This document shows, in pieces, positions 1 through 64,000 of a stretch of DNA of 64,000 nt. The notes below the pieces were generated by a model. That model had not been told where the DNA came from, did not search any database, and saw nothing but the letters and a program-made list of their open reading frames with translations. Source of the DNA: Oscillospiraceae bacterium. Lineage in GTDB: Bacteria > Bacillota > Clostridia > Oscillospirales > Acutalibacteraceae. The stretch lies in assembly GCA_902762875.1 (NCBI GenBank), contig CACWPS010000003.1, positions 94,550 through 158,549 of the forward strand, written 5' to 3'. Position 1 is the stretch's first letter. The number at the start of each line of letters is the position of its first letter. A program made the position numbers and the translations under genes.

Positions 1-345
1 ATTATCGCTGTCGATTTTCACGCTGAGGCCACAAGCGAAAAGCGTGCGTTGGCGCTTTATCTCGACGGCAGAGTTTCTGCCTTTTTCGGTACGCATACCC
101 ATGTTCAGACCGCTGACGAGCAGATTTTAAGCGGCGGCACCGGCTATATTACCGACCTTGGTATGACAGGCCCTATAAACTCAGTCTTAGGGGTTAAGCC
201 CGAAATAATAATTAATCGCCTTAAGGACGGCGACCCTTCAAAATTTGAGTTAGCAGACGGCGAATGTATGCTTTGCGGCTGTATCTTTGATATAGATACA
301 AAAACAGGCCGCACGGTAGAAATTGAGAGGATAACAATACGGTAA
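1..345 (+). CDS. ymdB: YmdB-like metallophosphoesterase (2',3'-cyclic-nucleotide 2'-phosphodiesterase family), C-terminal part; the 5' end lies outside the window
   Basis: Frame 1 is open from base 1 (IIAVDFHAEATSEK...GTHTHVQTADE...DLGMTGP). These motifs are typical of the YmdB/TIGR00282 family. The stop is at 343-345. Confidence 0.8.
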   Translation: MIAVDFHAEATSEKRALALYLDGRVSAFFGTHTHVQTADEQILSGGTGYITDLGMTGPINSVLGVKPEIIINRLKDGDPSKFELADGECMLCGCIFDIDTKTGRTVEIERITIR

Positions 346-369
346 CGACTAATGAAAGGAGCGTTTAAG

Positions 370-1995
370 ATGAATAAATTTAAGATAGTAATCTCGCTTA
401 TAATTGCAGGAACGCTTCTTTTGCTTTCGGGCTGCCGAGGGAGTACCACCGGCACATCCTCCGATTTACCAATCGGAACCGAAAGTGTTTCTTCTGCCGA
501 CAGGGACTATATCACTCTGCTTTATTCCGCATCGGATACCTTTGACCCTTATACCGCAACCACCGACTCTAACCGTCAGCTCTGCAAGCTGCTTTATGAG
601 CCCCTTGTAAAGCTTGATGATGAATTTAAGGTAGTTTACTGCCTTGCCGAGGAGGTAGTGCTTGAGGGCAGGCTTTGCACCGTGACCCTTAAAAACCGCT
701 CTTTTTCGGATGGAAGCAGGCTTACGGCAGATGATGTTGTTTACTCCTTTAATCTTGCTAAAAAGTCGGCTACGGAATATGCGTATAAGCTTTATTCGGC
801 GGAATCTGCGTCGGCTCAAGGGTCGAATTCTGTGGTTTTTAAATTATCAAAGGCCGACCCGTATTTTACAAACCTGCTTGATTTTCCGATACTTAAAAGC
901 GGAAGTGAAAAGCAGACCACCTCGGACAGTGTGGCTTTGCCGCCGATAGGCTGCGGGCGGTACAGGGTTGACGAGTCGCTTACAAGGCTTGTGCTGAATG
1001 AAGTTTCTTTAGCCAATGCATCGGATTACTCGATTAGGGAAATACGCCTTGTCAATGCGCCTGACAGCGAATCGCTTTCGCATTATGTTGAAATAGGTGC
1101 GGCTGATATGTATTACAGTGATATTTCGGACGGAAATATCCTTAGAATGAGCGGAAAAAAGGTCAATATTAATATTAATCATATAGTTTATATCGGTGTT
1201 AATCAGTCATACGGAGATTTGGGGCTTAACGAGCTACGCCAGGCTATTTCGGCGGGAATTGACCGTGCCGCTGTTTGCAGGGACGGATACTACAACAATG
1301 CCATAGCCGCAACAGGCTTTTTCAATCCGGTTTGGGAGCCGGTTAAATCTGTTCAAAACATAGAAACTGCCGCAAATCAAGAAATAACTATTGAGAATTT
1401 GGAGAAAATAGGATATAATAGTGTGGATGATAAGGGAATACGCCTAAAAAACGGGCGCACCCGTCTTCAATTTAATATGCTGGTAAACAGTGAGAACAGA
1501 ACTCGGGTTGCTGTGGCACAGCTTATAGCCAATCAACTGATGAACTGCGGTATTAAAATTAATGTGGTTGAAAAATCATACACCGATTATACTGCGGCGC
1601 TTTCTTCAGGCGATTTTCAGCTGTATTTAGGCGAGGTTGCTTTGACACCTAATATGGACCTATCAAGCCTTGTCACCGAGGGTGGAAGCGCTGCTTACGG
1701 CCTTAAAAATCAAATTAATGTTAACAATGGGCCTTTAATCGACGCAGCCGCAGAAGATACCGAAACCCCTCAAGATAACGGGGAGAGCGCAACCGCCGCT
1801 CAGCTTATAGAGGGACTTTATAACGGTCAAAACACCGTCTCGGACGTTGCCTCGGTACTGCAGACCGAAATGCCATTTATCCCCATATGCTACAGAACGG
1901 GCGTGCTTTTTTACAATGACCATATCGAAAATGTAAATAATTCCTCTGCGAGCGATATTTATTTTTCGATTGAATCATATAATTTCAATAATTAA
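370..1995 (+). CDS. ABC transporter substrate-binding lipoprotein (family 5, peptide/nickel type), orphan
   Basis: The ATG at 370 is preceded by AAAGGAG, which lies inside the longer track ORF starting at 352. There is a signal peptide with lipobox LLLSGC. Size and overall pattern fit family-5 SBPs. No permease or ATPase genes are adjacent. Confidence 0.7.
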   Translation: MNKFKIVISLIIAGTLLLLSGCRGSTTGTSSDLPIGTESVSSADRDYITLLYSASDTFDPYTATTDSNRQLCKLLYEPLVKLDDEFKVVYCLAEEVVLEGRLCTVTLKNRSFSDGSRLTADDVVYSFNLAKKSATEYAYKLYSAESASAQGSNSVVFKLSKADPYFTNLLDFPILKSGSEKQTTSDSVALPPIGCGRYRVDESLTRLVLNEVSLANASDYSIREIRLVNAPDSESLSHYVEIGAADMYYSDISDGNILRMSGKKVNININHIVYIGVNQSYGDLGLNELRQAISAGIDRAAVCRDGYYNNAIAATGFFNPVWEPVKSVQNIETAANQEITIENLEKIGYNSVDDKGIRLKNGRTRLQFNMLVNSENRTRVAVAQLIANQLMNCGIKINVVEKSYTDYTAALSSGDFQLYLGEVALTPNMDLSSLVTEGGSAAYGLKNQINVNNGPLIDAAAEDTETPQDNGESATAAQLIEGLYNGQNTVSDVASVLQTEMPFIPICYRTGVLFYNDHIENVNNSSASDIYFSIESYNFNN

Positions 1996-2009
1996 TAGGA
2001 GGATATATT

Positions 2010-2360
2010 ATGATAGCTTATGAAACAAGACTCGGCACAATCGATATTTCGGAAACATATCTTTCAAAGCTCATAGGACACGAGGTTACTTCCTGCTTCG
2101 GCGTTGTGGGCATGGTGCCCAGCGGCAGCAAGCAGAGGCTTTTCAGCAAGCTCTCAAGGGCGGAGCATCCTGATACGGGAATCTGCGTCACGGGTGACTC
2201 TGATACGATTTCGGTTGAGCTTCATATTGTAGTTACTTACGGAATGAATATTAACGCAATCGCCGCCAGTATTACAGAAAAGGTGAAATATGTTGTACAG
2301 GAAACGGCGGGTATTACCGTTAATAAGGTCACCATTAAAATAGACGGAATTAAGGAATAA
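2010..2360 (+). CDS. Asp23/Gls24 family envelope stress protein
   Basis: 116 aa with GTIDISETYLSKLIGHEVTSCFGVVGM at the N-terminus. RBS is TAGGAGG. The asp23-yloV-recG order is conserved in Firmicutes. Confidence 0.85.
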   Translation: MIAYETRLGTIDISETYLSKLIGHEVTSCFGVVGMVPSGSKQRLFSKLSRAEHPDTGICVTGDSDTISVELHIVVTYGMNINAIAASITEKVKYVVQETAGITVNKVTIKIDGIKE

Positions 2361-2381
2361 TCTGTTTAAGGAGTGTTTAAT

Positions 2382-4055
2382 TTGTTTAACGGCGATACTT
2401 TACGCGACGCTATGATTTCCGCCGCAAATAATCTTACAAACAACCGCAAACAAATCGATGATTTGAATGTTTTTCCCGTACCTGACGGAGATACGGGAAC
2501 TAATATGTCTATGACCCTTGCTAATTCTGCAAGGGAGCTTGAAAAGCTGAGCGGAGAAACCGCAGGAAAGGTTGCAAAGACCAGCGCTTCTGCGCTGCTT
2601 AGAGGAGCAAGGGGCAACTCGGGCGTTATTACCTCTCTGCTTTTCAGGGGCTTTTCTAAGGGAATCGGTGAGGATGAATTTGTTACAGCCGAAAATATTG
2701 CCGCCGCCTTTGAGCTTGGCGTAGAGGCGGCGTACAAGGCGGTTATGAAACCCACCGAGGGAACTATACTTACTGTAGCCAGAGTTGCTTCTGAGCACGC
2801 AAAAGCGGCACTCGAGGACGGAAAGGACGCTTTAGGCGTTTTTGACGCCGCTATTGAGGGTGCAAAAACAGCTCTTGAGCAGACCCCCGAATTATTGCCT
2901 ACTCTTAAAAAAGCAGGCGTTGTTGACGCAGGCGGCAAGGGCTTTGTTACAATACTTGAGGGTATGATGTCGGTATTTAAAGACGGGGTTATGATTAAGT
3001 CAAACGCTGTAGCCGAAGATACCGCCGAAGAGGAATCCTCGGTAAGTGCGGCGGGCGAGTTTGAAACCGAAATCACCTTTACCTACTGTACCGAATTTAT
3101 CGTAAACCGTGATAAGGAGAACGAAAAGGAGCCCTCTGAATTAAGAGCTTATCTTGAGACGATAGGCGACTGCGTTGTTGTTGTTGACGATGATGAGATT
3201 ATTAAGGTGCATGTTCATACCGACCACCCCGGTAATGCCATTGAAAATGCGCTTACCTTCGGTCAGCTTGTTCATATGAAGATAGAGAATATGCGTGACC
3301 AGCACGAGCGTGCCAAGCACGATTCCGAAAGCGCTAAGAAGAAGCCCGCTAAGTCCGCAGACCGCACAGAGACCTTTACGCCTGTAACCCCTACGAAGCC
3401 TGTAGGCTTTGTATCGGTTTGCGCAGGCGAGGGACTTGCAAGCCTCTTTAAGGACTTGGGCGTTGATACCGTTGTTAGCGGCGGTCAGACTATGAATCCC
3501 AGCACCGACGATATTTTAAGGGCGGTTGAAGCAACACCTGCCGAAACTGTATATGTATTGCCCAACAATAAAAATATTATTATGGCGGCGGAGCAGACAA
3601 TACCCCTTAGTACCAGAAAGGTTATTGTAATCCACACAAGAACCATTCCCCAGGGTATTACCGCAATGCTTAATTACGACCCCGACACAGATGTTGAAGC
3701 AAACGCTATCGAAATGCAGAAATCAACTGAGCGTATTTCTACGGGTCAGGTAACCTTTGCCGCAAGGGATTCCGACTTTGACGGTCACCAGATTAAAAAA
3801 GGTGAGCTTTTGGCAATGCTGGGCGGTAAGATTGCCTTTACCGAAACCGAGCTTGATAAGGCTGTTTTAAACCTTTTAAAGAAGATGGTTAAGCGTGACA
3901 GTCAGTTTGTTACCGTTATTTACGGCGAGGATGTAACCGACGAGCAGGCGGCGGCGCTTGAAGAGGAAATTCAGGCAAAATACGGTTCAAAGACCGAAAT
4001 TACCGTAATTAACGGCGGACAGCCGGTTTATTACTACATTCTTTCGGTTGAATGA
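2382..4055 (+). CDS. yloV: DAK2 domain fusion protein YloV
   Basis: NVFPVPDGDTGTNM motif (Dak2) plus a C-terminal DegV-like/YloV region. The track start GTG at 2373 overlaps the AAGGAG RBS, so the TTG at 2382 (8 nt after the RBS) is preferred. The start remains uncertain. Confidence 0.85.
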   Translation: MFNGDTLRDAMISAANNLTNNRKQIDDLNVFPVPDGDTGTNMSMTLANSARELEKLSGETAGKVAKTSASALLRGARGNSGVITSLLFRGFSKGIGEDEFVTAENIAAAFELGVEAAYKAVMKPTEGTILTVARVASEHAKAALEDGKDALGVFDAAIEGAKTALEQTPELLPTLKKAGVVDAGGKGFVTILEGMMSVFKDGVMIKSNAVAEDTAEEESSVSAAGEFETEITFTYCTEFIVNRDKENEKEPSELRAYLETIGDCVVVVDDDEIIKVHVHTDHPGNAIENALTFGQLVHMKIENMRDQHERAKHDSESAKKKPAKSADRTETFTPVTPTKPVGFVSVCAGEGLASLFKDLGVDTVVSGGQTMNPSTDDILRAVEATPAETVYVLPNNKNIIMAAEQTIPLSTRKVIVIHTRTIPQGITAMLNYDPDTDVEANAIEMQKSTERISTGQVTFAARDSDFDGHQIKKGELLAMLGGKIAFTETELDKAVLNLLKKMVKRDSQFVTVIYGEDVTDEQAAALEEEIQAKYGSKTEITVINGGQPVYYYILSVE

Positions 4056-4073
4056 TATAAAGGGAGAAATCTT

Positions 4074-6101
4074 ATGCTGACAGCTTCCACCGACATTCAG
4101 TATTTAAAGGGCGTAGGTGAAAAGCGGGCGGAGCTTTTGCGTAAAAAGGGCATCGATACGGTCGGTGCCCTTCTGCGTTTTTTTCCGCGCGCATACCTTG
4201 ATTGGCGCAAGATAACCTATATTTCCGAGTGTCCTTTTGGGGAGATTGTATGCGTTAAGGCGAAAATAATCTCGCCGGTTAAGTCCTATTACATACGCAA
4301 GGGTATGACTATTTATAAGTTCACCGCAGCTGATGACAGCGGATATATGACCGTAACCCTTTTTAATCAAAAATACTTGGCGGAAAGGTTAAATGAGGGC
4401 TGTGAGTACCTTTTTTACGGCAAATTGGGCGGTAATCTTGTTATGCGGGAAATGTCGTCCCCCGAAATTAGGGAAAGCGGATTTTTAGGAATTGAGCCTA
4501 TATATACCGCTTCGGCAGGGCTTTCCTCAAAGGCGATAGAAAAACTTGTTAAAACAGCGCTTAACACTTTGCCCGAATTGGACGAAGTGTTGCCCGAAAG
4601 CATAAGGGAACGGAACGGACTTTGCGGAATTAATACCGCTGTTCGAAATATTCATTTTCCTCTTGAGCCCGAAAGCTTTGAAAGGGCAAAGGAACGGCTT
4701 GTTTTTGAGGAGCTTTTTGTTTTGCAGACTGGGCTTTCCTTTCTTAAAAAAAGAAAGAGGGGACTTGCGGGGTGTGTTATAACCAAAAATTCATTACCCG
4801 AATTTGAAAAAACTCTGTCGTTTGCTTTAACAAATGCGCAGAAAAGGGTAATAGGGGAGTGCATAGCCGATATGTCCTCTGGTAGACCTATGAATAGGCT
4901 CATAGAGGGTGATGTGGGCAGCGGAAAAACTGCTGTTGCGGCGGCGCTGTGCTTTATTTCTGCGGGGAACGGATTTCAGTCGGCACTTATGGCACCCACC
5001 GAGATTTTGGCGGAGCAGCATTTTAAAACCCTAAGCGAAATAACAAGGGACAGCGGAATTAAATGCGCCTTGCTTACGGGTTCCCAGACCAAAAAGCAGA
5101 AAAATATAATTAAGGAAGCCCTTAAAAACGGAGAAATTGATGTTTTGGTGGGAACCCATGCACTGCTGACAGACGATGTTGAATTTAACCGCTTGGGGCT
5201 TGTTATAACCGACGAACAGCACCGCTTCGGTGTAGCGCAAAGGGGAAAGCTTTCGGCAAAGGGTGAAAATCCTCACACCCTTGTTATGTCCGCAACCCCT
5301 ATTCCCCGTACCTTGGGGCTTATTGTTTACGGCGACCTTGATATAAGCATTATTGACGAATACCCACGGGGAAGACAGAAGATAGATACCTATTTTGTAA
5401 ACTCTTCCTATCACCCCCGTATATACAATTTTATAAAAAAATTCCTTGATGAGGGCAGGCAGGGGTATATTGTCTGTCCCCTTGTAGAGGAAAACGAAAC
5501 CCTTGATATTACCTCTGCCGCCGAGTATTACGAGACTCTTAAGAACGGCGAGTTTAAGGGCTATTCCTTGGGGCTTCTCCACGGCAAAATGCCCGCTAAG
5601 GAAAAGGAAAGGGTTATGAGGAGCTTCGCATCAGGGGAAATTCAGCTGCTTATTTCTACAACTGTTATTGAAGTGGGCATTGATGTGCCAAACTCGGTTA
5701 TTATGGTGATTGAAAACGCCGAGAGATTCGGGCTTTCTCAGCTCCACCAGCTGCGGGGCAGAATAGGCAGGGGGGCGCATAAGTCTTACTGCATACTTAT
5801 TTCCGATATTAGCGGGGGAGATACAAAAAAGCGGCTCGAGGTTATAAAAAACTGTCAGGACGGATTTAAAATAGCCGAGGAAGATTTGAAGCTAAGGGGA
5901 CCCGGCGACTTTTTGGGTAGCCGCCAGCACGGACTGCCCGATATGAAGATAGCCGATATTTTCGCTGACCGCAAGACATTACATCTTGCAGGGGTTGAGG
6001 CAGAACGCCTAATAAAAAAAGACCCGACCTTATCCCAAGAAGAAAACAGGGCTTTAAGAGCCGAAATCGCCGCACTGTATAAAAAGCTTAATCAGAACTA
6101 A
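4074..6101 (+). CDS. recG: ATP-dependent DNA helicase RecG
   Basis: 675 aa. Walker A is GDVGSGKT and the helicase box is DEQHRFG. The N-terminal wedge/OB region and C-terminal helicase domain are present. Confidence 0.95.
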   Translation: MLTASTDIQYLKGVGEKRAELLRKKGIDTVGALLRFFPRAYLDWRKITYISECPFGEIVCVKAKIISPVKSYYIRKGMTIYKFTAADDSGYMTVTLFNQKYLAERLNEGCEYLFYGKLGGNLVMREMSSPEIRESGFLGIEPIYTASAGLSSKAIEKLVKTALNTLPELDEVLPESIRERNGLCGINTAVRNIHFPLEPESFERAKERLVFEELFVLQTGLSFLKKRKRGLAGCVITKNSLPEFEKTLSFALTNAQKRVIGECIADMSSGRPMNRLIEGDVGSGKTAVAAALCFISAGNGFQSALMAPTEILAEQHFKTLSEITRDSGIKCALLTGSQTKKQKNIIKEALKNGEIDVLVGTHALLTDDVEFNRLGLVITDEQHRFGVAQRGKLSAKGENPHTLVMSATPIPRTLGLIVYGDLDISIIDEYPRGRQKIDTYFVNSSYHPRIYNFIKKFLDEGRQGYIVCPLVEENETLDITSAAEYYETLKNGEFKGYSLGLLHGKMPAKEKERVMRSFASGEIQLLISTTVIEVGIDVPNSVIMVIENAERFGLSQLHQLRGRIGRGAHKSYCILISDISGGDTKKRLEVIKNCQDGFKIAEEDLKLRGPGDFLGSRQHGLPDMKIADIFADRKTLHLAGVEAERLIKKDPTLSQEENRALRAEIAALYKKLNQN

Positions 6102-6109
6102 GCAAAAAT

Positions 6110-6240
6110 AAAGGCTCCCCTTGTCAGGGGAGCTGTCACCGCAGGTGACTGAGGGGTAGTCAGAAAAGCTTTATAAAAGCATTTTCTCTCCCTCCGTCTT
6201 TTGCTTTGCAAAATCCACCTCCCTCGTCAGATGGAGGCTG
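6110..6240 (-). repeat. Hairpin-array intergenic repeat, copy A (inverted relative to copies B-D)
   Basis: The reverse complement aligns module by module with copies B and C. Shared modules are GCCTCC(A/C)TCTGACGAGGGAGGTGG, GACGGAGGGAGAGAAA, CCCTCAGTC and the terminal hairpin GCTCCCCT-tgtc-AGGGGAGC. It lies between convergent recG and the 6251-7912 gene. Confidence 0.85.
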
Positions 6241-6250
6241 TTTTTGTATA

Positions 6251-7912
6251 TTACCTAAAATCTATTTTTGTAGCCGTAAACTTGTTTTCTGCTTCGGAAA
6301 TTGTCATTTCTACGCTGTCGCCCGTCTTGGCGAGGGGGAGCTTATCCGAAATTTTGATTGGTGCGATATAGATTTTATCGTCACCTGTAAGCTTAATATA
6401 GTAGTTTGTATTGCCCGAAACCACTGCCGAGGCGATATTTTCTATAATACCCGAAACTGTTGTTTCAGCCGTATCCTCAACCTCAAGATTTTCGTTCTTA
6501 AGTTTGCTTATATAGTCTGCCCGTGCCTCTTCAACCGAGCTTCCCGTGCCCACAATCTGGTACTGGCTTACATCCACAAAGGCGTACATCTTTACAAGTC
6601 CCGCCCCGTCCTTAAGGGACATAAAGTAGGTGGGTCTGTCGGAAATGTTAAGAAGCAACGGGAATGTTGCGCTGTACTTTAGGTGCTGAACCTGACCCTC
6701 TGCGGAATCCATTGCGGAGTATTCCTCTGCTCCGGGTATAGCGTAATACTTAGTTTCTTTAGTGCGGAGATTTGTGAGCACAAAGCCCACATTAGATTCA
6801 TCGCTTGTCACAGATGTGATACCTGTGTAAAGGTAAACATCATCATTGATAGCAAGGTAATTATATCCGTCGGTGGGCTGTAAAACGCCCTTTTGACCGA
6901 AGATGGAGTTAAAGAATCCCGAACGGTATTTGCCGTTGTAGATTAACTGCTCCATAATCATATCCGAGCTGTAGACCTGGTCAACCCAAGTGGGGATTTC
7001 TTCAAGCTTGTAATACTCACTTTCGCCCGTAACGGCGTTCAGAAGCACAGCCCCCTCAATATCGGAGCCGTTCCAATAGCCTATCCTAAAGGTCTTTGTA
7101 GAGGCAACCCAGTAGGGAGTGCCGTCCTCGTCAATCTCAAAGGATATGTTATCAAATATCTTGGTGGGATAGTTAAAGCGGAGATAACGGTAGAGATTTC
7201 TCATAAAATATTCGCTTTTTGAATATTTTATGCCCTCGTCAAGTCTTACAAGGGAGGTTTCCTGCGTGGTCATATCCACCGTAATATATGCGGGGATACC
7301 CTCGCTGTTGTTGTTAAACCACTTTATTATATCGCCGTAGGCAAGGGGTGTAACCCTAACAGGCTTACCCTTATAATTTATCTGTGTGTAATCCTCCTCA
7401 ATTACAAATTGGGAAACAAGGTCAGAGATTTCACCTAACTTTCTCTGTCCAAGTCTTGAGGCGGTGTCGCGGTCAACCACAGGTATCTGTGTGCGGTTAA
7501 TCTCGGCAACATCGGCGGTAAAGTCGCCGTTCTTCATAGTGATAAGCTTTTCATAACGGGAGGCGTTAAAAATCTGTGCGCCCACAAGGCTCGCAACTGC
7601 ACTTAAAACCACTATGCAAATAAGCGCCAAAACGGCAAATTTAAAGGGCTTGCCGATTTTTTTAAGGGTCTCACGGCGTTCTTCTTTGGTGGAAATGCTG
7701 TAAATTCCGTGGTCTTTTTTAACAAGGGAGAAAAGGGATATAATTTGTGAAAAGGCGTTTACAACGACGCATACCGCAATGCAGAATACCAAAAAGCCCC
7801 ACATTTCGCCGCTTCTCGGGTTTATAGGCGGCAGTACAAACCAAAAGCCGAGAAAGATGATTACTGCACAGATAAGCCATTTGAGAATTACCTTAAATAC
7901 ATTATTTTTCAT
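6251..7912 (-). CDS. Conserved membrane protein of unknown function (N-terminal TM helices plus a large extracytoplasmic domain)
   Basis: Long ORF. The ATG at 7912 has AAAGGAG 6 nt upstream, whereas the track start 7966 lies inside the upstream small gene. Several hydrophobic helices occupy the first ~130 aa. I recognised no family motif. Confidence 0.6.
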   Translation of the reverse strand: MKNNVFKVILKWLICAVIIFLGFWFVLPPINPRSGEMWGFLVFCIAVCVVVNAFSQIISLFSLVKKDHGIYSISTKEERRETLKKIGKPFKFAVLALICIVVLSAVASLVGAQIFNASRYEKLITMKNGDFTADVAEINRTQIPVVDRDTASRLGQRKLGEISDLVSQFVIEEDYTQINYKGKPVRVTPLAYGDIIKWFNNNSEGIPAYITVDMTTQETSLVRLDEGIKYSKSEYFMRNLYRYLRFNYPTKIFDNISFEIDEDGTPYWVASTKTFRIGYWNGSDIEGAVLLNAVTGESEYYKLEEIPTWVDQVYSSDMIMEQLIYNGKYRSGFFNSIFGQKGVLQPTDGYNYLAINDDVYLYTGITSVTSDESNVGFVLTNLRTKETKYYAIPGAEEYSAMDSAEGQVQHLKYSATFPLLLNISDRPTYFMSLKDGAGLVKMYAFVDVSQYQIVGTGSSVEEARADYISKLKNENLEVEDTAETTVSGIIENIASAVVSGNTNYYIKLTGDDKIYIAPIKISDKLPLAKTGDSVEMTISEAENKFTATKIDFR

Positions 7913-8072
7913 TTTCTGCTCCTTTATTATGTTTTTCGGCGCATAAGCCGCAGTTTTTGCAGTCACCGCCGCAGAAATGCCTGCCGCTTTTTTGCCGTTT
8001 TATAATATATATTACTGCGGCGATAAGCAAAGCCGCCACAACGCATAAAATTATATAATCGTATACATTCAT
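7902..8072 (-). CDS. FeoB-associated Cys-rich small membrane protein (56 aa; below the ORF-track cutoff)
   Basis: My own translation is MNVYDYIILCVVAALLIAAVIYIIKRQKSGRHFCGGDCKNCGLCAEKHNKGAENEK. It has one TM helix then CGGDCxxCGxC. It starts 3 nt after the feoB stop. This size, motif and position are typical of the FeoB-associated family. Confidence 0.7.
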   Translation of the reverse strand: MNVYDYIILCVVAALLIAAVIYIIKRQKSGRHFCGGDCKNCGLCAEKHNKGAENEK

Positions 8073-8075
8073 ATC

Positions 8076-10088
8076 TTATAAACCTAAAATCAGACCCAAA
8101 TTGTATACCAAAAAGGCGCAAACCCATGCAATAACGCATTGAAGCGCCACTACTCCCGCAGTGTGCAGCCTTGACCCCAACTCTGCCTTAAGGGTTGCTA
8201 TTGCGGCAACGCAGGGGGTGTAAAGCAGAGTAAACACAAGAAAGCTTGCGGCGGTAAGGGGATTAAATACCGAGGAGAGGGTGAGACTCAAGCTGTCAAG
8301 CCCTGTGCCCAAAAGCACACCTAAGGTGCTTACAACCGCCTCTTTTGCCGAAAGACCTGCTATAAGCGAGGTGCTTATACGCCAGTCGCCAAGGCCTAAG
8401 GGGGCAAAAATCGGGGAGATAAGCCGCCCTATAGAGGCAAGCAGACTATCCGCCGAATCGGCAACGAAATTTAGCCTTGAATCAAAGGCACCTAAGAACC
8501 AGATTATTACGGTTGCAATAAATATAACCGTAAACGCCTTTTGTAAAAAATCCTTCGCCTTGTCCCACATTAAAAGCAGTACGCTTTTAGCCGAGGGCAG
8601 GCGGTAATTGGGAAGCTCCATTACAAATGGAACAGGGTTGCCCCTAAAGGCGGTTTTGTTAAGTATAAGCGCAGTTATTATCCCCATTATAATACCGAAT
8701 ATGTAGAGGGTGAACATCACAATCGCCGAGTGTTTTGGGAAAAATGCGGCGGAAAAGACCGCATAGATAGGTATTTTAGCCGAGCAGGAGACAAAGGGGA
8801 CAAGCATTATGGTCATTTTGCGGTCACGCTCGGAAGAAAGGGTGCGGGACGCCATTATTGCGGGAACCGAACAGCCGAAGCCGATTATCATAGGAACAAA
8901 GCTTCTGCCCGAAAGTCCTATCTTGCGCAAGAGCTTATCCATTACAAAGGCGACCCTTGCCATATAGCCCGTATCCTCAAGAATAGATAGGAAGAAAAAC
9001 AATACTACTATTATAGGTAAGAATGAAAGCACGCTTCCGATACCCGCAAAAATACCGTAAATTATAAGGCTGTGAATAACCTCATTAATTCCGTAAGCGG
9101 TAAGGGCGGAATCGGTAATGGCGGTAACCTTGTCAATTCCGAGGGATAAAAGGTCTGATAAAAAGCTTCCGATAACCCCGAAGGTCAGCCAAAAAATCAG
9201 CAGCATTATAACAAGGAATAAGGGGAGTGCCAAATACTTATTGGTAAGCACGCTGTCGATTTTAACACTGCGGTGATGCTCTCGGCTTTCCTTGCACTTA
9301 ACAACCGCCTTTTCGCAAACCCTTTCAATAAAGGCGTAGCGCATATCCGCAAGGGCGGCGTTGGCATCAAGCCCTCTTTCGGTTTCCATTTCCTTTACAT
9401 TGTGTTCTATTGCTTCAAGCTCGTTTTGGTCGAGCTCTATTTTTTCGGCAAAGGACATATCCCCCTCAATCAGCTTTGTGGCCGCAAAGCGTGGAGAGAT
9501 GCCTATACCCTGTGCGTGGTCCTCAATCATATGGGAAACCGCATGAATACAGCGGTGAACAGGGCCCGGTGCGCAGAAATCCTGCACCTTAGGTTTAACC
9601 TTTCCCTTGGCGGTTGCAACCGCAGTTTTTACAAGCTCGCTTATACCGTCGTTCTTAGCGGCGCTTATGGGTACTGCGGGTACACCTAAAAGCTCTGAAA
9701 AAAGCTTGATATTAACAGTTCCGCCGTTGCCCCGCACCTCGTCCATCATATTAAGGGCAATTACCGTGGGAATACCGAGCTCCAAAAGCTGTAAAGTAAG
9801 GTAGAGGTTGCGCTCAATATTGGTAGCGTCTATTATATTTATAATCCCGTCGGGCTTTTCGTTGAGGACGAAATCTCGGGTTACTATTTCCTCTGTAGAA
9901 TAGGGACGGATTGAATAGATACCGGGCAAATCCACAACCGAACAGCCTTTAGCTGAGGTTATGTCCCCCATTTTTTGGTCTACCGTAACACCGGGGAAAT
10001 TGCCGACATGCTGATTAGCGCCTGTAAGCGCATTAAATAGAGTGGTTTTACCGCAATTTTGATTACCTACAAGGGCAAAAATCATCAA
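8076..10088 (-). CDS. feoB: Ferrous iron transport protein B
   Basis: N-terminal G domain (GNQNCGKTTLFNALTG, DLPGIYS) followed by a polytopic membrane domain. 670 aa. Confidence 0.95.
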   Translation of the reverse strand: MMIFALVGNQNCGKTTLFNALTGANQHVGNFPGVTVDQKMGDITSAKGCSVVDLPGIYSIRPYSTEEIVTRDFVLNEKPDGIINIIDATNIERNLYLTLQLLELGIPTVIALNMMDEVRGNGGTVNIKLFSELLGVPAVPISAAKNDGISELVKTAVATAKGKVKPKVQDFCAPGPVHRCIHAVSHMIEDHAQGIGISPRFAATKLIEGDMSFAEKIELDQNELEAIEHNVKEMETERGLDANAALADMRYAFIERVCEKAVVKCKESREHHRSVKIDSVLTNKYLALPLFLVIMLLIFWLTFGVIGSFLSDLLSLGIDKVTAITDSALTAYGINEVIHSLIIYGIFAGIGSVLSFLPIIVVLFFFLSILEDTGYMARVAFVMDKLLRKIGLSGRSFVPMIIGFGCSVPAIMASRTLSSERDRKMTIMLVPFVSCSAKIPIYAVFSAAFFPKHSAIVMFTLYIFGIIMGIITALILNKTAFRGNPVPFVMELPNYRLPSAKSVLLLMWDKAKDFLQKAFTVIFIATVIIWFLGAFDSRLNFVADSADSLLASIGRLISPIFAPLGLGDWRISTSLIAGLSAKEAVVSTLGVLLGTGLDSLSLTLSSVFNPLTAASFLVFTLLYTPCVAAIATLKAELGSRLHTAGVVALQCVIAWVCAFLVYNLGLILGL

Positions 10089-10318
10089 GCCTCACCCTCG
10101 CTTTCAACATATATTTCCTTTGCGTGCTCCCGTCTTATGGTAAGCTCATAGCCTCTAAGGGTTATTTCAATCGGGTCCCCTAAGGGGGCTATTTTAATAA
10201 CCTTTACCTTAGTGCCGGGAATAAGCCCCATATCTAAAAGGCGAAGTCTAAGTGCGCCCTCACCCTTTACAGCGGTAATAACCGCTTCTTTTCCTATGCC
10301 TAAATCGTTTAGAGTCAT
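10085..10318 (-). CDS. feoA: FeoA family protein
   Basis: 77 aa SH3-like FeoA pattern (LRLRLLDMGLIPGTKVKV). It overlaps the feoB start by 4 nt. Confidence 0.85.
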   Translation of the reverse strand: MTLNDLGIGKEAVITAVKGEGALRLRLLDMGLIPGTKVKVIKIAPLGDPIEITLRGYELTIRREHAKEIYVESEGEA

Positions 10319-10325
10319 TTACTTT

Positions 10326-11510
10326 TTACCGTCCTGTAAAGTCGTTGTCAAAGGTTATAACACAGCAGTAGGTGGGATTGATTTTTTTAGCGCTTTCGGA
10401 AATACGCTCTTCTAATTCCTTGTGTGTTAGCTTAACCGCCGAGGGCACCACAACATCAAAAATCAGGTTTGTGCGTTTTTCGCCCGACGGGGTCATACGG
10501 AAATCGTGAACAGACATACCCTCATCAATTTCCTTAACGGCTTTTATAATTCCTTCCTTAGCCTTAGCTACCGCCTCGTTGTTTACATCAATAGGGTCCA
10601 TATGTATTACAAGGGAAATATTGAGCTTTTCGTCAACCAGCTTTTCGCAAAGGTCGATTTGCTCATGGCATTTAACAATGTCGCTGTCCTGCGGGACTTC
10701 CACATGCACCGAGGCAAACTGCCTGCCGGGACCGTAATTATGTACTATAAGGTCGTGAATGCCTTTGAACTCTTCAAAGGAAAGAATGGTACTTTCAATA
10801 TCTTCAATCAGCTTTTTTTCGGGGGGAGTGCCCAAAATCTCATTAAGGGTATCCTTAGCCGAGACAAGCCCCGAATAGAGTATAAATATCGCAACAAAAA
10901 TACCCATTACAGCGTCAAGGTTAAAGGGGAGTTCAACTAACATAGATACGCCCACCGAAATTAAAATCACCGTGGTGGCAACCATATCGTTAAGGGAGTC
11001 CTGTGCGGTGGCAAGTAAAGCTTCGGAATCAATCTTTTTGCCGAGCTTGCGGTTAAATAGGCACATCCAGAGCTTGACAAGCACCGAAACGGCGAGAATT
11101 ATAATAGCCCATACCGAGTATGTAGGTGCACTTTCTCCCGTGACAAGCGACGAAATCGAGGATTTAAACAGCTCCGCTCCTACAAGCAGTATCAGCACCG
11201 ATACGATAAAGGCGGACATATACTCCATTCTGCCGTGGCCGAAGGGGTGGTCGCTGTCCGCAGGCTTGCCCGCCATTTTAAAGCCTATCATTGTAATGAC
11301 GGATGAGCCCATATCGGAGAGGTTGTTAAGCCCGTCCGCCACAATCGAGATACTGGCGGTTACAAGCCCTACGGTAATTTTAAGCGCACATAGACACAAG
11401 TTGCAGGCTATGCCCACTGCACCGCCCAAAGTCCCGTATTTAAGCCGTACCGTGTTGTCACTTACATCCTCGCTGTTTTTAATAAACAGCTTTACTAAAA
11501 GCTTGGTCAT
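10326..11510 (-). CDS. Cation diffusion facilitator family transporter
   Basis: Six-TM CDF core with ADGLNNLSD and DHPFGHGRMEY motifs, plus a C-terminal cytoplasmic domain. Confidence 0.9.
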   Translation of the reverse strand: MTKLLVKLFIKNSEDVSDNTVRLKYGTLGGAVGIACNLCLCALKITVGLVTASISIVADGLNNLSDMGSSVITMIGFKMAGKPADSDHPFGHGRMEYMSAFIVSVLILLVGAELFKSSISSLVTGESAPTYSVWAIIILAVSVLVKLWMCLFNRKLGKKIDSEALLATAQDSLNDMVATTVILISVGVSMLVELPFNLDAVMGIFVAIFILYSGLVSAKDTLNEILGTPPEKKLIEDIESTILSFEEFKGIHDLIVHNYGPGRQFASVHVEVPQDSDIVKCHEQIDLCEKLVDEKLNISLVIHMDPIDVNNEAVAKAKEGIIKAVKEIDEGMSVHDFRMTPSGEKRTNLIFDVVVPSAVKLTHKELEERISESAKKINPTYCCVITFDNDFTGR

Positions 11511-12700
11511 TAAAGCTTCGCTCCTTTTGCTCCTTTAGTGCCAAAGGATACACCCGAAAGAATGTTGGTATCAATAGTGTAGGTTAAATTCTCACGGTTG
11601 CGCTGACGGGAGAAGGCAAGGTCAACCAATTTATCTATCATATCGGTATATTTAAGCCCGGTCGGCTCCCAAAGATAAAAGGCGAGAGAGCCGGGGATAG
11701 TGTTAATTTCGTTGGCGTAAACCTTGTCGGTTTCGGTGTCAATAAGAAAATCTATTCGCACTACGCCCGAAGCGCCGATAGCCTTAAATATATCACAGGC
11801 AAGTCTTTTAATCTCGGTCGCCTTTTCTTCGCTTATATCGGCGGGAATTTTTCTGCCTAAGGAAGCCATACCCTTTGATGCTCCGCCCTTTTTATTTGAC
11901 ATATACTTATCCTCATAGGAGAGAATTTCGTCATTCATAAAGGGTTCTTCGCAAACGCTGGCCTCGCAGGAATCAGCGTCCCCAATAACCGAACAGTTGA
12001 TTTCACGAAGGTTATTTACGGCGTGTTCGGCTAAAATTTTATCGGCAAATGAAGCGGCAAGGGTGATAGCCTCGTCAAGACCGTCCTTATCCTTCACCTT
12101 GGTAATACCCACGCTTGAACCTAAGTTTACGGGCTTAATAATAAGCGGGAAACCCACCTTTTCTTCAATTTCGGCGGTGATTTTTTGTTTTTCAAGCATA
12201 TATTCACGGGAGCGGAAAGTGACGCAGTCAAGCACGGGGAGCCCCGCAGACTTTAAAACATCCTTAAATACCGCCTTGTCCATTCCCACAGCGGCGGAGA
12301 GTATATCGCACCCGATATAGGGAAGACCTAAGTATTCAAGATAGCCCGCAACCGTGCCGTCCTCGCAGTTTGTGCCGTGGACTATCGGGAAGGCAAGGTC
12401 TATTTTAACATCCTTTTTCTTGCTAAAGAAACTGCTGTTTTCATAAACCATATAAACGCCGCCGTTTTTGCGGGCTAATAAAACAGGCTCGCTGTTTTTT
12501 AATAGCTCTGGCAGATTTCTGTAATTCTCGATTTCAAAAAGGGCGTTTCCTGTATACATTTCGCCGCTTTTTGTAACATAAATGGGGGTGACATCATATT
12601 TTTCACGCTTAATAGCCCTCATTGCCTGAACGGCGGAAATAATAGAAACCTCATGCTCCACCGAGCGGCAGCCGAAAATTACTGCGATATTTGTTTTCAT
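11510..12700 (-). CDS. ddl: D-alanine--D-alanine ligase (long form)
   Basis: ATP-grasp enzyme. The N-terminus IAVIFGCRSVEHEVS and the C-terminal EINTIPG motif match Ddl. It is adjacent to murF. Confidence 0.9.
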   Translation of the reverse strand: MKTNIAVIFGCRSVEHEVSIISAVQAMRAIKREKYDVTPIYVTKSGEMYTGNALFEIENYRNLPELLKNSEPVLLARKNGGVYMVYENSSFFSKKKDVKIDLAFPIVHGTNCEDGTVAGYLEYLGLPYIGCDILSAAVGMDKAVFKDVLKSAGLPVLDCVTFRSREYMLEKQKITAEIEEKVGFPLIIKPVNLGSSVGITKVKDKDGLDEAITLAASFADKILAEHAVNNLREINCSVIGDADSCEASVCEEPFMNDEILSYEDKYMSNKKGGASKGMASLGRKIPADISEEKATEIKRLACDIFKAIGASGVVRIDFLIDTETDKVYANEINTIPGSLAFYLWEPTGLKYTDMIDKLVDLAFSRQRNRENLTYTIDTNILSGVSFGTKGAKGAKL

Positions 12701-12719
12701 ATAATCACCTTTTTTGATT

Positions 12720-14300
12720 TTAGTTTAAATAATTGTCAGGCAGGTCGTTTTCAAGTAGAACCACCGTATTTTTATCGGCAATTTTGCTGTAAATTTCCAT
12801 AGCCTCTTTAAAGCTTTTAACCACATAAAGATTATCGGGATTAAAGGCGACAGACTCTGCACCGTCCCTTAACGGCTTTGAGCGGTTAAGCCCTACAAGT
12901 ATAATTATATCACACTTTTTGGCGGCTTCAAGACCCAGTGCAAAGTTACAGTCATATTCCTTTGCGCCAAGCTCAATAAGCCCGGGGGTTACGATAACCT
13001 TTTTCATATTATCAAAGGAGCTTAGCACTCGTACCGCCTCGAGACAGCCCTCGGGGTTGGCGTTATAAGCATCGTCAATAAGGGTTGAGCCGTTGATGTA
13101 TGTTTTTAGTTCCAATCTGTGCTCGGTGGGCTTTAGAGAGGAAACCGCAAAGCGGATATTTTCGGGGGTAACGCCAAGTCTTAAAGCAAGCGCCGCCGCA
13201 CCTGTAATGTTAATAATACTGTGAAGCCCCAAAAGCCGTGAAGAAAGCGGAATTTCGGATTTATCCGAAACTACGGTAAACTCCGAGCCGTTTGGGCCGT
13301 AGGAAATATCTTTTGCTTTAGCGTCAAAATCCCCCGTGCCGTAAAGGGTGTACAGAGATTTATCTGCTCGCTTGATGAGCTCCGCACTGTCGCCGTTTAC
13401 AAACACCTCGCCGCCGTTTTTAAGTACCTCGTCTGCCAACTCAAACTTGGTTTTAAAAACATTGTCTACAGTTTTAAAGGTTTCAAGGTGCTGTTCGCCC
13501 ACCGAGGTGATTATGCCGTATTTCGGGTGGACAATATCGCAGATTTCCTTAATATCGCCTACATTTTTAGCCCCCATTTCGCAGATGAAAATTTGGGTTT
13601 GGGGCTCGATTTTTTCACGGATAGTGCGAACTACACCCATAGGCGTGTTAAAGCTTTGTGGGGTGGCGACAACGTTGTATTTCTCGCTTAAAATACGGCT
13701 TAAAATAAATTTTGTAGTGGTTTTGCCGTAGCTCCCCGTAACACCTATTACGGTAAGACCGCTATGCTCCCTTAAAATGCGCTTTGCGTCGTTAATATAC
13801 CACCGAGAAATGAGCTTTTCCACAGGCGCGGTAATTAAACGGGAGAGGAGCGCTGTAAGGGGAGAGATAAAGGAAAAAATAAGGGTTAGCAGAACAAAAA
13901 TTTCACCAAGGGGTTTTTTAATTATTACATAAAGCAATATAAAGACAGCAAGCAGTATTGCCGCCGCCCCAAAGAGTCGCTTGATTCTGCCTGTAAAAAC
14001 AAGCTTTTTTATGGATTTTTTCTGTGTTTTAACCGCTAAAGCAATTCTTATTGTGAGAACCAAGCAGGTATATACAAGTAATATGGTGTAAAGCTTTACC
14101 GAAACAAGCAAAGCGGCAAAGGCAAAGCCTATTAATTCTAAGCTTAGCGGCACAGCATAGCTTTCCCGAACCCAAGGAAGATAGCGAGAGGGGAAATAGG
14201 AATTTTGCTGGAGCATCTGGTACTGCCTTACAAGGGAGAACAGTCCCGAAACAGATGCTATAATAACGGAAATAAGTAAAATTATATTCATTTCGTTCAC
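12720..14300 (-). CDS. murF: MurF-like UDP-MurNAc-tripeptide--D-Ala-D-Ala ligase with an N-terminal multi-TM extension
   Basis: Mur ligase P-loop GVTGSYGKTTTK, DDAYNANP and PGLIELG motifs. The first ~165 aa are hydrophobic helices rather than the usual soluble N-domain. Confidence 0.8.
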   Translation of the reverse strand: MNEMNIILLISVIIASVSGLFSLVRQYQMLQQNSYFPSRYLPWVRESYAVPLSLELIGFAFAALLVSVKLYTILLVYTCLVLTIRIALAVKTQKKSIKKLVFTGRIKRLFGAAAILLAVFILLYVIIKKPLGEIFVLLTLIFSFISPLTALLSRLITAPVEKLISRWYINDAKRILREHSGLTVIGVTGSYGKTTTKFILSRILSEKYNVVATPQSFNTPMGVVRTIREKIEPQTQIFICEMGAKNVGDIKEICDIVHPKYGIITSVGEQHLETFKTVDNVFKTKFELADEVLKNGGEVFVNGDSAELIKRADKSLYTLYGTGDFDAKAKDISYGPNGSEFTVVSDKSEIPLSSRLLGLHSIINITGAAALALRLGVTPENIRFAVSSLKPTEHRLELKTYINGSTLIDDAYNANPEGCLEAVRVLSSFDNMKKVIVTPGLIELGAKEYDCNFALGLEAAKKCDIIILVGLNRSKPLRDGAESVAFNPDNLYVVKSFKEAMEIYSKIADKNTVVLLENDLPDNYLN

Positions 14301-14303
14301 TTC

Positions 14304-15062
14304 CTAATTAATAAAGCTTTTTAAGATAGCCGCCGCCTGATAGGGCTGTTCGCAGAATGAATAATGCCCCGCACCCTTTATTACGCAAAGCCCCGAATCG
14401 GGGATAAGGCTTTTAATAATTTCAGCGTCGGAAAGGGGGGTCGCCGTATCATTTTCACCCCAGATAAGCAATGTGGGGCAGGAAATATTGCTTATAATAT
14501 CCCTTAAATCGGTATTTACAAGGGATACCATTGTTTTGCGCAGTACCTCGGGAGCGGCGTTGTAGTCCGCCGAGCCGTAATGCTTACGGGCTTTATCAAG
14601 AAGACATGCCGAATGATTTTTTATAACAGGCAGGGTAAGCACCCGCTTAATTGCCTTAAAGCTTTTTGCCCTTATTTTTTGCTTTGCGCTTTTTTTAGGT
14701 ATCAGCCCTGCGGAATCAAGTAAAACTATTTTAGGCGGGGTTACCATATTAGTAGCCGCCATTTTAAGTACTACTCTGCCGCCGTGAGAGTGGCCTATCA
14801 TAATAGGATTATCAAGATTTACGGCCTTCATAAATTTAAGCACAAAATCGCAGTAATCATCTAAATTCCAAGGTTCTTCCATAGTGTCCGACCCGCCGCA
14901 GCCGGGGAAGTTTACCGCCACAAGTCTACAGCGGTCGCAAAGTGCCGATATTATACCGCCGTAAACCTCATAAGAGGAGTTCCAGCCGTGCAAAAGCAGA
15001 ACGGGAATACCCGCACCCTTTTCGGTATATTCTATGTTTAGACCGTCAACAGTAATATTCAT
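14304..15062 (-). CDS. Alpha/beta hydrolase
   Basis: LLLHGW oxyanion region and GHSHGG nucleophile elbow. 252 aa. Confidence 0.8.
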   Translation of the reverse strand: MNITVDGLNIEYTEKGAGIPVLLLHGWNSSYEVYGGIISALCDRCRLVAVNFPGCGGSDTMEEPWNLDDYCDFVLKFMKAVNLDNPIMIGHSHGGRVVLKMAATNMVTPPKIVLLDSAGLIPKKSAKQKIRAKSFKAIKRVLTLPVIKNHSACLLDKARKHYGSADYNAAPEVLRKTMVSLVNTDLRDIISNISCPTLLIWGENDTATPLSDAEIIKSLIPDSGLCVIKGAGHYSFCEQPYQAAAILKSFIN

Positions 15063-15113
15063 AACTCTCTCCGTCCGTAAACTGTAATATATAATTAGTA
15101 ATCCTGAAAATAT

Positions 15114-15122
15114 ATTATACCA
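15114..15122 (-). promoter_or_regulatory. Candidate extended -10 promoter (TGgTATAAT) for the hydrolase-murF-ddl...feo unit
   Basis: The minus strand reads TTTTTGGTATAAT about 50 nt upstream of the 15062 start. There is no good -35. Confidence 0.35.
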
Positions 15123-15263
15123 AAAACAGCCTCAAAAAAAAAGACTTTTTTAAAAAATATACCATTTCAGGCAAATTTATTTAATTGACTGAATTTATTT
15201 ACAAATTTGTCATTTACTTTTTCGCATGAAAAGTGTAAAATATAATTTAATAAAAACACGGAG

Positions 15264-15584
15264 GTGTTTTGTTTGGCAAGAAAAATGGCAGATGAAATTC
15301 TCGAAGCCGAAAGGGGTGCCGAAAGGATTATTTCGGACGCAGAAAGAAAAGCGACGGAAATATCCGACAATGCAAAGCTTAAAGCGGCGGAGGAATCGGC
15401 ACGCATATTAGAGGCGGCTGAGGAAAAGGCTGAAAAAACGGTTGAGGCGGCAAAGGCTAAAGCCGAAGCAAAAAAGCAGGATGCCGAAAAACAGGCGGAT
15501 GGCATTAAGGCCGAGCTTGATACTAAGTATACGCAAAATATCGGCGGAGCGTTAGCCGCTGCGACAGAAATTTTGTTTAATTAA
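15264..15584 (+). CDS. V/A-type ATPase small peripheral-stalk subunit (G/H-like), Ala/Glu/Lys-rich coiled coil
   Basis: It is the first gene of the V-ATPase operon. The composition (AEKKATEISDNAKLKAAEE...) is typical of stalk subunits. The start is uncertain: GTG 15264, TTG 15273 or ATG 15285. Confidence 0.55.
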   Translation: MFCLARKMADEILEAERGAERIISDAERKATEISDNAKLKAAEESARILEAAEEKAEKTVEAAKAKAEAKKQDAEKQADGIKAELDTKYTQNIGGALAAATEILFN

Positions 15585-15606
15585 AATTTGATTAATAAAG
15601 GCAAGT

Positions 15607-17625
15607 GTGGTGATAGGTTTGGCTAAGCTTAAATGTAAGCTTGTAAACATTTATGCTTCCGATACCGAGGCGGCGGCAGTTATGAAAAGACTGCAGGAAA
15701 TGTCGATTATCGATATTGATACGGCGGCTTCGGACGAGGAGACCTCTGTTTTGCATGAGGGTTATTTTAAGACCGATACTACGGATAAGATAAACGCATA
15801 CGAGCGAAATGCCGAAGCCGCAGAAAATGCGGTTAAAATACTGAATCAGCGATTTCCCGAAAAAAAGGGAATTGCGGGGCTTTTCGGCTCTGCAAGGGAG
15901 CTTACTGCCGAGGAGTTTTATTTGAAGCGGGAGCAGATTGAAAAGGCTTTATCCCTTGCTAATGATGTTATAGAGAATGACCGTAAAATAGCAGAGCAAA
16001 AGGCAGAGATTGTGCGCCTTAACACAACAAGGGAGCAGATGCTTCCTTGGGAGCCCCTTGATGTCCCGCTTTCCTTTTCGGGAACGGCGAAAACAAGGGC
16101 GTTTATAGGCACGGTAGCGGGAATTTATACCCTTGATACCCTTAATGAAAAATTAGCCGAATTAGACCCTGAAATCTCGCTTTATACAGAGATAGTTAAT
16201 ACGGGAAAGGATATAACCTATATTTTTGCCTGCTGTCCTAAAGAGGAACAGGAGCGGTCAGAGACGGTGTTAAGATCCCTTTCCTTTGCAAGACCTGCAC
16301 AGATTACCTCGAAATTACCGAGGGATAAGATTGCTTCTAAGGAAGAGCGTGCGGATAAATGCAGGGAGAAAATCGAGAATTACCTTGCAAAAATAAAGGA
16401 AATATCCGAAAGCCGTTATGAGGTTGAAAACCTTGCGGATTATTGCAGGGCTAAGGCCGAAAACTTCCGTGCGGCGGGGGAAATAGCAAGAACATCGCAT
16501 ACGGTGCTTATTAAAGGCTATGTTGCCGAGCGGGATTTGCCTTATCTTGAAAAAGAGCTAAAGAAGAAGTTTACCGTTGTAATTGAGGCTGAGGACGCTA
16601 ATGAGGAATTAGCCCCCGTAGTCCTTCAAAACAACGCTTTTGCAAGACCTGCCGAGACTTTGGTTAAGATGTACTCATTACCGGGCCCTCGGGATATTGA
16701 CCCTTCCCCCGTAACAGGCTTTTTCTACTACCTGTTTTTCGGAATGATGTTTTCGGACGCAGGCTACGGCCTTATAATGATAATCGCAACGAGCATAGCG
16801 CTGGCAAAGTTTAAGCTGTCACGCTCAATGCGGCAGAATATGCGGCTCTTCCAGTACTGCGGCATATCCACCTTTTTGTGGGGACTTGTGTACGGCAGTT
16901 TCTTTGGAGACAGTATAGCGGTTATAAGCGAAAGGTTCTTCGGTCATAGGGTGGCTTTGCCCGCACTTATTGACCCGATGAACGGCGATGCGGTAACCCT
17001 TTTGATATTAAGCCTTGCATTGGGTCTTGTTGAAATTATCGCAGGACTTTGCGCAAAATTTGCAACCTGTATGAAAAACGGGGATAAGGCGGGAGCCTTC
17101 TTTGACGCAGGGCTTTGGATTACAACCCTTACGGGTATCGCACTTGTGGCTTTAGGCTTTGTGACAGTTCCGATTATTAAAAATATCGGTATAGTTATGG
17201 CTTTAGCATCGGTTGCAGGTCTTATATTAACCCAAGGCAGAGATAAGAAAAACCCGATTATGCGGCTGTTTTCGGGTATTGCTTCCCTTTACGATATTAC
17301 AAGCTATGTAAGCGATTTGCTTTCCTTCTCCCGACTTATGGCATTAGGACTTACAACCTCCGCAATGAGTGCGGTGTTTAATATGTTAAGTGCAATGGGC
17401 GGAAAAAGCATAGGCGGCTTTATATTGCTGATTATCGTTTTCCCGCTGGGGCACGCAATAAACTTCGGACTGAATGTTTTGGGCGCATATGTTCATACAC
17501 TAAGACTTCAGTATGTAGAGTTGTTCTCAAAATTCTACGAGGGCGGCGGCAGAGAATTCAAACCTTTTTCATTCAAATCAAAATACACCGATTTGAATGT
17601 GCAAAATATTAAGGAGGAAAATTAA
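15607..17625 (+). CDS. ntpI: V-type ATPase subunit I (membrane a-type subunit)
   Basis: 672 aa with a cytoplasmic coiled-coil N-half and a polytopic C-half. Its position before the proteolipid gene fits. The start is uncertain: GTG 15607 or TTG 15619. Confidence 0.9.
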   Translation: MVIGLAKLKCKLVNIYASDTEAAAVMKRLQEMSIIDIDTAASDEETSVLHEGYFKTDTTDKINAYERNAEAAENAVKILNQRFPEKKGIAGLFGSARELTAEEFYLKREQIEKALSLANDVIENDRKIAEQKAEIVRLNTTREQMLPWEPLDVPLSFSGTAKTRAFIGTVAGIYTLDTLNEKLAELDPEISLYTEIVNTGKDITYIFACCPKEEQERSETVLRSLSFARPAQITSKLPRDKIASKEERADKCREKIENYLAKIKEISESRYEVENLADYCRAKAENFRAAGEIARTSHTVLIKGYVAERDLPYLEKELKKKFTVVIEAEDANEELAPVVLQNNAFARPAETLVKMYSLPGPRDIDPSPVTGFFYYLFFGMMFSDAGYGLIMIIATSIALAKFKLSRSMRQNMRLFQYCGISTFLWGLVYGSFFGDSIAVISERFFGHRVALPALIDPMNGDAVTLLILSLALGLVEIIAGLCAKFATCMKNGDKAGAFFDAGLWITTLTGIALVALGFVTVPIIKNIGIVMALASVAGLILTQGRDKKNPIMRLFSGIASLYDITSYVSDLLSFSRLMALGLTTSAMSAVFNMLSAMGGKSIGGFILLIIVFPLGHAINFGLNVLGAYVHTLRLQYVELFSKFYEGGGREFKPFSFKSKYTDLNVQNIKEEN

Positions 17626-17626
17626 A

Positions 17627-18091
17627 ATGACTTTAGGTACAGTTTTAGCACTTGCAGGTGCGGCATTGGCAACAATTTTGGCAGGTATAGGTTCTGCTAA
17701 GGGCGTAGGTATGGCCTGTGAGGTAGGTATGGGCGTTCTCGCAGAGGATTCCTCAAAATTCGGTAAAATGCTGGTTTTAGAGCTTCTCCCGGGTACACAG
17801 GGTCTTTACGGCTTCATCGTTTCCTTTATCGTGCTTACCAAAATCGGCGTTTTCGGCGGTTCTGCTGACCTTGCTACTTGGGAGGGCGGAATGATTCTTG
17901 CCGCCTGTCTTCCTATCGCTATCGGCGGACTTATGTCGGGTATTTCCCAGGGAAAAGCCGCAGTAGCAGGTATTTCGCTTTTTGCTAAGGACGACAGCGC
18001 CTTCCCGAAGGCTCTCGTATCCATAACACTTGTTGAAATTTACGCTCTGCTTGCCTTCCTGGTTTCTTTCCTTACCGTAATTCTTCTCTAA
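17627..18091 (+). CDS. ntpK: V-type ATPase subunit K (16-kDa-type proteolipid)
   Basis: The ATG at 17627 follows AAGGAGG. It has four TM helices. It is close to the Enterococcus hirae NtpK sequence as I recall it (LLPGTQGLYGF, SGISQGK, LVEIYALLAF). Confidence 0.9.
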   Translation: MTLGTVLALAGAALATILAGIGSAKGVGMACEVGMGVLAEDSSKFGKMLVLELLPGTQGLYGFIVSFIVLTKIGVFGGSADLATWEGGMILAACLPIAIGGLMSGISQGKAAVAGISLFAKDDSAFPKALVSITLVEIYALLAFLVSFLTVILL

Positions 18092-18101
18092 GGTGATAAA
18101 A

Positions 18102-18677
18102 ATGACCTCAAGTGAAAAAATACTTGCCGGTATAACTGCTAAGGCAGAGGAGACCGCAAAGGGGATAATTTCCGCCGCCGAAGAAAAGGCAGAGGAAGCA
18201 GTCGCTATTGCGGTTAAAGAAGCCGAAAAACAGGCAGAGATAATTGCCGCCGAAGCAGATAAAAAAGCCGCTTTGACAGAAAGCACAGGCAACTCTGCGG
18301 CGCAGTTGGTCTTAAGGGACGCAAGGCTTACAAAAAAGCGTGAGCTTATCGAAAAGGCGCTTGATGAGGTTATCGTCGGCATAAATAGTTACGATGATAA
18401 AACCTACTTTGACTGCCTTTTAAGGCTTGCAAAAAAGAATGCTATGAGCGGTAAGGGCGAAATGCTCCTTTCAACCCGTGATTTATCCCGTGATAAGGGC
18501 GATTTTGCAAAAGTATTAGAGGTGCTTTCTGTAACCCTAAGCGATACCCCTGCGGATATTAACGGCGGTTTTATCCTTAAATACGGCGATATAATTATTA
18601 ACTGCGAGCTGTCGGCGCTAATGCGTGAAAAGCGTGATGAAATAACCGATAAGCTTAATACTGCACTTTTCGGTTAA
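18102..18677 (+). CDS. ntpE: V-type ATPase subunit E
   Basis: About 190 aa with an Ala/Glu/Lys-rich N-terminal helix then a globular C-terminus. Operon position fits. Confidence 0.85.
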   Translation: MTSSEKILAGITAKAEETAKGIISAAEEKAEEAVAIAVKEAEKQAEIIAAEADKKAALTESTGNSAAQLVLRDARLTKKRELIEKALDEVIVGINSYDDKTYFDCLLRLAKKNAMSGKGEMLLSTRDLSRDKGDFAKVLEVLSVTLSDTPADINGGFILKYGDIIINCELSALMREKRDEITDKLNTALFG

Positions 18678-18690
18678 AGAGGGTGAAACT

Positions 18691-19668
18691 ATGTCAGTTA
18701 AATCCGTTGGTTTTGCCATAGGAAACTTAAGGGCGAGGGAAAACAGGCTTTTAAAGGCGGGAGACCTTAATCAACTTTCCGCCGCTAAAAACACAGAGGA
18801 GCTTGCCAAAATGCTTTTGGACAGGGGAATCGGTGCTACCGATACCGCCGATGTTCCAAAGCTTTTAAGCGAGGAAACTGAAAAGCTTTGGAAGTATGTT
18901 ACCGAAAACGCCCCCGATATGTCGGCATTTGAGCCCTTTTTGTATGAAAACGATTTTCATAACTATAAGGCGGTGCTTAAGGGCGTGGTGCGCAGTAGGG
19001 AATATGAGAGTCTCCTTATTCTTCCCGCTACGGTGGAAACATCTGCCCTTGAGAGGGCGGTAAAGGAAAAGCGTTTTGACCTACTGCCTGAGTTTATGCG
19101 TTCTGCGGCAGAGGAAGCCTATTCCGTCTTCACAAAAACGGGGGACAGCCAGCTTGCCGACTGCATAATTGATGCTGGACTTATGACAGCCCAACTCGAA
19201 AAAGCGAAAAAAATCGGCAACCCTGTGATTTTAAAGCTTATAACCGTTATCGTTTTTTATAACAATATAAAGGCCGCTTTGCGGGGTGCAAAGGCGAATA
19301 AATCCGCCGCTTTTTTGGAGACTGCCCTTACCGAAACGGGTGTTGTTTCAAAAAAAGCAATGATTTTGGCGGCGCTTGGCGGGGAAGAAAAGCTTTTGGA
19401 GCTTATGTCTAAGGCGACAGAGCTTGGCGGAGCTGAAGCTGCAGAAGCCTACAGGAGTTCCCCTGCGGAGCTTGAAAAATTTGCCGAAGACCGCATTATA
19501 AATACCGCAAAACAGTGTAAGTTTATTACGGTGGGAATCGAGCCGATAATAGGCTATATGTTAGCCCGCAAGGCGGAAATTACCGACCTTCGCATAATTT
19601 ACAGCGGTATTAAAACAGGTCAGCCCACCGAAAAAACAAGGGAAAGGCTGCGTGAGCTTTATGGTTAA
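18691..19668 (+). CDS. ntpC: V-type ATPase subunit C (d-type)
   Basis: 325 aa all-helical protein in the canonical position between E and F. Confidence 0.85.
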   Translation: MSVKSVGFAIGNLRARENRLLKAGDLNQLSAAKNTEELAKMLLDRGIGATDTADVPKLLSEETEKLWKYVTENAPDMSAFEPFLYENDFHNYKAVLKGVVRSREYESLLILPATVETSALERAVKEKRFDLLPEFMRSAAEEAYSVFTKTGDSQLADCIIDAGLMTAQLEKAKKIGNPVILKLITVIVFYNNIKAALRGAKANKSAAFLETALTETGVVSKKAMILAALGGEEKLLELMSKATELGGAEAAEAYRSSPAELEKFAEDRIINTAKQCKFITVGIEPIIGYMLARKAEITDLRIIYSGIKTGQPTEKTRERLRELYG

Positions 19669-19978
19669 GATAGCGGTTTTAGGCGATACCGAAAGCATTA
19701 AGGGCTTTGCGGCGGTGGGGCTTGACATTTACCCCTGCGATAAAGACTCTGATGCCGAAGAGATTTTTTCAAAAGTCGTAACGGCTGACTATGGTATAAT
19801 TTATGTAACCGAGCGTTTAGTGCCTACACTTAAGCGGCAAATAGATAAAACCGATAAACAGCTTACCCCCTCGGTAGTGCCGATTGTCGGTGTTTCGGGC
19901 AATAACGGCACGGGTACTGCCGCACTTAAGGCGGCGGTGGAAAAGGCAGTCGGCTCGGATATAATTTTTAACAAATAG
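19661..19978 (+). CDS. V-type ATPase subunit F
   Basis: [16 protein letters not shown]... is typical of subunit F. The ATG at 19661 overlaps the subunit C stop. Confidence 0.85.
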
Positions 19979-19995
19979 CAAAAGGAGATATAAGA

Positions 19996-21765
19996 ATGAC
20001 CGAAGGAACAATAACCAAGGTTGCAGGTCCTCTTGTAATAGCCGAGGGTATGCGGGACGCCGACATGTTCGATGTTGTCCGTGTTTCGGATAAAAAGCTT
20101 ATCGGTGAGATTATAGAAATGCACGGAGATAAGGCATCTATTCAGGTTTATGAGGAAACTGCGGGCTTAGGACCGGGGGAAAAGGTTGTATCAACGGGCA
20201 AGCCTTTAAGCGTTGAGTTAGGGCCCGGACTTATCGGCTCTATATTTGACGGAATACAGCGTCCCCTTGCCGAAATTATGAAGGTTAGCGGTACTAATCT
20301 TCAGCGAGGCGTTGAAGTACCCGCCCTCTCCCGTGAGAAAAAGTGGCACTTCACCCCCGTAAAAAATGTCGGTGATGCAGTTAAGGGCGGCGATACAGTA
20401 GGTACTGTTCAAGAAACTGCCATTGTAAGCCATAAAATAATGCTTCCCAACAAAATGTCGGGCAAAATAGTTGAGATTGCCGAGGGCGATTATACCGTTG
20501 AGGATACCGTTTATAAGGTAGAAACTGAAAAGGGCGTAGTTGAGCTTACCCTTATGCAGTCTTGGCCTGTCCGTGTTGGAAGACCCTATAAGCGTAAACT
20601 GTCCCCCGATATTCCCCTTGTAACAGGTCAGCGTGTAATAGACACCCTTTTCCCGATTGCAAAGGGCGGTGTTGCGGCAGTTCCCGGCCCCTTCGGCTCG
20701 GGTAAAACCGTTGTTCAGCACCAGCTTGCAAAGTGGGCGGCGGCGGATATTATAGTTTATATCGGCTGCGGCGAGCGAGGCAACGAAATGACCGATGTTT
20801 TAAACGAATTCCCCGAACTTTGCGACCCGAGAACGGGCAACTCCCTTATGGAGCGTACTGTGCTTATTGCTAACACCTCTGATATGCCTGTTGCGGCCCG
20901 TGAGGCATCAATTTACACAGGTATTACAATAGCCGAATATTTCCGTGATATGGGTTATACAGTTGCCCTTATGGCGGACTCCACCTCACGCTGGGCAGAG
21001 GCTCTGCGTGAAATGTCGGGCAGACTTGAAGAAATGCCCGGCGAAGAGGGCTATCCCGCATACTTAGGCTCCCGTTTGGCACAGTTCTATGAGCGTGCGG
21101 GACGGGTAATAGTAAACGGCGGAGAGGAAACCGAGGGCGCACTTTCGGTAATCGGCGCAGTTTCCCCTCCGGGCGGCGATATTTCGGAGCCCGTTTCGCA
21201 GGCCACCCTTAGAATTGTAAAGGTATTCTGGGGACTTGATTCCTCCCTTGCTTATAAGCGGCATTTCCCCGCAATAAACTGGCTTACAAGCTATTCGCTT
21301 TACGCTGATTCTCTGTCAAATTGGTTCAATAAAAATGTAAAGACCGATTGGTATAAGCTTAGGGGCAGACTTATGGCACTCCTTCAAGAGGAAGCCGAGC
21401 TTGAAGAGATAGTAAAGCTTGTGGGTATGGACGCACTCTCGGCTCCCGACCGCCTAAAACTTGAGGCGGCAAGGTCTATAAGAGAGGACTACCTGCACCA
21501 GAACGCCTTTGACGATACCGATACCTATACCTCGCTTAATAAGCAGTATCTTATGATGGAGCTTATTTTAGCCTTTTACGATAAATCGGCTGAGGGGTTA
21601 GATAAGGGAGCGGCGATTGAAAAAATCGTTTCTATGCCCTCAAGGGAGCGTATAGGCCGCTTTAAGTACACACCCGAAAATAATATCGATTCCGAATACA
21701 CCGAAATTTTAGCCGAGCTTGACAGCGATGTTGATAGAGCTGTTAAGACTTCCGACGAGCTGTAA
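19996..21765 (+). CDS. ntpA: V-type ATPase catalytic subunit A
   Basis: Walker A is GPFGSGKTV. 589 aa. RBS is AAAGGAG. Confidence 0.97.
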
Positions 21766-21779
21766 GGAGGGGAGACACA

Positions 21780-23153
21780 ATGCCTAAGGAATATAAAACC
21801 ATACGAGAGGTTGCAGGCCCTCTTATGATTGTAAGCGATGTTGAAAATGTAAAGTATGACGAGCTGGGCGAAATCGAGCTCCCGAACGGCGAAATAAGGC
21901 GTTGCAAGGTGCTGGAGATTAACGGCACAAACGCCTTGGTTCAGCTTTTTGAAAGTGCGGCGGGAATTAACCTTGCCGACTCTAAGGTGCGCTTTTTAGG
22001 CAGAGGAATGGAGCTTCCCGTTTCTCCCGATATGCTCTCCCGTGTTTTTGACGGCTTAGGCAGACCGATTGACGGCGGCCCTGAGCTTATCCCCGAAAAG
22101 CGAATGGATATTAACGGCAGACCCATGAACCCTGCGGCAAGAAACTATCCCCAGGAGTTTATACAGACGGGCGTTTCGGCTATCGACGGTCTTAACACCC
22201 TTGTAAGAGGTCAAAAATTGCCTATCTTCTCGGCTTCGGGACTGCCACATGCAAACCTTGCCGCCCAGATTGCAAGACAGGCGGCGGTTCTCGGCGATAA
22301 CGAGCAGTTTGCGGTTGTTTTTGCGGCAATGGGTATCACCTTTGAGGAGTCCAACTTCTTTATCGATTCCTTTAGGGAAACGGGTGCTCTTGACCGTACC
22401 GTTATGTTTGTAAACCTTGCAAACGACCCTGCTATCGAGCGTATTGCCACACCTAAAATGGCGCTTACGGCGGCTGAATATTTAGCCTTTGACCTTGGTA
22501 TGCAGGTGCTGGTTATTATGACCGATATTACAAACTACGCCGACGCTCTGCGTGAGGTTTCCGCCGCACGCAAGGAGGTGCCCGGCAGACGAGGCTATCC
22601 CGGATATATGTATACCGACTTGGCGACTCTCTATGAGCGTGCAGGCAGACTTAAAGGCAAAGACGGCTCCATAACCCTTATTCCGATTTTAACTATGCCC
22701 GAGGACGATAAGACCCATCCGATTCCCGACCTTACGGGCTATATCACAGAGGGTCAGATAATCTTAAGCCGTGAGCTTTACAGAAAGGGCGTTACTCCGC
22801 CTATCGATGTACTTCCGTCCCTTTCCCGTCTTAAGGATAAGGGAATAGGCGAGGGCAGAACAAGAAAGGACCACGCAGCTACTATGAACCAGCTTTTTGC
22901 GGCGTATGCCCGTGGTAAGGACGCAAAGGAGCTTATGGTAATCTTGGGTGAGGCGGCACTTACCGATATTGACAAGAAGTACGCCGAGTTTGCCGACAGG
23001 TTTGAAAAGGAGTATGTCTCCCAAGGCTATAACACCAACCGCACCATTGAGGAAACCCTTAATATCGGTTGGAGGCTTTTGTCAATTCTGCCCAGAAGCG
23101 AGCTTAAGCGAATAAATGACGAGCTGCTTGACAAGTACTACTGCAAGGTATAA
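21780..23153 (+). CDS. ntpB: V-type ATPase subunit B
   Basis: 457 aa with the conserved non-catalytic nucleotide-binding fold ([18 protein letters not shown]). RBS is AAGGAGG. Confidence 0.97.
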
Positions 23154-23164
23154 GGAGTGGGATA

Positions 23165-23836
23165 ATGGCAGTACTAAATGTTAATACCACCCGTATGGAG
23201 CTGACCCGCCTTAAAAAACAGCTTTCAACCGCCCTTAAGGGTCATAAGCTGCTTAAAGATAAGCGGGATGAGCTTATGCGGCAGTTTCTTGATATGATTA
23301 GGGAGACCAAAACTCTTCGTGAGCAGGTTGAGGAGGGACTTAATACGGTCAACTCCGATTTTGTGCTGGCTTCAAGCGTTATGTCAAAGGAAGCGCTTGA
23401 TACCGCACTTTTAGCCCCCAAGCAGGAGGTTTATTTGGAGCAGTCCACCCGCAATGTAATGAGCGTTGATATTCCCATTTATCATATAAATACCAGAACA
23501 GCAGAGGAGTCGGACATTTTTTCCTACGGCTTTGCCTCCACAAGCTTTGAGCTTGATGATGCGGTAAGCGGCCTGTCGGAGCTCCTACCCTTAATGCTGG
23601 AGCTTGCCGAAAAGGAAAAGTCGGTAAAGCTTATGGCGGACGATATTGAAAAGACCCGCCGCCGTGTAAATGCCCTCGAGCATGTCCTTATTCCCCGCTA
23701 TCAGGAGACCATTCATTTTATCTCGATGAAGCTTGAGGAAAACGAGCGCTCAAGCAGAGCGAGACTTATGAAGGTCAAGGATATGATGATTGAACAGCAG
23801 ATAGAGTATAAGCACACCCACCCCGATGCGGTTTGA
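23165..23836 (+). CDS. ntpD: V-type ATPase subunit D
   Basis: 223 aa coiled-coil central stalk protein (TRMELTRLKKQL...). It is the last gene of the operon. Confidence 0.95.
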   Translation: MAVLNVNTTRMELTRLKKQLSTALKGHKLLKDKRDELMRQFLDMIRETKTLREQVEEGLNTVNSDFVLASSVMSKEALDTALLAPKQEVYLEQSTRNVMSVDIPIYHINTRTAEESDIFSYGFASTSFELDDAVSGLSELLPLMLELAEKEKSVKLMADDIEKTRRRVNALEHVLIPRYQETIHFISMKLEENERSSRARLMKVKDMMIEQQIEYKHTHPDAV

Positions 23837-23850
23837 TTTATCAGATAGAT

Positions 23851-24046
23851 AAAAGCCTCCCTCTGACGAGGGAGGTGGCACGGAATGCGCCCCTTGTCTA
23901 AAGGGGAGAGGGCCAACCGTTAGGTTGGCGAGGGGATTCCCGTGACGGAGGGAGAGAAGGAGTAAAGATACATATAAATTTGTAGTTTTTCTCTCCCTCA
24001 GTCTGCTTGCGCAGCCAGCTCCCTCTTCAGAGGGAGCCTTAATTTT
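23851..24046 (+). repeat. Hairpin-array intergenic repeat, copy B (with an enlarged variable slot)
   Basis: It shares the 28-nt left end AAAGCCTCCCTCTGACGAGGGAGGTGGCA and the right end AGAGGGAGCCTTAATT with copy C. Internal modules GACGGAGGGAGAGAA and TTTTTCTCTCCCTCAGTCT are also shared. Confidence 0.9.
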
Positions 24047-24094
24047 TGCATGGAAATTTCACTCTGTGGTTGAAAATTATCGCCTACTCGGTTA

Positions 24095-24123
24095 TTGATT
24101 AATTTTTAAAAGATATATATAAT
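24095..24123 (+). promoter_or_regulatory. Candidate sigma-A-type promoter TTGATT-17-TATAAT for the HTH-TPR gene
   Basis: The hexamers have 17-nt spacing and sit about 45 nt upstream of the ATG at 24169. Confidence 0.5.
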
Positions 24124-24168
24124 TATAATTGTAAAAGCGCTTTTAACAAATTTAAAAGGGTGAAATTT

Positions 24169-24972
24169 ATGGAGCTTAAAATCGGAAACAGAATAAAACA
24201 ATTACGCAAAGAGAACGGATTAACACAGGAAAAGCTGGCGGAATTACTCGGAATATCATTTCAGGCAGTGAGCAAATGGGAAAATAACATAGCTCTGCCT
24301 GATATAACGCTCGTCCCCCAACTGGCGAGAATTTTCGGAGTGAGTACCGATGAGCTTTTTGCTTATAATTTACAGGAAATCGAAAATGATATAAAGCATT
24401 ATGCGGATTTGTCTTGTAAATTTCGTGAGTCCGACCCTGACAAAGCCCGCAAAATTTTGGAGGAGGGCTTAAATAAATATCCCGAAAACTGTGTTTTGTT
24501 AAACAATTTGCTTTATGTGATAAATTATTCCGAAAAGCCTGACGAAACAATAAAAATTGCGGGAAAGCTTATCGATAAAGCCACCGAAAGCGATATTCGT
24601 TATGATGCTTTGCGTTTTTTGGCGTATGCTTATAACGCCAAGGGCGAAACAGAAGAAGCGGTGGCGGCACTTGAGCAGATACCGGAAATTTATTTTACAA
24701 AACTTTCGGAAACCGCCTTTGTTCTTACAGGTCGTCCGATGTTCGAGGCGGCGGAAAAACAGAAATGGATTTCTTTTGAAACGCTTTTGCAGATGATATG
24801 GAAAACAGCGGAGTATTTTGAATCCGAGGGAGAAAAAGAAAAAGCTGCGAAGGAGACAGAAAGAGCGCTCAAATTGCTTGATGTTTTTAAAGACGAAGAA
24901 AAAATCAAAAACTTTTCTAACTACTCAGAGTTTTTAAACAGACGGCTTTGTAGGATTAAAAGTAAAGTATAA
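24169..24972 (+). CDS. XRE-family helix-turn-helix regulator with a C-terminal TPR-like domain
   Basis: IKQLRKENGLTQEKLAELLGISFQAVSKWENN is a classic XRE HTH. The remaining ~200 aa are helical-repeat/TPR-like. The ATG at 24169 is preferred over the GTG at 24160. Confidence 0.85.
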   Translation: MELKIGNRIKQLRKENGLTQEKLAELLGISFQAVSKWENNIALPDITLVPQLARIFGVSTDELFAYNLQEIENDIKHYADLSCKFRESDPDKARKILEEGLNKYPENCVLLNNLLYVINYSEKPDETIKIAGKLIDKATESDIRYDALRFLAYAYNAKGETEEAVAALEQIPEIYFTKLSETAFVLTGRPMFEAAEKQKWISFETLLQMIWKTAEYFESEGEKEKAAKETERALKLLDVFKDEEKIKNFSNYSEFLNRRLCRIKSKV

Positions 24973-25011
24973 AATGATTTTTTGTGTTGCCGTATTAAAG
25001 ATTTTCAAAGA

Positions 25012-25210
25012 AAAAGCCTCCCTCTGACGAGGGAGGTGGCAACCGTCAGGTTGACGGAGGGAGAGAAAGAGAAAATTGCAATAAAACGCAGCTTTTTCTC
25101 TCCCTCAGTCTCGCTACGCTCGACAGCCGCTGACGGCGGCGGTCACCTCTGTCACTTCGTGACATCTCCTCACACCGTGAGGAGTCACCCTCGTTAGAGG
25201 GAGCCTTAAT
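25012..25210 (+). repeat. Hairpin-array intergenic repeat, copy C (longest; at least 7 consecutive short hairpins)
   Basis: Hairpins read directly from the sequence:
- CCTCCCTC-tgac-GAGGGAGG
- CCGTCA-ggt-TGACGG
- GGAGGGAGAGAAA...TTTCTCTCCCTC
- GCCGC-tgac-GGCGGC
- GTCAC-ttc-GTGAC
- CTCCTCAC-acc-GTGAGGAG
- CCCTC-gtta-GAGGG. Confidence 0.9.
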
Positions 25211-25215
25211 TAATA

Positions 25216-25260
25216 CCCCGCCCGTTTGAGCTGTAATAACTCAAACGGACGGGGGTTTTG
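25216..25260. terminator. Bidirectional intrinsic terminator between the HTH-TPR/repeat C region and lysC
   Basis: CCCCGCCCGTTTGAG-ctgtaataa-CTCAAACGGACGGGGG followed by TTTTG. On the other strand it sits just downstream of the lysC stop. Confidence 0.8.
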
Positions 25261-25274
25261 TATATTCTCTTAAA

Positions 25275-26483
25275 TTAATCGATAAATTTATCGTGAACGG
25301 CTTTTACTGCCCTATCGGCGCACTCGGCATCGATAAGCACCGAAATTTTGATTTCGCTGGTGGAAATCATACGAAGATTGATATTTGCATCGTAAAGCGC
25401 CTCAAACATCTTAGAAGCAACGCCGGGGTGGCTTTCCATACCTGCGCCTACAATAGAAACCTTGGCAACAGATTCGTCAAGGGCAATCTTATGGAAATTA
25501 AGGCTGTCCTTCATAGCTTCTAAAGATTCAACGGCGGTCTTTCCGTCGTCCTTCGGAACAGAGAAGGTGATGTCCTTCGTGCCGTCACGGCCCACCGACT
25601 GGAGAATAATATCAACATTGATTCTTTTTTGAGCTAACTTATTGAAGATTTTGAAGGCAACTCCGGGAGTGTCCTCAAGTCCTACTACCGAAACGGTAGC
25701 AACATTAGTGTCCTTAGCAACGCCTCTGATTAATGTTTTTTCCATTTTTACAGTCTCCTTTACGATTGTGCCGGGTTTGTTTTCAAGACTTGAAAGCACC
25801 TCAAGCTCCACATTGTATTTTTTAGCCATCTCAACCGAGCGGTTGTTAAGAACCTGCGCACCCAAGGTCGCAAGCTCAAGCATTTCGTCATAGGTAATCG
25901 CATCAAGCTTTTTAGCATTGGGAACCTTACGGGGGTCGGCTGTGTATACGCCGTCAACATCGGTGTAAATCTGGCATACATCCGCTTTCATAGTCGCCGC
26001 TATTGCAACTGCACTTGTATCCGAGCCGCCTCTGCCCAAGGTGGTTATATCGTCATACTTATTAAGACCCTGAAAGCCCGCAACTATCACTATGTTTCGC
26101 TTTGCGATTTCGTTCCTGATACGCTCCGGATCCACCTTTTTAATGCGTGCTATACCGTGTTTTGAATCGGTGGAAAAGCCCGCCTGCCAGCCGAGTAAGG
26201 AAATTACGGGACAGCCTAACTTTTCAATCGCCATTGCAAGAAGTGCTATAGACATCTGCTCGCCTGCGGAAAGGAGCATATCAAGCTCACGCTTTGAAGG
26301 GCCGTCGGGATTGATTTCCTTAGCCTTTTCGATTAAATCGTCGGTAGTGTCGCCCTGAGCCGATACAACAACAACAACATCGTTACCCTTTTTGTAATCG
26401 CCAATAATGGTATTTGCTACATTAAATACCCTCTCGGCGTTGGCGACCGAAGAGCCGCCGAATTTTTTTACCATTAGTGCCAT
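25275..26483 (-). CDS. lysC: Aspartate kinase
   Basis: The N-terminus is VKKFGGSSV. There is an amino acid kinase fold plus two C-terminal ACT repeats. 402 aa. Confidence 0.95.
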   Translation of the reverse strand: MALMVKKFGGSSVANAERVFNVANTIIGDYKKGNDVVVVVSAQGDTTDDLIEKAKEINPDGPSKRELDMLLSAGEQMSIALLAMAIEKLGCPVISLLGWQAGFSTDSKHGIARIKKVDPERIRNEIAKRNIVIVAGFQGLNKYDDITTLGRGGSDTSAVAIAATMKADVCQIYTDVDGVYTADPRKVPNAKKLDAITYDEMLELATLGAQVLNNRSVEMAKKYNVELEVLSSLENKPGTIVKETVKMEKTLIRGVAKDTNVATVSVVGLEDTPGVAFKIFNKLAQKRINVDIILQSVGRDGTKDITFSVPKDDGKTAVESLEAMKDSLNFHKIALDESVAKVSIVGAGMESHPGVASKMFEALYDANINLRMISTSEIKISVLIDAECADRAVKAVHDKFID

Positions 26484-26503
26484 TTATTTAACCCCCTGAA
26501 AAA

Positions 26504-27733
26504 TTAGAAAAAGGTATGCAATACTTTGAGCGAGGAAAGATTATTAAACCTAGAAAGCTTTTCTTTAGTGACGCTTTCTTTTTCCTCGTTTGTTATAAAG
26601 GCTATCTCGCCTCTGAACTTATTTTTAACTACGGATACAGCGGGGAAGAGAGCCTCAAACTGTTTTTCCAGTCCGTCAAAATCATCAGACGAAACCCTTA
26701 CATACAGCCTTGATACTTCATCGTAAGCGTTATCTACATAATCGGGTGTACCTTCATCCCAGTCAAGATATTTGCGGGAGCTTAAATGCTTTACACAGTC
26801 AATAACATCGGCCACAACCGCACTTGCAGTTGCCTCCTTGCCCGCACCCTTGCCGTAGAACATAACCTCGCCTGTCTGGTCGCCGTTTACCATTATCGCA
26901 TTGAATACGCCGTTAACGCCCGAAAGCACACAATCACGGCTTACAAGGGTAGGACGGACCGAGGCGGTGATTTTGCCGTTCGGGAGCTTTTTAGCTCTGC
27001 CGATAAGCTTTATTACACAGCCGAAATTATCAGCCGACTCAACATCGTCAAGGGTGATTTCGGTTATACCCTCTGTAGCAACCTGCTCGGGATAAACATG
27101 CTTGCCAAAGCCTAAAGCCGCTAAAATGCAGACCTTACGGCAGGCATCGTGCCCCTCAATATCGGCGGCGGGATTTTTTTCGGCATAGCCTAATTTCTGT
27201 GCTAAGGCGAGCGCCGCATCAAAATCCATATTATCCACTATCATTTTATTTAAAATAAAGTTGGTTGTTCCGTTTAAAATGCCCGCAATTTCGGTAATTT
27301 CGTTAGCGGCAAGGCATTGCGCTATCGGGCGAAGTACGGGAATACCGCCGCCCACCGAGGCCTCAAAAAGGAAATTTACATTTTTTTCGTTGGCGATTTT
27401 AATAAGCTCTGCGCCCTTTGCGGCTACAAGCTCTTTGTTTGAAGTGACAACGCTCTTGTGCCTTAAAAGACAGCTTTTTACAAAATCGTAGGCGGGATTA
27501 ATTCCCCCCATAACCTCAACTACAACCTTAACGCCGTCGTCATTAAGTATTGTGTTGAAATCCTTGATAAACTTCTCGATGTAGGGAGAATCCGGGAAAT
27601 CACGCAGGTCGAGAATGTATTTGACATTAACATCCGTGTGGGCCTTTTGTGTGATTCTGTCGGAGTGATTTATAAGGATTTCGGCAACGCCTGAACCGAC
27701 GACGCCGTGACCCATAATAGCGACATTAATCAT
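26504..27733 (-). CDS. hom: Homoserine dehydrogenase
   Basis: N-terminal NAD-binding MGHGVVGSGV, a catalytic domain and a C-terminal ACT-like region. 409 aa. Confidence 0.95.
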   Translation of the reverse strand: MINVAIMGHGVVGSGVAEILINHSDRITQKAHTDVNVKYILDLRDFPDSPYIEKFIKDFNTILNDDGVKVVVEVMGGINPAYDFVKSCLLRHKSVVTSNKELVAAKGAELIKIANEKNVNFLFEASVGGGIPVLRPIAQCLAANEITEIAGILNGTTNFILNKMIVDNMDFDAALALAQKLGYAEKNPAADIEGHDACRKVCILAALGFGKHVYPEQVATEGITEITLDDVESADNFGCVIKLIGRAKKLPNGKITASVRPTLVSRDCVLSGVNGVFNAIMVNGDQTGEVMFYGKGAGKEATASAVVADVIDCVKHLSSRKYLDWDEGTPDYVDNAYDEVSRLYVRVSSDDFDGLEKQFEALFPAVSVVKNKFRGEIAFITNEEKESVTKEKLSRFNNLSSLKVLHTFF

Positions 27734-27850
27734 TTTTTACCTCCGTCTATTCTTTTAATTGAAATATTAAGCAGAGAATTAAGGCTTAGTGTGTCGCCGT
27801 TAAAACCTGAATATTTGAACACATAATCCTTATACTTATAATTATAGTCT

Positions 27851-27879
27851 ATTATAGTACACTTTTCCTTCTAAATCAA
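27851..27879 (-). promoter_or_regulatory. Candidate promoter TTGATT-17-TATAAT for hom-lysC
   Basis: The minus strand reads TTGATTtagaaggaaaagtgtacTATAAT about 115 nt upstream of the hom ATG. I see no riboswitch-like conserved core in the leader. Confidence 0.5.
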
Positions 27880-27946
27880 CAAAAACCCCCACATTTTTTT
27901 GATTACTGTTAAATATACATAAATTTGATTTTCGGAGTGGAAAGAT

Positions 27947-28993
27947 TTGGAGCAACAATCACGAAAGAGCTTTCTTATTAACACCCTTTATTTTGTTACA
28001 GTAGCCGCAATAATATTTATTATTTGCAAATTTATGCTCCGATTTCTTTTGCCCTTTGTTGTGGGGGGAGCTGTAGCATTACTTGTTCAAAAGCCCGCAA
28101 TCTTTATTTCTTCAAAGCTTAAAATCAAAGGCTCGCTTGTGGCGGGAGCACTTGCGCTTGCTGTATTTTTAGGTGTTGCGGCATTGGTATTTTTTATACT
28201 ATTTAGAGCTGTGGGAACGGCGGCGGGCTTTTTTGAAGAGCTTGCCGCCAATACCGAGATGCTGACAGCATTTTTTGGTAATTTGAAAAATTTTGCCGCC
28301 TCTTATTTTGAAAAACTGCCGAAGAAATTTACAGACCTTTTAAGCGTATTCTATGAGGATGCCGTAAACAGGCTTATGACCTCTCTTACATCTATGCTTT
28401 CCTCGGCGGCGGGTTATACCGTAAAGCAGGCACCGCAATTTCTTTTAAGCTGTGTTGTAGCCGCCGCCTCTGCCTGTTATATAGCGGCTGATTTTAATAA
28501 GCTTATTAAATTTGTGCGTGGATTTTGCGGACGGAAAATATATGATAATGCGGTAAAAATCAAAAACATTCTTGTAAACAGCGTTTTTAAATTTGCAAAG
28601 GGCTATCTTATTATACTCGGCATCACTTTTACAGAGCTTTTTTTAGGTTTTACGGTCTTGCAAATTAAGTATGCCCTTGTTTTAGCGGCGGTTATTGCGG
28701 TTATAGATATATTGCCTGTTTTGGGAACGGGTACGGTGCTTATCCCTTGGGCGGCGGTGGAATTTATAATGGGAAATACCGCTAAGGGGGCGGGTATTGT
28801 GATTTTGCACCTTGTAATAACGGTGGTAAGGAATTTTGCAGAGCCTAAAATTATCGGAAAACAGATGGGCATTAAACCGCTTTTCACCTTGCTTGCAATG
28901 TTTATAGGAATAAAGCTTTTCGGGATAGCGGGAATATTTATTTTACCCATAACCCTTATCGTTGTTATTGAATATTATAGAGAGGAAGAGTAG
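27947..28993 (+). CDS. ytvI: Sporulation integral membrane protein YtvI / AI-2E (PerM) family transporter
   Basis: 348 aa polytopic protein with AI-2E family topology and a YtvI-like N-terminus. The start is TTG, 6 nt after GGAGTGG. Confidence 0.75.
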   Translation: MEQQSRKSFLINTLYFVTVAAIIFIICKFMLRFLLPFVVGGAVALLVQKPAIFISSKLKIKGSLVAGALALAVFLGVAALVFFILFRAVGTAAGFFEELAANTEMLTAFFGNLKNFAASYFEKLPKKFTDLLSVFYEDAVNRLMTSLTSMLSSAAGYTVKQAPQFLLSCVVAAASACYIAADFNKLIKFVRGFCGRKIYDNAVKIKNILVNSVFKFAKGYLIILGITFTELFLGFTVLQIKYALVLAAVIAVIDILPVLGTGTVLIPWAAVEFIMGNTAKGAGIVILHLVITVVRNFAEPKIIGKQMGIKPLFTLLAMFIGIKLFGIAGIFILPITLIVVIEYYREEE

Positions 28994-29045
28994 TAGACAG
29001 ATTTGTCCAAAGTGCATATGATGTAATATAACGGAGTGAAAACAA

Positions 29046-29264
29046 ATGAAAAAGTATGTTATAACAACGGGCTCGGTTACCTATGCCATTAAGGGCCGTG
29101 ACCTTTTAAGAAAACACGGATATAATGTGAAAATTGAGAGGATTGCCTCTGGGGCAAGCTCGGGCTGTGGGTACAGCATAATTTTAAACGGAGAGCTTGA
29201 AGAAGCGGAAAGCATTTTGCGAAATGCGGGAATTAAAATCCTTGAAATTAATGAAAAAATGTAA
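29046..29264 (+). CDS. DUF3343 domain protein (putative S/Se carrier-like)
   Basis: 72 aa with the pattern ITTGSVTYAIKGRDLLRKHGYNVKIERI...GCGYS. It is typically paired with a class V aminotransferase, as here. Confidence 0.7.
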   Translation: MKKYVITTGSVTYAIKGRDLLRKHGYNVKIERIASGASSGCGYSIILNGELEEAESILRNAGIKILEINEKM

Positions 29265-29272
29265 CAAACAGG

Positions 29273-29296
29273 GCGCGGCATAAGCCTATGCCGCGC
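29273..29296. other. Perfect 10-bp GC-rich hairpin between DUF3343 and the desulfurase gene
   Basis: GCGCGGCATA-agcc-TATGCCGCGC. No T-run follows, so it is not a canonical terminator. Confidence 0.6.
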
Positions 29297-29331
29297 TCAT
29301 AACTTAATAGATAATAACGGAGGTGTTATTT

Positions 29332-30456
29332 GTGATATATTTTGATAACGCCGCTACAACCGGCAAGAAGCCGACAGAGGTTATAAGGGCTGTGGACGGA
29401 GCCTTAAGAGAGCTTTCGGCAAACCCGGGAAGAAGCGGGCATAACGCTTCTTTAAAGACGGCGGATGCGGTTTATTCGGTAAGGGAAAAAACTGCGGAGT
29501 TTTTCGGCGCCTCGGGAGCGGAAAATGTGGTGTTCACCCTTAACTGCACCCACAGCATAAACTGCGTGATAAAGGGTGTTTTAAAAAAAGGAGAGCATGC
29601 GGTAACCTCTTCTTTAGAACACAACTCGGTTATGAGGCCACTTATAAAAGAAGAAATCCCCTTTGATACAGCCTATGTTTCCCTTGCCGATGACAGCCTT
29701 ACCTTGCGGGAGTTTGAAAGGAAAATCCGCCCTAATACAAGGCTTGTAATCTGTACAGGGGCTTCTAATGTTTTGGGAAAAACACTTCCTATCGCCGAAA
29801 TCGGGGCACTTTGCAGGGAAAGGGGAGTGCTTTTTGCTGTAGATGCGGCACAGATAGCGGGAGTGATGCCCATTAATATGCGTCAAATGAATATAGATTA
29901 CCTGTGTGTTGCTCCCCACAAGGGGCTTTACGCCCCTATGGGAATAGGTGTGCTTATATGCCAAAAGCCTATAGAAAATACCATTATAGAGGGCGGTACA
30001 GGGACAAATTCCGCAGAGCTTGTTCAGCCCGAAGGTCTGCCTGAAAGGCTTGAAAGCGGAACGGTTAATGTACCAGAGATAATGGGGCTTTCTGCGGGAA
30101 TTGATTATGTAAAGGGGGTAGGGATTAAAAAAATATACTCCCACGAAATGAAGCTTATACGCTATCTTTATAAGGAACTTTCAAAAAATGACAGGGTACA
30201 GCTTTATACTCCTGAACCTAAGGACGGTTTATACGCTCCTGTGCTTTCTTTTAATGTTTACGGGAAAACCAGCGCCGAGGTATCTCAGTATTTAAACGAT
30301 AAGGGAATAGCGGTTAGGGGAGGACTTCATTGCGCTACTTCTGCACATAGGCAGATAGGCACTCTTGATATTGGAGCGGTAAGGGTTTCTGTCGCCGCAT
30401 TTAATACTCCTGCCGAAATAACAAGCTTAATAAAAGCAATTAAGCAAATAAAATGA
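29332..30456 (+). CDS. Cysteine desulfurase family / class V aminotransferase
   Basis: IYFDNAATT N-terminus and a PLP lysine context APHKGLYAPMG. The GTG at 29332 (8 nt after GGAGG) is preferred to the track start 29323. Confidence 0.85.
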   Translation: MIYFDNAATTGKKPTEVIRAVDGALRELSANPGRSGHNASLKTADAVYSVREKTAEFFGASGAENVVFTLNCTHSINCVIKGVLKKGEHAVTSSLEHNSVMRPLIKEEIPFDTAYVSLADDSLTLREFERKIRPNTRLVICTGASNVLGKTLPIAEIGALCRERGVLFAVDAAQIAGVMPINMRQMNIDYLCVAPHKGLYAPMGIGVLICQKPIENTIIEGGTGTNSAELVQPEGLPERLESGTVNVPEIMGLSAGIDYVKGVGIKKIYSHEMKLIRYLYKELSKNDRVQLYTPEPKDGLYAPVLSFNVYGKTSAEVSQYLNDKGIAVRGGLHCATSAHRQIGTLDIGAVRVSVAAFNTPAEITSLIKAIKQIK

Positions 30457-30487
30457 CAAAAAAATTTAAAAAATGTGCGTTTTTCTA

Positions 30488-30516
30488 TTGAATAGGGAAA
30501 AAAATTATGTTAGAAT
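30488..30516 (+). promoter_or_regulatory. Candidate promoter TTGAAT-17-TAGAAT for cdaA-cdaR
   Basis: Hexamers and spacing were read directly. It lies about 35 nt upstream of the cdaA ATG. Confidence 0.45.
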
Positions 30517-30551
30517 AAACTATAAAAGTATGTGAAAAGGAATGTTCTAAT

Positions 30552-31463
30552 ATGAGCAGCATATTCAATGCGATTTATGCATTTTTCAATCAAATCATAT
30601 ATGCTGTCGCAAGTATGAGAATATCGGACATTGTGGATATTCTTATTATGGCGTATATTATATACAAGGCGATAGGCTTTATGCTTGAATCCCGTGCGGG
30701 TCAGCTCGCAAAGGGCTTTATCGTACTGTTTTTTATATACTTTATCGCCAACTGGTGGAACCTTATTGCTATAAAGTGGGTTTTGTCGAGATTTGTTAAT
30801 TATATCATAATAGCCATTGCTATTATTTTTCAGCCCGAGCTTAGAAGGATTCTTGAAAGGGTGGGGCATACAAAGCTACTGGGTACCCAGGGCGATTTAT
30901 CGGACGAGCCGATAGAAAACTGTATAGACAAGGTCTGCCGTGCGGCGGGCAATATGCAGGAAAACAGAATAGGCGCACTGATAGTTTTTGAACGCTCTAC
31001 ACAGCTGGGTGAGATTATTAATACAGGCACTGTTATAAACGCCGAGCCCTCTGTTTCTATGGTTGGAAACATATTTTTCCCAAAATCTCCCCTTCACGAC
31101 GGTGCTATGATTATTAGGGACGGCAAGCTTTACGCCGCCGGCTGTATTTTACCCCTTACCCAAAGGGAGGATATTTCCTCACAGTTAGGTACCCGCCATC
31201 GTGCGGCAATCGGTATGACAGAAAATTCCGATGCGGTTGTACTTGTGGTTTCTGAGGAGACGGGTATAATTTCCATCGTTTCAAACGGCAAGATAACAAG
31301 GAATTATAACAGTATGTCCGCCGCCGAGGAACTGCGCCATCTTCTTGTTAATGATGATGAAATCGCCGATGATAATAAGATTATAACGCTGTTAAAGCGC
31401 TTCAACCCCTTTAAAAAAGAAAACGGAAAGGACGCTGAAAAGGCAGATGAAACGGAAAATTAA
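30552..31463 (+). CDS. cdaA: Diadenylate cyclase CdaA
   Basis: Three N-terminal TM helices plus a DisA_N (DAC) domain with LHDGAMII and GTRHRAAIG motifs. Confidence 0.95.
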   Translation: MSSIFNAIYAFFNQIIYAVASMRISDIVDILIMAYIIYKAIGFMLESRAGQLAKGFIVLFFIYFIANWWNLIAIKWVLSRFVNYIIIAIAIIFQPELRRILERVGHTKLLGTQGDLSDEPIENCIDKVCRAAGNMQENRIGALIVFERSTQLGEIINTGTVINAEPSVSMVGNIFFPKSPLHDGAMIIRDGKLYAAGCILPLTQREDISSQLGTRHRAAIGMTENSDAVVLVVSEETGIISIVSNGKITRNYNSMSAAEELRHLLVNDDEIADDNKIITLLKRFNPFKKENGKDAEKADETEN

Positions 31464-32724
31464 TCTTCCAGCCAAATTTTCATTAAAAAAGCTGCTTTAC
31501 AACAAACGGGTTACTATTCCGCTTTCGATTATAACCGCCTTTGTTTTTTGGCTTGTGATTATGATTAGCCAGAATCCCGACATTGACCGTACCTTTACGG
31601 ATATTTCCGTAAATATCAACCTTGAAAACACCTTTGTTTCCGAAAACGGTATGGAAATTATAGGGGATATTTCATCGCAAAAATTCACGGTTACCATAAA
31701 GGGACCGAGCTATGTTGTCTCTGCTTTGCAGCCGGGAGATTTTTATGTTTACGCCTCCGCCGCTGCAATTAACGCACCGGGCGAGTATCAGCTTGAGGTT
31801 TCGGGCGGAAAAAACACCGCAGTCTCGGATTATGAGTTTATAAGCATATCCCCCGCAACGGTTAATCTGCAGTTTGACTATGTTGATACTAAGGAATTCA
31901 CCGTTAAGGCTCGTGCTGAAGGTGCAAGCGCTATAGAAGGTCTTATTGCGGAGACGGCTGTAGTAAGCGGAACCGAAAGCGATACGATAACCATCAAAGG
32001 CCCCCGCACGGTTATCAATGAAATAGCAACGGTTGAAGCCTATGCCTCGGTTAATGAAATCCTAAGCGAAAGCACTACCTATGACGCAGAAATACGCCTT
32101 TTTAACGAAGCAGGCGAGGCTATAGATATGACTAACCTGACCTTAAGCGAAAAAGCGGTTAAGGTTACGGTTCCTATCTCTAAAAGCATAACAGTTCCGG
32201 TGGTTGCCGACTTTACAAATTTACCAGACGGTTTCCAAAAAAGCAGTATAGCCTACAGTGTTGACCACCAGACGGTTACGGTTATCGGAAAGCCTGAGGC
32301 AATTAATAAAATAACCCAGGTCACCCTTTCTGCAATAGATATCACCTCGGTTTCCCTTTCATCAAATAAGTTTGATGTATCGCCGAAGCTTCCGGACGGT
32401 GTAAGACTGCTTGACTCTATTGAGCATTTCACCGTCACGGTGAACACCTCTGATTATGTCGAAAAAACCTTTACGGTATCAAGTATTCGCTCTAAGGGGC
32501 TTTCTTCGGGTTTAAGCGCTACAAGCGATACGGCCATAAGAAATGTAAAAATCTGCGGGCCTAAAAATGTTATTTCAAAGCTTAAGGACGATATGCTCTA
32601 CGCCTTTGTGGATTTGTCCGACAAGGCGATGGGCGAGCATACGGTTACGGTTACTATAGGCTCGGATTCTTATAATAATATTTGGCAGGTAGGTTCCTAC
32701 AGCACAACGGTAAAAATAAAATAA
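31447..32724 (+). CDS. cdaR: CdaR (YbbR-domain) regulator of CdaA
   Basis: N-terminal anchor plus repeated YbbR-like beta domains. It overlaps the cdaA 3' end, as in other Firmicutes. Confidence 0.85.
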   Translation: MKRKINLPAKFSLKKLLYNKRVTIPLSIITAFVFWLVIMISQNPDIDRTFTDISVNINLENTFVSENGMEIIGDISSQKFTVTIKGPSYVVSALQPGDFYVYASAAAINAPGEYQLEVSGGKNTAVSDYEFISISPATVNLQFDYVDTKEFTVKARAEGASAIEGLIAETAVVSGTESDTITIKGPRTVINEIATVEAYASVNEILSESTTYDAEIRLFNEAGEAIDMTNLTLSEKAVKVTVPISKSITVPVVADFTNLPDGFQKSSIAYSVDHQTVTVIGKPEAINKITQVTLSAIDITSVSLSSNKFDVSPKLPDGVRLLDSIEHFTVTVNTSDYVEKTFTVSSIRSKGLSSGLSATSDTAIRNVKICGPKNVISKLKDDMLYAFVDLSDKAMGEHTVTVTIGSDSYNNIWQVGSYSTTVKIK

Positions 32725-32762
32725 ATCTAAAATAACTGTCGCATTAAGGGCACTTTGCACAG

Positions 32763-32892
32763 AAAGCCTCCCTTGCCTAAAGGGAGGGGGACCGCCGAAC
32801 GGCGGTGGAGGGATATATTAAAGCTTTTTCCAAGCTAAATCCCCCAGTCACGGCTTCGCCGCGACAGCCCCCTTTAGGCAAGGGGGCCTTTG
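32763..32892 (+). repeat. Hairpin-array intergenic repeat, copy D (diverged, with compensatory stem changes)
   Basis: CCTCCCTT-gcct-AAAGGGAGG, CCGCCG-aa-CGGCGG, ...CCCCCAGTCAC..., and GCCCCCTT-taggc-AAGGGGGC. The module order is the same as in B and C. Confidence 0.75.
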
Positions 32893-32975
32893 GTTTGTGG
32901 GGTTTTTCCTTAATATGTCAGACCGTTTAGCATTTTTTCACTTCCTGAATACAATGTATCAAGGGGTGAAAAAAT

Positions 32976-33314
32976 ATGTTAATCAAATATATTGCACTGG
33001 CAGTTGTTCTTTTTCTTTCGGTCTTGGGACTTGCGGAGCTTATGCACGGAATAAATCTTCGTGTCACCTCGCCCCGCAGAAAGGCAGTTACATATTCTGT
33101 GGTCTTTTTAAAGGGTGAAGATGCCGAAGAACAGCTGGCATTTGCTATAGAACAGCAAAAGTGGTTAGGAAAAGCCTATTCCGATTATATTATAGCGGTT
33201 AACAGCGGGATTTCGGAAAAAAGCGATAAAGCCTGCCGTTATTTAGCAGAAAAAAACGGAGCGGATTACTGCTCCTTGTATGACCTTAAGGGAAAAGTTG
33301 AAAGTTTGAAATAA
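32976..33314 (+). CDS. Hypothetical membrane-anchored protein
   Basis: 112 aa with one N-terminal TM helix. It lies directly upstream of recD2. I recognised no motif. Confidence 0.5.
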   Translation: MLIKYIALAVVLFLSVLGLAELMHGINLRVTSPRRKAVTYSVVFLKGEDAEEQLAFAIEQQKWLGKAYSDYIIAVNSGISEKSDKACRYLAEKNGADYCSLYDLKGKVESLK

Positions 33315-33333
33315 AAGGAGGGGAACGCTTAAT

Positions 33334-35574
33334 ATGCAGGACATTTTAACCGATTCGGTTAAAGAAATTAAAGGAACCGTTGAAAGAATTACATACCGAA
33401 ACGAAGGCAACAGCTATACTGTAGCAGAGGTAAAGGCAGACGGCAAAAGCCAAACAGTAGTTGGTATTTTGCCCTTCCTTACCGAGGGTGACGAGGCGGT
33501 CTTTTACGGCGAATATACAGTTCATCCCTCCTACGGCGAGCAGTTTAAGGCCGAACATTTTGAACGTAAAGCTCCACAAAATTCTGCGTCAATTTTGCGC
33601 TATCTTTCCTCGGGTGCGATTAGGGGCATAGGTCCTGCAACGGCGCAGAAAATTGTTGAGAAATTCGGCGCAGACACTCTTGATGTAATTCAAAACAGAC
33701 CTGAGGATTTAGCTACAATAAAGGGAATAACCCTCTCTAAGGCAAAGCAACTGTCGGAAGAATACCAAAAGCAGTACGGCGTAAGAGATATTATGATGAT
33801 GCTGTCAAAATACGGCGCTACACCTGATAAATGCCTTGCTGTTTACCGCCGCTTTGGGGATAAATCTACCGATATGATTAAAAGCAACCCCTACGCCCTG
33901 TGCGAGGAGGGTATTGATTTCCGCTTTGAGACGGCGGAGGATATAGCCGAGGATATGTCCTTTGATAAAAACAGCGAGTTAAGGGTTTCTGCAGGGGTTG
34001 AATATGTACTTAGAAAAAACCTTGCAAACGGCCACACCTGCCTTCCCCGTGAAAAGCTTTGCGAGGTGGCGGTAAGACTGCTTGAATGTAAGCGGGATAC
34101 GGTTGAGGACTGCTGTGACCGCCTTACAGAGTGCTTTAGAATAAAATCCAAAACCGTAAACGGCACCGAGTATCTTTCGATACCTGAATATTTTTCGGCA
34201 GAGGAGCATATCGCGGCACGGCTTATTTCGGTAAAAAGGTACATAGACAAGGCCGTCACGGTAGACAAACTCGAAATTGAAAATGTTGAACGCAGGCTTG
34301 GTATAGAATTTGAGGATTTGCAAAAGCAGGCGATTTTTGAGACCTTTTCAAGCGGTATACTTGTTTTAACAGGGGGACCCGGCACAGGGAAAACCACAAC
34401 CCTTAATGCCATAATAAGCCTTTTTGAAAACCGCAGTCTTGATATTGAGCTTGCCGCTCCCACAGGCAGGGCGGCAAAGCGTATGACCGAGCTTACGGGA
34501 AGAGAGGCTAAAACCATTCATCGCCTTTTAGAGGTTGAGTGGGGAGAGGGCGACAAACAGCAATTTTCCCGTAATGAGAGAAATCCCCTTAACTGTGATG
34601 TTATTATAGTTGACGAAGCCTCAATGATTGATGCTCTGCTTTTTGACAGCCTATTAAAGGCGTTAAGACTTTCCTGCCGTATAATTTTGGTGGGGGACTC
34701 AGACCAGTTGCCCGCTGTGGGTGCGGGAAATGTCCTTAACGATATTTTATCGTCGGATATTTTTCCCTCAATACGCCTTAAAAAGGTGTTCAGACAGGCG
34801 GGAAAAAGTAAAATTGTAACCAACGCCCACGCTATTATTAACGGCGAAAGCCCCGATTTTTCATCAAATGAATCGGATTGCTTCTTTTTAAGACGGCAGG
34901 ATAGCTTTTCGGTAAGCAATACGGTGCTTGAGCTTGTGTCGGAACGACTGCCTAATGCCTACGGCTTTGACCCCATTCGTGATATTCAGGTGCTTTGCCC
35001 CTCAAGAATGACCGAGACGGGCACAGTAAATCTTAATAATATTTTGCAAAGTGCCCTTAATCCCAACCTATCCGGCAAGCAACAGCTTTCCTTTAAGGGT
35101 ATTTACCTTCGTGAGGGCGATAAGGTTATGCAGATAAAAAATAATTACGATTTGCAGTATAGGCGGGATAACGGCGAATACGGCACAGGTGTGTTTAACG
35201 GCGATGTGGGCTTTATTACCGAAATTGATAAGCGGGGCGGCATTTTAAAGGTCCGCTTTGACGATAGGGTTGCAACCTATTTTTCGGAGGATTTGGCACA
35301 GTTAGAGCTTGCCTATGCAGTTACGGTACATAAGAGTCAGGGAAGCGAGTATACCTGTGTTATATTACCGCTTTTCGATGTTCCCCAAAAGCTTAAGTAC
35401 CGAAATCTTCTGTATACTGCCGTAACAAGGGCAAAAAAGCTGTTGGTTGCGGTGGGAAATGATAATATATGGACAGAAATGGTGGCAAACGACCGCAAGA
35501 CATTAAGATACACAATGCTTAAACAGTTTTTAAAGGAAGACAGCGCCTATGAAAGCCTTAATGAGCCTTATTAA
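33334..35574 (+). CDS. recD2: ATP-dependent RecD-like DNA helicase (RecD2)
   Basis: 746 aa. Walker A is GGPGTGKTT and Walker B is IIVDEASMI. The C-terminus reads YTAVTRAKK. Confidence 0.95.
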   Translation: MQDILTDSVKEIKGTVERITYRNEGNSYTVAEVKADGKSQTVVGILPFLTEGDEAVFYGEYTVHPSYGEQFKAEHFERKAPQNSASILRYLSSGAIRGIGPATAQKIVEKFGADTLDVIQNRPEDLATIKGITLSKAKQLSEEYQKQYGVRDIMMMLSKYGATPDKCLAVYRRFGDKSTDMIKSNPYALCEEGIDFRFETAEDIAEDMSFDKNSELRVSAGVEYVLRKNLANGHTCLPREKLCEVAVRLLECKRDTVEDCCDRLTECFRIKSKTVNGTEYLSIPEYFSAEEHIAARLISVKRYIDKAVTVDKLEIENVERRLGIEFEDLQKQAIFETFSSGILVLTGGPGTGKTTTLNAIISLFENRSLDIELAAPTGRAAKRMTELTGREAKTIHRLLEVEWGEGDKQQFSRNERNPLNCDVIIVDEASMIDALLFDSLLKALRLSCRIILVGDSDQLPAVGAGNVLNDILSSDIFPSIRLKKVFRQAGKSKIVTNAHAIINGESPDFSSNESDCFFLRRQDSFSVSNTVLELVSERLPNAYGFDPIRDIQVLCPSRMTETGTVNLNNILQSALNPNLSGKQQLSFKGIYLREGDKVMQIKNNYDLQYRRDNGEYGTGVFNGDVGFITEIDKRGGILKVRFDDRVATYFSEDLAQLELAYAVTVHKSQGSEYTCVILPLFDVPQKLKYRNLLYTAVTRAKKLLVAVGNDNIWTEMVANDRKTLRYTMLKQFLKEDSAYESLNEPY

Positions 35575-36265
35575 AGAGGCGTTTTTCCCCATGACCTGCG
35601 CCGCCTGCGGTGAGGTCACTAAGGACGGCGAGCCGCTTTGCGATTACTGCCGAGAAATGCTGAAACCCATTAACCCGATTAAGCGTTGTATTCTTTGCGG
35701 ATGTGAAAAGCCTGATTGCGAGTGCAAATACCGTGTTTTTCGTTTTGACGGGTTAATAGCTCCTTTTGAAAATAAGGATACCGCAAAGCTTGGGGTGTAT
35801 TCCTTTAAATTCGGCAAAAGGATGAGTAATGCCGATTATTTTGCCGAGCAGATGGCGTTTTGTGTTAAAAATGAATACCGTGATATAGGGTTTGACGCCG
35901 TTACATTTGTGCCTATGCACAGGTCTCGTTTTTTGAAAAGAGGTTTTAACCAAAGCCGAGTGCTGGCTGAAAAAATCGCTGTAGTTCTCGGTCTTCCTAT
36001 TGCTGATACCCTTGTCTGCTTAAAGAATGGTAAAAGACAGCACGATTTATTCGGCAAAGAGCGATTAGGGAATGTTAAGGGGCGTTATAAGGCTAAAGCG
36101 GGCGTTAAGGGCAAAATGCTTTTGCTTGTGGATGATATAAAGACCACCGGCGCAACCCTCGACGAGTGCGCAAAACAGCTTTATTTAAGCGGTGCTGACG
36201 GAGTTTACTGCGTTACGGCACTTATAAGCGTCAGAGACAAAAATAATGCTGGTAAAAAGCAATGA
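35549..36265 (+). CDS. comF: ComF family protein (phosphoribosyltransferase fold)
   Basis: N-terminal Cys-rich finger (CAACG...CDYC...CILCG) and the PRT motif LLLVDDIKTTGAT. It overlaps the recD2 end. Confidence 0.85.
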   Translation: MKALMSLIKEAFFPMTCAACGEVTKDGEPLCDYCREMLKPINPIKRCILCGCEKPDCECKYRVFRFDGLIAPFENKDTAKLGVYSFKFGKRMSNADYFAEQMAFCVKNEYRDIGFDAVTFVPMHRSRFLKRGFNQSRVLAEKIAVVLGLPIADTLVCLKNGKRQHDLFGKERLGNVKGRYKAKAGVKGKMLLLVDDIKTTGATLDECAKQLYLSGADGVYCVTALISVRDKNNAGKKQ

Positions 36266-36307
36266 TTAATGCTATAATAAATATATTATATTGAATTGGA
36301 GATTAAT

Positions 36308-37330
36308 ATGGCTACTGATATCGGAATAGATTTAGGATCTTCAAAAACGGTTATTTTTTCAAGCTCAAAGGTTGTGCTGGAGTTGCCCAATGTTGTGACG
36401 GTTGACAGCGAGACCTGGGAGCCTGTCTACTTCGGCGAAAAGGCTAAGCAGACAATTGGCAGAACGCCCGACAGTCTTGTGAGCGTTTCTCCCATTGAGC
36501 GGGGGGTTATTTCGGACTACGATATTGCGGAAATAATGCTTAAAAACTATATGCAACAGGCCTTCGGAAACCGTATTATGCGCCCCCGCATTATGGCAAC
36601 TCTCCCTGCGGGACTTACAGAACTTCAACACCACTCCCTTTCTAATGTGGTTGAATCGGCAGGCGGTCGAAATGTTACGGTAATAGAAGGCCCTCTTGCG
36701 GTGGCATTTGGCTTAGGTCTTGATTTTTCAAAGCCGAGGGGTACGCTTATTGTAGATATAGGTGCGGGTACAACCGATATTGCCGTTATTTCCCTTGGGG
36801 GTATTGCGGTTTGCGAATCCTTTAAAACCGCCTCGTCGGATATTGATGCACAGATTATAAGATATATCCGTAAGGAGTACAATATTGAAATAGGCCCTCT
36901 CACGGCGGAAATGATTAAAATTAAAATAGGATCGGCTGTAAAGCGGGATATTGAGATTGCGATAGTCGCCAAGGGAAGAAATGTATTTTCGGGCCTGCCC
37001 GAAAGCTTTGAAATTTCCTCGGGCGAGGTTTACGACGCTATTTCCGAGACTGTTGATACAATCTGTAACGCTATAAGAAAGGTATTAAACCGCACCGACC
37101 CGGATTTGGTGGCGGATATTACAGAGGACGGAATGTACTTAACAGGCGGCGGCTCCCAGTTAATGGGACTTACCGAAAAGCTTACGGAATATCTAAATAT
37201 TAAGGTGCATCCCCTTGAGGACCCTGCACACAGCGTTGTAAAGGGAGCGGCGGTGGCACTTAAAAAGCCCCATATGCTTAAAAATGTGGATTATCAGCTC
37301 CGTTCTATTGAAGAATTGGTTGTGGAATAA
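36308..37330 (+). CDS. mreB: MreB/Mbl-type actin-like rod shape protein
   Basis: DIGIDLGSS phosphate-1 motif and DIGAGTTD. The ATG at 36308 follows GGAG. Confidence 0.9.
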   Translation: MATDIGIDLGSSKTVIFSSSKVVLELPNVVTVDSETWEPVYFGEKAKQTIGRTPDSLVSVSPIERGVISDYDIAEIMLKNYMQQAFGNRIMRPRIMATLPAGLTELQHHSLSNVVESAGGRNVTVIEGPLAVAFGLGLDFSKPRGTLIVDIGAGTTDIAVISLGGIAVCESFKTASSDIDAQIIRYIRKEYNIEIGPLTAEMIKIKIGSAVKRDIEIAIVAKGRNVFSGLPESFEISSGEVYDAISETVDTICNAIRKVLNRTDPDLVADITEDGMYLTGGGSQLMGLTEKLTEYLNIKVHPLEDPAHSVVKGAAVALKKPHMLKNVDYQLRSIEELVVE

Positions 37331-37380
37331 GTTTAGCGATTTAAAGCTTTAAATTGTTAAAGAAAATTTTGTTTTATCTA

Positions 37381-37409
37381 TTGACAAAAGGGAAAAAATA
37401 GGTTAAAAT
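37381..37409 (+). promoter_or_regulatory. Promoter TTGACA-17-TAAAAT of the aromatic amino acid operon
   Basis: Consensus -35, 17-nt spacer and a near-consensus -10. Confidence 0.65.
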
Positions 37410-37442
37410 AGTCTTTAGTTTTGAGAAGAAAGGGTGGACGGT

Positions 37443-37511
37443 ATGTTCGGTTACATAGCTTATCGATTTTATTACTATAGTACGGACTGCCTGTGCGCCC
37501 ATAAAGCTTAG
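37443..37511 (+). CDS. Candidate leader peptide MFGYIAYRFYYYSTDCLCAHKA (22 codons, 7 of them Phe/Tyr)
   Basis: My own translation; the ORF is below the track cutoff. GGGTGG lies 5 nt upstream of the ATG. It sits between the promoter and the terminator hairpin of the aro leader. Confidence 0.55.
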   Translation: MFGYIAYRFYYYSTDCLCAHKA

Positions 37512-37532
37512 TCTTTATTTGTTGTACGGACG

Positions 37533-37582
37533 GCCCGCAATCGCTCATGCGTGTATGCTATGAGTGTTGCGGGCTTATTTTT
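37533..37582 (+). terminator. Leader (attenuator) intrinsic terminator
   Basis: GCCCGCAA..CTCAT-loop-ATGAG..TTGCGGGC followed by TTATTTTT. It ends 16 nt before the first structural gene. Confidence 0.75.
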
Positions 37583-37598
37583 GAAAAGGGGTGAAACG

Positions 37599-38780
37599 AT
37601 GATTAACGAAAAAATGGCGGGACTTGGCAAAAAACGCTCGGTCATACGGGAAATTTTTGAATATGCAAAGCTTAGAAAAGCTGAAATCGGTGCGGAAAAT
37701 GTCTTCGATTTTTCCATTGGCAATCCAAGCGTCCCCACGCCCAAAGCGGTTACCGTTGCTTTGGAGCGTTTAATAAAAGAAAAGGATCCCGTGGCACTTC
37801 ACGGCTATACCTCGGCGCAGGGTGATTTGGGTGTAAGGCAGTCTATTGCAAAGCATATTGAGAGTAAATTTGATTTTAAGGCAGACCCTAACCTTATTTA
37901 TATGACCTGCGGTGCGGCGGCTTCCCTTACAATATGCCTTAATGCTATAGTAAATGCGGGGGACGAGGTTATAGTTTTAGCTCCCTTTTTCCCCGAATAC
38001 CGAGTTTTTGCAGAAAAGGCGGGGGCAAAGCTAATTGAGGTTTTGTGCCGCGAAGGGGATTTTCAGATTGATTTTACCGCTCTCGAGAAAGCGATTAATG
38101 CTAAAACCAAGGGGATAATTGTAAATTCGCCTAATAACCCGACAGGTGCGGTATTTTCGGAAGAAACTGTAATTAAGCTCGCCACATTACTTAATAAAAA
38201 GCAGGCGGAATACGGCACATATATTTATATAATCGCCGATGAGCCCTATAGGGAGCTTGTTTACGATATGAGCGTTCCTTATATTCCGAAATATTATAAT
38301 AACACCCTTGTGTGCTATTCCTACAGTAAGTCCCTGTCTTTGCCGGGGGAGCGAATAGGCTATATATTTGTTTCACCGAATGCAAATAACAGCGGCGAAG
38401 TTTATGCGGCGGTGTGCGGTGCAGGCAGGTCTTTGGGCTTTGTATGTGCTCCAAGCCTTTTGCAGTACACAGTGGGTGAGTGCGCAGATGTTCTACCTGA
38501 CCTTACGGTTTACCGCAAAAACCGCGACCTGTTTTTAGATGCCCTTACCGAATACGGCTACACCGTAGTTCCGCCCGACGGTGCCTTTTACCTCTTTGTA
38601 AAGTCCCCTGAGGAGGACGCATATGCCTTTTGCGACAGGGCTAAAAAATACGAGATTTTGTTGGTACCGAGCGACGATTTCGGCTGTAAGGGATATGTTA
38701 GAATTTGCTACTGCGTTGAAACAGACCAAATTAAGCGTGCTTTACCTAAGTTTAAGGCGCTTATGGAAGAATATAAATAA
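37599..38780 (+). CDS. Pyridoxal-phosphate-dependent aminotransferase (class I; probable aromatic/aspartate aminotransferase)
   Basis: SYSKSLSLPGERIGY (PLP-lysine motif) and NPNNPTG-like SPNNPTG. The ATG at 37599 follows GGGGTG; the track start 37551 lies inside the terminator. Confidence 0.9.
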   Translation: MINEKMAGLGKKRSVIREIFEYAKLRKAEIGAENVFDFSIGNPSVPTPKAVTVALERLIKEKDPVALHGYTSAQGDLGVRQSIAKHIESKFDFKADPNLIYMTCGAAASLTICLNAIVNAGDEVIVLAPFFPEYRVFAEKAGAKLIEVLCREGDFQIDFTALEKAINAKTKGIIVNSPNNPTGAVFSEETVIKLATLLNKKQAEYGTYIYIIADEPYRELVYDMSVPYIPKYYNNTLVCYSYSKSLSLPGERIGYIFVSPNANNSGEVYAAVCGAGRSLGFVCAPSLLQYTVGECADVLPDLTVYRKNRDLFLDALTEYGYTVVPPDGAFYLFVKSPEEDAYAFCDRAKKYEILLVPSDDFGCKGYVRICYCVETDQIKRALPKFKALMEEYK

Positions 38781-38791
38781 CGGAGACGGTT

Positions 38792-39895
38792 ATGACAGAT
38801 TTAGAAAAGGCAAGAAAGAAAATCAACGAAATAGACAAAGAGATGGCACAGCTTTTTGAAAAGCGTATGGAAGCGGTAAAAGCTGTTGCCGAGTACAAAA
38901 AGGCAAACGGAGTAAGGGTTACCGATTCAGCACGGGAGGCAGAGGTTATAAAGCGTAATTCAGAGCTTATAGAAAACGAAACCCTCAAGCCTTATTTCGT
39001 AAGCTTTTTGCAGAGTAATATGGATATTTCAAAGGCATATCAGCACAGACTGCTTGAGGGTATGCGGGTTGCCTACAGCGGGGTTGAGGGGGCGTTTGCA
39101 AATATTGCCGCAAGCCGTATTTTCCCTGACGCTACAGCTGTTCCGTACCCGAATTTCAAGGCGGCGTACGATTCGGTGGTGAACGGTGAGTGCGACTGTG
39201 CGGTACTGCCTATAGAAAACAGCCATAACGGCGATGTTATACAGGTTATGGATTTAACCTTCTTCGGTACCCTTTATATCAACGGAATTTACGATATTGA
39301 GGTTGTGCAAAATCTGCTTGCCGTCAAGGGCACTACAATGGACGAGGTAAAAAGGGTAATAAGCCATCCTCAGGCGCTGGGTCAATGCGCAAAATACATA
39401 AGGGAGCACGGCTTTGAGCCTGTAGAAGCAGTAAACACTGCGGTCGCGGCAAAGCAGGTTGCCGAGGCAGGCAGACACGATACTGCGGCGATAGGCAGTA
39501 GCGAAGCGGCGAAAATTTTCGGTCTTAAAAAGTTAGAGGCGCACATTAACGAAAGCGGCACCAATACCACCCGTTTTGCGGTATTTTCTAAGACACCCAA
39601 AGCCGCCGCTGATGCCGACAATCAGTTTATAATGCTCTTTACCGTATCTAACGAGGCGGGGGCGCTGGGCGAAGCTATAAACACCATAGGAAAATACGGC
39701 TTTAACCTGCGTGCTTTGAAATCCCGCCCCACAAAGGAGCTTATCTGGAGTTACTATTTTTACGCCGAGGGCGAGGGAAATATCAACAGCGAAAAGGGCA
39801 GGGAAATGCTTAATGAACTTAAGGAAAAGTGCAGCAGTATAAGAATTGCGGGCAGTTTTGAAAAAGAAGTTATATTAAAGGGTGAGGACGAATGA
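38792..39895 (+). CDS. pheA: Bifunctional chorismate mutase / prephenate dehydratase
   Basis: N-terminal AroQ-type CM helix region (INEIDKEMAQLFEKRM). There is a PDT domain and a C-terminal ACT domain with the Phe-binding motif (ESRP consensus) present as KSRP. Confidence 0.9.
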   Translation: MTDLEKARKKINEIDKEMAQLFEKRMEAVKAVAEYKKANGVRVTDSAREAEVIKRNSELIENETLKPYFVSFLQSNMDISKAYQHRLLEGMRVAYSGVEGAFANIAASRIFPDATAVPYPNFKAAYDSVVNGECDCAVLPIENSHNGDVIQVMDLTFFGTLYINGIYDIEVVQNLLAVKGTTMDEVKRVISHPQALGQCAKYIREHGFEPVEAVNTAVAAKQVAEAGRHDTAAIGSSEAAKIFGLKKLEAHINESGTNTTRFAVFSKTPKAAADADNQFIMLFTVSNEAGALGEAINTIGKYGFNLRALKSRPTKELIWSYYFYAEGEGNINSEKGREMLNELKEKCSSIRIAGSFEKEVILKGEDE

Positions 39896-40902
39896 TAATG
39901 CCTGTTAGAACCTCAACAGGGGAGTATAATATCTACCTTGAACGGGGCTCCCTTGACAAGGCGGGGGAATACCTTAATTTAAACCGCCGAGTATTTATCG
40001 TGACCGACAGCGGTGTACCCGCCGAATATGCAAAAACAGTAGCTAATCAGGCAAAGTCCCCCGTTATTGTAACGGTAAAAGAGGGGGAGCCCTCAAAGTG
40101 CTTTGATACCTATAAATATCTGCTTTCCGAAATGGTAAAGAATGAATTTACCCGTAGTGACTGTGTGGTAGCAGTAGGCGGCGGAGTTGTGGGCGATATG
40201 GCGGGCTTTGCGGCGGCAAGCTATATGCGAGGTATTGATTTTTACAATATTCCCACCACCGTTTTGTCACAGGTGGATTCCTCTGTGGGCGGTAAGGTAG
40301 CCATTGATTTTGAGGGGTATAAAAACCTTGTGGGTGCCTTTTATCCCCCGAAAGCGGTTATTATCGATTCCGATACCCTTAGAACCCTTCCCGACAGGCA
40401 GATTTCAAACGGACTTGCTGAGTCGGTCAAAATGTCCCTTACCTCGGACGAAGAGCTGTTCGGAATTTTTGAAACAGAAGATATAATGGAAAATATCGAC
40501 CTTATAATCGAGCGCTCCCTTAAAATCAAGCGTTATGTTGTTGAGCAGGACGAAAAAGAGGGAGGACTGCGTAAGATTCTAAACTTCGGTCACACCTTAG
40601 CCCACGCCATTGAGAGCGAGAACGAAATGCAAAACCTCTACCACGGCGAATGTGTGGCGTTGGGTATGATTCCTATGTGTTCGGAAAGTGTTAGGGAACG
40701 GTTGATACCCGTCCTTCAAAAGCTAAATTTGCCCATAGGTACCGAAATTGAGATAGATAAGCTGATTTCAGCTATGCGCCACGATAAAAAGCTTATGGGG
40801 GACAAAATAACCGTTATTTTCGTACCCGAAGCGGGGAAATTTGAAATGCGGGAAATGCCCTTTGATACCTTCGCAAAGGAAATTAAGGAGAGCTTTAAAT
40901 GA
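39892..40902 (+). CDS. aroB: 3-dehydroquinate synthase
   Basis: GGGVVGDMAGFAAASYMRGI and LNFGHTLAHAIE motifs. 336 aa. Confidence 0.9.
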   Translation: MIMPVRTSTGEYNIYLERGSLDKAGEYLNLNRRVFIVTDSGVPAEYAKTVANQAKSPVIVTVKEGEPSKCFDTYKYLLSEMVKNEFTRSDCVVAVGGGVVGDMAGFAAASYMRGIDFYNIPTTVLSQVDSSVGGKVAIDFEGYKNLVGAFYPPKAVIIDSDTLRTLPDRQISNGLAESVKMSLTSDEELFGIFETEDIMENIDLIIERSLKIKRYVVEQDEKEGGLRKILNFGHTLAHAIESENEMQNLYHGECVALGMIPMCSESVRERLIPVLQKLNLPIGTEIEIDKLISAMRHDKKLMGDKITVIFVPEAGKFEMREMPFDTFAKEIKESFK

Positions 40903-41990
40903 AAAATACTATAGGAACCTCGGTAGCACTTACCATTTTCGGCGAAAGCCACGGGGCTGCTGTAGGTGCGGTGCTGGACGGCTTAGCCCCCGGTATTGCG
41001 GTTGATGAAGAATTTATCCGCTCACAGCTGACACTTCGCCGCCCCTTTGGTGATATTTCCACACCGAGAGTAGAGCCCGATAATTTTGTTATTGAAAGCG
41101 GTGTTTTTGAGGGTAAAACCACAGGCACGCCAATTTGTATTTTAATACCCAATGTTAATACAAAGTCAAAGGATTACAGCGAGATTAGAAGCAAGGCACG
41201 CCCCGGGCATGCTGATTTTACGGCATTTGAAAAGTACCACGGCTTTGAGGATTACCGAGGCGGCGGCCATTTCAGCGGAAGAATTACTGCGGGAATAGTA
41301 GCGGCGGGAGCGATTGCAATTTCTGCCCTTAAAGCAAAAGGAATATATGTGGGAACTCATATTTCCCGCCTTGCAGGGGTAAAGGACCGTAGCTTTGCGG
41401 ATTTTAAAGAGGATATAAAGTCGGTTAATAATAAGGTTTTTGCGGTGCTTGATAAAAATGCTGAAACGGCTATGTTAGCGGCGGCAAAGGCGGCAGGATC
41501 TGACGGCGACAGCGTCGGCGGTGTGCTTGAAACGGCGGTTGTAGGTCTCCCCGCAGGAGTGGGCGAGCCTTGGTTTGACAGTGTTGAAAGCAAGCTTTCC
41601 CGTGCGTTATTCGGTATTCCCGCAATAAAGGGTGTTGAGTTTGGCGGCGGTTTTGACCTTTGCGATATGAGGGGAAGTGAAGCCAACGACCCTATAAGAA
41701 TAGAAAACGGCGAAATTAAAACCCTTTCAAACAATAACGGCGGCATAAACGGCGGCATTACAAACGGTATGCCCGTTGTCTTCCGTTGTGGGGTAAAGCC
41801 TACACCTACAATACACAAGGAACAGCGGACGGTGGATTTTATAAACCGAGAGAATGTTCAGTTTACGGCGGGCGGAAGGCACGACCCCTGTATTGTGCAT
41901 AGGGCAAGGGTGGTTATTGACAGTATAACTGCTATTGTACTTTGTGATATATTAAGTGAACGCTTCGGAACGGACTGGTTGGCAAAATAA
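40899..41990 (+). CDS. aroC: Chorismate synthase
   Basis: FGESHG N-terminal signature and RPGHAD. 363 aa. Confidence 0.95.
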   Translation: MKNTIGTSVALTIFGESHGAAVGAVLDGLAPGIAVDEEFIRSQLTLRRPFGDISTPRVEPDNFVIESGVFEGKTTGTPICILIPNVNTKSKDYSEIRSKARPGHADFTAFEKYHGFEDYRGGGHFSGRITAGIVAAGAIAISALKAKGIYVGTHISRLAGVKDRSFADFKEDIKSVNNKVFAVLDKNAETAMLAAAKAAGSDGDSVGGVLETAVVGLPAGVGEPWFDSVESKLSRALFGIPAIKGVEFGGGFDLCDMRGSEANDPIRIENGEIKTLSNNNGGINGGITNGMPVVFRCGVKPTPTIHKEQRTVDFINRENVQFTAGGRHDPCIVHRARVVIDSITAIVLCDILSERFGTDWLAK

Positions 41991-43243
41991 TGGAGTACGG
42001 TTGCATAGGTGAAAAGCTGACCCACAGCTTTTCCAAAATAATTCATTCTAAAATTGCAGATTATAATTACGAGCTAAAGGAAATTGCAAAGGCAGACCTT
42101 GAAACCTTTATGAAAAATGCCGATTTTAAGGCGATAAATGTTACTATCCCCTACAAACAGGCGGTAATCCCCTACCTTTATGAAATAAGCGATACCGCAA
42201 GGAAAATCGGTGCGGTTAATACCATTGTAAACAAAGGCGGTAAGCTTTACGGCTACAACACCGATTACGAGGGTATGCGGGCGTTGATTAAGCGTCAAGG
42301 TGCTGACCTTTCGTGCAAAAAGGTTTTGGTTTTGGGCAGCGGCGGAACTTCTAAAACTGCGGCGGCTGTGGCAGAAAGCCTTGGGGCAAAAGAGGTGTTG
42401 AGGGTTTCCAGAGGCGGTAATGACGGCGCTGTTACATATGAATATGCACTTTCTAATCACACAGATGCCGAGGTCATTATCAACACTACACCCTGCGGAA
42501 TGTATCCTAATATCGGGGAGACAGCTATTGATATATCCCTTTTCCCGAAGCTTTGTTCCGTAACAGATGCGGTTTATAATCCGCTATCTTCTGCACTTGT
42601 GACTACCGCTAAAGAAAAAGGGATTAATGCGGTGGGCGGACTTTATATGCTGGTTGCACAAGCGGTTTTCGCCTGCGAAAAATTTACGGGCGATTCTATA
42701 CCCATAAGTGTTACCGACAGGGTTTATAAAGAAATACTGCTTGATAAAAGAAATATCGTTTTAATCGGTATGCCCGGTTGCGGTAAAACCACTATAGGTA
42801 AAGCTGTGGCAAATGAGACGGGCAAAAGCTTTATCGATACAGATGATGAGATTGTTAAAAAAGCGGGAATATCAATCCCCGAGATATTTGAGCAGTTCGG
42901 CGAAAAGAAATTCCGTGAAATCGAGGCAGAGGTTATAAAAGAGGTTTCAGCACAGCAGTCGGCGGTTATTGCTACAGGCGGCGGTGCGGTGCTTAATTCC
43001 TTAAATGTTTCCCTATTAAAGGAAAACGGAATTATAGTTTTTATAGACCGCCCGATTGAGGATTTGGTAACTACAGACGACCGACCCCTTTCCTCAAACA
43101 GAGAACTTTTAGAAAAACGCTATAAGGAAAGGTACGGTATTTATAAATCGTCTGCTCAAGCGGAAATTAAGGCGGTTAAAGATTTAAGCGTTAATATTAA
43201 AGCCGTAGAGGAGGCTTTCTTAAATGAAAATATTAGTGATTAA
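41990..43243 (+). CDS. Fused shikimate dehydrogenase / shikimate kinase
   Basis: The N-terminal ~250 aa are AroE-like (GEKLTHSFS..., GSGGTSK). The C-terminal part has the P-loop GMPGCGKTT plus DTDDEI, as in AroK. Confidence 0.9.
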   Translation: MEYGCIGEKLTHSFSKIIHSKIADYNYELKEIAKADLETFMKNADFKAINVTIPYKQAVIPYLYEISDTARKIGAVNTIVNKGGKLYGYNTDYEGMRALIKRQGADLSCKKVLVLGSGGTSKTAAAVAESLGAKEVLRVSRGGNDGAVTYEYALSNHTDAEVIINTTPCGMYPNIGETAIDISLFPKLCSVTDAVYNPLSSALVTTAKEKGINAVGGLYMLVAQAVFACEKFTGDSIPISVTDRVYKEILLDKRNIVLIGMPGCGKTTIGKAVANETGKSFIDTDDEIVKKAGISIPEIFEQFGEKKFREIEAEVIKEVSAQQSAVIATGGGAVLNSLNVSLLKENGIIVFIDRPIEDLVTTDDRPLSSNRELLEKRYKERYGIYKSSAQAEIKAVKDLSVNIKAVEEAFLNENISD

Positions 43244-43661
43244 CGGCCCTAACATTAATATGCTTGGCATTAGAGAGCCGGGGATTTACGGTAAGGATAA
43301 TTTTAATACCCTCTGCGAAAGTGTTACAGTCTACGCAAAGGAAAAGGGTATTAAGGTAAAGCTGTTTCAGTCCAACCACGAGGGTGCCCTTGTGGACGAA
43401 ATTCAGGGGGCATACGGTGTGTTTGACGGGATTGTTATTAACCCCGGTGCTTACACCCACACAAGTATAGCATTACTTGATGCTATAAAGGCGGTATCAA
43501 TACCCACGGTTGAGGTGCATATTTCGGATGTGGCGAGCCGTGAGGACTTCAGGCAGGTAAGCTACATTCGTGCCGCCTGTGTTAAAACAATCTGCGGCCA
43601 CGGAATAAAGGGTTATACCGAGGCTATGGAATTTTTAAAGGAGAATTACGGGGATATTTAA
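43224..43661 (+). CDS. aroQ: Type II 3-dehydroquinate dehydratase
   Basis: INGPNINMLGIREP and NPGAYTHTS motifs. 145 aa. Confidence 0.95.
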   Translation: MKILVINGPNINMLGIREPGIYGKDNFNTLCESVTVYAKEKGIKVKLFQSNHEGALVDEIQGAYGVFDGIVINPGAYTHTSIALLDAIKAVSIPTVEVHISDVASREDFRQVSYIRAACVKTICGHGIKGYTEAMEFLKENYGDI

Positions 43662-44870
43662 ATGGTTGTAACTATTAATAAAAGCACCGCCTTCGGTCGG
43701 GTTAAAGCACCCCCCTCAAAAAGTATGGCGCACAGGTATTTAATCTGCGGGGCGCTGTCCCCCGAAAGCGAAATAAAGGGTGTGGGCTTTTCGGAGGATA
43801 TTAAGGCTACCCTTTCCTGCCTTGAGGCTCTGGGTGCTGATATTGAAATAAGCGGAGATACTGTCCGAATCGGCGGAATAGATATGGAAAAAGGAATAAA
43901 AAAGGATAAGCTATTCTGTAACGAATCAGGTAGCACGCTAAGATTTTTAATTCCGCTGTCTCTGCTTTTTGAGAGAGAAATTACCCTTAAAGGAACAAAA
44001 CGGCTTATGGAGCGCTCCCTTTCGGTATATGCAGATATTTGCGCATCTACTGGCTTGGAGTTCAGCCAAATAGGGGAGTCGGTCACAGTAAAGGGTAAGC
44101 TAAAGGCGGGTAAATACTCTGTTAGGGGAGATGTTTCAAGCCAGTTTATAAGCGGACTTATGTTTGCTTTGCCTATGCTCCCAAACGACAGCGTTATTGA
44201 TATTACGGGTGCGCTTGAGAGCGGCTCATACCTTGGAATGACCGTAAAGGCACTCGCTGACTTCGGTGTTAGAATAAGCCGCACCGACGAGAATACGATA
44301 TACATTAAGGGTAATCAAACCTATAAGCCGAGAAGTCTTACGGTTGAGGGAGATTATTCTAACGCCGCATTTTTTGATGCGTTAAATGCTTTGGGCGGAA
44401 ATGTTGCGGTATCGGGACTGAATAAGAAAACTTGTCAGGGAGACGCAGTTTACAAAAAGCTATTTGATGTGCTTCTGCACGGCACCCCCGAAATCGATAT
44501 TTCCGACTGCCCCGATTTAGGCCCTGTGCTTATGGCGGTGGCGGCGGCTAACAACGGTGCGCATTTCATAGGAACACGCCGCCTTAAAATTAAGGAGAGC
44601 GACAGGGGAGCGGCTATGGCAGAGGAGCTTGCAAAGTTTGGCTGTAGGGTGCAGGTAGGCGATAACGATATAACCGTTTATAGCTGTGAGCTTAAAACTC
44701 CCGAATTGCCGCTTGACGGGCATAATGACCACAGGATTGTAATGTCCCTTGCGGTTTTATGCACCTTGACGGGAGGCAAGATATACGGAGCTCAAGCTGT
44801 GTCTAAAAGCTTTCCCGATTTCTTTGAGCGGTTTTCCTCGCTCGGCATTGATTTAGAGGTTGAAGAATAA
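43662..44870 (+). CDS. aroA: 3-phosphoshikimate 1-carboxyvinyltransferase (EPSP synthase)
   Basis: PPSKSMAHR N-terminal motif and DHRIVMS near the C-terminus. 402 aa. Confidence 0.95.
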   Translation: MVVTINKSTAFGRVKAPPSKSMAHRYLICGALSPESEIKGVGFSEDIKATLSCLEALGADIEISGDTVRIGGIDMEKGIKKDKLFCNESGSTLRFLIPLSLLFEREITLKGTKRLMERSLSVYADICASTGLEFSQIGESVTVKGKLKAGKYSVRGDVSSQFISGLMFALPMLPNDSVIDITGALESGSYLGMTVKALADFGVRISRTDENTIYIKGNQTYKPRSLTVEGDYSNAAFFDALNALGGNVAVSGLNKKTCQGDAVYKKLFDVLLHGTPEIDISDCPDLGPVLMAVAAANNGAHFIGTRRLKIKESDRGAAMAEELAKFGCRVQVGDNDITVYSCELKTPELPLDGHNDHRIVMSLAVLCTLTGGKIYGAQAVSKSFPDFFERFSSLGIDLEVEE

Positions 44871-45730
44871 TGAAGTTAAATAAGGATATGAATATATTAA
44901 TTGTAGGCCTTGGTCTTTTGGGAGGAAGCTACGCTGAATCCCTTAAAAAGCAGGGCTACAGGGTAAGTGCTATTACGAGAAGTCAGTCCTCGGTTGACTT
45001 TGCCCTCAGTAAGGGTATAATTGATTACGGCACTACAGAGGTTGAACCCGAGTTGCTGGGAAACGCCGATTTGGTGGTCTTCGCACTTTATCCCCATATT
45101 TTTACAGAATGGATAACCGGGAACCAGCACCTTTTAAAAAGCGGTGCGGTAATAACCGATGTTACGGGTGTTAAAGGCTGTATTGTTGGAAAAATTCAGG
45201 ATATTTTAAGGGATGATGTGGAGTTTATCGCCGCCCACCCAATGGCAGGCAGAGAGGTCTGCGGAGTGCAGAACAGTACGGACGAGATTTTTAAGGGTGC
45301 CAATTACATTGTGGTCCCCACCGAGAAAAATACTATGTCTGCAATCAAGCTTTGCCGTGATTTGGGTGAAAAGTTGGGCTTTCGGCAGGTGTCCGAGCTA
45401 TCTGTTACAATGCACGATAAAATGATAGCCTTTTTGTCCCAGCTAACCCACTGCATAGCCGTTTCCCTTATGTGTGCCGACAATACCCCGGGGCTTGAGT
45501 ATTACACGGGTGATTCATTCAGGGATTTAACAAGAATCGCCAAGATAAACGACGAGATGTGGAGCGAGCTGTTCCTATACAATAAGGACGCTTTGCTTAC
45601 GGAAATGGATAAATTTAAGGCTTCCTTTGATGAGCTTTATGAAAAAATTAAAACAGGAGACCGTGACGGTATGCGCCAAATGATGAGAACATCAACCGAG
45701 CGCAGAAAACGCTTCGATAAACATATATAA
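44870..45730 (+). CDS. tyrA: Prephenate dehydrogenase
   Basis: NAD-binding IVGLGLLGGS and AAHPMAG. 286 aa. Confidence 0.9.
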   Translation: MKLNKDMNILIVGLGLLGGSYAESLKKQGYRVSAITRSQSSVDFALSKGIIDYGTTEVEPELLGNADLVVFALYPHIFTEWITGNQHLLKSGAVITDVTGVKGCIVGKIQDILRDDVEFIAAHPMAGREVCGVQNSTDEIFKGANYIVVPTEKNTMSAIKLCRDLGEKLGFRQVSELSVTMHDKMIAFLSQLTHCIAVSLMCADNTPGLEYYTGDSFRDLTRIAKINDEMWSELFLYNKDALLTEMDKFKASFDELYEKIKTGDRDGMRQMMRTSTERRKRFDKHI

Positions 45731-45750
45731 ATAATAAGGAGTTATTAATT

Positions 45751-46782
45751 ATGAATATGACATTTAAAAGAAAGCTTCCCATTCCGCAGCAGATTAAGAC
45801 ACGCTACCCCGTAACCGAGGAAATGGCAAAGGTTAAGCTTAAGCGTGACGAGGAATTAAAAAGGATTTTCAGGGGTGAGTCGGATAAGTTTATACTTGTA
45901 ATCGGTCCCTGCTCTGCAGACAGCAGCGAGCCTGTACTCGATTACATATCTCGCCTTCGCACCGTTCAGGATAAGGTGGAGGATAAAATACTTATCGTTC
46001 CCCGCATATACACCAATAAGCCGAGAACCACAGGTGACGGCTACAAGGGTATGCTTCACCAGCCCGACCCTGATGAAACCCCCGATATGCTTAAGGGTAT
46101 TGTAGCCATAAGAGAGCTTCATATGGCGGCTTTGCGTGATTACGGCTTTTCCTGTGCGGACGAAATGCTGTACCCTGACAATCACCGTTATCTTTCCGAC
46201 CTGCTTTCCTATGTTGCGGTGGGTGCCCGTTCGGTTGAAAACCAACAGCACAGATTAACCGCCAGCGGTCTTGATGTTCCTGTAGGAATGAAGAACCCCA
46301 CAAGCGGCGACCTTAGCATTATGATGAACTCTATAACCGCCGCACAGCATAAGCACACCTTTATTTACCGTGGTTGGGAGGTCGACAGTGAGGGCAACCC
46401 CTACGCCCACGCAATTTTACGGGGATATATTGATTATGCGGGTAAGAACGCTTCAAATTACCATTATGAGGACTTATTGAAGCTTTACGAGCTTTACGGT
46501 AAGTCGGGACTCCGAAACCCCGCTGTTATAGTTGATACAAACCATGCAAATTCAGGAAAGCAATGCCTTGAGCAGGTTAGAATTGCTAAGGATGTTGTAT
46601 ATAGCTGTAACCACAATAAGGACATTCGTTCAATGGTAAAGGGCCTTATGATTGAAAGCTACATAGAGGACGGCGCCCAGAAAATCGGCGAGCATATCTA
46701 CGGAAAATCCATAACCGACCCTTGCCTTGGTTGGGAAAAAACTGAGGAGCTTATCTACAAGATAGCCGATACATTGGAATAA
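45751..46782 (+). CDS. aroF: 3-deoxy-7-phosphoheptulonate (DAHP) synthase, class I
   Basis: GPCSADS, KPRTT and GARSVENQQHR motifs of AroF/G/H-type enzymes. 343 aa. Confidence 0.9.
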   Translation: MNMTFKRKLPIPQQIKTRYPVTEEMAKVKLKRDEELKRIFRGESDKFILVIGPCSADSSEPVLDYISRLRTVQDKVEDKILIVPRIYTNKPRTTGDGYKGMLHQPDPDETPDMLKGIVAIRELHMAALRDYGFSCADEMLYPDNHRYLSDLLSYVAVGARSVENQQHRLTASGLDVPVGMKNPTSGDLSIMMNSITAAQHKHTFIYRGWEVDSEGNPYAHAILRGYIDYAGKNASNYHYEDLLKLYELYGKSGLRNPAVIVDTNHANSGKQCLEQVRIAKDVVYSCNHNKDIRSMVKGLMIESYIEDGAQKIGEHIYGKSITDPCLGWEKTEELIYKIADTLE

Positions 46783-46783
46783 G

Positions 46784-47209
46784 GTGATTAAAACGGAAAA
46801 GTATAAGCATAAGGTCCAATACTATGAGACCGATAAAATGGGGTTTGTTCATCACTCAAACTATATCCGTTGGTTTGAAGAGGCAAGGAGCGACTTTTTT
46901 GAAAAAATCGGCGCACCCTATGCGGTGACAGAGAGTATGGGGATAATAAGCCCTGTGCTGTCTGTCAGCTGTGATTATAAAAAATCCTGCTTCTACGGCG
47001 AAGAAGTAATTATTGAAACCACCCTCGAAAAGATGGGGAATGTAAAGTTCTTTGTGAGCTATAAGGTTTTCTCCGAGGAGGGGGAGCTTAGGGCAGAGGG
47101 TACCACCTCCCACTGCTTCCTAAATACCGAGGGTCAGGTTATCTCCTTAAAACGGGTAAAGCCTGAGCTTTTTGAAACCCTGCTAAAATTTGTAGGAAAA
47201 ACTTTTTAA
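46784..47209 (+). CDS. Acyl-CoA thioesterase (hotdog fold, YbgC/4HBT type)
   Basis: YYETDKMGFVHHSNY N-terminal motif. 141 aa. It starts 1 nt after the aroF stop. Confidence 0.8.
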   Translation: MIKTEKYKHKVQYYETDKMGFVHHSNYIRWFEEARSDFFEKIGAPYAVTESMGIISPVLSVSCDYKKSCFYGEEVIIETTLEKMGNVKFFVSYKVFSEEGELRAEGTTSHCFLNTEGQVISLKRVKPELFETLLKFVGKTF

Positions 47210-47255
47210 TAACGGATTATTTTTTCAATTTCAGCCGATAATATATTCGGTGAGC

Positions 47256-47864
47256 ATGTTGAAAAGAAAAATATTCGGAATAATTAAGCTTTTGTCTTTG
47301 TGTGTTATCTGCTGCTCGCTTTTTGTGGGCGGCGGATATTTTTATCTGCGCCAAAATTTTAAGGAGGCGGAAAATAAGGTTTCAAGCATACCTTACAGCT
47401 TTTCTGCCCCTGAAAATAAGGGGATAATGCTTGATATTTGCGATAATCTTACCTTTTTATATCTTGATTTCGGCGAAAAAAGATTAAAGGTTATTATTCC
47501 GCCCGAAGCAGATTATAATGGAGAAATTTTCGGCTATCCAATAGATTTTACCGTAAAAACGGATTATAGGTTTGTTTCAAGGCTTATTGATTGCGCCGAC
47601 GGAATAGAGCTTGAGATAAGCGGAGAAACACTCAGATATACCGGTGTTCAGATATCGGATATTTTAAGCCGCACTGTGGATACTTCGGAATTGAAGAGGA
47701 AAATAATAATTGCTTTGCTTGAAAAAATAGGAAAAAACGGCTTGGACGGAGAATTTTTTAATTACCTTGTTGAAAGCGCTGATACAGATATTACCGTGCC
47801 CGATTGCTACTATTGGGAAAGATATATAACGAAGCTTTGCAAAAACGGCGTAATCATTAATTGA
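47256..47864 (+). CDS. Hypothetical membrane-anchored protein
   Basis: About 200 aa with one N-terminal TM helix. I recognised no motif. Confidence 0.5.
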   Translation: MLKRKIFGIIKLLSLCVICCSLFVGGGYFYLRQNFKEAENKVSSIPYSFSAPENKGIMLDICDNLTFLYLDFGEKRLKVIIPPEADYNGEIFGYPIDFTVKTDYRFVSRLIDCADGIELEISGETLRYTGVQISDILSRTVDTSELKRKIIIALLEKIGKNGLDGEFFNYLVESADTDITVPDCYYWERYITKLCKNGVIIN

Positions 47865-47906
47865 CAAACAGCCCTTTTCAAGTTATACTATATTATGTAA
47901 TTTGTA

Positions 47907-50012
47907 ATGGGGGTAATAATTTTGGATAAGGTAAGTGAAATTTTCGGTACTAATGTATTTAACGATTCGGTAATGATTGAAAGATTACCGAAGGATACAT
48001 ACAAAGCCTTGAAGTCCGCCATAAAAGAGGGCAAGGGTATCGACAGCAGCATTGCAGATACGGTTGCCGCCGCTATGAAGGACTGGGCGATTGAAAAGGG
48101 TGCCACGCATTTTACCCATTGGTTCCAGCCCTTGACAGGCATTACCGCCGAAAAGCACGACAGCTTTATTTCTCCTACGGGAGACGGTCATATAATAATG
48201 GAATTTTCGGGCAAGGAGCTTATAAAGGGAGAGCCTGATGCTTCCTCTTTCCCGTCGGGGGGACTCCGTGCCACCTTTGAGGCAAGGGGATATACCGCAT
48301 GGGATCCCAGCTCTTACGCTTTTGTAAAGGACGATACACTCTGTATTCCCACCGCCTTTTGCTCTTATTGCGGCGAGGCGCTTGACCAAAAAACACCTTT
48401 GCTGCGCAGTATGGATGCTATAAATAAGCAGGCTTTAAGAATTGTCCGCCTTTTCGGTATGGATGAGGTTAAGCGTGTAAGTGTGACAGTCGGCCCCGAG
48501 CAGGAGTACTTCCTTGTGGACAAGGCCATGTACGATAAGCGCCCTGACCTTGTTTTCTGCGGCAGAACACTTGTAGGCGCAATGCCACCTAAGGGTCAGG
48601 AAATGGACGACCACTATTTCGGCGTTTTAAAGCCGAGGGTTGCCGCCTTTATGCGTGACCTTGACAACGAGCTTTGGAAATTGGGGGTGCTTGCAAAGAC
48701 CGAGCATAATGAGGTTGCCCCCGCACAGCACGAATTAGCGCCCATATTTACAACCATAAATATCGCCGCCGACCATAATCAGCTTACAATGGAAATGATG
48801 AAGAAGACCGCTTTAAAGCACGGGCTTGTGTGTTTATTGCACGAAAAGCCCTTTGACGGTGTTAACGGCAGCGGCAAGCATAACAACTGGTCCCTTTCTA
48901 CCGATACGGGCATAAATTTCCTCAAACCCGGCAAAAATCCGGGTGAAAATTCACTCTTTTTGCTGACCCTTGCCGCAGTTATAAAGGCGGTGGACGAGCA
49001 TCAGGATTTACTTAGAATATCGGTTGCTACCGCAGGTAATGACCACCGCTTAGGTGCAAATGAGGCTCCCCCCGCAATAATTTCTATGTTCTTGGGCGAT
49101 GAGCTTACCGATTTGCTTTTATCCATAGAAAGCGGAACCCATCACGATAATGCCGAAAAGGTTAAAATGACCGTCGGTGCGGATATTATTCCGCTCTTCG
49201 GCCGTGACAATACCGACCGTAACCGCACCTCGCCCTTTGCTTTTACGGGTAATAAGTTTGAGTTCAGGATGTTAGGCTCGGCGTCATCTATTTCCGATAC
49301 CAATGTAATGCTCAATACTATGGTTGCCGATACTTTCGCACAGTTTGCGGACAGACTTGAAAAAGCGGACGACTTTGGAGCGGAGCTTAACAGCATAATA
49401 AAAGAGACCGTAGCAGAACATAAGCGTATTATATTCAACGGTGACGGTTATTCCGACGAATGGAAGGAAGAGGCGAAAAGACGGGGACTTCTCAATCTCA
49501 CAAGTACGGTTGACGCACTCCCGCTCCTTAAAACCGAGGATAACATAGCTCTCTTTGAGCGCCACGGGGTTTTAAACCGTGCGGAAATTAATTCGAGAGT
49601 TGACATTATTCTTGAAAATTATTCTAAGGTTATTCATATTGAGGCGCTTTCCCTTATTGAAATGATGAACCGTGATGTAATTCCCGCAATAACCCAGTAT
49701 AACAGCCGTCTTTGCACCGCTCTTATCAACAGGCGCAGCTTAGGACTTAAATTTGACGAGCTGGCGGATACCGAGATTATCGCCCGTCTTTCCGCCGCCG
49801 AGACCGAGATTTACAAGCTTACAAACGACCTTAAAATGTCGGTTATGTCAGCGGAGAAAATCCCCGATATGCTGGACCGTGCGACTGAATACCACGATAG
49901 GGTATTAAAGCTGATGGCTGATATCCGTAAGTATTCCGACAGCGCCGAGGCGGTCGTTTCACGGGACTGCTGGCCCTATCCCAGCTACGGAGAGCTGTTA
50001 TTCAATATCTGA
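47907..50012 (+). CDS. glnN: Glutamine synthetase, type III
   Basis: About 700 aa with a GSIII-type N-terminus ([26 protein letters not shown]) and a catalytic core ([10 protein letters not shown]). The start may be the TTG at 47922, 8 nt after GGGGGT. Confidence 0.9.
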
Positions 50013-50017
50013 TATCT

Positions 50018-50044
50018 TAGGCTGGTTCGACTCTCGTCAGCCTA
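50018..50044. repeat. Miniature (23-nt core) derivative of the MITE at 57404-57630, flanked by TA
   Basis: TA-GGCTGGTTCGACTCTCGTCAGCC-TA. The last 19 nt are the exact reverse complement of the left end of the full element. It forms a GGCTG/CAGCC hairpin. Confidence 0.7.
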
Positions 50045-50045
50045 T

Positions 50046-50078
50046 AAAAAACGGATGCCTTTCGGCGTCCGTTTTAGT
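50046..50078. terminator. Intrinsic terminator after glnN (copy 1 of a duplicated terminator)
   Basis: AAAAAACGGATGCC-tttc-GGCGTCCGTTTT. Runs on both sides make it usable on either strand. Confidence 0.8.
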
Positions 50079-50305
50079 CTGTCAAAAAACCTGTATCTGC
50101 AATGGTTGGCGGCGTTCAGCCGCATTTTTGTTTTTCTGGCGACAGGTGCGGCAGAAAAACTCCTTGTAAGCGAAAACCGCTTAATTAGCGGTTTTCAAGG
50201 GTGCGTGGGTGGTATTGGCGGGAGTAGAGCGCAGTCCGAAAATCCTTTGGATTTTCGGCGAGCGGCATTTCCGCCAAGAGAGTGGCGACTATGTCGACAC
50301 TCTCA

Positions 50306-50342
50306 AAAAAAGCGGATGCCTTTCGGCATCCGTTTTTTTATT
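50306..50342. terminator. Intrinsic terminator after the tiny Cys-rich ORF (copy 2 of the duplicated terminator)
   Basis: AAAAAAGCGGATGCC-tttc-GGCATCCGTTTTTTT. It is nearly identical to 50046-50078. Confidence 0.8.
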
Positions 50343-50356
50343 ACCCTTACGGATTA

Positions 50357-50482
50357 TTAGCAACCGCAACCGCAGTTGTTGTCGCAGCCACAGCCGTTAT
50401 TTCCCCAGCCGCCGCAGCAGAAGAGTATGAGTATTAAGATGATAATCCAGGTGCAGCCACCGCCGAAACAATTGTTATTCAT
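50357..50482 (-). CDS. Tiny Cys/Gly-rich single-TM protein (41 aa; YjcZ / tiny-TM-like)
   Basis: My own translation is MNNNCFGGGCTWIIILILILFCCGGWGNNGCGCDNNCGCGC. GGAGG lies 9 nt upstream of the ATG, and a terminator lies directly downstream. It is below the track cutoff. Confidence 0.65.
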   Translation of the reverse strand: MNNNCFGGGCTWIIILILILFCCGGWGNNGCGCDNNCGCGC

Positions 50483-50586
50483 TATAAAAGACCTCCTTTT
50501 TTGTCTTCATCACATACTATGCTGATATTTAAAATTGTGTTACATCCTGGGGCAAGAAAAAATTTTTAAAAAAATCTAAAAAAGTA

Positions 50587-50635
50587 TTTGACTTTTCCTG
50601 ACTTTGGTGTATAATAATAGTCAGGAAAGGTCAAA
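50587..50635 (+). promoter_or_regulatory. ctsR promoter (TTGACT-16-TATAAT) with two CtsR operator repeats
   Basis: AGTCAGGAAAGGTCAAA (50619-50635) matches the CtsR direct heptad repeat consensus. An inverted copy TTTGACTTTTCCTGACT (50587-50603) overlaps the -35. Confidence 0.75.
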
Positions 50636-50648
50636 AGAGGTGTTCGAA

Positions 50649-51104
50649 ATGAGAATGAGCGATTTGATAACCAATGAAATTATAAGAATGTTAAATGAGT
50701 CCGAGGTTAACACGGCTGAAATTCAGCGCAACGAGTTTGCTAATATGATAGGCTGTGCGCCAAGCCAGATTAATTATGTGCTTTCCTCACGCTTTACGCC
50801 CGAGCACGGGTATATAATAGAGAGCCGCCGAGGCGGCGGGGGATATATCCGCATAAAAAGGGTGGTTTTAAGTCAGGCATCGGCGCTTATGCACATAATA
50901 AATTCTATTGGTGATTCGATTGACAGTATGACCACCCGTATTGTAATCGAAAACTGTATGACTTCGGGTATTATAACCCCCGGTGTCGCCCGTATAATTG
51001 CGGCGGCGGTTTCGGGGAGCGTTGTGCAGTCGGTACCCGTTGAGTATCGAGATACTCTAAGGGCGGCAATTTTAAAGCAAATGCTTTTAACGCAGATTGA
51101 TTAA
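50649..51104 (+). CDS. ctsR: Class III stress gene repressor CtsR
   Basis: ESRRGGGGYIRI glycine-rich loop and an N-terminal winged HTH. The ATG at 50649 follows AGAGGTG. Confidence 0.95.
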   Translation: MRMSDLITNEIIRMLNESEVNTAEIQRNEFANMIGCAPSQINYVLSSRFTPEHGYIIESRRGGGGYIRIKRVVLSQASALMHIINSIGDSIDSMTTRIVIENCMTSGIITPGVARIIAAAVSGSVVQSVPVEYRDTLRAAILKQMLLTQID

Positions 51105-51116
51105 AGGAGCGATTTT

Positions 51117-51614
51117 ATGCTGTGCGATAAATGCGGAAAAAATAACGCAACAACACATATTAAACAGATAATTAACGGGGTTGTGACCGAACACGACCTT
51201 TGTTCCGCCTGTGCGGCAAAGGAGGGCTTCGGCAAATTTTCCAACGGCTCCCTTGCGGAAATGCTTTCCTCAATGTTCGGAGATATTGGCGCTGTCGGAG
51301 CAGGAACAAAGGCGGTACGCTGTCCCGTATGCGGAGCGACCTTTGCCGATATAGCCGAAACAGGCAAGGTGGGCTGTGCCGATTGCTACCGCACCTTTTA
51401 CAGCGAGCTTCTGCCTTACCTTAAGCGAGTTCACGGCACGGTTAAGCACACGGGCAAAATACCCAACAGCACACCCCTTGCGGAAAAGCCGCAGGAGGAG
51501 ACGGCAGAGAACCTCAGAATGGAGCTTAACCGCCTTGTGAGCGAAGAAAAATTTGAAGAGGCAGCGGTAATCCGTGATAAAATTAAAAAGTTGGAGGAAA
51601 AGGGAAATGAGTAG
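51117..51614 (+). CDS. mcsA: McsA (UvrB/C-motif, zinc-finger protein)
   Basis: CDKCG...CSAC and CPVCG...CADC fingers. The C-terminal UVR motif reads EEKFEEAAVIRDKIKKLE. Confidence 0.9.
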   Translation: MLCDKCGKNNATTHIKQIINGVVTEHDLCSACAAKEGFGKFSNGSLAEMLSSMFGDIGAVGAGTKAVRCPVCGATFADIAETGKVGCADCYRTFYSELLPYLKRVHGTVKHTGKIPNSTPLAEKPQEETAENLRMELNRLVSEEKFEEAAVIRDKIKKLEEKGNE

Positions 51615-52614
51615 CTGGTATGCAGAAAAATCGCCGCAGGACGATATTGTTGTAAGCACAAGAATAAGACTTGCCCGCAATCTTTCAGGAATACCTTTTC
51701 CTGCAAGAATGACGGCGGAGCAGAGGAAAGACCTTAATTTAAAGGTTAAAAAGGCGATTACCGAGAGTAACACCCCATTTGCGAAATCCCTTAATTACAT
51801 CGATATGAGCGATGTCCCGCAGACCGAGGTTATGGCTATGGTTGAACGCCATATAATTAGCCCCGAGTTTGCCGGCAGCAATGCCGAGCGTGCTATCATA
51901 CTTTCGGCTGATGAAAGCATAAGTATTATGATAGGCGAGGAGGACCACATAAGAATTCAGGTGATTTTGGGCGGATTTCAGCTCGAAAAAGCCTATGAAA
52001 TCGCCGAAGCGCTTGATAATTTGCTTTATAATTCCCTCAACTTTGCCTTCGATAGGAATTTAGGCTTTTTGACCGAATGCCCTACAAATTTAGGTACGGG
52101 ACTTCGGGCATCTGTAATGCTTCACCTGCCTGTTACCGAATCCTCGGGCGAGATTTCCCGTATAGCCGATTCGGTGGGTAAAATAGGCTTTACCGTAAGG
52201 GGTATGTACGGCGAAGGCTCAAAGCCTATAGCTTCAATGTATCAGGTTTCAAACCAGATTACATTGGGTATCAGCGAGAAAAACGCCCTTGATAACCTTA
52301 AAATCATTACCGAGCAGTTAATTGATAAGGAGCGAGGGAGCAGGGAAGGTCTTAACCGAGTAAAGTTAGAGGATACCTGCTTTAGGGCTCTTGGAATTTT
52401 GCAGAATTGTAGAGTTCTATCCAGCGAAGAAATGATGAATTTATTATCAAGGATTAAACTTGGTATCAGTATGGGCATAATTAAAACGGAGGCTATGCCT
52501 ATTAAGCTTTTAATCGAGGGCCAGCCCTATATGCTCATGAAAAAATACGGTCAGTTGGAGCCTGAAGAAAGGGATATTTACCGTGCAAACCGTATGAGAG
52601 AGGCTCTTGCATAA
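51607..52614 (+). CDS. mcsB: Protein arginine kinase McsB
   Basis: Guanidino kinase signature CPTNLGTGLRAS. The ATG at 51607 overlaps the mcsA stop. Confidence 0.95.
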   Translation: MSSWYAEKSPQDDIVVSTRIRLARNLSGIPFPARMTAEQRKDLNLKVKKAITESNTPFAKSLNYIDMSDVPQTEVMAMVERHIISPEFAGSNAERAIILSADESISIMIGEEDHIRIQVILGGFQLEKAYEIAEALDNLLYNSLNFAFDRNLGFLTECPTNLGTGLRASVMLHLPVTESSGEISRIADSVGKIGFTVRGMYGEGSKPIASMYQVSNQITLGISEKNALDNLKIITEQLIDKERGSREGLNRVKLEDTCFRALGILQNCRVLSSEEMMNLLSRIKLGISMGIIKTEAMPIKLLIEGQPYMLMKKYGQLEPEERDIYRANRMREALA

Positions 52615-52736
52615 TTATTTTTAAAGACCCTTAAAAGGGAGGTTGTATAGCGTGAAAAATCACGCTATACACAATATAGGGACGGCGTTCCGCTCGCCTT
52701 TTATAAAATAAAAGGCAACCGCGAAATATGCCGGTT

Positions 52737-52812
52737 AAAATCTCCATTCGCCGCTAACGGAGATTTCATAACCTATTTGTGCTGACACTTTAGCGGCAGG
52801 AAGGAGATTTTT
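52737..52812 (+). promoter_or_regulatory. Candidate translational control element of clpC (anti-SD / decoy SD / true SD)
   Basis: AAAATCTCC (52737-45) is complementary to GGAGATTT (52759-66) and to the real SD GGAGATTTT (52803-11). GCCGCTAA (52750-57) pairs with TTAGCGGC (52790-97). Confidence 0.5.
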
Positions 52813-55263
52813 ATGAAATACAATTTTAACGGATTTACTTCAAAGGCGAATGAGGCATTAAATCAGGCCATTACATCAGCCGAGCAATTAGGTCACACCT
52901 ATGTGGGAAGCGAGCACCTGCTTTTGGGGCTTTTAAAAATTGGCAGCGGTGTTGCGGCGGCGGTGCTTAATAAAAACGGAATTACCGCCGACAATATCGA
53001 GGAGCTTATGCGCTCAAGCATCGGTTGCGGTACCCCTACAAGACTTTCCCCCGATTACTTTACTCCGAGAGCTAAGCGGGTTATTGAAACCGCTATGGCG
53101 GGGTGTGCTGATATGGGAAAAAAATATGTTGGCACAGAGCATATATTAATCGGCATCTTAAGCGAGGGGGATAACTACGCTATAAGGTTTATTAACGAAT
53201 TGGGTGTAGATACTGCCACTCTTACCGCAGAAGCCCTTAAGGCTTCCGGTATTGATCCCAATGATACTGTAAGCGGGGCAAAACCAAGCGGCGGCAAGCA
53301 GACCGATTCCAAAACCCCCACACTTTTAAAGTACGGCAGAGATTTAACCGAAGAAGCGAAAAAGGGCAAAATCGACCCCGTCATTGGCAGAGAACAGGAG
53401 ATTGAGCGGGTTATTCAAATCCTTTGCCGCAGAACTAAAAACAACCCCTGCTTAATAGGTGAGCCGGGCGTAGGCAAAACTGCTGTTGTAGAGGGCTTGG
53501 CACAGAAGATTGCCGACGGAAGCGTGCCCGATATTCTTGAGAACAAGCGCCTTATCGCTCTTGACCTTACGGGTATGGTTGCGGGAACAAAATACCGAGG
53601 CGATTTTGAGGAAAGAATAAAGACGGTTATTGACGAGGTTACAAAAGCGGATAACATTATCCTCTTTATTGACGAGGTGCATACCATTATCGGTGCGGGC
53701 TCTGCCGAAGGTGCCACCGATGCGGCAAATATATTAAAACCCGCCCTTGCAAGAGGCGAGTTTCAGCTGATAGGCGCTACTACAATTTCGGAATACCGCA
53801 AGAATATCGAAAAGGATTCTGCCCTTGAAAGGCGTTTTCAGCCCGTAAATGTAGCAGAACCTACAGAAGAAGATACAGTCCTTATCTTGAAAGGAATTAA
53901 GGATAAGTACGAGGCGCACCACAAGGTGAAGATTACGGATAAGGCCATAGAGGCGGCTGTTAAGCTTTCGGCACGCTATATAAGCGACAGATTTTTGCCC
54001 GATAAGGCGATAGATTTAATTGACGAGGCGGCGTCCCGTGTAAGGCTTACCGCCTGTGCCGCACCGCCTGAACTTAAAGAGCTTGAGGAAAAGATTTCAA
54101 GCACCGAGGCAGAGAAGGACGAAGCTATTAATTCGCAGGAGTTTGAGCGAGCCGCATCACTTAGAGACACCGAAAAAAAGCTTAAAGAGGAATATAACGC
54201 CACCAAAGAAAAATGGCACAAGGAAAACAGCCATATAAACGGCGAGGTGGGGGAAGAAAATATTGCGGAAATAGTTTCTTCCTGGACGGGTGTGCCCGTT
54301 TCACAGCTTACTGAGGAGGAAAGTGACAGGCTGTTAAAGCTTGAAGATGAGCTCCACAACAGAATTGTGGGTCAGGACGAGGCGGTAACGGCAGTTGCCA
54401 AGGCTATACGCCGTGGCAGGGTAGGGCTTAAGGACCCGAAACGCCCCATAGGCTCCTTTATCTTCTTAGGGCCTACAGGTGTAGGTAAAACCGAGCTTTG
54501 CAAAACCTTAGCGCAGGCTATGTTTGGCAGTGAAAATATGATGATAAGGCTTGATATGTCCGAATATATGGAAAAGCACACGGTTTCAAGGCTTGTGGGC
54601 TCGCCCCCCGGATATGTGGGCTTTGAGGAAGGGGGACAGCTTACCGAAAAGGTAAGGCGCAATCCTTACTCGGTAATCCTTTTTGATGAGATTGAAAAGG
54701 CGCACCCCGATGTTTTCAATATGCTTCTGCAAATTCTTGAGGACGGCATCTTGACCGATTCGCAAGGTCGGCGTGTTGACTTTAAGAACACAGTTATAAT
54801 TATGACCTCTAATGTGGGGGAAAGGCTTATCACCGAAAAGAAGGTATCCTTCGGCTTTGGGGAAAGCGGCAAGGACGAGAACAAGGATGTAAAGGAGCTT
54901 GTTTTGAACGAGCTTAAATCAACCTTCCGCCCAGAGTTTTTAAACCGTGTGGACGATATTATTGTTTTCTCAAAGCTTAATAAAGAGCAGATTGCCGAGA
55001 TTTCCGAAAAGATGCTTGAGGGTCTGGCGGATAGACTTAAAAACCTTAATATTACCGCCGAATTTGACGACAGCGTGAAATACGCCCTCGCCGAAAAGGG
55101 CTTTGACCCCGTATACGGCGCAAGACCTCTCCGCCGTGAGATTCAAAACAAAATCGAAGACCCGTTAAGCGAGAAAATTCTTGATTCCTCGGTTAAAAAC
55201 GGCGACACGGTGGTTTGCACCTATAAGGACGGAGAATTTCTGTTTGAAGTTAAAGGGTCATAG
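52813..55263 (+). CDS. clpC: ATP-dependent Clp protease ATP-binding subunit ClpC
   Basis: Clp_N repeats and two AAA+ modules ([17 protein letters not shown]). A UVR-like linker sits between them. 816 aa. Confidence 0.97.
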
Positions 55264-55327
55264 ATATATCAAAAGACAGTTGAGCGTTTTTAAAATTTTT
55301 TAAGTGAAAAGTGAATAGTGAAAAAGT

Positions 55328-55361
55328 AAAAATCCCGCTCTCTTACGAGAACGGGATTTTT
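55328..55361. terminator. Intrinsic terminator shared by clpC (+) and tRNA-Leu (-)
   Basis: AAAATCCCGctctcttacgagaaCGGGATTTTT. Confidence 0.75.
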
Positions 55362-55447
55362 GGTGCCGCTGGCCGGACTTGAACCGGCACGGTATCGCTA
55401 CCGAGGGATTTTAAGTCCCTTGTGTCTGCCTATTCCACCACAGCGGC
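55361..55447 (-). tRNA. tRNA-Leu (anticodon UAA), CCA encoded
   Basis: Hand-folded cloverleaf. Acceptor is GCCGCTG/CAGCGGC and the D arm is GTG..CAC. The anticodon arm is AGGGA-CTTAAAA-TCCCT. The long variable arm is CGGTA-gcga-TACCG and the T arm is GCCGG-TTCAAGT-CCGGC, followed by ACCA. Confidence 0.95.
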
Positions 55448-55456
55448 ATATTAGAT

Positions 55457-55485
55457 ATGATATAATATTTACAAGCGTTTGTCAA
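55457..55485 (-). promoter_or_regulatory. Candidate promoter TTGACA-17-TATCAT for tRNA-Leu
   Basis: The minus strand reads TTGACAaacgcttgtaaatattaTATCAT, ending 9 nt before the mature 5' end. Confidence 0.6.
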
Positions 55486-55540
55486 GTGTTTTTTAAAGGT
55501 TTAAAACATTTTTCCTTTAAAAACACCTGACAATTTTTTC

Positions 55541-56032
55541 TTACAACGCTTCGAGAATTTTTTTAACTGTATGCTCGGTGTCGGCCAAGTCAACGGTGAT
55601 ATCGGCGTATTTTTTATAAAGCGGAAGCCGCTCATTATATACCGTTTCGAGGGTTTCTCCGGGCTTCATTGCGATACCGCGGGTGGTTATGTTATCCACT
55701 CTGCGTTTTATTTCCTTAAGCGGAACATCAAGAAAAACGATGACCCCGTCACGGCGGAGATTATTCATAGCATTCTCACTGAAAACTGCGCTGCCGCCTG
55801 TGGCAATTACGCTGTTTTTACAGTCAAGCTTTGAAATAACCTCGCCCTCAATTTTAAGAAACGCCTCAATACCGTCATTATCGATAATTTCCTGAAGCTT
55901 TCTGCCCGTCTGATTTTGGATAAGAAGGTCGGTATCCACAAATTCAAGCGCCGCCGTTTTTGCAAGCACAACGCCTACTGTGCTTTTGCCCGCACCCGGC
56001 ATACCTATTAATACAATGTTACTTTTCTTCAT
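55541..56032 (-). CDS. aroK: Shikimate kinase (stand-alone second copy)
   Basis: P-loop GMPGAGKST, DTDLLI and GGSAV motifs. 163 aa. Confidence 0.9.
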   Translation of the reverse strand: MKKSNIVLIGMPGAGKSTVGVVLAKTAALEFVDTDLLIQNQTGRKLQEIIDNDGIEAFLKIEGEVISKLDCKNSVIATGGSAVFSENAMNNLRRDGVIVFLDVPLKEIKRRVDNITTRGIAMKPGETLETVYNERLPLYKKYADITVDLADTEHTVKKILEAL

Positions 56033-56035
56033 AGC

Positions 56036-57391
56036 TTAGTTCTTTAGACTCTGCAGCGGAGCGGGGATTCTGCCTGCACGGTCAATAAACCTTTTGGGGC
56101 TCTTGGTTAGATTTACCTTCATAATAGGACCTGAGCCTAAAAGTCCGCCGAAATTAAGCTCCTCGCCCGCCTTTTTGCCGATTGCGGGGATAACCCTTAC
56201 TGCGGTGGTTTTGGAGTTTACCATACCTATTGCCGCCTCGTCTGCGATAATTGCGGAAATTACATCAGCAGGAGTTTCACCGGGAATTGCTATCATATCA
56301 AGACCTACAGAGCAAACTGCCGTCATAGCCTCTAATTTTTCCAGCAGTAAATCACCCGAACGGGCCGCATCAATCATACCTGCATCTTCGGTAACGGGGA
56401 TAAAGGCACCCGAAAGCCCGCCAACAGATGATGAAGCCATTACGCCGCCCTTTTTAACCGCATCATTAAGCAGTGCCAAGGCGGCGGTTGTGCCGTGAAT
56501 ACCGCAGGTTTCAAGACCCATTTCCTCTAAAATATGGGCTACCGAATCGCCCACAGCGGGGGTGGGGGCAAGGGAGAGGTCAACTATACCGAAGGGAACG
56601 CCCAAACGCTTTGAAGCCTCGGTTCCAACAAGCTGACCCATACGGGTTATCTTAAAGGCGGTGCGCTTTATGGTTTCCGCAACCTGACCTAAATCTCCAT
56701 TGGGGCACTTTTTAAGCGCCGCTTGAACAACACCGGGACCCGAAACACCCACATGAACAACACAGTCAGGCTCGCCCACACCGTGGAACGCGCCCGCCAT
56801 AAAGGGGTTATCCTCAACCGCGTTACAGAACACAACAAGCTTTGCACAGCCAATACAGTCACGGTTGGCGGTAATCTCGGCGGTCTGCCTTACAACCTCG
56901 CCCATAAGCTTTACCGCATCCATATTAATGCCCGATTTTGTGGAGCCTATATTAACAGAAGAGCAGATGTTATCGGTAATAGACAGCGCCTCGGGGATAG
57001 AGCGGATAAGAGCCTCATCGCCTGCCGAAAAGCCCTTATGCACAAGGGCGGAATAACCGCCGATAAAGTTTACTCCCGTTGTATCTGCCACTCGTTGGAG
57101 GGTTTTTGCGTACATAACGGGGTCGCCGCCGTTTGCCGCCAAAAGGGCAATAGGAGTTACCGAAATACGCTTGTTTATAATCGGAATGCCATATTCCCGC
57201 TCGATGTCTTCACCCGTTTTTACAAGGTTGCCCGCAAGGCGGGTGATTTTCTCATAAACCTTGTCGCAAGAACGCTTAATGTCGGAATCGGCGCAATCTA
57301 AGAGGGAAATACCCATTGTTATTGTGCGTATGTCAAGATTTTCTTCGGAAATCATATTAATGGTTTCCATTATGTCATTAATGTTAAGCAT
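56036..57391 (-). CDS. UPF0210 / DUF711 (PFL-like) family protein
   Basis: 451 aa. The N-terminus [18 protein letters not shown] is typical of UPF0210, as is pairing with the small ACT protein upstream. Confidence 0.85.
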
Positions 57392-57403
57392 ATCTTACCT
57401 CCT

Positions 57404-57630
57404 TAGGCTGACGAGAGTCGAACCCGTCACGCCTGACATTTGAATAATTTTGTTCGTACTTGTCTCATCACTTGCAATACGCCGGTATTACTGCGTTCTT
57501 CGGTCTCCGCCTTTTTTCGTCCTGCGAAGTCACGAATTTGCAGGAATATGCGGTATTTCAAAAATGAGTGCAAAGCAGGCGGGAAAAGTCGGATACCCAA
57601 ACCGTAACGGGTTCGACTCTCACCAGCCTA
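57404..57630. mobile_element. MITE-like non-autonomous element with 22-nt terminal inverted repeats and TA flanks
   Basis: The left end GGCTGACGAGAGTCGAACCCGT (57406-27) matches the reverse complement of the right end GGCTGGTGAGAGTCGAACCCGT (57607-28) at 20 of 22 positions. TA lies on both sides. There is no credible ORF inside. It fills the normally short ACT-UPF0210 gap. Confidence 0.65.
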
Positions 57631-57897
57631 AATACGATGCATGGAATTGAAAATATCCTCGTGCATAACACGGATATCAAGATTGTTGTCGGTTCCTAAA
57701 TTCTTCATTTTGTCCGAAAATTCGGTAAAGGAGCAGTTGAGCCCGCCTATCTCTGTAAGCATTACCATTACAAACATATCCTGCAAAACCGACTGTGTAA
57801 TATCAACGATATTAGCACCGCAGTCCGCACAGACAGCGCTTACCTTTGAAATGATGCCCACGGCGTCCTTGCCGATAACCGATACTACTGTTTTCAT
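57628..57897 (-). CDS. ACT domain protein (UPF0237 family)
   Basis: 89 aa (MKTVVSVIGKDAVGIISKVSAVCADCGANIVDITQ). The stop codon TAG is formed by the TA flank plus the first G of the element. Confidence 0.85.
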   Translation of the reverse strand: MKTVVSVIGKDAVGIISKVSAVCADCGANIVDITQSVLQDMFVMVMLTEIGGLNCSFTEFSDKMKNLGTDNNLDIRVMHEDIFNSMHRI

Positions 57898-58128
57898 TAT
57901 TATTTCACCTTTCGAAAATATTGTTTCAATTTTAACATACTTTTCCTATAAAATCAAGCAATAGTATTATAAAATATGTGGGTAACAAAAGGAAAAATTT
58001 GAATTATACGCCTCTTTACTGATGATTAAAACCGAAAAGGAGTAAATTTATGACTATATAAAATTTTGCAGAAGCATTAAAATATTAGATATGTTTCGGA
58101 AGGCGGCAGGGGTGAACCGTATGTATTC

Positions 58129-58277
58129 GGGGCGATGTGGGCATCGCCCCCTAAGCAGATTCAATTTACACTTGTAGGGGACAGCCCCAAATCGTCCCGT
58201 GCAAATTCAAAACGGACGGGCAATGCCCGCCCCTACAAGGGAAAATTAATTGTAGGGGCGACCATCGGTCGTCCGTT
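58129..58277. repeat. Cluster of REP-like GC-rich palindromic units (TGTAGGGGCG-type)
   Basis: There are four units:
- GGGGCGATG-tggg-CATCGCCCC.
- CTTGTAGGGGACAGCCCC...CGTCCCGT, inverted against ACGGACGGGCAATGCCCGCCCCTACAAG.
- TTGTAGGGGCGACCATCGGTCGTCCG. Confidence 0.7.
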
Positions 58278-58292
58278 ATATCATATTAAAAA

Positions 58293-58934
58293 TCAAATTT
58301 TAGAATAACCGAAGCCGTTTACGAGGGCGTCGAGCTTTTTGCCCTCACGGCATTGGGGGCATTCGTGGGCGGGGAAGCTCTGATAATCAGGCAGGTCGTT
58401 GGGGTTGAATACCGAATAAACGGGGAAGCCGCCGAAGGAATCAACCGTTGAGAAAATCGCCGAAATTCCCACAACATCGCCGCCGTAGTACTTAACCGCC
58501 TCTACAGCCGCCTGTGCGGTGTAGCCTGTGGAGATAGAGGCCTCCAAAATAAGTACATGCTTTCCCCGAATCATAGATGCGGTGTTGTCACGGAAGATAA
58601 GCTGACTGCCAGTTGTGTGCTCGGGAGTTGCTATATAAATGGTCTGGTGGGCATTCATATTTGAAAAATCGTCCTTAGTCAGCCCCTCTGCAAGGCAGGT
58701 GCCTATAACCTGTGTGCCGTCAAGGCAGAGTATGGTATCGATAATCGTGTTGTGGTGATAGTATGTCAGCAGCTCTTCGGCAACCGCCTTCGCCTCGGAA
58801 AGACGGGATTTCTGTGCGGTAACATCGATATAATAGTTAGTATGGCTGTGGCTGGTGGCAAAGTGCCCCTTGGTTATACGAAGAAAAAGATTGTTTCTCT
58901 TTGTACGGATTTTATAGCTTTCGTTTGTCGGCAT
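58293..58934 (-). CDS. Phosphoribosyltransferase family protein (PyrE-like) with a C-terminal CPxC tail
   Basis: The PRT-type acidic/hydrophobic loop is VLILEASISTGYT. 213 aa. The C-terminus reads HECPQCREG. The specific activity is unknown. Confidence 0.6.
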   Translation of the reverse strand: MPTNESYKIRTKRNNLFLRITKGHFATSHSHTNYYIDVTAQKSRLSEAKAVAEELLTYYHHNTIIDTILCLDGTQVIGTCLAEGLTKDDFSNMNAHQTIYIATPEHTTGSQLIFRDNTASMIRGKHVLILEASISTGYTAQAAVEAVKYYGGDVVGISAIFSTVDSFGGFPVYSVFNPNDLPDYQSFPAHECPQCREGKKLDALVNGFGYSKI

Positions 58935-59081
58935 AAATTAACCTCCCAAAAATTTCTAACTCTATTTTAAGCAATTTTCATTAAAAAATCAAGTGATTAG
59001 AATGAATTTTATTCAAAAACACATACAATTCATAAATTCTTCATCAATTTAATATTCTTTAGTGAATAGGATGGGGATTTT

Positions 59082-60407
59082 GTGAAGGAAATATTAGAGT
59101 TTGTTGAAAAATTGATTTCAGGTATGCTGCCTTTTACATTTCTTGTGATTTGCGGTGTATTTCTAACGGTAAAAAGCGGGTTTTTTCAGTTTAGGTTTTT
59201 GCCTTTATCAATTAAACATGCTTTGGGCGTTGCGTTTTCAAGAAAAAAATCAAAGGACGGCATAAGCCCCTTTCAGGCGGCCTGTACTGCGCTTTCTTCC
59301 ACCGTAGGCACGGGGAATATTGCGGGGGTTGCAGGGGCGATTGCCGTAGGCGGTGCGGGCGCAGTATTTTGGATGTGGATAAGCGCCCTTGCAGGAATGG
59401 CGGTAAAATCTGCCGAAATAATTTTAGCCCTTAAATTTAAAGACAAAAAGGGCGGCGGGCCTATGTATTATATAAAATACGGGCTTTCTCACTCTTTAAC
59501 TTTTCTTGCAATAATTTTTAGCTTAGCGGGTATATTATCCGCCTTTTTCAGCGGAAATATCACCCAAACAGGCTCGGCTATAGCCACACTTAATGCGGGA
59601 AAGGGTGTAAAGCTTCTGTTTGGCATAGGCTTTGCACTAACGGTGGCCGCCGTTATAATAGGCGGGGCAAAGCGGATAGGAAATATAACCGAAAAAATAG
59701 TGCCGCTTATGGCACTTCTTTATATTATTATGACCCTTGGGGTAATTATTATCAATATAAATTCCCTGCCGAATGCATTTGCGATAATACTCAAAGGGGC
59801 GTTTAAGCCAAAAGCGGTTACGGGCGGTGCTGTGGGCTCGGTGATTAATACGGCGGTAACGGGGGCTTCTCGTGGTGTTTTTTCAAATGAGGCGGGTTTG
59901 GGCACCTCGGCTATTGCCCACGGGGCGGCTCGGGAAAACGAGGGAGCAAAGCAGAGCCTTTACGGAATTTTCGAGGTTTTTGCGGATACCCTTGTAATAT
60001 GCACGCTTACCGCATTGACAATTTTAACGAGTGGGGTTAATATAGAATACGGAAAAACCGCCTCAACCGAGCTTGCGGCGAGTGCCCTTTCCTGCACCTA
60101 CGGAAAATGGGGCACGGTTTTGCTTGTTGTTATGATGTGCCTTTTCGGTCTGTCCAGCGTTATCGGCTGGGGGCTTTACGGTGTTAAATGCTCGGGCTTT
60201 CTTTTCGGTAAAAGGGGAGAAAAGCTGTTTACCGCCATTTACCCGTTCTTTTGCCTTGCGGGAGCGGTTTGCAAAATTGAAACGGCGTGGCGGCTGTCTG
60301 CCTTTTTTAACGGAATTATGCTTTGCGTAAATGTTTTTGCGGTAATTATGCTAAGCAACACCGCAATTAAAGAAATGAGGAATATGAATGATAAAGACAA
60401 GGATTGA
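59082..60407 (+). CDS. Alanine/glycine:cation symporter (AGCS family)
   Basis: SSTVGTGNIAGVA signature and a polytopic topology. 441 aa. The start is GTG after GGATGGGG. Confidence 0.9.
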   Translation: MKEILEFVEKLISGMLPFTFLVICGVFLTVKSGFFQFRFLPLSIKHALGVAFSRKKSKDGISPFQAACTALSSTVGTGNIAGVAGAIAVGGAGAVFWMWISALAGMAVKSAEIILALKFKDKKGGGPMYYIKYGLSHSLTFLAIIFSLAGILSAFFSGNITQTGSAIATLNAGKGVKLLFGIGFALTVAAVIIGGAKRIGNITEKIVPLMALLYIIMTLGVIIININSLPNAFAIILKGAFKPKAVTGGAVGSVINTAVTGASRGVFSNEAGLGTSAIAHGAARENEGAKQSLYGIFEVFADTLVICTLTALTILTSGVNIEYGKTASTELAASALSCTYGKWGTVLLVVMMCLFGLSSVIGWGLYGVKCSGFLFGKRGEKLFTAIYPFFCLAGAVCKIETAWRLSAFFNGIMLCVNVFAVIMLSNTAIKEMRNMNDKDKD

Positions 60408-61458
60408 ATTTTTACAGAATAATTTGAAGGACGGCGAGGCAGTATTAATCTCGTCGGACGCAAATAGGCTTTATTATACGGGTTTTCACTCCTCGGCGGG
60501 GTATGTTGCCGTAACAAGGGAAAAGGCGGTATTTTTAATAGATTTCCGCTATTTTGAAAAGGCAAAACAAACGGTTGACAGCTGTGAGGTTCAACTGCTT
60601 AAAAACTTTGCAAAGCAGTTAGGGGAGCTTTTTGCTTCCCAAAAAATAAAAACAGTCTACCTTGAGACCGATACGGTTAGTCTTTCCGCCTTTTCGTCAA
60701 TTAAAAACAGACTGCCCGATTTTGCTTTCAGCTCGGACGGAAAAATACAAAGCCTTATTTCAAAACAGCGCAGTATAAAGTCGAATGATGAAATTGAACT
60801 TATTAAAAAAGCCCAGCGAATGACCGATGAGACCTTTAGTTATATTTTGGGTAATATCGGCGCAGGCCGCACCGAGCGGGAGATTATGCTTGATATGGAG
60901 TTTTATATGCGTAGGTTAGGAAGTGAGGGAGTTTCCTTTGATTTTATAGTGGTTTCGGGTAAAAATTCCTCAATGCCCCACGGTGTCCCCACCGATAAAA
61001 AGATAGAAAAGGGCGATTTTATAACAATGGACTTCGGTGCGGTCTGCGGCGGTTATCGTTCGGATATGACCCGCACAGTAGCGGTAGGTGGGGTAAGCGA
61101 TAAGCAAAAAGAGGTATATGAAATTGTCCTTAAAGCGCAAAAGGAGACTATCGATTTTATAAAGTCGGGGGTTGTCTGCAAGGAGGTTGACCGAGTGGCA
61201 AGGGATATTATAGCTAATGCAGGCTACGGCGACTGCTTCGGTCACGGCCTCGGTCACAGCGTAGGTATTGAAATTCACGAAAACCCCGCCTGCAATACGG
61301 TTTGCGAGAACGTTGTGGAAAAGGGAATGATTATGACCGTAGAGCCCGGCATTTACATTGAAAACGAGTTCGGGGTCAGAATTGAGGATATGGTTGTTGT
61401 CACCGAAAACGGGTGTGAAAATTTAACCGCAAGTAAAAAAGAACTTATTGTCCTGTGA
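60388..61458 (+). CDS. M24 family Xaa-Pro aminopeptidase
   Basis: Creatinase-like N-domain plus metal ligand motifs DFGAVCGGYRSDMTRT, HGLGHSVGIEIHE and EPGIY. 356 aa. Confidence 0.9.
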   Translation: MIKTRIEFLQNNLKDGEAVLISSDANRLYYTGFHSSAGYVAVTREKAVFLIDFRYFEKAKQTVDSCEVQLLKNFAKQLGELFASQKIKTVYLETDTVSLSAFSSIKNRLPDFAFSSDGKIQSLISKQRSIKSNDEIELIKKAQRMTDETFSYILGNIGAGRTEREIMLDMEFYMRRLGSEGVSFDFIVVSGKNSSMPHGVPTDKKIEKGDFITMDFGAVCGGYRSDMTRTVAVGGVSDKQKEVYEIVLKAQKETIDFIKSGVVCKEVDRVARDIIANAGYGDCFGHGLGHSVGIEIHENPACNTVCENVVEKGMIMTVEPGIYIENEFGVRIEDMVVVTENGCENLTASKKELIVL

Positions 61459-61493
61459 GTCGCTTGTAACAATGCTTACAAGGGAAGTCCTGA

Positions 61494-61748
61494 TTGTATC
61501 CGAAATATATCTTACTGCCTTGTTTTTGTCCTCAAGGCTTCCTTTTAAGCTACATTTCCACCCACGGAATACTCTCCCAACTCGGACTCTTTATAGGCAG
61601 AGGAGCCCTGCTTTCAATGACAAGCGTCTTCTTCGTACTGCCAGGACTTCTTTATGTTTTTGACGGTGTGATAAATCACACCACAATCGATCTTAATTTT
61701 TACAACACTCAAAAGGAGGCAAAGGCTTTTCGGACTGTATTAGTTTAA
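61494..61748 (+). pseudogene. Probable C-terminal remnant of an MMPL/RND-type membrane transporter
   Basis: GILSQLGLFIGRGALLSMTSVFFVLPGLLYVFDGVI resembles the last TM helices of MMPL/RND permeases. There is no upstream body, no RBS, and the frame is broken upstream. Confidence 0.45.
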
Positions 61749-61760
61749 TATATTAAAATA

Positions 61761-61788
61761 CGGCGGGCAGTCAATCGACTGCCCGCCG
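61761..61788. terminator. Bidirectional hairpin terminator
   Basis: CGGCGGGCAGTC-aatc-GACTGCCCGCCG with AT/T-rich flanks. It lies between the remnant (+) and the lipoprotein gene (-). Confidence 0.7.
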
Positions 61789-61805
61789 TTAAATATACTT
61801 AATTA

Positions 61806-62294
61806 TTATTTATGTGTATTAACAGATACAGTTATTCCCAATCCGGATGCGGCGCTTTCAACGGCTGTTGCGGCTTCTTTTAAAATGTCGGCTTCGTTTA
61901 ACTCTGTATTGTTGAGCTCTGTTATTTCTAAATCGATTTCGATATTTTCTTTTAAAAAGCCGGTATCCTTAGCGGCGGTTAATATGCTTTTCATAACCGA
62001 GTTAATATCGGCAACACTTGCTTTAGTGCTCTTTTTTACTGTTTCTGCGTCTTCGTTTAAAGACTCTAACCCTACAACATAATTGCCGCTGTCCAAATAT
62101 ATGTTAAAATGAGGATTAATTTTCATTGATAAAACGACGGCATAGTCTGTCGGTTTTACGAAGGCCGTCGAATCGGAAACAGCCGAGGAAGTTAAATCCG
62201 TATCAGAGGAAGACAAATCATCGCCTTTTTTGCTGCAGGCGCAAAGGGTAAGCAGTAAAACCAGAGATAAAATTAATGCTGAAAATTTTTTCAT
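61806..62294 (-). CDS. Hypothetical lipoprotein
   Basis: Signal peptide MKKFSALILSLVLLLTLCAC with a lipobox. 162 aa. I recognised no family motif. Confidence 0.65.
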   Translation of the reverse strand: MKKFSALILSLVLLLTLCACSKKGDDLSSSDTDLTSSAVSDSTAFVKPTDYAVVLSMKINPHFNIYLDSGNYVVGLESLNEDAETVKKSTKASVADINSVMKSILTAAKDTGFLKENIEIDLEITELNNTELNEADILKEAATAVESAASGLGITVSVNTHK

Positions 62295-62458
62295 TGTGAA
62301 TGTACTCCTTGACTATGATAGTTTATCGAAGGTCGCCGATTTAATTATATCTGTAAAAAATTAATAAGTCAATATTTTATTACAGGCGTCGCATAATACA
62401 AATATAGAGTGATTGTTTTTACAAAATTCTGCAAAATAGCGATTTGCTTCAATTTGGG

Positions 62459-62487
62459 TTGACAATCAAGGCGGTAATTGTTATAAT
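62459..62487 (+). promoter_or_regulatory. Consensus promoter TTGACA-17-TATAAT upstream of glf
   Basis: Both hexamers are perfect with a 17-nt spacer, about 40 nt upstream of the ATG at 62528. Confidence 0.65.
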
Positions 62488-62527
62488 AATTATGTTATTA
62501 ATAGAAAATAAGGGGATTATACGCATT

Positions 62528-63631
62528 ATGAATAAATACGATTATCTTCTGGTTGGCGGAGGACTTTTTTCTGCCGTATTTGCATATCAGGCACGAAAAA
62601 ATGGGAAAAAGTGCCTTGTTATTGAAAAAAGATCCCATTTAGGGGGCAATATCTATTGCGAGGATGTATGCGGTATACATGTGCATAAATACGGTGCGCA
62701 CATTTTCCATACCTCCGACCGCCGTGTTTGGGAATTTGTAAATTCCATTGCGGAATTTAACCGTTATACCAACTGCCCCGTTGCTTGCTACAAGGGCGAG
62801 ATGTATAATATGCCATTTAATATGAATACCTTTAGCAAAATGTGGGGAATAAGAACTCCTGCGGAGGCTAAGGCCATCATCGAAAAACAGCGCTCCGCTA
62901 TAAAGGGGGAGCCGAAAAATCTTGAGGAGCAGGCGATAAGCCTTGTGGGTGAGGATATTTACCGCAAGCTTATTAAGGGCTATACCGAAAAGCAGTGGGG
63001 AAGAAGCTGTACCGAGCTTCCGAGCTTTATTATCAAGCGTCTGCCCGTAAGATATATTTATGATAATAACTACTTTAACGACCTCTATCAGGGTATACCG
63101 ATAGGAGGCTACAATGTATTGACGGACAAGCTCTTCGAGGGCTGTGATGTTATGCTTAATACCGATTATAACTCCGACCGTGAAAAGTATAACGCTATGG
63201 CGGATAAGGTGCTTTACACGGGAACTCTCGATTCACTCTTTGATTACTGCTACGGTAAGCTTGAGTACAGAAGTCTTAGGTTTGAAACAGAGACACTTAA
63301 TGAAGAAAACCATCAGGGTGTTGCGGTTGTAAATTATACCGAACGGGAAATACCCTATACCCGCGTTATTGAGCACAAGCACTTTGAAAACACCGAAAGC
63401 GATAAAACCGTTATAACCCGTGAGTATCCCGCCGACTGGAAAGAGGGTATGGAGCCCTACTATCCCATAAACGATGAGAGAAATACCGAGCTTTTTAATA
63501 AGTATAAAGAATTGGCGGACAAAAAGGAAAATATGCTTTTCGGCGGTCGGTTGGCTGAATATAAGTATTACGATATGGATAAGGTTATAGCCTCCGCCTT
63601 TAACCTTACCGATAGGGAGTTTGGCAAATAA
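62528..63631 (+). CDS. glf: UDP-galactopyranose mutase
   Basis: YDYLLVGGGLFSAVFA FAD-binding N-terminus, GGNIY and HKYGAHIFHT. The ATG at 62528 is preferred; the track start 62444 precedes the promoter. Confidence 0.92.
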   Translation: MNKYDYLLVGGGLFSAVFAYQARKNGKKCLVIEKRSHLGGNIYCEDVCGIHVHKYGAHIFHTSDRRVWEFVNSIAEFNRYTNCPVACYKGEMYNMPFNMNTFSKMWGIRTPAEAKAIIEKQRSAIKGEPKNLEEQAISLVGEDIYRKLIKGYTEKQWGRSCTELPSFIIKRLPVRYIYDNNYFNDLYQGIPIGGYNVLTDKLFEGCDVMLNTDYNSDREKYNAMADKVLYTGTLDSLFDYCYGKLEYRSLRFETETLNEENHQGVAVVNYTEREIPYTRVIEHKHFENTESDKTVITREYPADWKEGMEPYYPINDERNTELFNKYKELADKKENMLFGGRLAEYKYYDMDKVIASAFNLTDREFGK

Positions 63632-64000
63632 TGGGAGAGATAAAGGTTAGCATTATAATGCCTGTTTACGGCGTTGAGGACTATGTCGGCAAGGCGATTG
63701 AGAGTATTCAGAACCAAACCCTTACCGATTGGGAGTTTTTCTGCGTTGATGACGGTACTAAAGACAGAAGCGGCGAAATCTGCGATGAATACGCAAAGAA
63801 CGACCCGCGCATTATAGTCGTTCATAAGGAAAACGGCGGCGCACCGAGCGCCCGCAATGTCGCTATTGATAAGGCAAAGGGTAAGTATATGTATTTTATG
63901 GACTCGGACGATTGGGCCGAGCCTAATATGCTTGAGGATATGTATAACCTTGCCGAGGAAAATAATTCCCAGCTTGTGGTGGCAGGCTATTATATTGATA
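63631..64000 (+). CDS. Family 2 glycosyltransferase, N-terminal part (runs off the window)
   Basis: My own translation is MGEIKVSIIMPVYGVEDYVGKAIESIQNQTLTDWEFFCVDDGTKDRSG...YFMDSDDW (GT-A fold, DXD). The start overlaps the glf stop. Confidence 0.85.
   Translation, partial: MGEIKVSIIMPVYGVEDYVGKAIESIQNQTLTDWEFFCVDDGTKDRSGEICDEYAKNDPRIIVVHKENGGAPSARNVAIDKAKGKYMYFMDSDDWAEPNMLEDMYNLAEENNSQLVVAGYYID

Follow-up and report, generated by a model that had tools for sequence, protein, structure and literature searches.

The question raised by this locus is how a long operon for aromatic amino acid synthesis is controlled, and whether the short stretch of DNA in front of it, one small part of the window (the whole 64,000-nt stretch of DNA that was analysed), acts as a transcription attenuator. 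An earlier note had proposed a leader-peptide attenuator that senses charged tRNA-Phe and tRNA-Tyr, and this proposal is supported by conservation in relatives, by alternative helices and by the lack of a match to any rival model. Every feature described in that note was found in place, both direct repeats included. Read from sequence, the locus most likely represents a new conserved attenuator family in uncultured gut Clostridia, with the operon on only at low charged tRNA-Phe or tRNA-Tyr. The promoter, coding and termination features are:

37381-37409 (+): sigma-70-type promoter by consensus match, with -35 box TTGACA at 37381-86, a 17-nt spacer and -10 box TAAAAT at 37404-09
37443-37511 (+): leader ORF of 22 codons, MFGYIAYRFYYYSTDCLCAHKA, with the stop codon UAG at 37509-11
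37446-48, 37452-54 and 37461-63 (+): the other leader Phe and Tyr codons, F2, Y4 and Y7
37467-37478 (+): regulatory run UUU UAU UAC UAU (F9 Y10 Y11 Y12), in the loop of the 1:2 hairpin
37533-37582 (+): intrinsic terminator (3:4), with the stem GCCCGCAA.CGCUCAUGC / GC.AUGAGUGUUGCGGGC at 37533-37574 and the U-tract UUAUUUUU at 37575-82
37588-37601 (+): Shine-Dalgarno (SD) sequence GGGGUG and ATG (37599) of the PLP-dependent aminotransferase, the first structural gene
37599-47209 (+): operon of aminotransferase, chorismate mutase-prephenate dehydratase, aroB, aroC, aroE-aroK fusion, aroQ, aroA, tyrA, DAHP synthase and YbgC/FadM-type thioesterase

The genes of the operon overlap or are separated by tight gaps. 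By Pfam they account for all seven shikimate steps, chorismate mutase-prephenate dehydratase, prephenate dehydrogenase and the aminotransferase, and trp genes are absent; this bears out the earlier description of a complete shikimate path with pheA and tyrA and no trp genes. The earlier count of eleven genes holds for the first ten, but the membership of the last is uncertain. ORF 47250-47864, the proposed 11th gene, has no family match and contains a strong terminator-like hairpin at 47306-47338, and the operon is therefore given as 10 or 11 genes.

The promoter, TTGACA-17-TAAAAT, is present as the earlier note gave it and agrees with the consensus at 11 of 12 positions. A promoter scan of this region was overall not above chance (2 sites versus 2.7 expected). 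Position is conserved, however, with a TTGAC box approximately 23 nt upstream of a TAnAAT-like box at the equal place in 26/26 related leaders. The leader RNA is approximately 165 nt long. As expected of an attenuator, a small ORF (sORF) with SD and start codon follows close behind the promoter and precedes the structural genes, and an intrinsic terminator sits between this ORF and the first structural gene.

The leader ORF, MFGYIAYRFYYYSTDCLCAHKA, was absent from the program-made ORF list and had been recognized as Phe/Tyr-rich, without Trp and preceded by GGGTGG. It is indeed found at 37443-37511, with the SD GGGTGG (37432-37437) 5 nt before the ATG; seven of its 22 codons are Phe or Tyr and none is Trp. 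The codons that cluster in the leader are thus those of the amino acids made by the operon, another property expected of an attenuator. A rare Arg codon, CGA, is present at 37464-66. Both strands of the window together contain 430 SD-preceded sORFs 10-45 codons long, and the leader ORF is the only one of them with five or more Phe/Tyr codons in six consecutive codons (1/430). Phe and Tyr together make up 7.7% of codons in the genes of the window versus 7/21 in the leader (P ~7e-4).

The terminator was also as described earlier, a GC-rich hairpin followed by a T-tract. In folding, the hairpin at 37533-37574 with TTATTTTT at 37575-82 has a free energy of -28.3 kcal/mol. The gap of 16 nt between hairpin and aminotransferase had been correctly counted, since the aminotransferase ATG is at 37599. 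A simple terminator scanner did not detect the leader terminator, because its stem has bulges. A terminator is present in all relatives, and in the alignment 13 of the 18 pairs of the stem have changed on both sides.

An equivalent layout is found upstream of the orthologous operon in at least about 32 other Acutalibacteraceae-like genomes or metagenome contigs. SD, start codon and in-frame Phe/Tyr run are kept in at least 29 further full-length leaders, whose aminotransferases are 61-91% identical to that of the window. The matches listed in a metagenome scan are mostly distant orthologues of 54-69% identity, and at least six new leader-bearing loci are among them. The covariance model built from the leaders has one match in the window, and in other loci matches only directly upstream of the orthologous aminotransferase. 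The short ORF and its aromatic codons, on whose retention the earlier proposal had been made to depend, are kept in relatives with a 61-77% identical aminotransferase.

The run itself varies (FYYY, FYYF, YFRFYYF, YYYFF, YFYYF, FYLY, YFYFYF, FYFYYF, YYFYYF and FFYF). The other leader residues and the order of Phe and Tyr differ between lineages, the run shows synonymous changes, and the F:Y ratio is 2F+5Y in the window and, at the other extreme, 5F+3Y in L021. Trp codons are absent from the leaders of all lineages. Peptide length is 19-25 residues, and indels within the leader ORF are multiples of three. The frame of a conserved anchor in the downstream RNA region 2 (below) relative to the run is identical in 12/12 lineages: the run and region 2 are 5, 8 or 11 nt apart, the anchor is found 17-29 nt beyond the codon that opens the run, and in all lineages the stop codon follows 22-28 nt after the anchor, within or adjoining a hairpin termed P2. 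On these comparative grounds the sORF is under coding-type constraint. It should be noted that richness in Phe and Tyr alone was not used as evidence, because a plain screen for Phe/Tyr-rich sORFs gave false positives; L131 and L136 have such ORFs by chance, in T-rich divergent promoter regions without terminators.

Folding of the leader RNA places the following elements between SD and terminator:

37432-37458 (+): region 1 (A), with the leader SD GGGUGG at 37432-37, AUG at 37443 and codons 2-6; 5′ arm of the 1:2 anti-antiterminator hairpin, from minimum free energy folds
37475-37500 (+): region 2 (B), over its whole length the 3′ arm of 1:2; its part 37483-37498 (CGG.CUG.CUGUGCGC) is the 5′ arm of 2:3
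37501-37518 (+): hairpin P2 (AUAAAG-CUUAGU-CUUUAU); its loop holds the leader stop codon, and it closes 2:3 on the inner side
37521-37537 (+): region 3 (C), G.UGUACGG.CGG.CCG, the 3′ arm of the 2:3 antiterminator

The earlier note had found no convincing antiterminator by eye. One emerges from folds, from RNAalifold and from covariation: it is the 2:3 helix, 37483-37498 paired with 37521-37537, which encloses P2 and has, with P2, a free energy of -16.8 kcal/mol. Alone, P2 is weak in the window (-1.9 kcal/mol), but 13/13 lineages have a hairpin on or near the stop codon, with unrelated sequences. When the segment downstream of the run is folded, 2:3 is predicted in 26/26 leaders of the genome set, and RNAalifold finds it de novo in a plain MAFFT alignment. 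Its positions are 87-90% paired, versus 25-41% in slid controls. Duplexes of region 2 with region 3 are more stable between cognate partners than between non-cognate ones (-20.2 versus -17.5 kcal/mol, p=0.0011); in the same kind of test 1:2 gives p<5e-5.

Covariation of 2:3 was not above that of shuffles on the first MAFFT alignment and became significant only once divergent members had been added. Where the alignment had been fitted to the other conformation, both sides have changed in 5 of 13 pairs, and 0/500 shuffles equal this. The signal depends on a few divergent lineages (L013, L014, L015, L082 and L097), because region 2 varies so little in sequence. In the terminated state (1:2 with 3:4) pairing reaches 80%, with 24 and 29 pairs changed on both sides in two alignments, again equalled by 0/500 shuffles. 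The alignment anchors were set from folds and then checked by eye. As modelled, the leader follows the classical 1:2 / 2:3 / 3:4 scheme, with all three helices conserved and covarying.

Of the two weak pairings that the earlier note did mention, GGACUGCCUGU with ACGGACGGCC is part of 2:3 once the register is corrected. The second, CGAUU with AAUCG, does not stand; it is 5 bp long and is not conserved in L012-type leaders. Pairing of region 2 with the terminator 3′ arm and of region 1 with the terminator 5′ arm were likewise considered as antiterminators and rejected, as neither shows a cognate preference (p=0.43 and p=0.26, respectively). The direct repeats, for which protein binding had been suggested, need no such explanation. 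The two copies of GTACGGAC arise because regions 2 and 3 are partners in overlapping helices and region 2 is quasi-palindromic. The repeat of TAGTCTTTA is put down to chance; its first copy overlaps the -10 box and transcription start, and it is not conserved in L001-L004.

Mutually exclusive terminator and antiterminator structures, for which the earlier note had advised a search, therefore exist as 3:4 and 2:3. The three pairings 1:2, 2:3 and 3:4 exclude one another, with the caveat that in the window 2:3 and the terminator overlap by 5 nt only (37533-37, GCCCG), where the end of region 3 is also the base of the terminator 5′ arm; in the 2:3 folds of relatives the overlap is 4-11 nt. The energies are -22.3 kcal/mol for 1:2, -16.8 for 2:3 and -28.3 for 3:4, an order that resembles that of the classical trp leader. 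The small overlap, together with a 2:3 helix approximately 11 kcal/mol weaker than 3:4, means that antitermination must be kinetic and could be leaky. Important is also that 1:2 buries the leader's own SD and AUG, so that translation must begin while no more than approximately 55 nt have been transcribed and region 2 does not yet exist; such an early co-transcriptional start is assumed here. With textbook ribosome footprints, masked folds and the fold downstream of the run are consistent with a stall that frees region 2 and with a blocked 2:3 helix when the ribosome has reached the stop codon. A stall at the last two Tyr codons would hide the part of region 2 (CGG) with which it competes against the terminator.

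The same helices could in principle work without translation, as an RNA switch in which a metabolite (Phe, Tyr, prephenate or chorismate), uncharged tRNA or an RNA-binding protein stabilises 1:2 or 2:3, the sORF being incidental. Sequence conservation of region 2 (ACGGACUGYCUGU) and of the loop motif CGAUUUUAU is stronger than usual for attenuators, sequestration of SD and AUG by 1:2 seems unfavourable to translation, and L038 keeps helices and terminator but has no Phe/Tyr run in any frame. The conservation of region 2 is nevertheless accounted for by its pairing with both region 1 and region 3, and L014 and L015, which have another region 2 sequence, retain both the pairing and the run. Loop length and sequence change in divergent lineages, yet an in-frame Phe/Tyr run with SD and start is always there and indels come in multiples of three. 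No Rfam model, the T-box included, matches at E<=10, and there is no (G/U)AG array; a switch of this type is considered unlikely. A somewhat smaller chance is given to an attenuator whose antiterminator pairs region 1 with region 3 (GGGU with GCCC, GUUCG..UAC with GUACGGAC), region 1 being freed when a stalled ribosome masks region 2. The masked fold of the window contains GGGU:GCCC, the A:C pairing is strong in L010 (-25.5 kcal/mol), and cognate A:C duplexes are favoured (-14.4 versus -12.2 kcal/mol, p=0.007). Such a preference is to be expected as a side effect: region 1 has its true partner in region 2, and region 3 is similar to the 5′ half of the latter. In most lineages A:C is weak (-8 to -15 kcal/mol) and differs in shape; it would need to bridge across the stalled ribosome, and a region 1 left free would load a second ribosome.

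Two further explanations are far less probable. That the ORF encodes a functional small hydrophobic peptide, next to a merely leaky or constitutive terminator and with no amino acid sensing, would fit an ORF that is conserved and has an SD, but the aromatic run is the only conservation at the peptide level while length varies over 19-25 residues. The C-terminal TDCLC is conserved as RNA and not as peptide (ADLNT in L014, ADRQC in L015), and wherever the element occurs it goes with the Phe/Tyr operon; this explanation is very improbable. The least credible is a diverged T-box riboswitch for tRNA-Phe or tRNA-Tyr, even though the T-box is the usual Firmicute solution, GGGUGG has a superficial likeness to the T-box sequence, and diverged T-boxes can escape Rfam (PMC5314783). 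RF00230 is unmatched even at E<=10 on 351 nt, as it is in relatives. GGGUGG precedes the terminator by approximately 95 nt and functions as an SD, not as the 5′ side of an antiterminator bulge, and the leader of approximately 165 nt is without Stem I/specifier architecture. The check for known riboswitches and T-boxes that the earlier note had advised thus gave no match: the Rfam families searched (among them Phe_leader, the Leu/phe leader and the Trp, His, Thr and Leu leaders) did not match the leader at the gathering score or at E<=10, nor any of 20 related loci. A TRAP-type array (9-11 (G/U)AG triplets at 2-3-nt spacing) is absent from the leader, which has six such triplets and a longest chain of 1.

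The reading preferred here, and considered probable, is that the leader attenuates transcription by way of a ribosome on its peptide ORF and in this manner senses charged tRNA-Phe and tRNA-Tyr. Transcription would start a few nt after 37409 and give a leader RNA with three overlapping helices. With Phe and Tyr sufficient, a co-transcriptionally loaded ribosome would reach the UAG at 37509, where its footprint (about 37491-37522) would mask region 2 in its 3′ half and region 3 in its 5′ half; after its release 1:2 would re-form (-22 kcal/mol). In either state 2:3 would be blocked, so that 3:4 forms and polymerase terminates at 37575-82. If Phe-tRNA or Tyr-tRNA were scarce, the ribosome would stall at one of the seven Phe/Tyr codons (codons 2-12), on or inside region 1 and the hairpin loop, and would thereby block 1:2 and leave region 2 free. 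Region 2 could then pair with region 3 once the latter is transcribed, and since 2:3 holds the GCCCG base of the terminator stem, read-through into the aminotransferase-pheA-aro-tyrA operon would follow. In the absence of translation 1:2 would form, which makes termination the default. The sequence analysis establishes the elements, their conservation and the alternative pairings with their covariation; where the ribosome sits (taken from standard footprints), how fast each step runs and how the leader responds to tRNA charging are inferred.

A more specific form of this attenuator is put forward tentatively and is rather doubtful. Only one co-transcriptionally loaded ribosome per transcript could act before 1:2 closes, because region 1 is the leader's own ribosome-binding site; the leader may therefore be a "single-shot" sensor of two amino acids, in which the F:Y ratio tunes the supra-operon to whichever is limiting. 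It may have arisen within Acutalibacteraceae-like Clostridia, and in sister lineages a palindromic repressor operator (GTTAACAATGTTAAC) may have taken its place, or fusion to the upstream gene may have removed it. If true, this would be a clear natural example of how RNA-based and protein-based control replace each other on one and the same operon.

In the abundant uncultured gut Clostridia, Acutalibacteraceae and relatives known as MAG lineages, aromatic synthesis is thus probably under a leader-peptide attenuator and not under a T-box or TRAP. The leader would read two amino acids at once, by a classic mechanism and not a new principle. The family is well supported, with approximately 30 species-level representatives and a working covariance model, and is absent from the catalogues of RNA families. 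With the antiterminator identified, the model becomes directly testable by compensatory mutagenesis. Orthologous operons with an attenuator, a candidate operator or no leader also offer an example of regulatory turnover. For specialists the family is a useful addition rather than a surprise.

The earlier note had regarded leader-peptide attenuators as a proteobacterial classic and T-boxes or TRAP as the usual Firmicute means of aromatic control, a view that does not allow for Firmicute precedents. The Lactococcus leu/phe leader, an Rfam family, is a Firmicute leader-peptide attenuator. Others are Rli60 of Listeria, ahead of ilv-leu (PMC5864092), and the Streptococcus leuA leader (PMC5314783), and predictions exist for Firmicute His attenuators (PMC9413887) and for an Acholeplasma aroF uORF (PMC8632094). 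Rli60 and the leuA, His and Lactococcus leu/phe leaders share mechanism and phylum with the present leader and coexist with T-boxes, but they respond to branched-chain amino acids, Leu or His, belong to Bacillales, Lactobacillales, Peptostreptococcaceae and Erysipelotrichales, and have no sequence relation to it. The Acholeplasma candidate, uORFC-13-1, is a bioinformatic prediction, with Phe codons and, immediately downstream, an intrinsic terminator before a DAHP synthase gene (aroF) in a Firmicute-related host. It differs in taxon and first gene, and its description mentions Phe codons only and no 1:2 / 2:3 / 3:4 scheme (PMC8632094); the Rfam scan of the present leader did not match it.

By analogy of design, the nearest analogues are pheL of E. 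coli and aroR of Corynebacterium glutamicum. The aroR leader was reportedly described by Neshat et al. in 2014. It is likewise ribosome-mediated, has a mixed aromatic run (Phe-Tyr-Phe) and precedes shikimate-pathway genes, those of the aroF operon, a likeness by function only (PMC11802643). The aroR leader is actinobacterial, has three regulatory codons and, according to PMC11802643, was reported to respond to Phe and not to Tyr; it controls the aroF operon, whereas the present leader controls a complete Phe/Tyr supra-operon.

The present leader differs from pheL in several respects. The two have no similarity in sequence or covariance model (Phe_leader is unmatched), and pheL has Phe codons only, while the present codons are mixed Phe and Tyr. 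The operon under control here contains the whole common shikimate pathway and both terminal branches. The run lies in the 1:2 loop, region 1 includes the SD and AUG of the leader itself, the overlap between 2:3 and the terminator is small (4-11 nt), and the host is of a Clostridia lineage and not a gammaproteobacterium. The likeness to pheL-pheA, as also to pheST, trpL and hisL, is in the promoter-proximal sORF enriched in end-product codons and in the 1:2, 2:3 and 3:4 helices. Shared with pheL-pheA are furthermore an intrinsic terminator placed before a chorismate mutase-prephenate dehydratase operon and a terminator more stable than the antiterminator.

Re-reading of positions 37200-37800 bore out the layout that the earlier note had described upstream of the Phe/Tyr synthesis operon: a promoter, a short leader ORF with its Shine-Dalgarno (SD) sequence, and a hairpin ahead of the aminotransferase start. 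The leader elements, and the operon genes as assigned by Pfam and NCBIfam, are as follows.

Leader elements and operon genes in the window
37381-37409, promoter TTGACA-17-TAAAAT (11/12 consensus match)
37432-37437, SD sequence GGGTGG, 5 nt 5′ of the leader ATG
37443-37511, leader ORF of 22 codons, ATG at 37443, peptide MFGYIAYRFYYYSTDCLCAHKA, UAG stop at 37509-37511
37533-37574, bulged, G+C-rich terminator hairpin, then TTATTTTT at 37575-37582
ATG at 37599, plus strand, aminotransferase, first gene
operon gene, chorismate mutase-prephenate dehydratase
operon gene, aroB
operon gene, aroC
41990-43243, aroE-aroK fusion (417-aa protein uniting shikimate dehydrogenase with shikimate kinase)
operon gene, aroQ
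operon gene, aroA
operon gene, prephenate dehydrogenase
operon gene, DAHP synthase
operon gene, YbgC/FadM-type thioesterase

The terminator hairpin has an energy of -28.3 kcal/mol (RNAfold), and the whole leader folds more stably than 200/200 shuffled sequences (z = -3.0). Phe and Tyr make up 7/21 codons of the leader ORF, compared with 7.7% in the window's genes (P ~7e-4). Of the window's 430 SD-preceded small ORFs (10-45 codons, either strand), only the leader ORF has at least five F/Y in six consecutive codons. Its wealth of aromatic codons is more than a trivial effect of composition. Just 5′ of the F/Y run is CGA (37464-37466), which at 2.6 per 1000 is used less than any other Arg codon in the window's genes. 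CGA UUU UAU is kept in most lineages; CGA could act there as a programmed slow codon, or its retention could merely reflect conservation at the RNA level.

The operon encodes all seven shikimate steps and both terminal branches, without trp genes, in agreement with the pathway content first proposed. Of the 11 genes then counted, ten on the plus strand stand. The eleventh ORF (47250-47864) is uncertain; it has a transmembrane-like N-terminus, a poor SD and no Pfam or NCBIfam match, and a strong terminator-like hairpin (47306-47338; 14 bp, G+C-rich, then TTTTTATCTG) lies inside it. Thus the operon has 10 or 11 genes. The hairpin is either the operon end or a coincidence inside a membrane-anchor coding segment. 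Just 3′ of the operon is a type III glutamine synthetase gene, directly preceded by a strong promoter-like site, TTGACA-17-TATACT (11/12; region 47861-50012).

The aminotransferase, used as query against GTDB species representatives, gave 70 orthologous loci, and the closest orthologues (87-91% identity) are from Acutalibacteraceae, "Ruminococcaceae" and Clostridia MAGs, all of the class Clostridia. The leader is found at 26 genome loci, 25 of them full-length and one (L009) truncated where its contig stops; at least six more leader-bearing loci came from a metagenome scan. Alignment of these orthologous leaders shows a small ORF with SD and start codon in every full-length copy. The peptides differ, as in MSVYAMYRFYYFNTDCLYTRA; (M)FVKLYFRFYYFNSTDCLYTVKA; MKKAFAFSYYYFFNIADLNTPSAAR; MFAKVDFSYFYYFTSADRQCTRAVN; MFKNSYFYFYFTMDCLCSFVSK; (M)KYNFSKFYFYYFTTTDCLYNAR; (M)LFNKGYYFYYFSQGCLTSFENA; and MIRNFKIRFFYFISADCLCAE. 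What is conserved is the F/Y codon run, with 5-8 F/Y among 19-25 codons, and no leader ORF of the relatives has a Trp codon. Indels inside the ORF come in multiples of three, a conserved GGAC anchor lies 5, 8 or 11 nt past the run, and the anchor keeps the identical reading frame in 12/12 lineages. To judge from these alignments, the frame-keeping indels, spacing and anchor frame point to a translated regulatory ORF and not an untranslated loop.

In the minimum free energy fold, region 1 (37432-37458), which contains the SD, AUG and codons 2-6, pairs with region 2 (37475-37500) at -22.3 kcal/mol and leaves the F9-Y12 run in the loop (helix 1:2, the anti-antiterminator). Folds limited to the segment from the run end to the end of the terminator 5′ arm gave one recurring structure in 26/26 leaders of the genome set. 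This helix, 2:3, is the antiterminator that the first reading had missed, and it is mutually exclusive with the terminator. In the window, 37483-37498 of region 2 (CGG.CUG.CUGUGCGC) pairs with region 3 at 37521-37537 (G.UGUACGG.CGG.CCG) at -16.8 kcal/mol. The base of the helix is formed by the first 4-11 nt of the terminator 5′ arm, here GCCCG (37533-37537). Enclosed by 2:3 is a small hairpin bearing the leader stop codon (37501-37518), weak in the window and present in 13/13 lineages with unrelated sequences. The GTACGGAC repeat is explained by the quasi-palindromic nature of region 2: region 3 pairs with the 3′ half of region 2 and so resembles the 5′ half.

In a plain MAFFT alignment of 26 leaders, the terminated state (1:2 with the terminator) is 79.9% paired with 24 pairs changed on both sides; 0/500 column shuffles reach any measure, and slid controls are 32-42% paired. 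On the same alignment 2:3 is 87% paired versus 25-40% when slid, and its covariation is not above shuffles because region 2 is highly conserved. A model-based alignment (29 leaders) was fitted to the terminated state rather than to 2:3. It shows 29 terminated-state pairs with changes on both sides; 2:3 is 90.3% paired in it, with such double changes in 5/13 pairs, and 0/500 shuffles match. From 18 region-2-to-region-3 segments in a plain MAFFT alignment, RNAalifold recovered 2:3 de novo, with compensatory changes in 5/9 pairs. Individual loci illustrate the compensation: GGAC...GUCC of other leaders is GGAU...AUCU in L097, whose terminator 3′ arm has changed to match; the pairing reads CUGUCUUA : UAAGACAG in L082 and GCGGACCUGAA : UUCGGAGUCCGC in L014. 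An alignment-free comparison of RNAduplex energies distinguishes both helices from the controls.

RNAduplex energies of cognate and non-cognate segment pairs, 13 lineages (kcal/mol)
1:2: cognate -19.9, non-cognate -15.9, p<5e-5
2:3: cognate -20.2, non-cognate -17.5, p=0.0011
Region 2 : terminator 3′ arm (control): cognate -12.2, non-cognate -12.1, p=0.43
Region 1 : terminator 5′ arm (control): cognate -12.2, non-cognate -11.6, p=0.26

Pairing of region 1 with region 3 as the antiterminator also gives a weak cognate signal (p=0.007), but it is heterogeneous and sterically awkward, and is very improbable. An RNA switch that acts independently of translation is unlikely: it leaves unexplained the frame-preserving indels, the retention of F/Y codons where the rest of the loop changes, and the related loci L014 and L015, in which the pairing is kept and the region 2 peptide is not. 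Nor does the leader match a known element. No Rfam family, T-box included, was hit in the leader at gathering score, in the 351-nt region at E<=10 or in 20 related loci, and TRAP control is ruled out by a leader without a triplet array. The single Rfam hit in the whole window is a tRNA gene (55364-55447, minus strand).

A covariance model built from 26 leaders gives a single hit in the window (164.5 bits). Outside the training set it matched the truncated L009, L085, L097 and L082 (48-110 bits), and more weakly L038 (28.6 bits) and L084 (21.7 bits); all hits are directly 5′ of the aminotransferase gene, and 61 more distant loci gave none. L038 (2328-2487) keeps 1:2-like, 2:3-like and terminator helices, and none of its frames contains an F/Y run; its small ORF reads MFCPVCL*, the alternative being a 40-codon GTG ORF that continues across the terminator. 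Decay, re-purposing or an assembly/MAG error may explain this copy, and such copies, if common, would trouble the attenuator model. A variant leader at L083:1260-1500 and L084:20-280 (MNTMFYYAMRFYYYYAVSFVRQAV / MKTTYYYAMRFYYYTASL) has two terminator-like hairpins in succession behind it. These have the arm CGCAGA(A/G)UGCC in common, and the downstream layout is unlike that of the other leaders and more complex. F/Y-rich small ORFs at L131:1390-1470 and L136:1390-1490 (MKVFLSFFFRYYYN...) were rejected as chance look-alikes, lying in a T-rich divergent promoter region without a terminator. Thus an F/Y-rich ORF by itself is no evidence for an attenuator.

Given the textbook ribosome footprint, which spans about -15 to +16 relative to the P site, the leader geometry fits the classical attenuation model. 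A ribosome stalled with F2, Y4, Y7, F9 or Y10 in the A site would cover or split region 1; with its edge at or before ~37483, region 2 would be free to capture region 3. At the UAG, it would cover the 2:3 core (~37491-37522). Once the ribosome is released, or if the leader is not translated, 1:2 would beat 2:3 and the terminator would form. The terminator is thermodynamically dominant in all full-length folds; therefore read-through must be decided kinetically, as in trp. The comparative evidence supports the attenuator first proposed, now completed by 2:3, and Phe/Tyr leader-peptide attenuation is the probable mechanism.

Orthologous aminotransferase-aro operons (~64% aa identity) at L022:2456-2470, L025:977-991, L032:2457-2471 and L039:2457-2471 lack the leader. 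In its place, the perfect palindrome GTTAACAATGTTAAC separates a -10-like box from the SD. As a candidate repressor operator, it suggests that RNA-based control of the orthologous operon was exchanged for protein-based control. At L011:2200-2500 and L081:1200-1500 (69-71% identity) the aminotransferase starts ~10 nt past the stop of an upstream mreB-like gene, and no promoter, leader or terminator was found upstream of it at either locus.

Classical attenuators with Phe codons precede pheA and pheST in gammaproteobacteria (PMC3082878, PMC11802643). In C. glutamicum a Phe-Tyr-Phe leader, aroR, precedes the aroF operon, with a response to Phe only according to the account of Neshat 2014 in PMC11802643, and Acholeplasma has a candidate Phe-codon uORF before aroF (PMC8632094). 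In Firmicutes, leader-peptide attenuators are shown for Listeria ilv-leu (PMC5864092) and predicted for Streptococcus leuA (PMC5314783) and his operons (PMC9413887). A full-text literature search turned up no account of an aromatic leader from Clostridia or Oscillospirales, which is weak evidence, as subscription journals were mostly outside its scope. In contrast to textbook attenuators, the regulatory run here is in the 1:2 loop, region 1 doubles as the ribosome-binding site of the leader itself, the overlap between 2:3 and the terminator helix 3:4 is short, and in most lineages a rare CGA Arg codon is 5′ of the run. The Phe/Tyr leader is a well-populated addition to a known attenuator class and not a new principle.
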